Origin: Raja brachyura
Lineage: Eukaryota
Assembly (NCBI GenBank): GCA_963514005.1
Contig: OY740813.1
Span: forward strand, 14,942,001-15,006,000
Length of the DNA: 64,000 bases
Reading direction: 5' to 3'
The notes beneath the pieces are model-generated. The model was not told where the DNA came from. It worked only from the letters and a program-made list of their open reading frames with translations, and did no database searches. Both the position numbers and the translations under genes were made by a program. Positions 1-64,000 of the stretch are shown one piece after another. Each line of letters starts with the position of its first letter. Within the stretch, counting starts at the first letter, position 1.

Positions 1-117
1 GAATGCGGAATTTAGTGTTACAGCATGGTAGTGTTATACTTACAAAGAGAAAGTTCAACGTCTGTAATGAGATTGGAATTACACCCTGACTTACAAGAGG
101 ACCGTTCGGTCGTCTGA

Positions 118-484
118 TGCCAGCACCTCACCCCCTACCTCCGCGCTGGCTGCAAGTCTGGGGCCGCCTCCGCTCCAGGGTGGCCCCGCACTGCCGGCCA
201 ACCCGGAGGGAAAGTCCAGGACTGCCAGCGGGACAGGCAGAGCTGAGCTGGTGCCAGCTCCTGCCCCCCCCCCCGCGCCAGCTGCAGGTCCGGGGCCACC
301 GACAGGACACCTGGGAGAGGACGGGGATGGCCCAGCAGCATCTCAACAGCGCTGGAGACCTGGGCCCGACCCCGACCATGGGCGAAACACAAGCTTGCAC
401 ACAACGCAGCACCACAGTTGCCAAGAATGTTTATAGCGAGTGACCTATGACCTGGGCATTCGCAGGCGGAATACCGAACTTGCT
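118..484 (-). mobile_element. Truncated copy (left arm) of the same TIR family, upstream of the FPGS promoter
   Basis: The reverse complement starts TA|AGCAAGTTCGGTATTCCGCCTGCGAATGCCCAGGTCATAGGTCACTCGCTATAAA and aligns to 16908-17167. Confidence 0.8.
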
Positions 485-659
485 TATTGTGAGGGCATCA
501 GGTTATGGGAAGAAGGCAGGAGAATGGGGTTGGGAGGAAAAGATCAATCAGTAATGACTGAATGGTGGAGTAGACTTGATGGGCCGAATGACTTAATTGT
601 GTAAGGGGACGAGGGTGGGGAAAACAATGAATTAAATGTGAGGATCCAGATGCATTGAG

Positions 660-1500
660 TTTCTATCAATGGGGGAGGGCGCTGCCAGCATCAAAGATGG
701 CGGGCATTGTTCGCCGCGCAGCTGCGTGCCAGCAGGCCTGGGGGTCAGAGGTGGCGATGAGCCACGTGTTGCTCGGTGCGGCTCACGATGGCGCGGCTCT
801 TCCGCGCGCTGGTGAAGGCGCTGAGGCGTCGAGTGAAGGCTGAAGAGAGGAGGAAAGGGGCGGCGCTCGGCGGCCCCAAGGACGCTTGGCCGGCCAGCTA
901 CAGCACGGCGCCGACCAAAGCCGCCCTGCACATCCCCGGCATGGATTACCAGGTGAGGCCGGTCGGCCCGCAGCCGCCGCCGCAGGGAAGCGGCCCGGCC
1001 TCCCGGTGGATGGGTCCGGGACCGCGGGCGGCGGGAGAATGTGCAGGGGAGGGAGACTGGGACTGGGAGACCTGATCAGGGGCCATGGGGACGTCCAGGG
1101 TCGGAGAAGGGAGACGGGACCCAGGAGAGGGTCCGGGCAGGGGGGCGGGGAACACGACCCACGCCGGGGCAGAGGGAGAGGGGGGGGGACGGTACCGAGA
1201 CCACCGGGCCTGAGTTGGCGGGAGTAGGGCCTTGCGGGAAAGTCTGAGGGAGTAATGTGGGGGGGAGTGGGGGCAAGAAGTTGGCTGGGTGCCGCAGACC
1301 TGTTGATATATTTTTTTTGGTGGGGGGGGGGGGGCAGGGGCAAAGGGGGTCAAGGTGGGTGCGAAGCTGCCCCGGGACAAAGCAGTAACTTTGTGCGGAT
1401 GAGCTCCGGAACCCGCGCTTTCCCGCCGAGCGGCTTTGAGCGCGGCGCCAGCAGCCGGACCGCGGGGCAGCTGCTCCTCTTCAACCCCCCCTGACAACTC
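660..1500. promoter_or_regulatory. CpG island / FPGS promoter, exon 1 and G-rich start of intron 1
   Basis: Very GC- and CpG-rich stretch. Contains a YY1-type AAGATGGCGG at 694-703, an E-box CACGTG at 763-768 and many G-tracts at 1020-1360. Confidence 0.8.
788..952 (+). CDS. FPGS: FPGS exon 1: mitochondrial leader from ATG 788; cytosolic ATG at 941 (MDYQ)
   Basis: MARLFRALVKALRRRVK... is an Arg-rich leader, followed by GMDYQ|gtgagg, matching human MEYQ at the exon 1 end. Confidence 0.92.
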
Positions 1501-3044
1501 CCCATGACCTGCAGAGGAAGGAGTTCCGACAGGTGGTCTGGAGACAGACCTTATATCGCAGTAAACTTTTTATTAAAGTGCGGTTAACAGCTTTTTGCAA
1601 CAGTGGGTGGATCCTTGTTTCACATTGCGTACTCCATACAGGTGAGTTGCTTTGGGACGGGCTCCAAAGTCATTTTCCATGTCTCTATGGCAATTGTTCC
1701 TTCTATCCTTCCCTTGAGAAGTAGACATTATACTTTATCAGCTGGCTGCTGGCGGGTGCCAAGTATAGATAGTAACGTGGAGACTAAAGGAACAGCAGGT
1801 GCTGGTTTAAAAAAAACAGTACAGGAGTAACTTAGCGGGTCAGGCAGCATCTCTGGAGAACATGGATAAGCGATGTTTCGGGTTGGGACTCTCCTGATTC
1901 TAAATAGTTAGCATTGTCAGTTCCCCGTGAGATAAAACGGAAATAAATTCCTCGAACTTGCTTGAGAACAATATTTTATAATCCCGTTCCATGCTGTATT
2001 TTTGACTTCTGATAACCGCACATGTTAGAAACAGCTTGCATAAATAGTAATCATATTCATTAAGGCATCACCTACCAAAGAGAACATCACACAGAGCAAG
2101 AAGCAGAGACAAAGATTGGTCAGTGAGAACATTGAATTCTCCAATTTTAGGTAACTAACCTACACCATTCCTGCTTCTCTTTCTCCCCCCCCCCCCCTTT
2201 TTCCTCACCTGGATGCCCATCCCTTTCCACTTCCACCTATATTCCTTACTCTGGCTTCACAATTCACCCTTCTTCTATCCTTATCTCACGCTTTTGTCTT
2301 TTCATCTGCCGATTTCCCCCCCCCCCCCCCCCCCCATAATCATACAGTAGTTCAAGGCTGGATAAAAATCCATACACCTGATTGTGGATGTGTTTCGTTA
2401 CAGTGAAGGTCATGGAAATGCTGATAGCCTAGCTCCATGGTTGCCCTTTGATCCTCTCGCTCTGTCTGATTCTTAATGTCTATTATCCCTGCTTTGCAGT
2501 GAGGATTACTGAATGTTGATGAACAGTGATTATTAGCCAATTCCCATGTTAATTTAATACACAGCAGTGGTGAGCCCACGTCTGTCAGTGATTTTTACAT
2601 GACGACATTAAAGATTGCACTTCAAAAATATTTAGATGAATGTATTTTTAACCACTTGTTTTTCTTCATGTTCTGGAGTTCAGGAGTCTGACAGATGGCA
2701 TACCTGCTTTGGCAGTGGCAACTTGCATTTGGGATATTTTGTTCCTGAGAGTTATTTTAGATATCGGATCCACTTAGATTATTATTACAGAGCTCCTGTG
2801 AAAAAACTTTTTTGCGTGCTATCATCTACATCATACCATACATACATGAGTACAACGGGTATTGCAAAATAAAAAATAAACAGAGTGTAGAATATAGCAT
2901 TGCATCAACAGAAAGTGCAGATAAAGGAAAGGTGCAAGGGCTGCAACAGGCTGGATTGAGATATCAAGAATTTACCTTTTTTGTATGATTCCATTGAACA
3001 TGAACAACACAGAGATTGCTTACTTTGAATATGTTGTATTCTAG

Positions 3045-3179
3045 GATGCAGTCCAGGCTCTGAACACCTTGCAGACCAATGCCAGCACTCTGGAGCAGAT
3101 CCGCCGGGATCGGGAGCGTGGTCAAACACAGGGCACGTTGGAAGCAATGAAATCCTTCGTACGTCGAGCTGGCATGACG
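3045..3179 (+). CDS. FPGS: FPGS exon 2
   Basis: ctag|DAVQALNTLQTNASTLEQIRRDRERGQTQGTLEAMKSFVRRAGMT|gtaaaa. Confidence 0.95.
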
Positions 3180-4224
3180 GTAAAAAGAATTAAACATTGA
3201 GAGATTAGTGAAAATTGCATTGATATGTTAGTACTAATATATCACACTGCCAGTCACTGGGAACATTCAAACCTATGGTCTGTGGTTGGGGTGCAGAGAT
3301 TAAGCAGCTGAATCCATCTTGCTGATTTTGCATGTTGATGGCAGCTACTTGGAACAAAGCAACATGTGTTGTGGAAAGGCGAGAGAACGGAGATAGTAAG
3401 CAATGTCTGGGACCATAGTCAGGGCAATGGTCTTAGTGACTGTTGATGTTTCAAGAGGGGAGAATTAACCAGAGTTTCCTGCTTCTCATTGGTGTTCAGT
3501 TACACCTGCAGGAATATTATGTGCGAAATGGTTGGGTTTATATCTTTGCCCTTATTTAAATTGTAGACACTGGTTATAGACTTATTGTGTTCATCTTCAA
3601 ATTGCATATGAATTCTATCATATCGTGGGCACTACCCCATTGGGGATATTTAACCACATAATCTCTTAATAAGATCAAATCTGAAGTACCATTCCAGGGT
3701 AGGCTCTGCAATGTACTGCTCTAAAAAGCAAACCTTCATACATTCAAGAGAGATATAGCTCTCAGGACTATTGAATCAAAGGATATGGGGAGAGAGCAGA
3801 AATGGGGTACTGATTTTGGATGATCAGCCATGATCATATTGAAAGGGTGGTGCTGGCTCGAAGGGCCAAATGGGCTACTCCTGCACCTATTTTCTATGTT
3901 TCTATTACACAAATGCTTCTACTGTACCTTTGCCAGTTTGATTTGTCCAATCATTATGTAGAATAACATTTCCCATGATATTGCAGTTCCTTTCAAACAT
4001 AACCTTGATATTTCCCTATTTATGAGAAACGGATGTATTGAGAGGCAGTTTTGGGGCTCCATCAACTATTCCCAACCGTATTCTGCTTTATACAATTTCA
4101 ACCCAAGTCTATCCCACAGCCTCTCTATCACAAATCAAGCCATCCAGTACCTACCTAATTTTGTCTGTTCCTTTGGAAGTGTATAACTTTGGAACAGTGT
4201 ATAACCTGTGTCTTGTGTTGGCAG

Positions 4225-4278
4225 ATCGAGGAACTGGACCAGCTTGCCATCATTCATGTGACTGGGACAAAGGGAAAG
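4225..4278 (+). CDS. FPGS: FPGS exon 3 (P-loop start)
   Basis: gcag|IEELDQLAIIHVTGTKGK|gtcagt. Confidence 0.97.
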
Positions 4279-4953
4279 GTCAGTTCTTAACAGGAGCACC
4301 ATAAATACAATTTCACATCATTCAGTCAATGTTTTGTGTTTACATGATCTGGAACTCACTGAAGTTTTAATTGACCTGATGATCCTGATACAAAACTAAC
4401 TCGGGGGCTCAAACTGCTTGATTTATCTCTCACTTAAACATTTAGATCTTGTGTTTTCCCTTACTGAAGGGATCGGTGCAAGAATGTGCTCGAGGAATTG
4501 GTAAGGTGGGGAGAGGTAAGGAAGGCCCTCCTGAATGCATCCTCAAGCTAATTTGCTAAGTGGCAAAGTCTTGGAAGTTTGGAGGTTTGCAACCCAACCC
4601 CATGGGTGAGCCTTATTGGAAGAAGGGCTGTAGTTCAGCTGAGCTGAATGGAGATGTGGTTGAGATGAACTGCAGAAGGAAATGAGAAAACAGCCCTTTT
4701 AAAAGACCATCCACTCTCCCTTTGGGAAATGCCTGGACAGAAGGTGAAGGGGAAGTGGCTTTAACCCCTGCTGTTGTTTGTCCACTGTTATTTGATCGCT
4801 GGGATTATTATTTACAGGTGGGACCTGCATCTTTGTGTCAATGCCCAGATGATATTCTGCAGATCACTTATGGAAGTTAATGATCCACACTTGTTGTTTT
4901 GTGTATGTAGTTGTCAATCCTTTGGTGACTTGATTTTCCTTGGCTTATGACAG

Positions 4954-5018
4954 GGTTCCACGTGTGCATTTTGTGAAAATATATTACGTAATTATGGATT
5001 GAAGACTGGATTTTACAG
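4954..5018 (+). CDS. FPGS: FPGS exon 4
   Basis: acag|GSTCAFCENILRNYGLKTGFY(S)|gtaaga. Confidence 0.97.
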
Positions 5019-6545
5019 GTAAGATTAGATTTGTTTTGATCTTGTTCCTCTTGAAATGTTTAATCCTAAAAGTTTCCAGGTTATATAGAGGGGCTTGTTG
5101 TAGTCTTTACTAAGGCATTTGTACTAGGTAATTTCATCACTTCTGGTATTCCACATTCCTGCACGTAAGCACTTGATCATGGTAACATTAGGTAAAATGT
5201 GTACCATTGCCACTGCCAGTTAATAAACGTATCCTATGATGTAGTTTAACCAAGTCATAGGGCAGCACAGAAACAGGCCCTTCGGCCCACTTTGTTGGCA
5301 TAGTGACCATTAGTCCCATTTGCCTGTGATTGGCCCCTATCCCTCTAAACCATTCTAATATATATATATAGCTGTCTGTTTTTTAGGGCAATTAACAACA
5401 ATATGTTCATAAAAGCAACATTTTAAAACCACTTTTAATATTAAAATTAAAATTATTTGTACATGGTCAAATGTTTCTCTGGAAATTGGCCTTGACAATC
5501 TCAATTGGTGTAGGAAGCCGATGCACTCGTATTGGATATGGTGAGGAGCAGACATTAGAAGGGATTAAGGTGATTCATGATGGCGGTACAGAGGCACCAT
5601 TACAGCTGGCTTTAAGACTGAACCCTGTTTATAATGAATCCAGGATGACAGAAAGTGGAGTGTCCCCACTCTACAATGCTGCCGGTGAACAGATCATTAT
5701 CTCATCATTAATGAGAAACACGAGCTGACATGGCTACAGAAGCTGTTTGTTTCATGAATGATGCATTGGTTCGTTCATCATCACGCGTCTGGTGCTGGTT
5801 GGCAGGCAGGGTTAGAGCAATGCTTGTTTCTAGATTAGAATAATTGTGTTGCTTGTGGCTGTAATTAGTTTGAACAATGGATTCTTTCTACTTTATTGAT
5901 GATGGAAAGTCACTGTCATGCTTTGTGCCAATTTTCTATTACACATTGGTATATATTTTGAAAGAATCACAAGGCAGTAATTAATAATAAAACATACATA
6001 CGCTTCCTTTTTTAAAGTCCCTTTTCCTCCTTTTATGTTTGTTTCATTCCTCCATTCATAACATCTTCCCTTGATGTAATTATGACTACTTTGCTCTTGC
6101 TATCTGGATTTTGTGTTTATGTTATACCTCCATGCCCCAGCCGTACCATTCTCTTTCCCTGGTCCATGGTTTTTCTACTCTGGTTCTTGTGAGGGAGGTG
6201 CTATCTTTCAGGTTTCACATTAGACCAAGGCTGCTTTTACTCGGGAGGATCCACGGCATTTTCAAGAAAAGCAAAGACGTTGTCCAGAAACCTGACCAAT
6301 AACTATCCCATAACCCGTAACACAGTAGCAGGTTTAGGTCATTAGGTGCTGCTATTTGTTGGAGCTTGACATGCAATAACTGGTTGTTCCATTTCCTCAA
6401 CAGCAGTAATGACAAATTTGCTCTGAAACATAGGGAAAAGGTGCAATCAAGTTGCAGGTCTGGTTCAGTGCTTTTGGTTTGTATACATGAGCATTCTTAC
6501 TGCGTTCTTTACTATTTACCTGTTATAATCATCTCTTATAAACAG

Positions 6546-6660
6546 TTCCCCACACCTTGTACAAGTGAGGGAGAGAATTCGGATCAACGGCAAACCAATC
6601 AGCAAAGATCTCTTTACAAAGTACTTCTGGCAAGTGTATAACCGATTGGAAGAAACAAAG
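6546..6660 (+). CDS. FPGS: FPGS exon 5
   Basis: acag|SPHLVQVRERIRINGKPISKDLFTKYFWQVYNRLEETK|gtaaga. Confidence 0.97.
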
Positions 6661-7316
6661 GTAAGAGGTCATCTTTCGTCTGGGTATTTTCTGTTTGTTT
6701 TTTTGCAGTCTTTCTGCAAGCATTAACCTTTGTCACAATATTTGTGATATGAAAAAATGCTTCTGGATCTGTACGGTGTGCACTGTGATGATTGGCGGTA
6801 GCATATACTCCCCCAATGAGAAACCTTGGCTTCCTTTTTCTATTTTCACATGTTTGGCTTCTAACTGTGTTTTGAAAGTACTTCCAGTTTGATAAGGTAG
6901 AACGTGAGTGGATCTTGATCCAGTGATGATGAAAACATTAGCAATTTATTAGTTCGGTATTGGGATGATTTGAATAGTCAGTGAGTTTTCCCATGCATCG
7001 GTAGTTCTTTTACATTGAAGAGGTGTTATAGTTTGTGTAAATTGTCACATTGACCATCTTGTTGTCGATACATTACATGAAGACCGGGTGACATTTTCCT
7101 TTGTGGAATACGTCTTTAATGCTTGTGATTTCCTGATTTGACTCGCAGAATGTAATTTGCACACACAAGAATTTTGTGGTGTTGCAGCGATAAAGGTTGA
7201 AATGGAGGCCCTGGAATAAATCACTTTGGAATTCTCCAGAAGCAGGATATGAACCAATACTAAATGGTCTTTTTTTTTCACCCCACCCTTCCCTCTTGTC
7301 TGGATGTCCTCCACAG

Positions 7317-7394
7317 GACCGTGACTCCGGGGCCATGCCTGCGTACTTCCGTTTCCTCACCATTCTTGCCTTCCACATTTTCCTGCATGAAAAG
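7317..7394 (+). CDS. FPGS: FPGS exon 6
   Basis: acag|DRDSGAMPAYFRFLTILAFHIFLHEK|gtaagg. Confidence 0.97.
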
Positions 7395-7501
7395 GTAAGG
7401 TATTGAGTTGGGTGAGTAGTCTTGAGATCTGCCCATTATGTGACTAATATTTATAATTAAAAGAACACAATTTTCAAGTATTATTTCTCATGTTTCTTCA
7501 G

Positions 7502-7563
7502 ATTGATGTTGCAATATTAGAGGTCGGAATTGGTGGAGCTTATGATTGTACCAATATAATCAG
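7502..7563 (+). CDS. FPGS: FPGS exon 7
   Basis: tcag|IDVAILEVGIGGAYDCTNII(R)|gtaata. Confidence 0.97.
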
Positions 7564-7624
7564 GTAATAGATTTCAGTTTGCTCGGGGATGTGTCTGTGA
7601 TGTCCAATTTCATCTGTGTTTAAT

Positions 7625-7880
7625 TTAGAGTCACAGCGTGGAAACAGGCTGCCCGGCCCACTGAATCCATGCCCATACACTTATTCAATCCTAAATACTA
7701 GGGGCAACTTACAGAAGCCAGTTAACCTACAAACCTTTGGTATGTGGGAGGAAACCGGAGCACCAGAAGAAAACCCACATGGTCACAGGAAGAGGTACAA
7801 ACTCCTTACAGATAGCACCAATAGTCAGGATCGAACTCGGGTCTCTGGCGCTGCAAGGCAGCAACTGTGCTGCCCCGGTG
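7625..7880 (-). mobile_element. tRNA-derived V-SINE (HE1-like)
   Basis: Reverse-complement B-box (gagttcgatcc), V-domain ggtgctccggtttcctcccaca, CR1-like tail. Confidence 0.8.
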
Positions 7881-7992
7881 GTCCTCCTCATTTTCACCAA
7901 ATATTGCAGATCTAAGTATGGCTGTGTCTGATATTTAGTCGCCTTCATTCACCCTGTGATATTCTCCTTGTCTGTTTGTTTGAATTGTACAG

Positions 7993-8095
7993 GCGTCCCG
8001 TAGTGTGTGGAGTGTCATCACTAGGAATAGATCACGTCAGTATTCTGGGCGACACCATGGAGAAAATAGCATGGCAGAAAGGAGGAATATTCAAG
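7993..8095 (+). CDS. FPGS: FPGS exon 8
   Basis: acag|[34 protein letters not shown]|gtaaaa. Confidence 0.97.
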
Positions 8096-8373
8096 GTAAA
8101 AGGAAGCTGCTGCCAGGCCTGATCTAACAAGTGGACTGTAAATACCTTGAATGTAAGCGTCATATCTCCAGCCCTGTCCTGCTCACACTGTGGCCTGACA
8201 GGATTGGGCACTCAAGAGCTCTCTTTTTGAAAGCTGGGAATCTCTCCTACTGAACACTATTCATTCAAAATGTTTTTTAAAAATCTGTTTGAATTTATTG
8301 GATGTTTGCCCTTTTGACTCTTCAAAAATATTTTGGCATGGATCAATTTGACATGTAAATGCAGTTTTTTACA

Positions 8374-8654
8374 TTAGAGTTACAGCGTGGAAACAGGCCC
8401 TTTGGCCCACTGATTCATCCCTGACCAGCGATCACCCCGTACATTAGCACTATCCTACAACACTAGGAGCAATTTACAATTTTACAGACGCAAATTAACC
8501 TGTAGGTCTTTGAAGTGTGGGAAGAAATCGGACCACGCGGAGAAACTCCAGGTGGGCAGAAGGAGAACCTACAGACTCCGTACAAACAATACCCGTAATC
8601 AGGATTGAACCCGGGTTGCTAGTGCTGTAATCTACAGCTGCTCCACAGTGCTGC
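8374..8654 (-). mobile_element. tRNA-derived V-SINE (HE1-like)
   Basis: Same family as 7625-7880. Confidence 0.8.
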
Positions 8655-8755
8655 TCATTTCCATCTTTGTGTGGCACTTTGCACCTCTGGCATTGCTTAG
8701 TAACACCAATCTCCACTTCTGTGGTGAACTGTCTAGTTTTCATTCTGTTTTCCAG

Positions 8756-8833
8756 CCGGGAGTCCCAGCATTCTCAGTGCCACAGCCCAGTGGACCAATG
8801 GCTGTCCTCGTTGAAAGAGCAAAAGAGATTGGA
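8756..8833 (+). CDS. FPGS: FPGS exon 9
   Basis: ccag|PGVPAFSVPQPSGPMAVLVERAKEIG|gtaagt. Confidence 0.96.
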
Positions 8834-8944
8834 GTAAGTTATATTGGAGTGGTTGCGAATGGAGTATTCCTGTCTTACTGATCATTTGAAAGGGCTGGAT
8901 TTACTGTCCAGTTCCATTTGCCTTTTGGGAAGACAGTGTTCCCA

Positions 8945-9530
8945 CAGTGCTAGGACCCTGGGGAGTGTACATAGGTAGATAGGATGGTCAAGAAGGCAAT
9001 TGATACATTGCCCTTCATCAGTCAGGGTATTGCGTCTAGAGGTTGGGATGTTACGTTACAGTTGTATAATACTTTTGGCCGCTTTTGGAGTATTGTGTTG
9101 AGGTTTGGTTACCCTGCTATAGGAAGGGTGTCATTAAGCTGGAAAGAGAGCAGAGAAGATGTTGCCAGATCTCAAGAGCTTGAGGTATAGAGTGAGGCTA
9201 GGCCAGCTAGGAATTTATGTGCAGGAGGCTGAGGGGTGAACTTGTAGAGGTGTATTAGATCATGATAGGCAATAGATAGGATGAATGCACAGCTTTAAGG
9301 TAAGAGGTGACAGTTTTAATAGGAACCCGAGGGGACTTTTTCACATGGTGGGTCGTGGGTATATGGAACAAGCTGTCAGAGGAGGTAGTTGAGGCAGGTA
9401 CAATTACCACATTTAAAAGACATTTAGCCAGATAGGAAAGGTGTAGAGAGATATGGGACTAAATGGGCATCTTGGTCAGATTGGACAAGTTAGGTCAAAG
9501 GGCCTGTTTTGGTACTGTATGACTCGAGTA
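8945..9530 (+). mobile_element. CR1 3' fragment
   Basis: Degenerate ORF2 end and CR1 3' UTR ending ...gggcctgtttt...ctgtatgactc; boundaries approximate. Confidence 0.8.
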
Positions 9531-10639
9531 CTATTGGGTAGGGATTTACATATTTAGATCCAGAGTTGATGAAGAAAGGACAGTATATTTTCAATTGAAA
9601 ATAGCGTGCACGTTGGAAGAGAACTAGGTGTAGGTGTTCCCATTGTTGTTCATCTTGGTAGTAAGGTTTGGGAGGTGCTGTCAGGCCTGAGTGTAATCGC
9701 AGTGTACTTGGAATGATATACACTGTGGATACAATGGGTGTTCTGGGCATTGGAATGGCAGAAAGCTGTGAGTGGTTAGCTCAGCATGCATACAGGCAAG
9801 TGGAACATTCTACATTGTGCTCTTGCTTGTGTCTTGTGTATGGCTGAAAGGTCTATGAATGTCAGAAGGCCAGTCACTCAGAACAAGATACCCAGCCTCT
9901 AACGTAACCTCATAGCCACAGTATTATTGTGGCTGCTTCAGTTGTCGAAGGTACCTATTATTGCTCTATGAGGGTCACTATTAATCAAAATTATTAGTGA
10001 CCCTCAAGATACTTATGGTGAGGGACTGAAGGTCAAGGATGGGTAGCTGGACTCCCCATTGTTGGAAGTGTCCACTGCCTGGTAATTTGGTGACACGAAT
10101 CCTATTGCCTGGAAGCATAGGCTGCTACATTAACTGAGATGTGGTGAATGGAATTGAACATTATAGTCATCGGGGAACACCCTACTATGGTGCTTCCACA
10201 ACTGAAGATGGCATCACCTTGTGCGGAGATCTCTGCATATCATTACACAACAAAGATGCATGTCTCTTAGAATTAAAAAATATATATATTTTATCCTGTT
10301 CCTAAGTTATTACTTGAGGCTGTCGAAGGTACCTATTATTTCTCTATGGTGGGTCCAGGCATAAAGGTTACATTACCATGGGTTCAACCTCATATAGTCT
10401 GCTGCATTGGCGTGGCATAGTATTCTATTCATTTAATCATAGCATTTACAGATTTCAGGAGGAATGGATAAACCTCCAACCTTGTTTCCCCTGATCAGGT
10501 TGCTGAAGCCATTCTGTTAATATACACTTGACCGGTGTTCCTCATTTCCTGGCTGTACCTCAGGCTGGACTCTAGTTCGTGCTTCATGCCATGTTCACTG
10601 GACACAGCTTTTGCCTCAATGGTTTGTGTGCTCACTGAG

Positions 10640-10880
10640 TCGGAACGGAATTTTGTGCCAAAGCTTTGAGCACAAAGATCTAGACGTGCTCTAGTGTGGC
10701 GCGGAAAAAGGTGCTGTCTCTCAGATGAAATGTTTTTATCAGGCCCTTGTTTCATCTCGGGTGGAAATCTGATATTTCAACAATTTTTCCCCACATATTC
10801 AATGTTACATAAAAGCAATCTGGCTATTTTTTCATATGCTGGTTGTCTGTAGCTTCTACATTACAATAGTGAATTCCACC
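10640..10880 (+). mobile_element. Old Deu-domain SINE relic
   Basis: ttgagcacaaagatctag...ggtgctgtctctcagatgaaatgtt...ctacattacaatagtg resembles the Deu domain. Confidence 0.45.
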
Positions 10881-11013
10881 TTCCACCTACCACCTCACCT
10901 GATTGCCATCTTAAACCTGACAATCAGTGGTGATGTTTGGTCACAAGAGCTGAGACTAATTGGGATGCAATCACTATGAACATTGACGTCCTCCTGAATT
11001 CTTCTGTCCTCAG

Positions 11014-11161
11014 TGTTCTCTGCAGCTATGCTCAGATCTGGAGGACTTCCAGTTTGAGAGGGAGAAGCTGACCTTGGGTTTGGCCGGAAACCACCAGAAG
11101 TTAAATGCATCGCTGGCGTTGCAGCTATGTCGGGAGTGGCTCCAGTATCATCACCACCCAG
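11014..11161 (+). CDS. FPGS: FPGS exon 10
   Basis: tcag|CSLQLCSDLEDFQFEREKLTLGLAGNHQKLNASLALQLCREWLQYHHHP|gttagt; 148 nt. Confidence 0.93.
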
Positions 11162-13764
11162 GTTAGTTAGTTAGTTTATTTATTACCAAGGTACATTGAA
11201 ACGCTTTTGTTGCGTGCTAACCAGTCAACGGAAAAACAAGAGGTCTTCAATAGCCTTTGTTCTGGGGTTTATTAATTATATATCGAATGTAGAAACCTTA
11301 TGGTTTGGGTTGAGAAATTTTGGATTTGATTGTCCTGGATAATTGCTTCACTTAATATGATTTCCTTCTAACCCTCGCCTTGACCACATCCCAGCACTTG
11401 CATTAAACAGTCAGGGACCCACCGAAGTTCTCCTTTGTACAGAAAGCATTATGGCTCTCACTTGAATTGATTTTTTCCATGCTGGTTCTTCGCCACATTG
11501 GTATCTCTAAGATTGGTAACTTCCACTAGTTAAACTGCACCTTATCTAGCACTCGCTTGGGTCATAAAACTGTGCAACATGGAAACGGGCCCTTCGGTCC
11601 ACTTTATCCATGCCTACCAAGTTGGTATACAGGGCTAGTCTCATTTGCCTATATTTGGTCCAGAGCTCACTCAAACCTTCCTATTCATATATCCAAATGT
11701 CTTTTAAAAGTAGTAATTGTGTCCACTTCTATAATTACCTCTGACAGGTCATCCTAGATATGGACTACACTCTGGGGGAAAGTTTTGCCCCTCGGGTCCT
11801 AACTCTATCTTCTCACCTTAAGCCTATGCCCTCTAGAATTAGAATCCTCTACTCTGGAAAAAGACTGAGTGTTTAGTATATCATGATCCGCATGAACTTG
11901 TACACCTCAATAAAATTTCCCTTTGGCCGACTGTGCTCCGAAAAAAAAAAATCCAACTTCTCCCATAACTCAACCCCGATTATTAGGTATACAATTATAA
12001 CAATTCCGAACTTGCGGTAAAGGTTAGCAAAGCTTGAGGATGGAACTTTTCACAAATAAGCTTTTAGCCCAATGTCAAGAAGATCTTGAACAGGATTATA
12101 AAATGATTTATGTGTAGCATTCTGAAAGTCAAGAACAGCTTGATGTGGATACAATATCCAGAACATTTAGTTGAGGTCTAGCAAATTTAGCTGCAGTATC
12201 CAGCAGCCGTACAGGGTCGTACATCAAAAACAGTATCTGGATGTGGGGGATAGGATGAATGCACAGAATCCTTTTCCCAGGGCAGGGGAATCGAGAACCA
12301 GAGAACATCGGTTTAACATGATTTATGCAAGATTTATTAGGAACCTAAGGGCCAACTTTTTCTATTTGGAGGGTGGTAGGTATATAGAATGAGATGCTGT
12401 AAGAAATAGTGGAGGCAGATACAATTACAACATTTAAAATACACTTTGACAGATAAATGGATGGAATGATTTAGGGGTGTATGTGCCAAATGCAGGCAAA
12501 CAGGACTGGCTTAAATGGGGCAACTTGGTCGACATGGATAAGTTGGTCTGAAAAGGCTGTTTCAGTGCTGTATGACTGACTTTATGACTGATAACAGGTG
12601 CCGCACAACTTGGCTGCAGTGTCCAAAAAATCTCTAATGTTAGAAGAGGTCTTGCATCCTTTGGGTGCAGTATCTAGTATTTCTTCAGACAGTTACAGCT
12701 GCATTTTTCTGGTCTCCCAAATTAGTTTGATAGATCAAATCAAAATTACGCCAATTTTTGTTCCCGGATAAAAATTGGCAGGCCCATTTTGCACACAGCT
12801 CCCGTAACCATCAGAGAGTGGAGACTTTGATCTTTGATTTTGGCGTAAACCCAGATGTGGGCAGATTGTTTTGCAATGCAACTGCGAAACAGTCTTTCAC
12901 TTACAGGGGTTTATTATTAACTTTTTTTATCTTTACTTCTGCTTATTCTTGTGGAATGCATGTCTTTATTTAAACAGTAACTGAAGGTGGGGACAGGACA
13001 TTGACACAGCCCAGTCAAAGCTTAACATGCCCCCTTCACCCCATATTTGGCTAAAGTCAATGATTAACCCAGGGTTGAATTCCTCTGTTATCTCAGCAAA
13101 ATCTAGTCGGGAAAGTTCTGAGTGACCAATCACTGATTAAACTGAAGGTTGCTGAAGGTTCCAGCATCTGCAGTTTCTCAAGTCTCTATTTTACTGTTCC
13201 ACTGCAAAATCTCCTCAAGGTATGGCTACTTTGAAGATGTAGTCTCAGTCTGAAGAAGGGCTTTGTCCCAAATCCCGCCTATCCATTCCCTCCGCAGATG
13301 GTGCCTTACTCACTGAGTCCCTCCAGCAGTTTATGTTTGTCTCGCTCCTTAAACTACAGCCTTCCGGCTAGACACATATCACAATTGCTTAATATACTCT
13401 GTCCTTCAGTAATAGTAACCTGAACATTGAGGACATTTGTGGGTTTAATATAATGAGTTAGCTTAGTTTGAATTAAGATAGAACACAGTTTGGGCAATAC
13501 TTGGTCTTGTGGGAGAGAGGAGAGGGCTGAAGGGTGAAAATCAGCCAGGTGTCCAACTGTTATTCACAGCTTCCATACTCTATGGTTGGATGTTTCTGGG
13601 CTGGCAGGAGAGACAGTGCTGGAACTGCTCTAGGGGTGAGGTGATGTTGGAGAGATGACATCGCCCATGGATATTTACTTTCATATATTTGTTTACGGGT
13701 CTTGGTATCACTGGCAAGGTCCATCCCTGATCATCTTCGACTTGAGGATATATTTTATAGTGAG

Positions 13765-14065
13765 CCATGCTGCTGCCTCCTAGCACCAGAGATCTGGGTT
13801 TGATCATGACCTCGGCTGCTGCGTGTGTGGATTGTGCTCATTCTCCCTGCGTAGGTTTCGTCCGGGTGCTCTGCTTTTCTTCCCACGTCGCAAAGACGTA
13901 CAGGTTTGAGGGTTAACCGCTGTCTGTATATTTTTCCCTGGCGTCTTGGGAGTAGATTCAAAAGTGGGATTGCATAGTTCTATATTGATTATATGGGTTA
14001 CATAGAACGTAGTCAGTGTGGACTTGGTGGGCCGAAGAACCTGTTTCCATGCTGTGTCTTTCAAT
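13765..14065 (+). mobile_element. tRNA-derived V-SINE (HE1-like)
   Basis: ccagagatctgggtttgatc head, V-domain, tail gggccgaagaacctgtttccatgctgt. Confidence 0.8.
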
Positions 14066-14681
14066 CAATTGTCCAGAGTCACCTATAAGGCAGATTGGGT
14101 ACAGTTGACAAATTGTCTCCCATTTCACATTTCATACTTCAGTAGTTTTAGGATTACCATTATTTGGACCAATACTCTAAACTTGCTGAGCAAAGTGTAT
14201 CAGGGTGGAATGCAAAATAAATGTCACTGTTGTTGGAATCCAGCTGAGATTTGCCTACTGCTACCCAGGTCAATGGGGCTTGTTTTCTGTGGAACTACCT
14301 GTGTAGCAACAGTTGGCCATGAGTTGAGACAGTAAATGACCAGTTGGTGAAGAAGTGTGGTATTACATTATATCTCTAAGTCTGGCACAATGTCAACAAA
14401 AGTTTATATGTATGTAACTTACCCAATAGTGGGACTATGTCCACATGGACTAGTTACTGCAGAAGGTGGCTCAGTGCCACCTCCTCGTGGGTAATTTGAG
14501 ATGGGCATTAAAATGCTGGCTGTACCAGCTCCCTCCCATATGAGGGCATTCTGGTGAAGGCCTCACCCTGCTTCCCTTTCTCAGATGCTGCATATCCTGC
14601 TTGGCATTTCCAGCATTTTCTGGTTTTATTCCAAGAATTAACTGCCGGGCAAAACTCTCCTGGTTAAAAGACGAATACTCA

Positions 14682-15610
14682 AGTCTAGTGTATAGTGTAA
14701 AAGGAAACACTATAGAAACGAAACAGAAATGGGAATTGGAAATGAACATTATCATTACTGACGAAATGTGGGAAAAGATATGTCTTTTAGGTCATGTTAA
14801 CAAACATCCCCGCCTGGAGGGAGTTTGAATGGAAAATTAGAATGAGAGTATTTAAGACTCCTGTTAAGTTAGCAAGATACAGCCACACCTCAGATTTATG
14901 CTGGAGACAATGCGGGAAGATCGGCGATCATACCCATATTTTTTGGGATTGTCCCAAATTGTATCAATATTGGAGAAACATTCAGGTGGAGATCAAGCTA
15001 ATCTTGGGGGTGGATTTATCACTGGAGCCGGCATTCTTCATACTAGGAGAGACTCCAGAAAATATAGACACCAAAAATTAGACATACTTGCTTGGGGTGT
15101 TGCTGTTGGTTGCAGAGAAGATGATTACAGTGTCATGGAGAAATGTAAAGCCACCAAATGTTCAACAGTGGAGGGAAAGACTGAAAAATGTATATTTGAT
15201 GGAAAGCATAACAGCTAAACTCCAGTTTAGGACTGATGCTTTCAACATTATGTGGACACCGGTATTACTACAACTGTCAAGACTGATTAAGGACACAATT
15301 TCTCCATAGCCCCAGTGGAGGGGAGGAGGAACCATATGTACAGACATGATTGTGACTGTGTATAAGTACATACATAGAGGCGATCAATGTCAAAATAAGT
15401 TCTTCAAGTGACATACAAGTGTCTGGTTTAACATAATGGGTGATTATATATTAAGTAGGATTAAATATGATGAGCTTGCTTGGGTGCCTGTGAATGCGGT
15501 GCTCCTATGACAGAACTCTAGGATGATTTGATGCTGACAGCTGCTGTGTGATTTGTATATATTGTTTGTACATGCACTTTGTTTTGTTAATAAAAGTTGA
15601 GTGCAAAAAA
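14682..15610 (+). mobile_element. 5'-truncated L1-clade LINE (ORF2 C-terminus, 3' UTR, polyA)
   Basis: Zinc knuckle CWRQCGKIGDHTHIFWDCP; AATAAA at 15589 then polyA. 16-bp TSD AAAAGACGAATACTCA (14666-14681, 15611-15626) at a TT|AAAA site. Confidence 0.92.
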
Positions 15611-16378
15611 AAAAGACGAATACTCAGAGCATTCTTTGTCCTCATTGAAGTCCTGTGGGAAACTCAGTCCCTGCTACACACTGAATACTTTGCTGTTGGA
15701 GGTCAGGATCATGGTCGCTCCCGGTGTCTTAGCTCGGAGTCATGGTCTCTGTCACATCTCATCGCTGCAAGAGGGAGGTCACCTAAATTCCACATTCCAG
15801 GGGTAGAGCTTCTGCCTACTTTCCCTTCAGCCCCCAGAAGCAGACACAGACACTTCTCTGCATTGCAGGCTTCCCCAATATGTAGGCGTCCTATAAAGCT
15901 ATCCTTATAGAGACCTTCCTGAAAAATGCAGGAGACCACACGTGTTTTGGAGATCCCTGTACAAACAGCCTTCCTCAAACCGCATGTTGTTTTGCCTGGC
16001 TGTATCTCTTCAAGGTCTCTGTGGCCTCCCTGCACAAAGACCATGCTTCCAGTGGTCATTCTTTGCCAGCCCTACTCTCTGAAGAGGTTACTCTTTCCTT
16101 TGTAGCACCTACCCACCCCTTCCTACACATCCAGCAACAAGTCCTTCTCAGAGCTGGAAGAGTGTTACCATTCTGTTATGTCCCTCTGAGGGTTGGCTTC
16201 GAATACTGAGCGAGGGGCCGGGGGGAGGACACTGATTGACTGACTTACAGTATGCAATGATGGGAAATTTGATGTTTTATGTAATGAATGTGAGTGCTGT
16301 CAATTTTGATATTATTTTCAGTGGTTGGGTTGTTTCAGGTGATGGGTTCCTGACATCTTGAAATCCTGTTTCTTGCAG

Positions 16379-16480
16379 ATTTCCCACAACTCCAGGGAAG
16401 GCAGGACCATGCTGAGCAGCACTTGAAACGGAGCTTGCCTGTCAGCTCAGCTTTCTGCCCAAGCACAGCCATGGTGGAAG
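16379..16480 (+). CDS. FPGS: FPGS exon 11
   Basis: gcag|(D)FPQLQGRQDHAEQHLKRSLPVSSAFCPSTAMVE(G)|gtaacc. Phase 1-1; resembles human LPLAPVFQPTSHM. Confidence 0.9.
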
Positions 16481-16907
16481 GTAACCCTCGTGAATCCCAT
16501 GTGTACAGCTGTAACTGGCACTCCATGCTTTGTAACCTCAGGACCCTGTGCATATAACGTCCAGTTTGTGGAATTTCTAAAGTGTAGCAGTATTTCTGGA
16601 CCATTGGGGCAGCTCCAGTGATTTTCCTGCATGTTTCTGGGAGGTTGAATTGGGGCCCTTGATACAGGTCTGTCCACTCTCGAATCATTCTAGCCATGCA
16701 GCCACTGTGAAAGGATGGCTGTCTCACCATGTTGGACTTGCCAGTGTTGGGTCATTGGGCTCACAGGATGGGGAACTCGACATGGCTTTTATAATTAGCT
16801 GCTCCCTTTTCAGGAACACCCAGATGACCTTGTGCTATTTCAGTTGTAGTTGGGGAGAGTGGAGAGATGGAGGAAATCCCATTTATCTGCATTGACTTTA
16901 TTGACTA

Positions 16908-17800
16908 AGCGAGTTTGGTATTCCGACTGCGTATGCCCAGGTCATAGGTCACTAGCTATAAAGCGGTCTTGCCAACGGTGTGCAGGCTTGCGTTTCGTCC
17001 GTAGTCGGGTTGAGGGCGGCTCTCCTGGTGGTGTTGAGGCGTCCCCGTCCCCTCCCTGGTGTCCCATCCCTGTCAGGAGGTGTCGAGGGTGGCCCCGGAC
17101 TTGAGCCGGCGCTGCTGCGGCTGGTTCCAGCTTGGCTCTGCCTATCCTGCCGGGTTGGTCCCGGCAGCCCTCCACCTCCACCCCCCCTCCCCTCAATCCG
17201 ACACCGAGATCCTGCTGAAGATGAGCAGCCGCCGGCCCTGCTCGAAACCGAGAAACTCGGAGCCGCTGCAGCTGGAGACGTTCTGGTCGATGAGTCTGGG
17301 GACGGGCTCCTGCCGGCCATGGCGCAGGCCGGACGCCCGCTGGAGCTGCGGGTACTGTTGGTGATGGTGGTGCTGGCGGCAGCAGCATCCTTCTCCCCCT
17401 CCCTTGCCTAGTCTCAAACCCAGAGTCCGGGCCAGACCCAACTCCATGTCGGGGCTGAAGGCAGCCTGCGGCCCAGGCCGGTGATCTCGCTCCTCCTTGG
17501 GGTTGTGGATGAAGTGGAAGCGGGTACCATAGGGGCAGAAGCTGGTCGTGTGCAAGGTACGGCTTGTACTTGGTATGGCGGCTGGAGCCGTGGGTGCCTC
17601 CCCTGGCCTGCCTGGTATTCGCCCTCCCACCCCCGGCCCGCCTGATCTCCCCCCCCTTCGTCTCCCACACAAAAAAGGGAAAAAAACGGACCATAAGTAT
17701 ACTCACTGTATCTATAGCGCTGAGATCTATTTACTGTTACAGCTTACGACCTTTGACAAATCCCATGATTCCTTGCGTTTTTCGGAATATCGAACTGGCT
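16908..17800. mobile_element. Non-autonomous TIR DNA transposon (superfamily unassigned) carrying a host gene fragment
   Basis: 19-bp TIRs AGCGAGTTTGGTATTCCGA / TCGGAATATCGAACTGGCT (16/19 match), with TA on both sides. The left arm recurs at 118-484 and 23473-23545. Confidence 0.8.
17193..17583 (-). pseudogene. ZFP36 (tristetraprolin)-family fragment: degenerate second CCCH finger plus C-terminal CNOT1-binding motif
   Basis: SRHTKYK / frameshift / RTLHTTSFCPYGTRFHFIHNPKEER ... RRLLIFSRISVSD*. Family consensus is [30 protein letters not shown] and RRLPIFxRxSxSD/E. Confidence 0.9.
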
Positions 17801-17977
17801 TATTGCAACAATGACTATAGTTCAGAATACGTCCTTGTGATAAAACATGGATACATTCTTTGGAAAGGAATGTAAAAAAACTGCTTAAAAGTACACGTAA
17901 TTTTCATTCCAATGATGGGGTAAACCAGTTGGTGTATTTTGACAATCAAGCAGGTTTAGCGAGATTACTGCTTTCAC

Positions 17978-19277
17978 CAGGCACGTGCCGTGAGTAATTA
18001 CTCGGGGTAGATTTTTAAAAATCTTAAACTGTGCATGCGCAGATTGTTCTCTCCATAAGCTGTGGGGAGGGCAGGAGCGTTGAGAAGGAGGGGGTTGGGG
18101 ATCATGCTGGTAACTCACTCACCGCTGCCACGGCGCTTCGGGCGCGGAGCAACCACATTGTGGCTGGAGAGGGAAGTAGCTCGGGTGGCTGCGAGCGGCT
18201 GCCGGGACCTCAGCGCTTTCTGACGGCAAGCTCACCTCTGGCAGTGCTCTCCGTCTGCAAACCTCTCTCCTGCCGCTCGCCGGCCTCGCTTATGTCAGCC
18301 GCTTCCCGCAAATCCTTAAATTCCGACAGCCGAGTAACCTCAAATGGTCCCTTGATCGAGCTGTCGGAATTTAAGAATTTGCGGGAAGCGGCTGACATGA
18401 GTGAGGCCGGCGAGCGGCAGGAGAGAGGTCTGCAGACGGAGAGCACTGTCAGAGGAGAGTGGGCTGGCAGAAGGCGCTGAGATGGTGGCCGGTTCCACTG
18501 TCTGATCCTGGCGGCCGCTCACTGTGACCCGAGCTGCTTCCCTGCCCGGCACAATGCGTTGGCTCTGCACCGGGAGGTCGCTGCAAGTGAGTTGCTGGCA
18601 TGATCCCCAACCCCATCCTTCTCAACTCTCCTGCCCTCCCCGCAACTTTACCCCTGGCCAGACTCCCCACACGCTGTGAAAGGCTATCCCTCAGTACAAC
18701 AACATCGTTCTTGATGTTGCTGTACTGAGGGATAGCCAAGTCTATCTTTCTTGGCTAACAATCTTCCAACTTCGGCTTCCAAGACACACGTAAATTTTCG
18801 TGCCTTATTTTTGGGTAAAAAATAGCATCTTCATTGCTGGGAAATATGGTATTTAAAAACATATAGCACCAAGAAATCTACTTACCACATTATTGGTACA
18901 CAAACTCCATTCTTCTCTCTTTGTTTCCTAAGATAGTCTTAAGATAATGACAATCCATGTTTGAAAAACCCGCCAAGAAACCTGCGCTGCGCATGCGCAT
19001 TTGGCTACAGCGCATGCGCAGTCTGCAGTGCACGGTGCAATGGCAGAATTTCAGCTGCCTTCAGCTCCCCTTGTCATTGACGGCTTGAAACAGCGTCGAT
19101 GGCACTTTCACGTATTACATGTACTGCGAATGAAAGGCATGGAGAATTATGCCTACGGAAGAGATCGATCTCTTAGGTAGGTATAATTCTCCCATGCCTT
19201 TACTACTTATATTTAACAATTTCCATTTTATAATTTTAGTCGGGGTAGGCAATGCCTACCCTGACGGCACATGCCTG
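17978..19277. mobile_element. Non-autonomous composite hAT-type element
   Basis: TIRs CAGGCACGTGCCGT / ACGGCACATGCCTG (13/14). Perfect 8-bp TSD GCTTTCAC at 17970-17977 and 19278-19285. Confidence 0.85.
18056..18849. mobile_element. Palindromic MITE-like insert with one Tc2/pogo-like end, nested in the hAT element
   Basis: Long inverted repeat 18056-18650. The right end ...GCATCTTCATTGCTGGGAAATATGG|TA resembles CCGTATTT-type termini; no left TIR was found. Confidence 0.55.
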
Positions 19278-20254
19278 GCTTTCACCCATCTCTCCCTTCC
19301 CCTGGCAGCAACACACAACTTTACCATATGTTCTTGGTGGGAAGAAGAACACACGGCATTTTGTGTTTGGTCAAGGATCGTGTGATAATGGTACTCTTGG
19401 TAATCGCACCCCAGTGGATGTCTGTGGGTGCATGGTGAGGAACTAGACAGATCAACAATAGTTGCTGCAACATAGCCTTGTGCAGGTGCTGCCTTCTGGT
19501 GGCCTTCAGTGGTAAATCACTTTATAACGGCAGCTTAATCCCAGCACAGGGAATGTTAAAGCAGAACACCATTCAGCCCATCAAGTCTTTGCAGGTTCTT
19601 TAATTCATGCTGCTCCCTTAAATGGACCTTGGGGCATTTTAGGACATTGGGTTCAAATAGAAGTGCAATTCAGCATGGTTTGGAAGAGCATCGTGTTACA
19701 GAAGCTTCATTCAGATGGAAAAGGCAGAGTTATTTATATCGGGATATATTTACAGTAAGTTGATGTGCGGTGGTTTGGCTTCAAACCAGTGCTGCAGGAA
19801 GCGGATCAGGTTTCAAGGCTGGTTTCAGGGATCAAGCTGATTCCTGCATGAGTTATTCCTGGTTTGATTCCCAGGTGGCCCAGCTTTTAGTGTAAACATG
19901 CCCCTTTGTTCTGGAGGGGAAAACGTATCGGTCTTCTACATGCATGAGTTAGATCACAATTGGCTTCTTTACTCAAGCAAATAGTCAAATGTATTCAGTT
20001 CATTCTTATAATTAACCTCTAAGGTTTGGCCGCATCACTTTGGTTTCAGTATTCTTGGAGTCTACAATCTATCACCAATGTGGGCAGATGATGATCCATT
20101 CTTCTCTCTTTGTTTCCTAAGATACTCTTAAGATACTGACAATCCATGACAAAGCCAGCTGAGCAGTTGGAGCTTTGAATTGGAATGGTATTCAAGCTTT
20201 ATCAGATTTGGTCAATGATGTGGACATTGCTGGTGAGGACAGTCTATGTCCTTT

Positions 20255-20306
20255 GCTGAATAAACTTAGAGCTGAATAAACACAGAGCTGAATAAATACG
20301 GAGCTG
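20255..20306 (+). repeat. 16-bp tandem repeat, 3 copies (GCTGAATAAAnnnnGA)
   Basis: gctgaataaacttaga gctgaataaacacaga gctgaataaatacgga gctg. Confidence 0.9.
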
Positions 20307-20399
20307 CAGCCTTGGATCTCACATAGAAACATAAAAAATAGGCGCAGGAGCAGGCCATTGGCCATCATAGAGAGTAGCTAATATTTGTTACCCTTGCTG

Positions 20400-20660
20400 T
20401 GGGTCAGACATCACGTATGGACCAGTCTGGGTAAAGATAACACACTTCCTTCCTGAAAGGAATTTCGTAAGTCAGGCGGTTGATTCCGACAATCCAGTGG
20501 TTCAAACGTTGCCAATACAGTCGCAGGATTTTTAATTCCAGATTTATTTAGTGAGATGTATTTGAATTCTCCAACTGCCATGGTGGGATGCGAAGATGAT
20601 GCCTGATCACTTGTGGTCCAGATCCCTTGCTTAATAATCCAGTAACATGACAACAGCAAT
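20400..20660 (-). mobile_element. Old LF-SINE-like element
   Basis: Degenerate match by eye to the LF-SINE body and tRNA head (accagtctgggtaaagat...ttcct...gacaatccagtggtt...ctgccatggtgggatgcgaa). Confidence 0.55.
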
Positions 20661-21185
20661 GCAAGTTAGCTGAAGAGGATAAGAGAAAGTCCGTGTTGAA
20701 CATAAATTTCACTGGAGATCTGTTTGACGGACTGGTGTATTAATTGGCTGAGTACTTTCCACTGGTTATTATTGCTGTTGGAATTTGCTTATTTTTAATG
20801 TTAAATAGGATTCACTTGTTTCTTGTGTCACCCTTGGCTTGTGGATCCAACAGGAAGGTTTGAAGGTGTTATTCCAGGGAGGAGTGTCTCCATTACCAGG
20901 GAATAGAGAACAATGATTCTCATTGGACTGTGTGACAACGATCCTAAGTGGATTGGGAGAACGGAATGGGTAGAAGTTTGCTGCAGACAGGGTGAGATTA
21001 ATAGGTCATAACTTCTCATTGAGAATTACGAGCTAGCGACTGAGGAGGTGCTACCTATGTCCCACCAGATGTTTGAATGATTTCTTGTGGAAGATGAAGA
21101 ATTTGCAATCAAAGTACATGTTTCTCCACAAGGTGATCTGGGATTTACTTGACATGTAAACCTTTTGTCTCTGATTTTACTCCAG

Positions 21186-21283
21186 GATTACGCAATACTG
21201 AATGGCTGGGTCGTTCGCAGATCCTGAAACGTGGCTCTGTGACATATTACATTGATGGTGCTCATACGATTGGTAGTATAAAG
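21186..21283 (+). CDS. FPGS: FPGS exon 12
   Basis: ccag|(G)LRNTEWLGRSQILKRGSVTYYIDGAHTIGSIK|gtgtgt; contains the DGAHT motif. Confidence 0.95.
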
Positions 21284-21574
21284 GTGTGTTGGCATAACAT
21301 GGGGTCTGCCATCTTTATTAGAGCTGCTCAGAGTCTGTATTTGTCAGAATGGTTTGTTGAGTGCCACAAACCCTAACAGCTCCTCACACAGAGGTTTTCT
21401 GAGCTGTTAAAGCTTGCTTCTAAGGCATCTTGCTCCAGTGCTATCCATCCACTGCCCCCAATCCCCATAACACTGAGCTCCATCACTCACTTGCTCATGG
21501 TGCACACTTGCAAATTAAATCCAGAAACTCCTTCACCAGAGCAGGGGAAAAGCTGCTAAAGTTTGGTTGTGCAT

Positions 21575-22330
21575 TGAGTAGTACAGCACAGGAACGGGCC
21601 CTTTGGCCCACAACATACGTGTGGAATATGATGCAAAGATAAGTTAATTTCTGCCTGCACCTGATCCTATATATAAATGTACCTCTCTGAAGGCCTCTTA
21701 AATAACACTATCGTATCTGCCTCCACCATCAGGCAACTGAACCATCAAATAAAGAGCGGGTTCTGAGCTTGACCCACGAACTATCTTTAATGAAACTTTA
21801 CTGGACTTTATCTTGCAGTAAATGTTATTCCCTTTATCATTATCTGTATACTGTGGATGGCTCGATTGCAATCATATATAGTATTTTCGCTGATTGGATA
21901 GCACGCAACAAAAAAGCTTTCCACTGTACCTCAGTACACATGACAATAAACTACCAGACTAAACCGCCCCAAGCAGCATGTGCCAGGCACCCACCATTTT
22001 GTATAAAGAAAAAAAATTGCCCAGCACATCTCCTTTAAACTATGCCTCCCTCACCTTAAAGCTATGCCCTCCAGCCTATGACTTTCCACCCTGGGAAAAA
22101 GGTTCTGACTGTTCACCCTATCTATGCCTCTCATAACTTGACATATTTCTATCAGGTTTTCCACACCCCAGAGAAAACAATCCAGGTCTGTTCAACCTTT
22201 CCTTATAGCTAATACTCTCTAATCCAGCCAAACATCTTGGAAAATGTTCCCTGCACCCTCTTCGCAGCCTCCACATTCTCCTTGTAATGTGACAATCAGA
22301 ACCACACACAAAACCCCCAAATGTGGCACA
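21575..22330 (-). mobile_element. CR1 3' fragment interrupted at ~21730-21965 by another retroelement 3' end (+ strand, Rex1/Babar-like)
   Basis: YKERLNRPGLFSL on the minus strand. The insert ends gcacgcaacaaaaaagctttccactgtacctcagtacacatgacaataaa, which recurs at ~45885-46105 and 11162-11240. Confidence 0.7.
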
Positions 22331-23472
22331 TACACCCACCACCACCATTCAATAAAACGGCTGATCTCTTACGTCAGTAAAGATTAATTACCAACTAAGA
22401 AAGGAGAGATGTAGAAATATGGAATGGTGGTTTACAAAAAAAAAATTGCGGGAGTAACTCCGTGGGTCAGCGAGCGTCCCTGGAGAAGATGGATGTGACA
22501 TTTTGGGTCAGGACCATTTCTTCAGGAAAGAAAGAACCCTGTTTTGAGACGTCCAGCCAGTGCAAATGTCATCTTTGCATTTGCCTTGCAGTATTCTCTT
22601 GCAATAAAGGCCACCAGACTCTTTGCTAGCTGTTCCTGCTCATCGGTTGCAGTGAATCATGTAGCAGGATGCCCACATCTCTCTGAATATCAACTCATTT
22701 CAATCTCGCATCATTGAAAAATACTCCACTTTAGTTTTTCTTCTACAAAATTGATAACCTTGGATTTGTCCACATTAAAATCCATTTGCCATGTCCGCTA
22801 ATTAACCTAGCTTGTCAACATTGCTTGCAACTTCTCTGCTGCCCCCGTGCTCCCACAGAGCCTTTGCTGGTTTTGGCAATATTCTCAGCCTTTCAATCTA
22901 ATGCTGCCCTCAACTGACTTTGTTTGTGACGTCTGGACCACTTTTCCACTTGAGTGTTTATGCTTTGGAGGGATGTTTGCTCCAAGCTATGTATTCGTTC
23001 TTCCAAGTGTTAGCTATTGCTTTTTTTTTTCGGTTGATTCTTTTAAGACAATTTTCTAATCTTTTAAAGTCATCTCACACCTTTGTGATGCGCTTTGTAT
23101 AGGCTTAAGACAATCATTTTGAGCTAAACTAAATTAATTTCAGTGCTTTATGCAACATTATTTTATGTTACAATTAATCTTCTCTGATAGCAACATGATT
23201 AAAAACATTGCTTCCTCTTCAATTCCTCCAGAGATGCTGCCTGACCTCCAGCACTTTTTTTTGTAAATTAACATCTGCATTTATTTGTGTCTCCTGCTAA
23301 TTAATACTTTCTCATTGTAGAAACTAAATGTAAAATAGCCTCAACGCAATGATCTACAAAACCAATCCTTCCATGCCCTTAGGAATTAGCCCAGCACCCC
23401 TGCTTCTTGTTCAGAGTCCTGATCTATTTGTAGATTGTTATTGTCCCACTTTTGTTAAATGCGTTGTTTATA

Positions 23473-23545
23473 AGCGAGTTCGGTATTATAACTGCGCATG
23501 CCCAGGGCATGGATCATTCAGCATAAACATTCTCGCCAGCTGAGC
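23473..23545 (+). mobile_element. Terminal fragment of the same TIR family
   Basis: TA|AGCGAGTTCGGTATTATAACTGCGCATGCCCAGGGCATGGATCATTCAGCATAAACATTCTCGCCA. Confidence 0.7.
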
Positions 23546-24217
23546 TACTGTGTGTGGGTCGCAGCTCTCTAACATACGGGACCTATTCTCACTCACTTTG
23601 AAGGAGGTGCCAAATACTCTGGTTATCCTTACTGATCTCACCACCCTGTCCATTTTGTTCTGACTTCCTTTATTTCCCGCCTGCCTGCCTGCTGTCACCA
23701 CATGCACCCGAACATATAAAACCTTTTACATAGCTGTAGTTATTAATTTTGTGAGTATCTTTTTCCAGCCTATCCCATGAATAAAACCCATTTATCCCAG
23801 ATGAAGCTTTGAGCCATGTTGTCAACGCTCTGAAATAATTGACCCTGGTGCCAATCTGTTCCTGACTTACCTTGTTGGTTGTAATTTTTAATTGAGACCT
23901 TTGCGTTTCCATAGTCCTTCCCCAGAACCTCCACCTTATATGCTGTCCTCATAATCATTTTCCACATGCGCCACAATAACCGGATCTTTATTCCAGTTCC
24001 TCTGCTATCCTGAGAAGATCTTAACTTTAGCACCAGGAATGGGACATATGATTCAGGACTCGTGCTTAACTGTGGGGTGGATAGTGGGAGGGGTTTTATT
24101 GAGCAGTGTTTTGGAGCGAAGGAGAGTTGGAATGATTTTCAGCAGGGAGGAGAGTCTATACATTGTGGGGAATTGGTGCTCTTTGACGAGAGCGTTCTAA
24201 CTCCGTTCTTGTTTCAG

Positions 24218-24270
24218 GCCTGTGTCACGTGGTTTCGTGAGCAATCGTCGAAGGAAGCTAAATCAGTGAA
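24218..24270 (+). CDS. FPGS: FPGS exon 13
   Basis: tcag|ACVTWFREQSSKEAKSV(K)|gtaagt. Confidence 0.93.
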
Positions 24271-24374
24271 GTAAGTATATGGGAGGGTTATAAGGGTTGC
24301 TGACCATTCCTCTCAGCTGAAGTATCCGATACCTGTGTGGCGTTTTCCTGGATTCTGACTTTTTTTTCTGATAG

Positions 24375-24450
24375 GGGTCCTGTGGTCCGCTTGCTGCTTT
24401 TCAACACTACAGGCGAGAGAGATGCTGCTGCGCTCCTCAAGCTGCTTGCG
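24375..24450 (+). CDS. FPGS: FPGS exon 14
   Basis: atag|GPVVRLLLFNTTGERDAAALLKLLA|gtaagc. Confidence 0.96.
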
Positions 24451-26980
24451 GTAAGCCTTGCTTGATGATTATGGTAGGGGTTCCCAGTGTTGAAGGGCTT
24501 GTGTATTTGCTGGTTGTCTTTACAGCAGAGAAGGAATGTGTGTGTCTGTGAGTGGAAAAGTATCCAGATAACACCGGCCGCTAAGCTGGGCCAGTGTGCT
24601 GGGCTAAGAACGTCTGCTGCTTGGGCAGGTCCCGTGTCTGTGTTGGGACTGACTCCCAGTGAACTGGTGTCTGCACCACCCACTGGATCCTGTTAAGTGC
24701 CAGCAATGCGTGCTGGCACCTTGTGTGACGACTTGAGCTTTGAAGTCGTCACATTCGTGGTGCAGTGTACATGGATGGGGAAGTATTAACCTGGCAAGCA
24801 TGTTCAAACTGCCCATCCATTCCCTCCCTCATCCATCCAGGAGTCTCATTTCACCTGAGGGTTATGAATCTTTGCAGATCCACAGCTGGGGAATAATTCC
24901 AGTCTTGGATGTATTTATGATGAAGATCAATAGATATTGGATATCCAGGGTTGTGAGGATTGGGCATGGGAATAAAATTAAACCGGCGGCTTGCGTCTAG
25001 TTTAATTGCGGCACCTCCTGCATTGTGTGGGTGACTGACCACTGCCAATCTCTCCCAAGGCCACGGACCCCCAGTTAAGGGGCCCTACTACCATAGATCA
25101 GCAGATGCATTGAGCTGAATGCTGGGGCTGGGAGAAAATGATACGTCTTGCACTCCTCCGGTTTCTCAAGTTCTTGTCTGGGTGGGACCTCTTCTTTCTC
25201 TCCCCCAAAACACCCTCTTCTGTTCCTTACTGTCTTTGTTGAGGCAGCGCTGGGAGTTAATTTGCCTCCTGAAATCCAGTCCGATCGCATTCAGTCAGGT
25301 TTTTGCCTTGGTGCTGGCTTATATCAATTGTGGCTGAGAAAATCGGCTTTAGAAATATGCCAGTAGGTGCTGCCGATGATAAAAAGGTTATTGGGTACCA
25401 AGCGGAAATGTAACCAGTCCAAACAGACAGGGTTACTTCAAGCACAGGATAGAAACTAGATCTGGCAAGTGATTTGTCCGTTGACTCCCCACGTTCTAAG
25501 TCAACACGAGTCAGGAGTGTGATGAGATGTTTCCACTGCCTGCATGAGTGCAGCTCCTGTAATCTTGGCACCTTGGCATCCACCATCCTGCCAAAGCAAT
25601 CCCACCAGGTTGGCACCCGTCCTCATCCCCAAATATTTTCATCCTCCACTGGTACAGCGAGGCTGTGGTGTTTGCCACCTTCAAAATATATTGCAGGTGG
25701 GCCCAAGTGCACTCTTGACTGTACCTCGTGTTAATTTTACTTTGCAGTGTGTTCTCATTCCTCCTCCATTGCTGAATATAATTCCTGGGACTCGCTATCC
25801 GACAGCATTGTGAGATCACTCTCACCACCCAGACCACTCAAGAAGGTGACATCGCCATCTTCTCAGTGTTAGAGAGGAGTTTACTGGTTGAGGACATGGC
25901 TGGGATTCAGCCTCCCATTGTTTATCCTTGCTGATTGTACTGATCCAGGAATGAACAAAAATAAACTCTTCACTGTGTTTCTATGATGGACATTTCTATG
26001 GATAAGTTTTACAGACTGTCAATCCTTCACAACATTATCTGTGTTCAGCTGTGTTTTAAGATGGTGTGCCTGAGATTGATCATTATAGTAGTGTAAATAG
26101 TAAACTTCTGCAAATTGCTGTGTATGTCCTGCATTTACCAATAAGCTGATGGGATGTGGTTTAAATTTTGAATGTACGTTTATATAGCACCTTTCGGTAG
26201 CAAAGTATCTTTTGGTAGCTGACAGAGTGCCAATTAACAACCCAGATATATTACAGCAGATACCACGCTTGGTTGGATGTGTAGGTTTAAAGTGGTATCT
26301 TAAAGAAGGAAAAGACTGAAGGATCTACGTGAATTGCAGAGTCAGGGGTTTGGCAGTAAAAGGCAAGACCACCACTGGTAAAGTAAATAAATGTGGGGAT
26401 GAGCGAAAGGATAGGATCAGCATCATTAATTACCAGACCAGCATCAACCTTGAGTCAGCTGCAGTAACCCTCCTCTGGGTTGTCGGTCCTTCGGTGAAGG
26501 TGAATGCTAAATATGAACCATTTCTGCTGTAGCTTCCTGAACAAATATCTTGCAGCTCTGAATCTTTTTTGGCTGCTGGGTTGACAAAACAATTCTTTAA
26601 CCTTCTGAGTAACATTGAACTACTCCAGTGACGTTTACAATAAAGGGAGAGGGGAATAAATGGTTTTTCTGCCAAAGTGTGTAAGCTACAGATAATAATG
26701 TGATATTACTTTTGTTGGAAAGAGAATCTTTAAGTGAATGTCACAAGTTAGCTTCCTAAAGTAACACACATTTGATGTAATCATTGCCCCTATGGCATTG
26801 TCAAATTGCTGATTTTGGGAGTTGCAACAACGACCATGACTGTTCAATGATTAGATATGGGAGTTGGTTGTAAGGAAAGTCCCTCTTTTATCTAGGGTTG
26901 GTGCTTGGCACAGGCAGACGAAAGTAGGGAAAGGAAATGTTTACTGTCCAAAAAATAATCTGATTTGCGGTTTCTTTCAG

Positions 26981-27050
26981 CCATGTCAATTTGATTTTGC
27001 TGTTTTCTGCCCCAACCTCTTGGATGTAGCTCAGAAGAATCCGAATCCTG
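26981..27050 (+). CDS. FPGS: FPGS exon 15
   Basis: tcag|PCQFDFAVFCPNLLDVAQKNPNP(D)|gtaagt. Confidence 0.96.
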
Positions 27051-27088
27051 GTAAGTCCACTGTTCATAAGCAGTTTCCTTGTAGTAGT

Positions 27089-27428
27089 ATGACCCTGTCC
27101 CACTTACACAACTTTTTCGGCGACTGCCGGCACCTGTCATAGGTCGTTGCAGGTCGCTGAATTTTCAACATGTTGAAAATTCAGCAGCAACCAGAAAGAC
27201 GCTATGACTGTTTGGGTGACTGAGGAGACTACTAACAACCATAGAGGCGGCACCCTGGCGGCATGTCGCGGGGTGAAGCCTGTATGGTCGTGATTAGTCG
27301 CCCAAAGAGTCATACCTTGTTCTGGTCGCCGCTGGATTTTCAACATGTTGAAATATTTCAGCGACCTGCTGCGACTGACTAGTGCCGGTAAGTTGCCGAA
27401 AAAATCGCGTAAGTGGGACAGGCACATT
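27089..27428. mobile_element. PIF/Harbinger-like palindromic MITE, ~40 bp after FPGS exon 15
   Basis: Termini CCTGTCCCACTTAC ... GTAAGTGGGACAGG; internal palindromes TTTTCAACATGTTGAAA. Confidence 0.8.
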
Positions 27429-28418
27429 AGACTAGAAACTGGAACTCTTATTGGCTCCTTGACACGCTAAGTTGGTGAATATTTCTGAGGTTGTGTTTGA
27501 GTTACGTGGGTGAACATTGTAAAGTATCGTCTAGTATCGGAAATGTTCGTGTGTGGTGGGATGTGAGTTAGTCTGATGTGGCGGCACATGGAGGCAGTTC
27601 ACCGTGCCCTTGAAACAGTTGGCACACAACGTAGCTGGAAACTTCACATTTATGGATATCAGATCTATGAAAGGAGCCTGCCTCACGATCAGTATCATGG
27701 GAAGTATAAAAATAGGTGTTGCATTCACTGAATTGGAAAATACTTGATGTGCCAATGGAATCTAAGCAGTGTGTTCAGCATTACTGGCTGGTTTCAAATA
27801 TTGAAAAGCAAAATGTTTCTAATGGTGAATATTACGTGGCAGCTGTTCAGCTGCTGTGGCTCATTTTGAACCACTATTAGCCGAGGGCCAGAGAGGGCTG
27901 GGGGTTGATGTGCCATCGGTAAAGGTCATTTCATTCTGGATTCGAATGATGGAAAGATTACTGAGGGAAGGCTATCTGACACAATGATGCTGAGATGCTA
28001 AGAATATAGCTTGTGTTTATGAGCTTGGCAGACTAATTTTTAAATCTTCATGTAAATTTCTAATAATGGGTGCAATCTATTGATTTGGTAGTGTTGAGCC
28101 AGTTGGTAGTGTGGGTTACCGTAAGAGTAGCTTAAGACTGAATTTGTGTAACTTCTTGCAGATGCTATTTTTGGGAGAAAGATTGTGTTCTCTTCTCGAA
28201 TCTCAAGTGGATGGCTCAAGTTCCTACCAGCTTATGTTTAAGCGACCTAAATCTAATTACGTTCTCGTTCCCCATTGCTGTTGGTGGAATCCTGAGCCTG
28301 CCCTCTTCTTCCAGTGACATTTTGATGAATTATTTCCAAGCTTGGCATCCTTCATAAGAATGTGCAGGATAGTTTTTCAAGGTCTGGATTTGATACACAC
28401 AATTTTGTAATGTTGCAG

Positions 28419-28840
28419 ATCAGAAAAATTACACTGTGTCTTTGGAGAATATGCTGAGCCGGTGCCTTGAGAATCATCACGCTTGGTGCAAGCTGACAGA
28501 GGTGAAGCGGGACAACTTGTGGGGCTCATTCGGAAGTGCTCTGGAGAGCCCAGCCGTGTTGGTCAAGAATAGTGACTTCGATGGGGGAGCGTTGCTGATG
28601 AATGAACTGCAATGTGAGCTGATGACAGCCCGTGCACTTGTCTTCCCCTGCATCAACAAGGGCTTGCTGTGGGCGACCCAAGGTCGCGACCCTGGCCTCC
28701 AGCCTGCCTTGGCTACCCCCCTTCACATCGCGGGGCCGATAGCACTGAAGGAAGCTTCCACCGTACAGATCCTGATCACGGGCAGCCTCCACCTGGTGGG
28801 TGGGTGCCTGAAACTTCTGGACCAGTCTTTGTCTCAATAA
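28419..28840 (+). CDS. FPGS: FPGS exon 16 (last coding exon)
   Basis: gcag|(D)QKNYTVSLENMLSRC...ILITGSLHLVGGCLKLLDQSLSQ*. The 16 exons sum to 1824 nt, i.e. 607 aa plus stop. Confidence 0.97.
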
Positions 28841-29891
28841 ACGCCAATTGTGCGTGTGTGTGCGAGTCAGACACGGCTTCACAACCCTCTGAGGAGGATG
28901 GGTGGACGGTTTCCAGGTCCAATGTGATATTGATTGTACTTGACTATATTCAAGTGCGATAATTTGAAATGTGAAGGGACAGCATTAACGGAGTCCGGTA
29001 GAATCTGCGATGAACTCGTGCTTTCATTCAGCCCAAAGTAGATGTGTGATTGGATCTTGGCATTTTATTTTTCTGGCATGATTAGTGTGTGAAATGAACA
29101 TCCAGTTTTCAAGCCTAATAATATGTACAGTTTAAAAAAAAAATTTGCACATGCATTATTTATTAAAAGAGAGTTAATTGTCATGGTTGTTACGAATAAG
29201 GCGGAGAGCCAGGGATTGTGATCTGGGTAGTGTCACTTTGAAACGTTGGCTGATAGTGCTTGTATGGCAATGGCTGAGTTTTCTCAATCGCTTCCTTCCA
29301 GGCACTGCTAGCTCAAGATGGAGGGGGGGGGGGGGTGGATGTTTCAATGCACTTTGTGGCTCTTTTTTATCAGATTTTATTTTGAAGCCATCCAAAAGAT
29401 GGCATTGCAAATTATCATAACGTGAAAGAAACAACCCACATCACCAACAATGTCTGTGAACGGTGAACTCGCAGCGGAGCAGCCCAATGCATTTCAAAGT
29501 GAAGTGAGACTGGTTTCGCTGTTGGATAACTGTAACAAACAAAGCAGGATGGGTTTAACTACACAACACCCCTCAGTGCAACCAACAGTGGAAAGCTGTG
29601 TCAGTGGGATTTCACCATGTCAGGCCTGGAACCGGGCAGGTGGATGGCCTGTCGACACTGCTACTCCATGTCATTGACGATGCTCGGTCAGAGTTGGTGA
29701 AGTCTAGGGACGTTCTAAATCAATCCTTTTTATCTGTGTAAATGTCAACAGAATCAACATCTGCAATAATTTAAAACGCATTGGATCCAGCTCCTCTGTT
29801 CCAGAGTTCTGAGAACTTACTCCAAGAACTTTCTGGAATGTTGTGCTGTGGAGAGATCATGTGCCTTATACCATATGCAAACTAACATGTT

Positions 29892-29897
29892 AATAAA
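29892..29897 (+). terminator. Candidate FPGS polyadenylation signal (an alternative ATTAAA lies at 29162-29167)
   Basis: AATAAA followed by U/GU-rich sequence about 1 kb after the stop codon. Confidence 0.45.
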
Positions 29898-32289
29898 TAT
29901 ACATTTCTTTCACTGTTATGTGTTCATATTCAGGTTATAATGATGAATTGCAATGTGCCAAATAAGGCTCGATACCGTTCCATTTGTGATTCCACTGTGT
30001 GGTATATTTGAATCTCAGCAGTGCCGTAGAGGGTGAAAGAGAATTTTAAATCAGGATTGCAGGGGATATCAAAGGAGGAGCTCTACATCATTTAGTACAT
30101 CATCTACTCTGAGCAGTTGCTGCTGGTTTCAGTAATTACCACCGTCTATAAGCATTGTAGCACAATCTGTAAACGTGTTTTAGTGCAGAGAGTAAAATGC
30201 ACATAGTTAAATAAGATAATTTAACTTGAAGAATTAAGTTGCAAAGTGCTGCATTAATCAGCAGGTCAGGCAGCATCCCTCAGACCAGTCGAGTTACTCT
30301 AACACTTTGTGTCTTTTTTGTAAGCCAGCACCTGCAGTTCCTTGTTTCTACATCTTGAGGAACAAAGTGCTTGTTCCTGATTCCAATTCAGTGGCTCTAA
30401 GGCCATGATGTAACTAGTACTGTGCGTCAGTCTACAACGATCCCTTCTGTTGACTGGCCTTAGCATTGCCAACTGATGATTCCTTTGGTTCCATTATGCC
30501 GTCTTATGTTCCTGATCCAGAAGATATTCCCAGAGGCAATACGGTCAGGTGTTGTAACGTTCCCTTTGAACACAGTGAATGGATGCAGAGTGCTGACCAT
30601 GTTTCAGTTTGTGTTCATTCCCATTGCATTGCCACTCGTGGAGTTCACCAAGTGCAGGCCTCCAGCAGCTCAGAGACAAGCCGAAAGCCTTGCTTTTCAC
30701 ATTGCAGGTGCTAACTTCTTTGTCTTGAGTATGGGCGTGCACAGCCTAAAGTTGTAGGTCAACTTGTTCTATTTGTTTGTGCACGTCAGTTGATTGCATT
30801 AGTCGAAACAGGGTGGATCACGTAAAGGTTGCAATCTTCCACCCCAGGAGCTAACTGTAAAGTAGCTGTGATAGCAGGTTCCAAGATGTTCTGAAATTTC
30901 AGACTGGTGACACGAATAAGATGATCTGTGAATCCAGGAAAAGATGAGCATTCAAATGGTCTGTTTTTGATTTTAAAAATTCTGTTTTTGAAAAAATGTC
31001 TGGAACTGCGTGCAATTGGCAGTTGAAGAGGAATGTTCGTTCTGAAAATAGCCAGCTGTAATACATGGATCTAAATGTTGACAGTAAAAACAGGAAACTA
31101 TTTAAGGGTAGATTTCAAACTTTAATTGTGAAGTGGAAGTTCAATAAATCACTAAAGTTAAATGGGTCAAGTCAGCTGTGTTAGGGAGAATACATTTTAA
31201 ATTCAAGCTTGTGTTCCTGGTCTACAATAATGCCCCATGGAATATTAACATGAAATATGTGCCATCCACAATGGGCATGGAGTTCCAGCTGCTTTGTATG
31301 TAGGGATCCATTGACAGAATAATTGGGTTCATTTTTTGACTCATGACAGCATTTTTTGGTTTATTTAATTTTATGGTGCACCCATCTCTAAACCTAACGT
31401 AGTTGTTGATCTGTGTTGGAGAGTAATTAACTGATAATTATCATAGGTGACCAAAATAAAAGCTCAGGTTATCGGAATAACAAGACCTCCCTCATGTTTT
31501 TGTGTCAAGGTTATTTTCTTGATTTGTTGCTTTACGTCATTAAACTTGCTATTGAGTGGGTCTTTGAGTGGGCTGCTGCCTTTGAAGGTACATGTCCATG
31601 ATGGGAATAGAGTAACCACTAAAGAGGACTCTAATCTGTGGGAGAGGCTGAGGAACAGCTGGGAAGGAGAAATTGTTCAAAGTGCCATAATTCTTATTAA
31701 AGAATGTCTTTTCGAGACAGCTGTGCTTTTCATGCAAGGATCATGCAGGGAGTATTGACTGCATTGTTTCCTGTTTCTTGAATGCACAACTTTTAATATG
31801 AAAATAATCACAAATTAATTTGTCTTAAGACATTGCATTTTTGTCTTATTAAAGTTTTTATTAAAAGATGCGCCACATAAGTTAACATTTAATGCATTGT
31901 CAGGTTGAGGCCGTCAAATGTTGTTTCTGTATAAATGGTTTTAGTGATTTAGAAATGCTCATGTTGATGAAGGAAATAATTCCTATGTCTTGTGTTTTGA
32001 TTTTGCTGTAAATTTTAGTTTGACTGCAATATTTAAAGTAAAATCATTAAAGATCTGACCTTTTTTCTAGTTTGGTTTATGCAAATCAGTTCAAATAAAT
32101 TAGAATTGTATCCGCTCTCCCATTTAATGTCACAGCTGATCTGGTGTAATCTCTGCTCTAAACTGCCACCTACCTCCACTATTCTTTCATACCCTTGCCT
32201 ATGGAGATTCTATCCACGTCAACCTTCAACGCTGGTGAGGCCGCACAGAGTATTGTCTTCAGTTTTGGTCACTATACAACATGAAAGAT

Positions 32290-35200
32290 AATAATAATAA
32301 TGCATTTTATTTATGGGCACTTTTCAGAACACGCAAGGACATCTTACAGTTAAAACAAGCAAATTACAAATATATAAATAAAATGAAAAAACAACATATC
32401 CATGAATTTGACAGAAAGTGGAGTTACGTGGGATAGGCCAGCCTGAATAGGTGAGTTTTGAGTGAGGTTTTAAAGGTGGGGAGAGACTCTATGGTATGGA
32501 TGGATAGTGGGAGAGAGTTCCAGAGGTGAGGGGCAGAACGGCTGAAGGCTCTGAACCCCATCGTGGACAGGCGGGCAGATGGAGTGGAGAGCAGGGAAGA
32601 AGAGGATCGGAGAGTTTGGGATGGAGTGTAAGGCTGGAGGAGTACAGAGAGTTATGGAGGAGCAATATTGTGGAGGGCTTTGAAAGTGAGGAGGAGAATC
32701 TTAAAATCAATGCGATATTGGACAGGGAGCCAGTGCAGTTGTTTGAGGATGGGAGTGATGTGTTCGGTGTATGGGGTTCTGGTGATAATGCGGGAGCTGA
32801 GTTCTGGACCAATTGGAGTTTATGGATGGACTTGTGGGTTAAACCAGAGAGGAGAGAGTTACAATAATCAATACGGGAGGTGACGAGGGCGTGGATGAGA
32901 GTAACAGTGCTGTTATGTGTGAGTGATGGACGAAGACGGTGGATAGTGCGTCGGTGGAAGTAACCCGACCGAGTGAGATTATTGATGTGTTTTTCAAAAA
33001 AAGTGCTATCAAGGATGACACCCAGACTCTTGACCTGAGGGGAAGAGGGACTATAGAATTGTCAATAGTGAGTGAGAAATTGGGACATTTAGATAGGTTG
33101 GATTTGGAGCCAACAAGGAGATTTTCTATTTTGTCACTGTTGAGTTTGAGGAAGTTGTGAACAAACCAGGTTTTAATTTCCACTAAGCAGTCAGACAGGG
33201 AAGAGGGAGGAAGCTTGGAAGTGGGTTTGGTGGACGGGTAGAGCTGGGTGTCATTCGCGTAGCAGTGAATTTGAATGTCGTATTTCCTGAAAATAAAACC
33301 AAGGGGAAGTAAATAAATTATAAAAAGGAGGGGCTCTAGGACTGAGCCCTGGGGAACACCACTGGTGACGGGAAGGTTGTGATTGGACATTTTGAAGTTG
33401 TACAAACTGAGTGCGGCCGGAGAGGTATGATGTAACCCAGGTGAGTGATGTGTTGATGATACCAATGGAGGAGGATGTTGTGAGAGATGGTGTCGAAGGC
33501 AGCAGTCAAATCAAGGAGGATGAGTATGGTGAGAAAACCGGAGTCGGCAGCCATCAGCAGGTCGTTAGTGACTTTGACTAATGCTGTCTCTGTGCTATGG
33601 AGAGGGCGAAAACCAGATTGAAATTGTTCATAGAGGCTATTGCTGATGAGATGATTATGAACCTGTGCAGCAACTGTTTTTTCTAGTATTTTAGAGATAA
33701 ATGGCAAATTGGAGATTGGTCAGAAATGATTTAGATTGTTGGGATTGGCACCGGGTTTCTTAAGTACTGAAATTATTCCAGCGGTTTTGAGTGAGGAAGG
33801 AAGATGAGCAGAAATAAGGGAGGAGTGGATGATGTTAGTTACGAAAGAGGAGAGGGAAGGTAGACAGGTTTTGACTAAGTGGGTGGGGAGGGGGTCGAGC
33901 TGGCAGGTGGATGATTTGGATTTTCGGATGAGATCAGATATTTCAGTAACAGTTGGGAGTTGAAAACTAGATAATAAAGAAAAGGGACAGAGGAAGGTGG
34001 ATGGAGTGCACTATTATCGGTATTAGATAAAGAGGGGAGCTGTTGGTAAATGTTTTCAATTTTGATTTTGTAAAACGACATAACAATATTTCATTGGGAA
34101 GTTGAGTACAAGTGGGGTGGAAGAGTATCAGGTGGTCGTGAGATCATGTTAATCGTGGAAAACAGGGCTCGAGTGTTCCCTTTGCCAGATGAAATTAAAT
34201 TAGCATTGTGTATGGATTTAACTGTGTAGAGGGCTTCCTTATAGTGCAGTATGTGGTTGTCATTCACATCCTTGTGAACAAAAGTCTGTTTTTTTTGTAG
34301 AGACGTTCCAGGCGAAGTCCTTTTATTTTTAGCTGGCGTAAGCCGGGTGTGTACCAGGGGGCAGAGTGAGTAAAAGAAACAGTCTGGGTTTTCAGAGGAG
34401 CGAGAGTGTCCAGAAGATTGTGAAGTCCATCATTGTAATGTGAAACCAGACCATCAGTGTTGACTAATTTATCTATCGAGGAGATTGTTAATTCCAACAG
34501 AGAGAGCAGGTAGATCAATATTCTTGATGTTACGAAATGAGATGGAGCGAGACTGATTTGTTTTGGGTGGTGGTAAGTTGACATTAAAATAAATTAGGTT
34601 ATGATCAGAGATGGGCAGATCAGATGCAGTACAGTTAAAAGGAGTTAAACCAGAGCAGCAGATGAGGTCCAGGATGTGACCTTTGTTGTGTCAATATGTT
34701 GCTGTAATCCAAAACTGTCTAGAGTTGAAGAAAAGTCCCCTGTAAGAGTGTTGCTAATATTGTCCATGTGAATATTAAGATCACCCAGTATTATGACATT
34801 TGGGGACATGGAGTAAATGGATGTTAAAAAGGAAGAAAAATCATTAAAAAATTATTATTGGGCTTGGTTGGGCGATAGATAGTGGCTAAAACAGTAGGGA
34901 CGGGTCCACTGATTTGTAGGATTATGGATTCGAATGAGTTGTGGGCAGGGACAGTGACAGGAGACACTGTCCACTTGTCATTGTAGAGCATTGCGACACT
35001 GCCCCCTCAGCCTGCGGCGCGTGATTGACAGGCATAAGCAAACCCAGGTGGGATAGCCTCGTTGAGCTGTGTGTAGTCATTCTGACGCTGCCAGGTTTCA
35101 GTTGGGCACAAGAAGTCGAATTTGTTGTCCTGTAAAAGATCGTAGACCAGGGGACCCTTGTTGGTGAGTGAGCAGATGTTGAACAGCCCGACGGAGACAC

Positions 35201-35827
35201 CAGTGTTCCCGAGATTAGCGCTAGGCAACCTGGCTAGATTAGTTAGAACATTGTGGTCAACAGCACAGTGGTGCTTTCTTGGGGGACGAGGTGACGATGA
35301 CCAGAAGGATCCTGGCTTTGTGTCATCAGTGTTGAATCTCCGTGCGGAGCCATGGTGGATATATTTCCGACGATAATGACGAGCCAGATCCTGGTGAAGA
35401 TGTAACACCGGGGGTGGGTTGGACAGGTGGGGTCGCAGCTGGAGAAGTTCATCCACCGAGTATTGGAGAATCGGTGTAACAGGATTGGATGGATGAGAGA
35501 GTGATCCAGACATGCACAGTCCATAAAAACAAGCTGTTAATCCTCATTGTGGCCAACGATTAATCCAAACGCCGGCAGCCGGAAACAGGAGCGGCATGTA
35601 GTGGAGGTGAGATCATGGGCTCCAACAACCAAAAGACGAACGTAATAACAGTCAATATCTGCAGGATATTCCATTAAAGTCATCAGACAAGTTGCTCAAG
35701 TGTGTTGACAGATAGATTCCCTGCTCAAGTTGCGATAAGAAGTAGTAAGGACAGCAATAATACATAATTCGGAGAGAGAGCAGCGGCAGCTAGTCGCTCC
35801 AGCGTTAACTCTCACGTCCGGCAGATG
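32290..35827 (-). mobile_element. Apparently full-length but frameshifted L2-clade LINE (APE-RT) inserted in a CR1 fragment
   Basis: APE: GLFNICSLTNK...DFLCPTETW. RT: [43 protein letters not shown]. (TTA)n tail; TSD GAAAGAT (32283-32289, 35828-35834). Confidence 0.92.
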
Positions 35828-37703
35828 GAAAGATGCCATTAAGCTGGAATCTCATTGCAATCCTGATGTTGGGGTGTAAGAGTATTGCTTTCTTCTTACC
35901 TAAGAAATATTAAGTGGCTGGCCAAGTTGAGTTTCTGCCCATGCTGAACCACTTCTTCCCCTGTCCCACCCTTCTTTTGCAATGTTGTTAGTGGGCATCT
36001 TTGTGACTGTAGGGAGTATTGATATCAAGAATAGGTGATTGGATTCTTGTTGGGAAAAATCGTCTGGCAATATTTGGACAATAAATCAAGGGTACACAAG
36101 GGCCAAAGGACTTCAGCCTTGTGTTCAATCGCTACAATTGGTTTATAGCTAGTAGATGACTAATACTAAACTGTTTTCAGTATGGATTGTTAGTTTAATT
36201 GGTACCTTTACTGTACCTAGGTACAGTGAAATTCATTTTGCAACCAGTCGGTGACAGTCTTGCTATACATTAGGCAAAATCAGTAATTGATTATGTGTTG
36301 GTAATCCCATGTAATGTTTATACTGTACTTCACAACCTCTCTGGAAGCTACATTATCCTGGAATAGTAAATCATTCATGTCCTGTCCATGACTTTACAAA
36401 TGCAAGGACTGGCTGACTTCAGTTGATGACTGAAATTGTAACCAGTAACAAAAAGTATAGGGCAATCCTATTTAATTGCCAATTTGTTTAATTTTATAAA
36501 TATCTCCTGGATTAGACGTAGTCACAAAAATGATTTTGAGCCAAGATTTTTTTATTCTTTTAACAAACTGCCTGAGAAATTATGTTTATTATGAAGACAC
36601 TGGCACAGATCGGTTCGCTCCACTTTTGTCCATATTAGTCAGCTGTCAGCTCTCTGGAAGAGTGCAGAACTAGTTCACTTAGTCCATGCCAGTGGCGTCA
36701 TCACCTTCACTCCAAAATAACTCAATCCTGAGAACTTGGTTTGGTAAATGGCAAAAACAAATTGATATTTTTCAATTAAAAATACTTGTTAATCTAAATC
36801 ATTATATCGACGTAACATGCTGAGTGTCAGAATTTCAGGACACCCTTGCGAAAGGAACATATTGAGCTGTATTCTGCCACTGAATTTCCTCATGGAGTCA
36901 GTACTGGAGTAGAATATTGCTCACAACCATAATTCTGGAGAGCCTGTTCTTGGATTCAGCGCTTGATCCACAAGCCCTTCCATTTAATGGGAATTGCTGG
37001 GCAGCATCAAAGACGGTAAGAAAGCTGCATTCTGCTTTAAATTATTTGTTCTTTACTTAATTTGTTTAAGTTAATTATTTCATTTGAATACATTTAGCTG
37101 TTTCTGAAATCAGGGATATTCAGAAACATTGTATGAACTTGGCATCTGGCAAACTGGAAGTCAATTGCAGTCAAACCATTCCAGAGAAGTTGCAGCAGGA
37201 CATGTTCTGGCTTGTCCATTTAATGGTTCAAGACCTTGCCCCCTCTCATGATCTTGCTGCTCAATCTGGGACCCTCAGGCTAAGTCAGATCAGCTTTCCA
37301 GATTTTGTTAAATGCAGGTAGTAAAGGAAGTGAGTGAATGGAGAATGTGTGATGGGACAACCAGTTAACTCTGGGCCTTCATATCATCCCCTTCCAACAT
37401 CGCTGAAATTAAGAGGTGAAAGGATTCTACATTTAATCTAGGAGGTTTCATTTATTTAAGACATTTGGACTGGTACATGGGTAGGAAAGGTTTGGAGGAC
37501 AATGGACCAATTGCAGGCAAATGGGATGAGCCTAGATGGAAACCCCACACTCAGTAATTGCATTTGTAGAGGATGATTTCATGTTCTTAAGCTTTGGAAG
37601 TAGAATTGGCCCATTCAGCCTATCAAGTCTATTTCACCATCAATCATAGCTGATCTATCTTTCCCTCTCCTGCCTTCTCCCCATAATCCCAGACACCAAG
37701 CGT

Positions 37704-38220
37704 ATTGTAGGAATTTTGGGCACTATATCTGAGGAAGGATATGCTGACTCTGGATAGGGTCCAGAGGAGTTTTACAAGAATGATCCCAGGAATGAGTAGG
37801 TTAACATAATGAGCATTTGATGGCACTGGACCTGTACCCGCTGGTGTTTAGAAGAATGAGGGGGGACCTCATTGAAATGTACAGAATAGTGAAAGGCTGG
37901 GAGCAAGTGGATGTAGAGAGGATGTTTCCACTAGTGGGAGAGATTCGGACGAGGGGTCATGGCCTCAGAATTAAAGGACTTTTAGGAAGGAGATGAGGAA
38001 TTTATTTTGTCAGAGGGTGGTGAATCTGTGGATTTCTTTGCCAAAGAAGGCTGTGGAGGCCAAGTCTGGATATATTTAAGGCAGAGATAGGTAGATTCTT
38101 GGTTAGTACAGGTATCAGAGGTTACGGGGCAGGGGAACGGGTTAGGAGGGGGAGATAGATCGGCCATGATTGAATGGCGGAGTAGACTTGAAGAGCCAAA
38201 TAGCCTCATTCTGCTCCGAT
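37704..38220 (+). mobile_element. CR1 3' fragment
   Basis: Homologous to 55361-55955; boundaries approximate. Confidence 0.8.
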
Positions 38221-40312
38221 CACTTACAATATGATCTTTGTACATCCAGTAGCCTAAATAGGAGTTTGAAAGACAAAAATGTATTCACTCCTTCGCCTGG
38301 TGGAACTCGTCCACTCCCTCAACTACTCCTCGTTTGACTCCTCTCATGTTAAAGGTGTAGCCATAGGCATCTTGCATACATTTTTGATGGTTATGTCGAA
38401 CAGTCCTAGTTACAACGTGAACAGACACCATACCCCAACTTGTTCTCCACTACATCGGGGCTGCCTTCTGCACCTGTGCAGAATTCATTGATTTCATTAA
38501 CTTTTCCACTAACTTTCACCCTACCCTCAAATTCACTTGGACTATCACTGACACCTCTCTCACCTTTCTTAATCTGACTACATTGTAATTCACACTTCTA
38601 TTCTTAACTCGCACCTTTTGTCTTTTCATTTCAGGCCTTTGTCCAACCATCTGCCTATCAAACCCCCTCACCATATCCACCTATAATTCACAAGGTCTTG
38701 TCCTGCTCCTCCCCACCTACTTTCCAGTTCTCTTCTCACCCAACTCCTCCCACACATACACAATCAGTCTGATGAAGGGTCCTGATCCAGAGATGCTGCC
38801 TGACCCACCAAGTTATTCCAGTGTTTTCTGTAACCGTTCCTTGTTTCTTCATTTTTTGTGCATTGCTTTCATTTATTTATGGAATTAATATTTAAACTAC
38901 TCATGATTTGACTGATTTTATCCATCGGTTTCACACTACTCACAGTTTATCCATTCACACTAGTTTGGATGGGACATCTTGGTCGGCATGGATGTGTTGG
39001 GTCAAAGAGCCTGTTTTCTAGCTGTATAACTCTATGACTCATGAAAGATGACAAACTCACTCGGATCCAAATCCTCCTTGAGTTTTGGAGTACTTTAATG
39101 AGAGTATTTGGTCCTGTGTAAACTTTTCATTCAATGTACTTTACAACATTTTAAAAGGCTTTACATGATTTCATTTTGGTCTACATAATTCTAAGTTCAA
39201 TTTCAGTATAGTTAAAACAAACATTACACAGAGTAATAATATATATATCTCTTGTATAAGACTGATACAGGTCAATAATTTCCAGTCTTCTTCGAAGACA
39301 TTTGAATCACTTATTACTGCAGAAAATACATAGGATAAGAGTTTTCATAAACAGTTTACATGAACAATATATTTAGGATTGTCCACCAGCTCTATTTTCA
39401 ATTAATATGGAGATCGTATAGCTCTTTAATTTTTAATCAATTTCTGATATCAAATTATTATTGAAAAAGAAAGCTTCAGAGACTGAGATAAATGTTATAT
39501 AATTTTGAAATTAAAAAATGGACAATTTTCTCTTTGGATGTGAAGAAAATAGTCAAACATTTCTGGTGGTAAATGTAATTCTGTCCCTTCTCTGCGGTAT
39601 CGAGTAGATAGCATGACAATAGCCACATTGCACACAAAAAGAATGCAGTTATTTCTTTTTAAGTATACATATGGCCATTATATATACTTGGTATAATTAT
39701 GGGGGATTATCTGAAGTTGTTTTGTATTTGTTGTAATTGTGAAAATATAACTTGCACTTCGAAGAAATACAAGTATCACCAAACATTTTGTTTTGAAATT
39801 ATATAGATGTAGAAATGTATAGATACCATAGAAAATGCTTAAATTGTATGATTTTCCAACCCGATGTAAAGTCAAGCATTCTAAAATAAAGGGAGAGAAC
39901 ACACACATAAGACTGCAAAAATCGGAGAAATTCTGAGCCATCTGCTTCCTGGAATGTGTTTTGGATATAGGAAACTAAAGATAGACACAAAGAACTGGAA
40001 TACCTCAGCGGGACGGGCAGCATATCTGGAGAGAAGGAATGAGGTTTTGGGTTGATGTTTGTTCTCTTACAGCACAGGAGATATGATATAGAGATTTGTT
40101 ATGGGAGACCAGGAGATATTTTAACTTTTAGGGAAACCAAAACTAGGAACTGCTAAAAATGAAGTAAATTAATAAATCCAGTGGAGAATTCAGAATAAAC
40201 GTCTTAACCCTAAGAGTAGTGAAACAAACTCTCAGGCGAGTTTATGGGAGATCTAAATAAGCACAAGGAGGAGAAATAAATGGAAGAATATGCCAACCTG
40301 TTTAGATGGAGA

Positions 40313-40493
40313 AAAATGCTGGAGAAACTCAGCGGATGAGGCAGCATCTATGGAGTGAAGGAAATAGGTAACGTTTTGGGTTAAAACGTCACCTATTCCT
40401 TCGCTCCATAGATGCTGCCTCACCCGCTGAGTTTCTCCAGCATTTTTGTCTAGCTTCAATTTTTCCAGCATCTGCAGTTCTTTCTTAAACAAA
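40313..40493. mobile_element. Penelope-like terminal repeat as an inverted dimer with TSD
   Basis: Hairpin 40312-40447; 13-bp direct repeat GTTTAGATGGAGA at 40300-40312 and 40494-40506. Related relics at ~1780-1890, 13140-13340, 22410-22530, 38280-38850, 44378-44473, 61915-62015. Confidence 0.7.
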
Positions 40494-43400
40494 GTTTAGA
40501 TGGAGAGTTGGGTGCAGGTTATTTGGAGTTTAAACGCCAGCATAAACCTGTTGGACCAAATGAGCTGCATCTGTCCTATAAATTTGATGTAAATTATTAT
40601 GCCACTGGTTACTTCTAGAGAAGGTAGGCATTTATATGCTTCTCAGTTCATATTTTTCAACATTTTTATGTAGTCTATATGAGTTATATCTCATCTGCTT
40701 TCAATATATATTTTAATGTTAGTTCCTACCCCCACTGCTGACACTGGCTTGCAATGTTTCCCACATTTGATGCTGTCTATTTAAGGTCTTTAAATGGTAT
40801 GGTAAGGAAAATACATGTCAATACTGTTTTTGAATGCTGGGTTGTATGTAAAAAGCTGGTAAACTGGGGAATCGTGTTGACATATAAACAATCTTATTTT
40901 CAAAGTAAGGAAATGCCAGTCAATAGCTCAGTTTAAAATGGAAAAGGACCAACAAAAAGCTCTTGACAAACTTGTGAATAACTGAATAGTTCAAGGATAA
41001 ACCAAGTATGTTTTGTATATATATTTGCTGCTGATGTTGATGCTAATTTTGTGAATTATAAACAGGTAGTATAAAAATATCTGGTGACAATGCTAAATGT
41101 TGTCAGCTCTGTAGATTGCTGTTGTACAAATCTCAAAATGTTTGAGTTATCTAAAATTTTACCAAAAAAGTTACTAACTGAAAGCACAATAGCAGTATTT
41201 CACAAGCTGTACCTCGATCATTCCTGCATTCTTTGTTAGATTCTCCATCACTGCTTTAAGTTTCCAGCAGAATTAAATTCTTAATATTTTTTAACCACTC
41301 AATGCTTCACCCACAGCAGTAATTACAGCAAAACAATCTTCTCTCTGACCCTTTAGTCCACTGCAAAGTGTTGAGTTGATACAAACTAGGAGAAAGCTTT
41401 TGGAACAAACTTTCAGCAGGCCACCAAAGCAAAAGCTTGTGTATCACAGCCAGTGGAGAATGCAGTGTAACAATGACCAAAAGTTTGTCAAAGTGATCGC
41501 AATGAAAACCGTTTTAACTTCTATTTATGTCATGCTATTAGGCGCTGTAGTTAAATTACTATCTGTACAATACATTTGTCTGTTGTCTTAACTGTGAGAT
41601 TTTACAAAAAGTTAAGATTGTTTCAAAGGACAGGAAATCTTGCATTATTAATGTGCAAATGCCAGGATTTCATTTTGAAAAAATACTTTAAATGTTCAAG
41701 GAATTCTCAAATGTTCTGTTGAATGTCACATCCTCTGGAAAATCTCTCTTCTCTTCAGAAGTGTAGCAAAAGTTATGCAAATTTATATGAGTAGATTCTT
41801 GATTATTCAGGGAATCAAAAGAGAGCATTAGTGCCAGAAATGCTACAGTGTGGTAAATTAGCATCCGTGGTCGTATTGAATGCGTTTTGAGTCTATCTTC
41901 ACACATATTTAAAAAAATGGGTTCTTATCACCTCAAATTTTGCTAATTTCACTTGGTTAATATTAGTCAACTTTTCTTTCTATCTCCAGTAGTGGACTTA
42001 CGTGCTATTCCCCATTACCCATAACAGGACATGGATACAATTTCTGCCTCCAACCTTTCATAATACAATGTACAGGTTTATATGCTGTACAAGATTTAAT
42101 TGTTATTTTTGTTCATCAAAATCTTGCATGTGTTCTATACCATAAATTATCCTTATTCCTGTTTTTTTTTAATTTGAATGACACAAGCAGAAATTTTCTC
42201 TAAGGTGATAAGATTGGTGTTATTTCAGTGCAAATAACTACAATTGTTGTAATTTAACTTTATCAAATTTGATAATTTCTAAACATGTTAATGTATTACC
42301 AGTAATCAAAAAAAATATTGATTTCATTCTGTCAATAACAACTTGATTAGCATCATCAACAAAATAAAACATGTCAAAGGTGCAACAAGAAAGTAATGAG
42401 ACATGATGGTGCTGAGCCAGAGACCAGTAGGTATTAAGTGTGTTTGTACTGAAGGGAGATGAGAGAAGGGATAACAGAAAACAGAAATTGGGCTGCCGGT
42501 AAAGAAGGCTTACAACGGGGCAAAAAGTCCACACAGCCCAACAGTGGAGCCGAGCGAAGTTCTCAGAGGAAGGGAACGGCAGCAAAGATTGGCAAGTACA
42601 AGTCCACTGATGGATTTAAACATTGGGTCAAGGATTACTAAGGCAGGAGCCAAACATCACATGGATGATGGTAAATAGATCTTGGGTTCTCCTACATTTT
42701 GTACAATTTTGAAAGAGATTGTCTCTTCCCATTTACCTTTCCTATTTAAACAAAAACTAATGTTGGTTTAAGTTCTGGTTTTCTACATTGACTAATATAA
42801 TAACCTGCAGAGTATCGATTGTAATAAAGACAAAACATATTTCTTTAAATATCAGAAATTAAGAGGAGAAAGTGCTAAATATTAAAATTTCATTTGTTAT
42901 TTGTAAATTCATACAATAAGCTTTTGGATATGAGTTTAGACTGTGGTGGCACTTAAAGATGAACTCGTTAATCATCATCACTAATGTCCATCAATAGGAT
43001 TGTCAAATATTCCATTGACCTTGCATTAGCTATGAAACAAATTGAGGGTTTTAATAGCATTCCTGGTATTAACTATTTAAAAAAAATATCTAGTAATCAT
43101 AAAATTTGGTTTGACTTTCTGGACTCTTTCTTTTACCATAAATTATTTGTAGAATGTAACATCACTAAGTTATTTCAAGAGATCTTTCAGTACATTTACA
43201 ATAAATCTTTACTATTTATATTGCTGCAATGTAAGATATACAGGATAATAAATGTCCCAATAATTATATACAGACGATAAATGGCATTTGTGCAGGAATG
43301 TCTCCACCTCCCAGCAAATGCCCATATTTCAATGAACATCTGAATGCTGTAGGCTGGGAGTCAGAATTTGTCATTATTAAAATTATTTTACTGTGTAAAA

Positions 43401-43877
43401 GTTGTGCTTTGCTGGATTTTAAGAGATTAAATCACAAATAACCCCCTCTAATTGGCACTGGAATCAACAGGCTTTCTGGCATGAAATATGGAACCATGTA
43501 ATCCCCACAAAAAAACATTTAAATTGTATTTAACTACAACAATAATAATAAACTGACTTTTTGTCTAATTCTTGTTCTCTGTGCAGGCAATAGAGTTAAA
43601 TAGTTCACCTTTGTGTAAAGGGTTTAAAACATCACCTGAACTGATTGTGAATAATTACTGCATTATAATGACTGTCCAATATCATTATTCTCTCGATCCC
43701 AGGCAACCATGAGTAGGTAGACTTCTATGTAAGTTTTTGATGATGCAATGTAATAACACTTCTGCTACATTGTTACACCTATTTTCTACATTGCTGCCAC
43801 ATTTACCAAAGATTGCACATGATTTTTGATGAAATGTAATAGTACTTAATAACCATTGTTGGAAGTCTTGTCGATGG

Positions 43878-43996
43878 CTATGCAACACTGCTGGAAGAAC
43901 ATGGAGTACTCTGGGTGCTACCAATACTGTGGTTGGTGCTACTGTTCTCGGATGCAGGCGCATTGGTTGGAATAGCCTGTTTCTTTTCGGAAGAGC
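43878..43996 (-). CDS. ENG: Endoglin last exon (cytoplasmic tail)
   Basis: cttgtag|(G)SSEKKQAIPTNAPASENSSTNHSIGSTQSTPCSSSSVA*. ENG-type STNHSIGSTQSTPCS plus FPGS-ENG synteny. Confidence 0.95.
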
Positions 43997-45397
43997 CTAC
44001 AAGCACAGAAACCGATCCAAATTAGTCATTCTTTACCTGTATTATTATGTTGTGAGTTTGTATAAATTACCATTTCCTTTATTCTTTTCCAAAAGCTCTG
44101 TCATCAGTATGTTTAGCTACATATCAGGTATCCAGTGGATGATTTCAGATTCTACTTCAGACTAAACTGCTTACTGAAGTTTGGTACAGTAGAAATATCC
44201 CACCAATAACCCAAAATGAATATGTAGGTTCATTTTTAAAACTGTTGAATTAGGCTTGAATATTTAAATCTAGCTATAAATGGGCGAACTTCAAAAATCT
44301 AATAAGAAATTACATAGATAATTATTTAGTTTGCTTAATTGGAAATGGAGAGGAGGAGGAGGTGCCATAAAGCAAAGATAGACACAAAGTGCTGGAGTAA
44401 CTTAGCAGGTCAGCCAGCAACTCTGGAGAAAAAGGATGGGTGACGTTTTGGGTTGGAACCCTTCTTCAGACTGCCATCAAGTCTTATCTGAAATATCGTT
44501 TAACCTTTTGGTACAATTTATTAAAGCCCATTAAAGGAAATCAAATGGAAGAAAACCTGGTTTTGAGGAATTAATTTGAATCCAAATATGTGTCAAGATG
44601 ATGAAATGAGAATGTTAAAAGGTTTAGGTCCGATAAGTAAGTCTGTTCACAATAATTTGTAGAGATGACAATAAATTCTTCACTCCGTTTCAGCAAAGAA
44701 TTCCCAACTACCATTCACGCTTGAACCTGAACTTAAATGTCAGGTTCTTCCTGCTTCATCTCTTGGTCAGTTTGTATCCATTTAGTTATTCATTTCATAT
44801 ATTTTCAAATGTGCAAATAACAATTATTGTGTTTTATTAAACACCTTTCAACGTTTTGTATGCATATGAATTGCACTCAGTGTTGGTTTGTCTGATATGA
44901 CCTCACGTACTCCATCCTAGAATTCATTTAACCATGCATTTCTCAATTTGGGCTTGATTCTCGACTGTAGATGTTTTCCTATCACTGATTTAAGGCTGGC
45001 CCCAACCTATCAGGTTTATACGCTCCTTGTTATCAGTTGTATAAATGCAGCAAACTAATCCTGTGGTAACACACTAACCCAAGAAGAATTACATGATATG
45101 TAGCTTGCTGCTGAACTATTTTAAGTACCTCTTTGTCTTTAATAAACCAATTTCTCTGCTCCTTCATCTTGACATTGGCTGCTGCCAATTCTTTTGTGAA
45201 CACAGAAGCAAAGTAGTCTTTTAAAAATCACAGACACTCCCTCTGCCTCTGCTAGATTTATGTTTTATCCACAAACGAACCTCACCCTTCCTATGACTGT
45301 CGGTTTACTATTAATGATCTTATTTGTTCGACAACTTTCTGCCAGCACTTGGGATTTGCACAGGAACGACAAAGGGTAGTCATTAGGCAGCCAGGAT

Positions 45398-45700
45398 TTA
45401 GATTTGTTCAGAGATACAGCACAGAAACAGGCCCTTCAGCCCACCGAGTGCACCGACCAGTGATCCCCGCACATTAACACAATCCTCCACACACTAAGGA
45501 CAATTTTACATTCATAACCAAGCCAATTAACCTACAAACCTGTACGTCTTTGGAATGCAGGAGTAAACCAATGACCTCAGTGAAAACCCATGCAGGTAAC
45601 GGGGAGAACGTACAAACTTCGTACAGACAAGCACCTGTAGTCAGGATCGAACCTTGGTCTTTGGCGCTGTAAGATAGTAGCTCTACCGTTATGCCACCCA
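45398..45700 (-). mobile_element. tRNA-derived V-SINE (HE1-like)
   Basis: Same family, in the last ENG intron. Confidence 0.8.
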
Positions 45701-47458
45701 TTCATTTATATTTTCTGAATTAATTGAATTTGGTTAACTATTTTAAAAGGTTATATGTTGTAAACTTCCTAAATGCTGCAATACCATTTTTCCTTGATTT
45801 TTTAATGCTTGAGTGTCATTTTCGACAGATTAGGCCTGGCTTAGACATAGATGGATGCAAATTATTTTATGCCAGGGTTTATTTCCTCCAGATTCAGGCA
45901 CAGTTTCTTCCCAGCTGTTATCTGGCAACTACTACCTATCTCATGGGAGACTATCTGACTATCTCTGAACGGAATTTCCTGGCTTTATCTTGCACTAAAA
46001 GTTATTCCCATTATCATGTACAATGTAGATAGCTCGGTTGTAATCATGTATCGTCTTTCTGCTGACTGGTTAGCACGCAACAAAAGCTTTTCACTGTACC
46101 CCACTCAATCCAGCCACATGGCAGCATGTACCCACGATTGCTGCTGTGCAGAGGTCTTGCCATTGAGGATTCCATTTACATTTAGCAGGTAATCTAAAAA
46201 AGGCTAATTTGGTCTTATTTTGTATGGCAAGAAAAGCTGGATTTAAAATATTTGTGAAGATCTTTCTACTATTACTTGCCAATCTTTTGTGTATTATCTG
46301 CCCAGTATACTACCTATAAAGATCCCCTCTCCAATTTCTATGTTCTATTTTTTCTACTTATTGGTGAATATTTATCTAGATGCCTTTTAATTGCAATTTC
46401 TTTGGCCATCCAGCCAATTCTGGATTTGGGTGTGTGATTTTTCTTAATACTTGTAACCATCTTTAATATCTCCAATCTTTTGTTTGCAATCTAACTGGTG
46501 CATCATTTTCCAATTTAAGAAAGTTAGCCCAGAATAAATAACGCTACATAATCACACTAAACCCCCTAGTTCATGTGCCCTCTATACACTCTCACCAATT
46601 TAAACATTGGATTAGGCCCTTTGGCCTGCAATGGGTATGCCGAACATGATGCCAAGACCAATTTGTATCTGCCTGCACATAATCCACATCCCTTCATTCC
46701 CTGCATATCCACTTGACTATCAAAAAGTCTCTTAAATGTCACTATTGGATCTGCCTCCATCACCATGCCCAGCAGCACAATCCAGATACTCGCCAGTCTG
46801 TGTAAATAAAAACATGTCCTGCACATCTCCTTTAAACTTAGCCCCTCTCACCTTAAAGCTATATTAATTGTACTTCAGATGAAGTCTATACATTTTCTCT
46901 CCCAGATTGCTAATTTTGCAGAATACACCATTTTGTTTTCAAATTTTACTTCTTCAACAACATTTGCAGCTGAGTAACTCTACCCATATTTGTTGTTTCC
47001 TCCCCCCCCCCAAGAGGAACATCTTATCTTATTTCAACTTTTACATCTGAGACCACAAAATCATGCTTTAGACTATATCAAACCATTCTGCTGAAAAGCC
47101 ATCAGCCTGAAACGCGGTTGTCTTTAAAAACCTTGTTTCACCTGCTTAAATATTTCCAGCATTTTCTGATTTTGTTTTATATCATGTGGTGAATTCATTT
47201 TCGGGAGGGGTAAATCAAGAAGAATTCATCTTTAACTTGAAAAAAAATCTTATTTGTGGAAGTGACCCAGAGTGTACTTGTTGGAATTGCAGAAATGAAC
47301 TGTCTCACAAGTAGCTAGGCAAGGAGGAGAACAAATTGTGGTATTTTTTGGAAATTAAATAGAGAATGCTGGAAACCAATATTGAAAAATACTGAAGCAA
47401 TGTCAAATAAAAGGTATCCATCAAAACACTTTGAGGTGAATATGAAATTGCAACTCAC

Positions 47459-47572
47459 CAGTGTGCGAATATATATACCATAGAGCTGCAATGAGCAATG
47501 CGCCAATGATAAAGGCACCAAACACAATTCCTAATACAGCTGTCATCTCCAATCCTTGGTTCTCAGAGGGAT
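47459..47572 (-). CDS. ENG: Endoglin transmembrane exon
   Basis: ctatag|(D)[37 protein letters not shown](G)|gtgagt; human has [27 protein letters not shown]. Confidence 0.96.
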
Positions 47573-48833
47573 CTATAGCACAGAAAAGAGAAAGAAAAAT
47601 ATCATTAGAATCTGGCTACCCAATCTCTTTCTGAGTCAGTAAAAAACCCATTGTATTTCTACTCAACTGCATTCTGCAGAACTTGCAATTATCACCATTG
47701 ATTTTTAAGAGAGGGTTTCATAGGAGCAGAATTAGGCAATACGATCATGGCTGATCTATTTTTCCCTCTAAACCCCATTCTCCTGCCTTCTCCCTGTAAC
47801 CTTTGAAGCCCTTGCTAATCAGGAACCTATCAATCTCCCCTTTAGAAATACCCAATGTCTTGGTCACCACCACCATCTGTGGCAATGAATTCCACAGATT
47901 CTCTACCGTCTGGCTAAAGTAATTCCTCATGTTTTTCATTGTATGATGGTGGGAATATATGGTCGTGTGAGTAAATGATCACGCAAGTATGACTAGAAAT
48001 GGGAATGATAAATATAGGTCAATTTTTTAATCATGAATCTGAAGAAAGCCTGGCCTGATTACAGGGCCAATTATAATTTCCAAGATAGTAAAGATACTGA
48101 TAACGATACTAATGCATTTAAAAAATATAAAGTTGGGATTAAACGTGCAATAAAGAAAATTCTAAACATTTCATTTTAGTTCTAGCATATGAGTTTGTGA
48201 GAAATTAAAATAGTGAAGAAAGGAATGTGGAGTGCTTGGAACACTTACATGAAGGGTTGCAATTTATTTTTAAACTCCAGCAAATCAAAAAAAGAGTTAA
48301 GGACACTAAAAATATTTAGAATGCTATTTAAAAATGTGTAGCTAAATCATAATACTGTTCACAGCAAGATAAATTGAACCACCAAAAATGCACTACATTA
48401 TTATTTTGCTAACTAGCATTTTATGAAGCAAACACTGGGTCCACAACAAAGTGATTGCAGCCACCATAGCTCCAATGATTTTTTTTATAGTTTTTAAAAA
48501 TATGATACCGAAAATCTAGACCTATGGTTGAAGTGCGAATAATGGGAATATTCATGATATAAACATATGATTATTGTCAGATATAAAGAGAGATGTAGAT
48601 AACTAGGCAGTTGCCATTTTAAGTAAGAATCCAAAGACAAAAAATCTGGCATGTACATATTTAATATCTTGCATGAACTATCGATCCAGCTAAGGTACTT
48701 AATTAGTACGTATATAATTTTTGAACCCTGTATTTTCTGAAATGTACTTTCATAAGTTCATAAAATATTTAAATGTGCCTATAATAGACTAATCAAACAT
48801 TTTTTATGAGAAGCAGCCTGATAAAGGACTCAC

Positions 48834-48875
48834 CTACTGGCCTGGAAGTTGTAGGGTCTTGGGATTTGGGACACT
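48834..48875 (-). CDS. ENG: Endoglin 42-nt juxtamembrane exon
   Basis: ttttattgtctag|(E)CPKSQDPTTSRPV(D)|gtgagt; phase 1-1, strong splice sites, open frame. Confidence 0.7.
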   Translation of the reverse strand, partial: SVPNPKTLQLPGQ

Positions 48876-49339
48876 CTAGACAATAAAAATAAATTAGTAC
48901 ATTATTGTAAATATTTCTTATAACTATATCTTGCAAGTCTTTCTAAATTATTTTTTGACATTCATTACTGTTTGCAAATGCAAGTTACTATTCAATTACT
49001 ATTTCTGAAATCTTTGTGGAACTCCCAGATCAGTCTGATATTGTAGACCGGGAAAAATATTTAAAAATGAAGGAAATGTGGGATATGACTATTGCTATAA
49101 CCATTTGCTGCTTGATGACTGCAATCCGGTTTCCAGTTTAGAACATAAACTAAAACATAATTTATATTTTATCATGTTGCAAATCATCACAGAGCCAATG
49201 TTTTATCAAGGAGCAAAATTCATAGGAGGAAAATGATCTTTCCAAACACTGCAACCAGAATATAGTAAGACAATGACCATTTGGCCTATTATGTCTGTGT
49301 TGGGTCCAAAGTTATCATTTATTCTATTAGTTCTATACT

Positions 49340-49780
49340 GATTTAACTTGCCAAATGCAACACCTCACATTTGTCAAATTTAAATACCATCTGCCATTCT
49401 TTGGTCCATTTTACATCGAGGTACTTTTGTAATCTTAGATAACTTTCCGTCCAATACATCATTAATTTTGTGGTCGCCAATCAATTTAATCGTGTTAACA
49501 ATGTTTTCATTCAAATAGTTAATGTAGTTGACAAAAAACAGTGGACCTAGCACCAGTCCTTGTGGCACATCAACAATCTCAGACCTCTGAACAACCACCC
49601 TATGACTGCTTCCACCAACCCAATTTTGTATCTAGTTGACCAGCTCACCTTGGATCCAATGTTAACAAACCTTCCAGACCAGACTACCATGTGGCATCTT
49701 GTCACCTCTTCAAAAAGCCCAATCAAATTTGTGAGACACAATTTCCCAGGCACCAACCCATGCTGACCTAGTAAATCTAT
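49340..49780 (-). mobile_element. CR1 RT fragment
   Basis: QHGLVPGKLCLTNLI, VPQGLVLGPLFFVNYIN. Confidence 0.75.
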
Positions 49781-52761
49781 CACTTACTGTATTCCTCTAC
49801 CTCGTATTCACTGTCAAAATGTATACATTTCATATATTAACATTAAATTGTATCTACTGTCCATTTGACTAATCTGAAAGCTTTAAATATTATCCAGCTC
49901 CGCACTGTTTATTAAAAAAAAAGTGGTCCCAAATCAATCTGGTAACACAACTAGAAATACTACATAGAAAATCATCATTTATCATCACACTGCTTTTGTT
50001 GCTCGGCTAATTTTGTATCCATTCTGCCATCAATTTTCAATTCCACGTTTTCATTTTATTAAAACTAATTATGTTACTTCAGCAAACGCCTTTTGTGAAT
50101 CCTGATACTTCATAAGTGTTGGTGAAATCCACCCCACTATAGTGTAGGTGCATGGTAGGATATTTGGGAAAGTAGGGGAGGGGGTGGAGCGCACATGAGA
50201 GAAAATCGTTTACAGGGAATCAAGTGGGAGTATGGTACTGAAGGAATGCTGAAAGCCAGGAAAACTCAATGTGCCAAATGGCTTCCTCTTACGTTGTAAG
50301 ATAATTAGTTGCCTTCCCAATTGAACAAAAGAGCTTTTATTTTAGCCATAATTATGACGTTTTCCCACTGATGCAGAACATAATTAAACATGATCCACAC
50401 AGATATGTACATTCCTTTTCAAGGTAACAAAGGCCTTCCACTTTTTGAACCTATAAATGTGGTCTGAAATCAGCAAAGATTCATGCACACATGGGAGTTA
50501 TCGATTCCTTGATCTGTACCTATTCTCAATTCCACCCCCAGTGTCAGGCTATTGGATAGGTAATATTGTTTATTTATTTAACAAGGACAGCAGGGATAAG
50601 TAGGTAACTACAGGCTGGTGAATTCTTAATACCCATACATGAATGGTAGAAGAATTATTGGTGAAAATTCCAAGGAATAGAATAGTCATCAAGGGTCAGT
50701 GCAGAGGAAATCCTGTTTCACTAAGTTGAGTTTTTTTGAGAAGGTATGCAAGAAGATTTTTGAAGGCAAGGCAGTAGACATTGTAAAGAAATTGTCAAGA
50801 TCCAACACGGTAGGCGAGTGTAGAAGGTTAAGACACATGGAATCCTAGGTGAGCTGGGTTATTGAATCTAAAGGGGCTTTCTACTGGGAGGCAGTGGTAC
50901 CAGAAGGATACCTTTGATTAGCAGCAGTATGATTAGTAAGATTGCAGATGGCACAATCATTTTGTATAGTGAGGAAGGATGTCTAAAGCTACTGCAGGAT
51001 ATTGACCTGAGGGAATGTTGGCAATGGAATTTAATCTCAACTGTGAGATGATGCATTTTAAGATACTAAATAAGAGTAGGATATATACTGTAAACAGTAG
51101 GATATTAAGCGACCTTAGGACACAAATCTATCATTGCTCTAGTCATTGAACAACTGGAGCTACTTGCAAAGCTCTCTGGATTGTGCAGTAATACAAACAG
51201 AGAACGCTATAATTATTCACCAGGTCAGGCAGCTTCAGGGGAAAGCAAAATGGTTAACATTTCAAGTTCATGATCTTTCATCAACATTCTCTTTCTACAT
51301 TAGATTTCCAACAACTGCAGTTTGATTTTAAGATTATGCTGCATTGGCAGAACTCACATCGGACAAACCCACGCTGTTCAATGACCTTGCAATGTCACAT
51401 GGATATGCCAGAAGTGGTCGTTCTGCTATAACGTGTTTCCATAATGCTAATTAGTGAATTAAAGAACATTGCTTGTATTAAGCGAGTCAAATTGGTTATA
51501 ATGCAATTTCAATTGGGAAATAAGGAACACATCTACCAATTTCACCACGGGAGGTCATTGAAGTTGACAAGCAATCACAGCTATTGACATTTATGATATA
51601 ATTATGAAACAATGTTACATACAACCTTTAGTATTCCTGGCTTACAGTAACAAAAATAAATTCTCAATAAAAAGATTTGTTATAGAAAAATCTTTCCGGG
51701 AAAATAACTTGGTTATTGCGATCTGAAACTCTAGCCCTTAATCGCCTTTTCCCTTTGACACTATTTTAGAATGTGATTTTCTATAATGTGAAATTTCTTA
51801 GGAATGCAATTATCACTTTGTAGCACTCTGTATTGTGACTTTGCATTCTCACCAATGCAGCTTAATAGAGTTTCAGACACGATGCATTTCTGATGTATAT
51901 TATGGACATTTAAGGCTCCCCATCTGAGAAAAAAAAGAAGAAAATTATCACAATGAAGAATGTCCAGGAGAAGAAGATATTAGAGGGATGCTGGACAGGA
52001 AAAGCCTTTGTCTGAAATCCAAAATCTTATGCTCCAAAAGATTGATGTATCATGAAAGCCCTAATCTTAGCTTTACTTGCTCTTGTCATGTTAGGATTAA
52101 TACATTTGTTTTTTCTGGCATCTGTCCATATGGAAGATACAGACAATTTCCTGCATCCCCCTCCTCTGACCATAATATATTTGAGATGCTTGACATCTTG
52201 CCAACAAGGTCATCTTCCATTTCTTCCTCAGGGCAATCCCACCCTGACCCAATGTTAACATTTCAAGCCCATCTCCATAGTTACTTAGTACTTGGAAAAT
52301 AAATTGAATACAATGACCTCAGTGGTGCATGTTTTCAGGGAAAAGGAAGTCAATTGCAAAGCTTCTGATCATTGATAGTTTTGCAAGGATATAAACCAGG
52401 ATACATTGTTCCAATCATTACAACAGTACATTACAAACTACATAACACTTTCTAATCCAGAGTTCCAGAATTACCAATGGAAACAAATATATTAGTGAAT
52501 ACAAACCTGCCTACCTTCAACAAACTTTACATTTAACTATAGTGTTCCATCTACTTCATAAACAATTCTGAATGCACCTGATTTTATTTCCCCTTCTCTA
52601 CCCTACCATTCCTTCATCTCTCTCAAACACATTTGGAGCTAATAATAATGTAGCTATTTCTGCTTTCACTGGAATATAATGTGCAAAATAATGACAAATT
52701 TAGTTGTCCAAAGTCCCATGTCTGCTACCTTTAAAGGGAACCCAGGCTTCTATCAGATTTT

Positions 52762-52784
52762 GGGGGGGGGGGGGGGGGGGGGGG
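52762..52784. repeat. G23 homopolymer (also C20 at 2316-2335)
   Basis: Direct reading. Confidence 0.95.
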
Positions 52785-55159
52785 AACTGCAACTCCTAGA
52801 AATCTGAAATACTCAGCAGATTAGACAGCACCGATTGAGAGAAAAACAGAGTTAAAGTTTCAGTTCCGATGTGAAGATGAGGTGTTGTTCCTCAAGCCCG
52901 AGTAAGACCTCATTGTAACAATACAAGCGTCTAAAGACAGAAAGGTCACAGTGGAATGGGGTCGTGAATTTAAAGAGCAGGCAGCCAGAAGCACAAAGTA
53001 ATTCCTGCAGACTGAAGGTGCACCTGTCCAAGATTCACAAGCAGAGTTTTCTGGGCAAACACATTTTTCCAGCCTGCTCTTGTCTCACTAAATTATTTGT
53101 TCCTATCTTGACTCCATCCTTTCTCCCCTGGGCCAATCTCTCTTGATTACATTTGTAACTCTTTGGATGTTCTTGATCACTTTGACATTTTTCAAATCTA
53201 GTTCATCAGACTGATACTCGACTGCTGCTATTTTTCTGTGTTTGTGAGAGCCGATATTGTGTATCAGCATAATATTCACAGAAAACCTACATAGGCCCAA
53301 TATGTCCATACAAAATTTAATGTGCTCTCCGTCAAATATTTTTGCAAAAAATCATAAGGATAATCCTCTGACATCTTTTTAAATCATGAATGTTGAGAAT
53401 ATCTATTCTTTGCTAGCTCAGGATTATTCAGTATCAGGCCATGTTTAAAATTACCATATTTTGATATACTTGTTTTAGTGCAGCACAGTTTAGTATTTTT
53501 TGCCCACTAAGTAATGCCTGTCAGTCTTCAGTTAAAGTTGTGGACTTTAATGTTTTCTTTTAACAACACGAATTTGTAAAAACATCAGTGATATCTTCTT
53601 AGGCATGAGGAATTAATATAAAGAACGAAACCTGCGTTTCTGTTGGAGAAGTTAAGATTTTGCATTCAAGTACCTGAACTTTTCAAAATTATGAAGTAAT
53701 GCTCACACAAGCAGATTTGCTGCGAGGTTGAAGGGCAAAACACAGGAAAGGTGTCTGAAGGTCATTTGGCTTTTGTGAGGGTGGAAAGCTAATCAATTTG
53801 AGAAATCTGTTGACCGCCGGGGAGGGTGAAGAAGCAATTTAACTAAGCAAAATAGTCAATTTCAAAATCAACTGAATGCCATTCAAGAAACAAATTGCTT
53901 AAGAGATACCGAGAGAAGAAATGTGGGATTTCCTCCACAGAAAGAGAGTGGACTTATGGCCCAATATATTTTTCCCACAGCTGAAAATATATTGGGGAAA
54001 AAATGCAAGCAAGGAAATCGATCAATACGATTGCAAATCCAACAGGCAGCTGAAAACCTGACACATGCTTTGCACTGGTGACTAAAGATGAACTTCCCAC
54101 CAATTATGTTGTAACTGTTGCACCACCACATGACACTCTTAACTGCATTTGAAGAAAGTATATAAAATCTGTGTTTATTATTAGCAAATTATTATATTCT
54201 CAGAATTCAACTCAACTGTTGCGAGCAATGAAAAATGGACATAAGTCCCTGATGTGAAGCAAATAATGCAGGAAGACCTACAGAATCCAATTGAATATGG
54301 AAACAATATGGTGCAAGCATACAAATATTTCTCCTCAATATATTCCTTTGGTAAAATTCATATTTAAAATGGAAATATGAATTGTTATACTTAAAGTGCA
54401 ACTCATGGCAACAGTATACATTTTGTTCTCTAAATACATTCCAACCTTGACGTCTGCATCCATAGAATGTGCAAAAAAAAGCTCTCTATTGCACAAATTA
54501 AATTTCATATTTCCACAGATCATAAATCAAAATATATGTAATAAATGGGTTTGATTAATGTTAGAAAAAAAATCTTAATGCAAGTTTCAAAAGAGTTCTG
54601 CAAGCAGTGCTTGTTTTATGATGGCATAGTGGCATATTTAAATAGATAAACACTAGGTCATGATTAATTTTTAACATGTTTATACTTTTTAGTGATTAGT
54701 TTATTAAGTTAGGTTGGTCACAAAATCAAAACAGAAGAGGAGGTATATTGACCCTGTTAATAAGTGTAGCATATTTTTTAATATGTGTACCATCATCTTT
54801 TTGTCCACAAAATAAAAGAACTAACAGCAAGTATGTATTGTTAATTCCAATACTTTGTTTACTTTGAGTGCCTGGTGCTGCCAATTGTTGATTTGAAGAA
54901 TTGTAGGCACTTAAAGAACTTTTCTTTTAAGCTCCATACATTTGAGGAGGGTAATCAGACCATTCTGTTAAATCTGAACAATGAGACACATTTGTCCGTT
55001 TACTCTCCATTATAATAGTTTTTATTTTATCTTTCATGACAAATTAAATGGGTAATGCTGCTGTTCAAAATAAAGAACTAATACAATAATATGAAATAGC
55101 TTAATAATAAATAGATTCATAATTATGGCAAATGCTCATCATCAAAAAATTGAACTTAC

Positions 55160-55229
55160 CAAGTTGTTTCGGACTATTGTTATCTATTTTTAAAGCTTTA
55201 GATATTTTCCCCACAAAATGGCATTTGTT
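55160..55229 (-). CDS. ENG: Endoglin exon (end of ZP-C)
   Basis: ttttttttcag|NKCHFVGKISKALKIDNNSPKQL(E)|gtaagt; phase 0-1 fits its neighbours. Confidence 0.8.
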
Positions 55230-55360
55230 CTGAAAAAAAACAAGATCTTGGCTTTATTTTGCATGCCTCGGTAAATGGTTTTATACAAAAATTCCCTCAT
55301 GATGTTAAACTGCATTTACATTTTTTGTTACCCTTGACATTCACAGGAAATATTTAAGCA

Positions 55361-55955
55361 GTGATATTTCATGCAAAAAACATTCTTCTGCAGTTGTATA
55401 GGGCTCTGGTGAGACCACATCTGGAATATTGTGTACAGTTTTGGTCTCCTAATTTGAGGAAGGACATCCTTGTGATTGAGGCAGTGCCGCGTAGGTTCAC
55501 GAGACTGATCCCTGGGATGGCGAGGGTGTCATATGAGAAAAGATTGAAAAGACTAGGCTTGTATTCACTGGAGTTTAGAAGATTGAGGGGGGATCTTATA
55601 GAAACTTACAAAATTCTTAAGGGGTTGGACAAGCTAGATGCAGGAAAAATGTTCCCAATGTTGGACGAGTCCAGAACAAGGGGGCAGTCTTAGAATAAAG
55701 GGGAGGTCATTTAAGACTGAGGTGAGAAAAAACTTTTTCACCCAGAGTTGTGAATTTATGGAATTCCCTGCCACAGAGGGCAAATCACTCGATGGATTTA
55801 AGAGAGAATGGATAGAGCTCCAGTGGCTAGTGGAATCAAGGGATAAGGTTAGAAGGCAGGCACGGGTTATTGATAGGGGACATGATCACAATGAATGGCA
55901 ATGCTGGCTCAAAGGGCCTCCTCCTGCACATATTTTCTATGTTTCCATGTTTCTA
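55361..55955 (+). mobile_element. CR1 3' fragment
   Basis: LYRALVRPHLEYCVQFWSP...RRLRGDLIETYKIL, with an (TTCTATG)-like tail. Confidence 0.9.
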
Positions 55956-56759
55956 CATCAAAGTTCTGATCTAATTTGGCTGGACAAAACAGAGTTGCAA
56001 AGCTGTCAGAGTGACATAATTTAATCTACTATTTTCATTCTGTTTTACTAATTATTTATCAGAAAACTCAATGTTTCTTTAAAGATATTTTCTTATTTTA
56101 ATTAAATACCAAAAAGGTATGCAATTGAACAAAAATAAATCAGAAATATGTTACTGAATCATAGAGCTGTACAGCAGGAACCATCTTCCATCTTCGACCC
56201 ATCTTGTCCATGCTGACATATTCTAAACCTTTCCTTTCCATATATCTGTCCAAATATATCTTTTAGAAGTTGTAATTGTATCAATTTCTTTAGCATCCTA
56301 TATGGCAGGTCGTTCTAGATACTGATTACCTTCTGCTTCTGAAATGAGCTGCTAGAGAAAGCTATAGAAGTTCTAAACTTCAAGAGGAAAGGAAAGTAGA
56401 GAGGTGTATAGTTTCTAAGGAAATTCCAAGACCTTTGTCCTCTGCAAATGAAGGAACAATTACTAACAGTGGAGAAATAAAGTCCTAGTACAATCTAGGA
56501 GGAAAAACTGGTAGTATATTATGATCTCCGAAAGCTGTAGGGCTAGAGAATATTACAGGAATAGGATGACACAAAGCTGTGGTTTGCAAATTAAAATGCG
56601 AATTTTAAAATCAACATTTTGCTTAACTGATTACCAATACAAGTCAACAAACACAGAAGTGATAGGTAGTCAGGACTGGTTCAAGCAATAATAAAAATAT
56701 ACAGCAAAATCTGTACTAAATAATAACACCAACAAAACAGTTGATGATGTTAGAACACT

Positions 56760-59260
56760 TACTGGTAGAATAGAAGTCGTTGTGCATGTTGGCACAAATG
56801 ACATGAGTAGGAAAAGTAATGAAGTCCTGTAAAATGATTATAGTGAGTTAGGTAAAAGGTTTAAAAGCAGGACCTCCGAGGTAGTGATCTCCAGATTACT
56901 CCTGTTGTCACATGTTAGTGAGGATAGGAACAGCAAAATAGGATAGATGAATGCATGGCTGAGGATTTGATGCAGGGGGAAAAAAAAATAATCAGATTTT
57001 CAGACCATTGGGATCAATGGGTGGGTTTAAACTCGATTGGAAAGGGGCAGGATCCAATGCAGGGCCGAGGCAGGTGAGAGTTTGGCATTCAGAATGGAAG
57101 ATGATGAAAGAACGTTCAGTGGACAGAATAGGCAGGAGCATGGCAGGGAGTGAGGAAGAACTGGAGGATTGAATCGCATCTAATTTAATGCATGAGGCCT
57201 GACGGGTAAGGCGGATTAACTCAGCGTCTGGATAGGTATGCACGATTGGGATGTTGCGGCCGGTTTGGAAACATGGCTAAGAGAGAGACACGTCTGGCAG
57301 CTACATGTTCCAGAGTACAGGTGCTACAGGAGAGGTAGAGGTGGGGATAAAAGAGGAGGGAGTGTTGCTGTATTGATGAAGGAGAATGTCATGTCAGAGG
57401 TCCGAGATAACATTACTAATGGTTCGTCCAAAAAGGCTATATGGTTGGAGCTGAGAAATAAAAAGGAGATGATCACCTTGTTGGGAAAGTACTTTAGGCC
57501 CCCAAATAGTCAATGGGAATAATAAGAACAAATATGTCAGGAGATTGCAGGCAAGCTGCAAAATAGGTAGAAATAAAGAACTGCAGATGCTGCTTAATAC
57601 ATAAAAGAACGCAAAGTGCTGGAGTAACTCAGCACATCAGGCAGCATTTGAAGAATGGTTTTGACCCAAAATGTTACCTATCCATATTTTCCAGAGATGC
57701 TACCTGACCTGCCAAGTTACCCTAGCATTGTATGTCCTTTTGTGTAAGACTAGTAACTTTACCAATATAGACTTTGACTATTATAATGCCATGGGCCTAC
57801 ATGGGGTGGGATTTGTCGAATGTATTCAGGAAAGTTTCCTCAGGTAATGTGTGGAAGCCCTACAACGGAGTAGGCAGAGCTTCCTTTTCTCTTAGGAAAT
57901 TGGGACGGGCAAGTGACTGAACTGTGTATGGACGAGCCTTTTGGGACCAGTGACCTCTATTAGCTTTAAAATATTTTTGGATCAAGTCAGGGCAGACACA
58001 TGAGTTATAATTCTGAATTGGGGCAAGGCCAACTTTGATAGTATTAGACAGGAACTTGCTCAAGTTGATTAGAATGGGTTGGTTGCGGACAAAGGGACAT
58101 TCAGAAAGTGGGATGCTTTTAAAAGTATAATGGCAAGAGTTCAAGGTTGCTGTTAGAGTGAAGGGCAAGAAAAGTGGGAGTAATGCATCTTGGATGATAA
58201 GAGAAAATGAGGCTCGGGTCAGGAAAAAGGCAGCTGGGATTGAGTGTATCCCTGGAGCAGTTTTGGGAACCAATAAGTTTTAAGAAGGAAATCACGAGGG
58301 AAAACATAAAGCATGAGAGAGCTCTGGCAGATAATATTAAGGAGAATCCATAGATATTTTAAAGAGGCCAACTAGAGAGAGAACAGGGCCCCAGAAAAAC
58401 CAAACCAGTCATCTCTGAATGGAGCCACATGAGATGGGCAAGGTCTTCAATGAATATTTCTTCTCTGCTTTTGCCATGGAGAAAGACATGGGAAACTTAA
58501 GACATGAAGACTCGGGAGCAATTAATGGAAATGTCTTGAGGACAGTCCTTATTACGGTCAAGGAAGTGCTGAACGTCCTAACGTGCGTAAAGGTAGATAA
58601 ATCTCCCTGGCCTGATCAGATATATCGGAGAACATTGTGGGAAGTGTTGTTCCTTTATTTAAATGTACGGTCAATGTACACTGATGAAGGCCAATGTCAT
58701 TGGGGGTATTGAGTATGGAAGTTGGGATGTTGTGTTACAGTTGTATGAGGTGTTAGTTAGGCCACATTTGGAGTAGTGTGTTCAGTTTTGGTCACCTTGC
58801 AATAGGAAGGATGTCGTTAACCTGGAAAGAATGCAAAGAATTACAAGGATATTGCCAGGAAGGAGAGGTTGGGCAGGCTAGGACTTCATTCCTTGGAGCG
58901 CAGGAGGTATGAATGGTAATCTTGTAGAGATGTATAAGATCATGAGGGTTATTTAGGGTAAATGCTCAGTCATCTACCTAGCATAGGGGAATGAAGAACC
59001 AGGGGACATAGGCTTAAGGTGAAAAGAACAAGATTCAACGGGAATACGAGAGACAATGTTTTCCACATAGAGGCTGCTAGGTATATGGCCAGAGGAGGTA
59101 GTTGCGGCAGGTACTATAACATTTGGCCAAGTACATGGATAGGAAGGTTGAGAAAGACATGGGCCAAATGCAGGGAAGTTGGACTCGCGTAGATGGGTCA
59201 TCTTGTTCAGCATAGGCAAGTTAGGCTGAAGGGCCTGTTTCCATGCACTATGACTCTACT
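56760..59260 (+). mobile_element. Degenerate, internally deleted CR1 LINE (ORF1 esterase, APE, ORF2 end), interrupted by a Penelope-like relic at ~57570-57750
   Basis: EVVVHVGTNDM (SGNH esterase of CR1 ORF1), ETWL (APE), KSPWPDQIY, and a CR1-type 3' end. Boundaries are approximate. Confidence 0.85.
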
Positions 59261-59287
59261 TCTAAAAATGATGTAATAGCAACTTAC

Positions 59288-59554
59288 TGGTTCAATGCAA
59301 TAACCTGTATTGCATTCCATGACTACATCCTCAACGACAGGGCTCCAGACATTATGGAAAGTGAACTGGAAGCGGTTATACAAGATTTCGGATTTACCAC
59401 ACATGGCTTGAAGTGGCTCCAGGTTAGTAAGGGTCAATGGCATGTCACGAAGACTGAGACCATTTTGTACAGAACTCGTCGTAACTTTCGGGATGAGGGA
59501 GCAGTTATGTTGTATTTGTTTAAACATGCCCGAGATCAGCGAGGCAACTGAAAC
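59288..59554 (-). CDS. ENG: Endoglin exon (ZP-C)
   Basis: tttacag|VSVASLISG...NCSL...QAMCGKSE...NRFQFTF...MECNTGYCIEP|gtaagt. Shows the ZP-C RFxF motif and Cys pattern. Confidence 0.88.
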
Positions 59555-59897
59555 CTGTAAAAATATGAAATTATTATTAAAGTTGTGTGGTATATTATAC
59601 CAAAAGTTTTTTTTAAATGACAGGTTAAACAAAAGAGGCTTTCATATTTTATCATTTTCATTTAGAGCTCCTAGCAAGGATAAACCACAATCAATTCTCT
59701 ACAAACACTAATGTTTAAAAGAGTATTAAAAAGTGTGGTGGAATACCAAGGAAGACTTGTGTTCTGAGGCATTGTAAATATGAATAATCACTTTCCTCTG
59801 TCCTATTTGATACGTGAATCATCCTCTGTGGTCAAGAGTGTTTAATGTACAATGCACCAGGACCAGAACAATGAAATAATTTCTTGCTAAAGCTTAA

Positions 59898-60410
59898 AGG
59901 GGCTGTCCCACTTGGGCGACCTAATTGGCGAGTTTAGAAGAGTTTACAAAAAAGACATGTTGAAGACCTCCTTCGACTATGTAGAAGACCTCCTTCGACT
60001 ATGTTGAGGACTAGCTACGACTAACTACCGGAAAATTGGACACCGAATAGTGGAGCGTGAAGTCGACCTCCTTCGATCTCCCTTTGACTATGGTGAAGAC
60101 TATCTACGACTTCCTTCGACTAGCCTCGATTACCTACGACTAAGATGCCGACTTACTATGACTAAACATACGAGTAAAAAAAGTATTGATTTTTTCCCAT
60201 GGCAACCTTTTTTTACTCGCGGGCATTTTTTCACTTATTGAAAAAAATGCCGTGACATAGCTGAGGCCTCGAGTACGCGGAGACTACCCTCGAGCATGAA
60301 GGAGTGTTACGAAGACCTCCTATGATCTCGTGTCGACCATGCTGCGAGTACGAGTCGAGAGCAAACTCGCCAGAACTCGCAGATTAGGTCGCCCAAGTGG
60401 GACAGGCCCT
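59898..60410. mobile_element. PIF/Harbinger-like MITE
   Basis: 28-bp TIRs AGGGGCTGTCCCACTTGGGCGACCTAAT / ATTAGGTCGCCCAAGTGGGACAGGCCCT; TAA TSD; internal GAAGACCTCCTTCGACTATG repeats. Confidence 0.9.
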
Positions 60411-60658
60411 TAACAAACATTTCAAAATGCAAAAACACAACAAATAAATATACAGTAAATTATTAGTTATTCTAAGTTGGCCAGACTCTATAGTTGGCCA
60501 GACCACAGTTGTGTAATCTTCGTACATACTGCAAGATTACACAGAGCAGACAGGAATGCAGAGAAGTTACAAATCAGATCAATCGTGACCGTATTAAACC
60601 ATGGAATAGACATGAAAGGCTGAGCAACATATTTTGGAAATACAAATGCATGATTTAC

Positions 60659-61257
60659 TTATAAATTAATTTTAACTGGAAACATCTCTGAATAGCATTC
60701 AAAATAGATTTTATTTCTACCCTGTTCTCCTCCGACCGGGCTCATCAGTAATAACACTGAAATAATCTCACCTACCATTGTCTTTTGCAAGTGGAAATCA
60801 CAAGAAGTTGTCACTCGTATGGAATAAATCTTGAACCTTTTTTAAAATGTTCACTGAAATGGGCATCCATCAAAATGTTATATAAACTCACAGTACTCTT
60901 ATTATCCTTACAATATAGCATGCTGTCTTATACTCTTATCTAAGAATTGGGGATCGTATCATGTTATAAATTTATTTTAACTGGAAAAATCTCTGAATAT
61001 CATTCAAAATAGATTTTGTTTCTACCCTGTTCTCCTCAGATCAGGCTCATCACTAATAACACTGAATTAATCTCACCTACCATTGTCTTTTGCAAGTGGA
61101 AATCACTAGAAGTTGTCAGTCGAAGCAGCATAATGGTTGAGGCAGAAAGTGGGCTACTAAGACAGCACACTATATTGCTAGGATAATAAGAGTACTGTGA
61201 GTTTATGTGACATTTTGATGCTGTCACTTTCAGTGAACATTTTAGAAAAGATTCAAG
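60659..61257. repeat. Local complex duplication A-B-A-B(inverted)
   Basis: A 60659-60817 matches A' 60964-61122 (direct); B 60830-60930 matches the reverse complement of 61158-61257. Confidence 0.9.
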
Positions 61258-61537
61258 GTTCCAGAAATTGATTAAATCTTGCACTTTCTATTAATAATGT
61301 CTATTTTTAAACTATGTTATTACTCTCAGTGTATTTCAAAATACTTCAGAGACAATTCAATACCTTGAAAAGAAGTAACGGTGCAATAAGGGCAAAGGAA
61401 GGTCTATGTTGTATAGAACAATCAGTTAACACACATTTTGTATATCAAGATTCTTTTAACAGATAAGAGCAGCCAGTCACAATACAAATTCATAGAAGTT
61501 AGATAAGCCTTGTTAAAAACTAAAATAGTCATCATAC

Positions 61538-61681
61538 CTCTCCATAGACAGTTGTGCAATTATAAAGCTTTACAGAAGGCTTTTTAAAGTCAGGATGCTC
61601 GTGAATTCTAATTTGTCCTCCATCATTTATATTGTTCAGCTTGAGGATATCACAAATTGTTTGTACACGAGGACAAAGTAT
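61538..61681 (-). CDS. ENG: Endoglin exon (ZP-N/ZP-C linker)
   Basis: aaacag|ILCPRVQTICDILKLNNINDGGQIRIHEHPDFKKPSVKLYNCTTVYGE|gtatga; resembles human [26 protein letters not shown]. Confidence 0.82.
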
Positions 61682-62492
61682 CTGTTTAGAAAATATTGTA
61701 TGATAAATCAAAATGAATGAAAACTTATTTTTAATTAGAATTTCATTTCTATTTAACAATTTTTTGGTATACGAATACATACCAAATTATAGCATAATTT
61801 TCCAGCCACCTGTTTAATAACTGCTATCATGTTCCACTTGAATACACAATATTCTACAACTTACTAATCCATTTTTCATGAAAGCAAGCAATAACTAGCA
61901 CATATTTCCACTAAAGACACAAAGTGCGGGAACATCTCAGCGGGTCAGGCAGCATGAGTCTTCTCCATTTCATGTTCTCCAGAGATGCTGCCCGACTCCA
62001 ACACTGTGTCCTTTCTAGTGGAAATATGTGATACTTAAGTAATTGCTCACACAGATTACAGTGCAGTATATTTTCTGTGGTTGACTTATACGGGATGCAT
62101 GAGACAAGACTTTAGAATTATGTGACAAGAAGTCTCAGACTTAAAACATTCACTTTGTTCCTTTTACCGCAGATGCTGCCTGAATTGCAGGGAATTTCCT
62201 GCATTTTCTGTGGGTTTTTTTGTTTCAGATTTCCATCATCTGTAGCTTTCTATATCTTTCTATATACCATCTACACCTTTTATTTTCAGCAGAGGAGCAT
62301 TCAGGTGGCAGGTATTTTTTGTCATTATTTTTTGTTGATGGTATTACAATCATCTAATATGCACAAAGAACTAAAGATTTTGAACAATGTTTAAGCTATG
62401 CAATGAGTGTTTTGATTGACATTGAAAATTTAAAAGCTGCTGTTTCAAACAATTTATTTTAATCGGAAAAATGTGTTCAAAAGATTACTTAC

Positions 62493-62534
62493 ATCATGAA
62501 TTAATTCAACTCCATTGCTGAGCTTTATCTTTAG
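62493..62534 (-). CDS. ENG: Endoglin exon, probable end of ZP-N (short exon)
   Basis: ttttctacacag|LKIKLSNGVELIHD|gtaagt. Phase 0-0, with size and position like the short human exon 10; sequence similarity is weak. Confidence 0.6.
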
Positions 62535-63579
62535 CTGTGTAGAAAACAATAGTTTATTAGTTGATTGTCTGGTTTTAATTATTCCAAATAAAACCAAGCA
62601 TCAGGTCAGTGAGGTTGCTATATTTATTTATGTATTTTGATTTATTTGACAGTTCTTTTTCTCTCCCATACATCAGTCAACTTTTGCTAGCACCAACATC
62701 TTACACACTGTTCAACAAGCTTTGACAATCTCTTAACTCCCTGCTCATGTAATTCAGGGATTACTTGGCCATGGCAGGGGGAGGAGAAGGTTGGGGGAGA
62801 TTGGGTAAAAGTCAACTGAATCCAAACCAATTGCTGCTTTAGTCCAGTATTCTATGGTCTGGCAACTCCCATGGTTGGCAAACTTTGAATCCATTATATA
62901 GATCAATACTAATTAACTAACTAAGATCTAGCAAAAATCCAAAATTAATTCAGATCTTTATTAATCTATAGCTAATCAACCGATCTGTGCAACTTTGGGG
63001 ATCTTGGACGACAGAGTTTCCGACTTAACGTTCTTGAAACTCGTACCCTAGTATTACAAAGTACCATAGTATTACAAAGAATGATACTCCTGCTCAAGGG
63101 TTGAGGATTAGGGGCAATTTCTGTGGTCTGGATTTTTTGTCGAGCTAAGGGTGCCAGACTTGAGTGTTTCCACCTGTAGTAATCTATAATTGATCTGTGA
63201 TTGGCTAATTGAAAGATTACCATTTCATTGAGACTAATATTGAAGAATCCTTTCAAAGGTGATGTTGCAATATGGGATTTTATTTTGTCTTTTTGTCTTT
63301 TTGTTTTTCCTCCTGTAGAGCAAATATGGAATGAGCTCATCATTTATTAGAAAATTATAATTCTGGAAATCACAGCAGGAGGATTTTGTATCAACTTGTG
63401 AACACAAAAAGTCAACACATGGTAACCAATAAAAGAAACAGCAAACATTGATTACGTTTGGCACTGGAATTTGGGGGAATAAGAAGTGATCACATTGAAA
63501 TGTAAGAATTGGAAGGGGATTACTTGAAAGCATACAAGGAGGCTGCTCTCTCAATTTGGACCTCCTGTAATTAGTGTCA

Positions 63580-63880
63580 TACAGCACTGAAAAAGGCCCA
63601 TCAGTCTAACTTGTCCTTGTCGACTAAGATGTCCCTTTTTAGCTCATCCCATTTGCCCACAATTGGCCCATATCCCTTTAAACCTTTCCTATCCATGTAC
63701 TTGTCTAAATGTATTTTAAATGTTGTTATTGTATCTTTCTCAACTACCTCCTCTGGCAACTCATTCCATATACCCACCATCCTCCGAGTGAAATAGTTGC
63801 CTCTCAGGTTCTTATTAAATTCTTCCTCTCTCATCTTAAACCCATGTTTTCTCATTCTTGATTCTCCTGCCCAAGTAAAA
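63580..63880 (-). mobile_element. CR1 3' fragment
   Basis: FTRRMVGIWNELPEEVVE...FKIHLDKYM. Confidence 0.85.
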
Positions 63881-64000
63881 GACACTGTGCTTTGGAGGCT
63901 GTTGTCTCAGAATAAAGTTCAGTCATGTAAGACTGAGCTGAGGAAAATGTTCTTTATTCACAGAAGTGCAAATCTTTAAATACTTAGTTGATACATTTAT

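Follow-up and report, generated by a model that had tools for sequence, protein, structure and literature searches.

A probable Pack-ISL2EU transposon family carrying a ZFP36-family exon fragment in the skate Raja brachyura

The element and its surroundings

The window, a stretch of 64,000 nucleotides of Raja brachyura DNA, contains at 16907-17801 a copy of what is very probably a non-autonomous ISL2EU family (PHIS superfamily). The copy opens with a 20-bp left terminal inverted repeat (TIR; 16907..16926, plus strand) that matches the right TIR (17782..17801, minus strand) at 17 of 20 positions. The left arm (16907..17171, plus strand) is made of an ISL2EU-type terminus, 91% identical over 47 bp to that of the autonomous-type ISL2EU element L194, and of a GC-rich interior common to cargo-less members of the family, while the right arm (17670..17801, plus strand) aligns with the right end of L194 at 76% identity over 135 columns. 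Of the two copies of the AT target duplication, the left one (16905..16906) is mutated to CT and follows the conserved A of A|AT|T (16904), and the right one (17802..17803) is followed by the conserved T. A sequence-only reading of the locus had described a unit of 893 bp with 19-bp TIRs flanked by TA. Its placement holds, and arms at 16908-16926 and 17782-17800 do have TA outside both, but this TA is not the target duplication and the extent had to be redrawn to 16907-17801, in a family whose members measure about 1.0-1.5 kb.

The arms enclose, on the minus strand, a captured piece of exon 2 of a ZFP36-family gene (17172..17594; donor at G000:C40:16746586-16747136), which has suffered private deletions and aligns with the genomic donor in two pieces, 84% and 79% identical. 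The donor stop and the last 13 codons, a conserved C-terminal motif, are kept at 17193..17234 (minus strand), and a dead second CCCH finger with its lead-in is found at 17505..17584 (minus strand). The minus-strand translation quoted in the sequence-only reading was reproduced, and alignment to the donor bore out the lesions listed there: an 11-nt deletion, general to part of the family, that removes the first Cys of finger 2 and shifts the frame; a third Cys changed to Phe (codon 17517-17519); and a linker shortened by an in-frame loss of 18 nt. The deleted residues were named as TELC, where the donor has TEPC. Further losses in this copy took away the 5′ junction, some 400 bp from the right arm and, within the cargo, some 60 bp. 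When the window fragment alone was used as a Pfam and PDB query it gave zero matches, so identification of the cargo rests on the genomic donor.

Several other features lie in the same window. A GC-rich palindromic element of about 590 bp (18057-18648), with inner arms of 122 nt that are 90% complementary, is placed 250 bp to the right of the Pack element, and smaller hairpins occur at 18682-18737 and 19141-19192. About 430 bp to the left, an exon-like stretch on the plus strand (~16379-16481) shows a pyrimidine tract, an AG and a GT; if this exon is real, the Pack element would be intronic and its cargo antisense to the host gene. A scan for host-gene domains in 86 of the window's 175 frames with 75 aa or more returned two RVT_1 matches only. 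A truncated left arm of the same TIR family, with no cargo in the stretch read, occupies 100-487 in minus orientation, upstream of a putative CpG-rich first exon (~787-951) some 300 bp away. A solo left end resembling the autonomous-type ISL2EU terminus is present at 23470-23553, with no partner end in the next 1.9 kb.

Donor gene and capture junctions

A PF00642 search detected three loci with a ZFP36-type tandem finger pair, on contigs C40, C8 and C9. The family consensus is 90% identical to the C40 gene over 551 columns (39 gaps), versus 74-77%, over short stretches only, for the C8 and C9 paralogues. This comparison upholds the ZFP36-family match proposed earlier and assigns the cargo to about 550 bp of exon 2 of the C40 gene, a longer piece than the sequence-only reading had supposed. 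The C40 gene consists of two exons separated by an intron, the first short and the second open and encoding two CCCH fingers, and has a TATA box; with its conserved C-terminus it recalls the two-exon layout of ZFP36/tristetraprolin genes (PMC3546996). The cargo, unlike those genes, begins within finger 1; it reaches a C-terminal motif whose counterpart peptide in TTP binds CNOT1 (PMC9476947, PMC12350847). When the consensus is compared with 30 kb of sequence surrounding the C40 gene, nothing but its cargo part aligns, leaving aside matches below 50 nt, and the donor is therefore free of TIRs.

Regarding the identity of the donor, its best named homologues come from Rhinoraja (83%) and then from other batoids and sharks. 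A quick tree, which contains neither mammalian nor frog TTP, joins the C8 and C9 genes with ZFP36L2 and ZFP36L1 (clade support 98) and leaves the donor outside this clade with chondrichthyan proteins. Moreover, the Tis11B_N domain (PF04553) is present in the C8 gene and absent from donor exon 2. By these comparisons the donor is neither ZFP36L1 nor ZFP36L2 but the third ZFP36-family gene of the skate, likely orthologous to tetrapod ZFP36/TTP. The finger region of the donor scores higher in PDB with TIS11d than with TTP. A WDR20-family exon lies about 40 kb from the donor, a neighbourhood suggestive of TTP orthology only if that exon belongs to DMWD, which we take to be linked to TTP in human. 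A separate ZFP36-family clade of reptiles, coelacanth and ray-finned fish (P0030, P0040, P0085 and related matches) is distinct from L1 and L2 and from the chondrichthyan clade of the donor, and database names of the paralogues are inconsistent.

Across copies, the start of the cargo falls on a single base position within finger 1. Among the 5′ junctions there are 53 of cargo type, 24 of a parent type without cargo and nine others; cargo-type and parent-type junctions have their upstream element sequence in common, and a GCCG at the switch point is found in both the parent element and the donor, a microhomology of 4 nt. Two cargo 3′ ends occur: the long form takes in about 170 nt of 3′ UTR, and the short form ends 20 nt beyond the stop codon. 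The long copy L050 keeps, downstream, the element sequence where short copies resume, so the short form was likely derived from the long one. The donor AATAAA is located about 880 nt past the stop, far beyond both cargo ends, and no copy carries a poly(A) tail; nor was a duplication flanking the cargo seen in the junction listings, as judged by eye. An independent retrocopy that landed in the element is thus discounted, in agreement with the sequence-only reading, and a processed pseudogene was rejected on the missing tail and on the ends far before AATAAA, the single exon offering no intron to test. Judging from the junction, even the founding copy would have had one whole finger only, and most sampled copies have none.

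Copies, target site and autonomous partner

A DNA search of the 2.7-Gb genome from which the window comes gave 2620 candidates, of which 40 were scored and 30 loci fetched. All 30 contain the cargo between unrelated flanks; 27 start at the same terminus and 19 have the right end inside the locus, so that the association of arms and cargo is not due to chance. The arms likewise occur as a TIR pair elsewhere, with both ends visible around the same cargo, and unrelated flanks, at 39 of the 79 cargo loci sampled. A 23-mer of the cargo, with up to two mismatches allowed, matched the genome 274 times (control 0), once at the donor, which gives at least 273 copies. In a recapture comparison 11 of 24 cargo loci found independently, through a Pfam finger or the TIR, match this 23-mer, which puts the total roughly near 600, an approximate figure as the recapture sample is small and biased. 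The earlier proposal of a Pack-type element that spread ZFP36-family cargo in a chondrichthyan is borne out by these copies and by the TIR-free donor.

Copies of the family without cargo are also frequent. A 21-nt family terminus has 520 exact matches genome-wide (control 0), and among 30 loci chosen by terminus alone 25 lack coding cargo; five have it, one more carries a 3′ UTR piece, and the rest are cargo-less relatives with common ends and shuffled GC-rich interiors. In a sample of 62 aligned copies, biased by the queries used, 18 have lost neither the 11-nt nor the 18-nt stretch, eight lack the 11 nt only, 19 lack both, two lack the 18 nt only and 15 are indeterminate. The deletion subfamilies thus appear largely nested, with the window copy in the most derived deletion class plus its private losses; L040, L046 and L168 depart from strict nesting, a pattern that needs recombination or recurrent deletion. 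Other family members show further arrangements. At L154/L155 (G000:C1:89.787 Mb) the cargo 23-mer occurs twice, inverted and 160 bp apart, possibly a fold-back copy able to give rise to a hairpin RNA with ZFP36 sequence. Different internal segments, with 240 and 116 candidates, are found in sister subfamilies that have the family TIR (L099:625-850 and L099:1320-1680; G000:C1:28.69 Mb). These segments do not match the ZFP36 cargo or the autonomous element and are possible further captures; no donor was found for either, all 46 loci examined among the 40 candidates scored per search being family members.

The target site can be read from 56 two-ended elements, whose flanks are W-A-T-A and T-A-T-W. 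AT occupies both duplication positions in 45 of them, the outer pair is A-T in 35 and W-W in 51, and position -5, the third base outwards, varies (C 21, T 15, G 15, A 5). An empty-site test used six elements inserted in repeats with paralogous empty sites, the element being removed at the ends given by the sequence-only reading. Comparison of filled and empty sites gave 4 extra bases as the mode in five elements and 5 in the sixth; 4 extra bases were obtained in 24 of the 42 alignments and 2 in none. Duplication of TA predicts 2 extra bases and is therefore excluded, and with it a carrier of the Tc1/mariner type was rejected. Assembled contigs of four sequencing runs all contain the same host-repeat join, the commonest form of which, where the intervening letters are listed, has a net skip of 1148 bases of L004, equal to the element plus AT. 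Altogether the sites fit a target A|AT|T with AT duplication, the signature of ISL2EU (PMC4482050), an identical empty site being predicted for duplication-free insertion.

In this regard, ISL2EU elements have a short TIR that usually starts with GG, a transposase of about 540 aa with THAP, HTH and DDE domains, and a YqaJ gene in convergent orientation (Han et al. 2015, PMC4482050; Han et al. 2014, PMC4122938). A PF13613 search of the skate genome returned 28 HTH_Tnp_4 loci, nine of them with the TIR of the Pack family. This TIR-sharing family comprises two-ended elements of 2-4.7 kb and includes a 542-aa THAP+HTH_Tnp_4+DDE_Tnp_4 frame; at L107:619-2244 the three domains PF05485, PF13613 and PF13359 all score above cut-off. 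L194 (4.16 kb, decayed) has the exact ends of the Pack family (154 bp at 85% and 112 bp at 79% identity to the Pack consensus) together with remnants of an HTH_Tnp_4 transposase and a convergent YqaJ frame inside those ends (L194:4352-4939, minus strand; PF09588, E 2.9e-11). Seven ORF2 fragments of L135 gave no YqaJ match in Pfam. No single intact autonomous element was found, L194 being broken and L135/L107, with the open transposase, lacking a left TIR, with LINE sequence where it would be. Skate autonomous-type elements, at 3.4-4.2 kb, therefore resemble ISL2EU in length as described in PMC4482050 and PMC4122938, and in target, short TIR, transposase domains and convergent YqaJ; they differ from the usual pattern in a TIR that starts with AA (AAGC) and not with GG, a start that is usual and not defining. 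It is hence very likely that the Pack family is a non-autonomous ISL2EU carrying a host gene fragment, a Pack-ISL2EU, of which the window holds a decayed copy.

Other transposase sequences were met in the same searches. A distinct HTH_Tnp_4/DDE_Tnp_4 family without the Pack TIR (L109, L111, L113-L116 and others, for example at G000:C19:10.82 Mb) has a 457-aa open frame, and YqaJ matches lie beside three of its loci; it is probably another ISL2EU lineage in this genome. L108 (G000:C6:1.94 Mb) contains GC-rich, apparently spliced HTH_Tnp_4 frames in DNA unrelated to both transposon families and may be a domesticated transposase gene. Three YqaJ frames of 376-389 aa without stops are clustered at G000:C14:29.04-29.09 Mb (L177, L178, L191).

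Decay, proposed history and significance

Divergence between copies and consensus is 6.2% (2.9-9.0%) at non-CpG sites, with 8.9% in the window copy, and 18% at CpG sites, from which the Pack family is taken to be old, methylated and probably inactive. A raw pN/pS of 0.63-0.66 was considered as a sign of selection and rejected after the mutation spectrum was simulated and the copies chosen by Pfam were removed. Neutral simulation for the full set of 62 copies predicts an N/S of 1.94 ± 0.10 and 42 ± 7 stops, and the observed values, 1.70 and 25, both fall short by about 2.4 SD; 14 of these copies had been chosen by Pfam for an intact finger and account for part of the deficit. The other 48 have an N/S of 1.75 (neutral 1.90 ± 0.11) and 23 stops (neutral 31 ± 5.5), which is 1.4-1.5 SD low, and the copies not being independent, all of these deviations are soft. 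Non-CpG G/C substitution rates are flat over codon positions (0.059, 0.064, 0.061). These values are read as neutral decay with a small unexplained deficit and no clear purifying selection. The 11-nt deletion that kills the finger is present in at least 27 of the 62 aligned copies, and the family kept spreading after the frameshift.

The history proposed for the family starts with a cargo-less element that would have gained about 700 bp of exon 2 of the third ZFP36-family gene. The most likely route is a template switch while a break inside the element was being repaired, with the 4-nt microhomology as guide, either in gap filling or according to the fork-stalling model of PMC8277862. The chimera keeps ends common to the autonomous ISL2EU, which the THAP-HTH-DDE transposase of the latter would recognise, and mobilisation in trans by this transposase may have moved it by cut-and-paste into W-AT-W sites, with AT duplication, several hundred times. 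Successive source elements would have lost the 3′ UTR, then 11 nt of finger 2 and then 18 nt of the linker, with the cargo as a passenger and the copies eroded at CpG sites and decaying about neutrally. We hold this account as a whole, from capture and trans mobilisation through serial source elements to the passenger cargo and the decayed copy in the window, to be highly probable.

Alternatives exist for the entry of the cargo and for the mode of insertion. The cargo might have entered as a fragment of reverse-transcribed ZFP36 mRNA, by LINE insertion or RNA-templated repair, and then spread with the DNA transposon; it lies wholly in exon 2, with no intron to reveal the template, and LINE remnants are common in and around family members. 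Such an origin is unlikely in view of the absent poly(A), of a longest cargo that stops about 170 nt into the 3′ UTR when AATAAA is some 880 nt past the stop, of the microhomology with the parent element at the 5′ junction, and of the lack of a cargo-flanking duplication by eye. As for insertion, a Spy-like element without duplication, whose ends would include the outer T and A and which would insert between WA and TW, predicts the same empty site as AT duplication and would suit a non-GG terminus atypical of ISL2EU. This mode has the least probability of those considered, the partner having THAP and YqaJ, ISL2EU traits absent from most Spy (PMC4122938), and Spy inserting in AAATTT where the third base out is mixed here. 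Spy in its strict form (AAA|TTT, no THAP, single frame) was rejected on the same grounds.

A different question is whether any of the copies work now or did so in the past, either as a ZFP36 of about 175 aa with one finger or with dominant-negative action, or through small or antisense RNAs regulating the donor. An ATG of element origin stands two codons ahead of the cargo in the ZFP36 frame, and the founder frame would have run for about 175 aa through half of finger 1, the whole of finger 2 and the C-terminal motif. The cargo is co-directional with YqaJ as it lies in the autonomous element, with a retained 154-bp right end upstream of it, and the slight N/S and stop deficit points the same way. 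The ATG is found in 42 sampled copies, 31 of which keep the C-terminal DNA and seven of these are open to the motif, close to what random indel phase would be expected to leave; only one of the seven has a whole CCCH finger, and that one has a frame-shifted patch. Many parent-type junctions read ACG at this position, so the ATG probably arose by CpG decay. NCBI models a copy of the little skate, Leucoraja erinacea, from the transposon ATG as "mRNA decay activator protein ZFP36-like" (XP_055493223.1), but this model keeps finger 2, frameshifts before the C-terminal motif and runs into the left arm of the element. No near-identical counterpart was found in R. brachyura among 150 scored of 3595 candidates, the best full-length one being 56% identical with a stop. 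Together with the finger-killing deletion and the equal rates over codon positions, these observations make function in any copy rather improbable. The same low probability is given to the fuller version of a mobile chimeric gene, in which the transposon ATG, possibly with a YqaJ promoter, drives a one-finger CNOT1-binding fragment whose protein or small RNAs act on the donor. The copies look like decaying junk and not working genes. In run X20, guessed to be RNA, a donor-like contig has a depth of 1255 and a junction-bridging one 14.7, contigs that show neither strand nor level; run X18, also guessed to be RNA, was flagged as probably DNA. The little skate model indicates that the Pack family is present in more than one skate species, and DNA contigs of two organisms each also bridge one junction.

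Gene fragments travel as passengers of non-autonomous DNA elements also in plant Pack-MULEs, in other Pack-TYPE elements and in the Helitrons of Xenopus and bats, which transpose by rolling-circle replication; unlike the skate family, Pack-MULEs and Helitrons belong to other superfamilies, and the skate fragment is present in hundreds of copies. In Xenopus, Heli1Xen1 has copied an armc5 fragment 17 times (PMC12001565). Among animal Pack-TIRs, the survey of Tan et al. 2021 (PMC8277862) counts 370, four of them multicopy and 87% in hAT or Tc1/mariner, a multicopy example being hAT-N8_XT, with a CAPSL 5′ UTR piece in three copies. The skate family agrees with those multicopy cases in having GC-rich non-TE host sequence between TIR arms, an unlinked donor, short breakpoint microhomology and repeated transposition with distinct flanks, and departs from animal Pack-TIRs of that survey in its at least 273 copies, ISL2EU carrier, coding cargo, subfamilies and chondrichthyan host. 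The word "shark" does not occur in the main text of PMC8277862, and PMC10115646 contains none of the terms ZFP36, Harbinger and DNA transposon. In the literature covered, with few subscription papers and with Repbase, Dfam and the supplementary list of Tan et al. outside its scope, no report was found of this Pack family, of an ISL2EU with captured gene sequence or of skate ISL2EU elements. The earlier suggestion of an undescribed system goes too far, animal Pack-TIRs having already been described (PMC8277862) and no function having been found for these copies; what is new here lies in the unusual copy number, the carrier superfamily and the host lineage.

These copies show a coding fragment multiplied into the hundreds by a TIR transposon of a vertebrate, some hundredfold more than the multicopy example of that survey, and one genome preserves the parent, donor, junction, autonomous partner and subfamilies. 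ISL2EU has been described as undetected in elephant shark, gar and coelacanth and a teleost-specific gain was proposed (PMC9179366), against which the skate elements would extend its range to cartilaginous fish. If the improbable mobile chimeric gene were true, it would be a source of new genes comparable to Pack-MULEs or an epigenetic conflict over a vertebrate regulator of mRNA decay. Such copies could also inflate gene-family counts or confuse read mapping, one being already annotated as ZFP36-like in the little skate. Finally, the family makes it testable in a vertebrate whether a gene with several hundred methylated, transposon-borne look-alikes is itself silenced.
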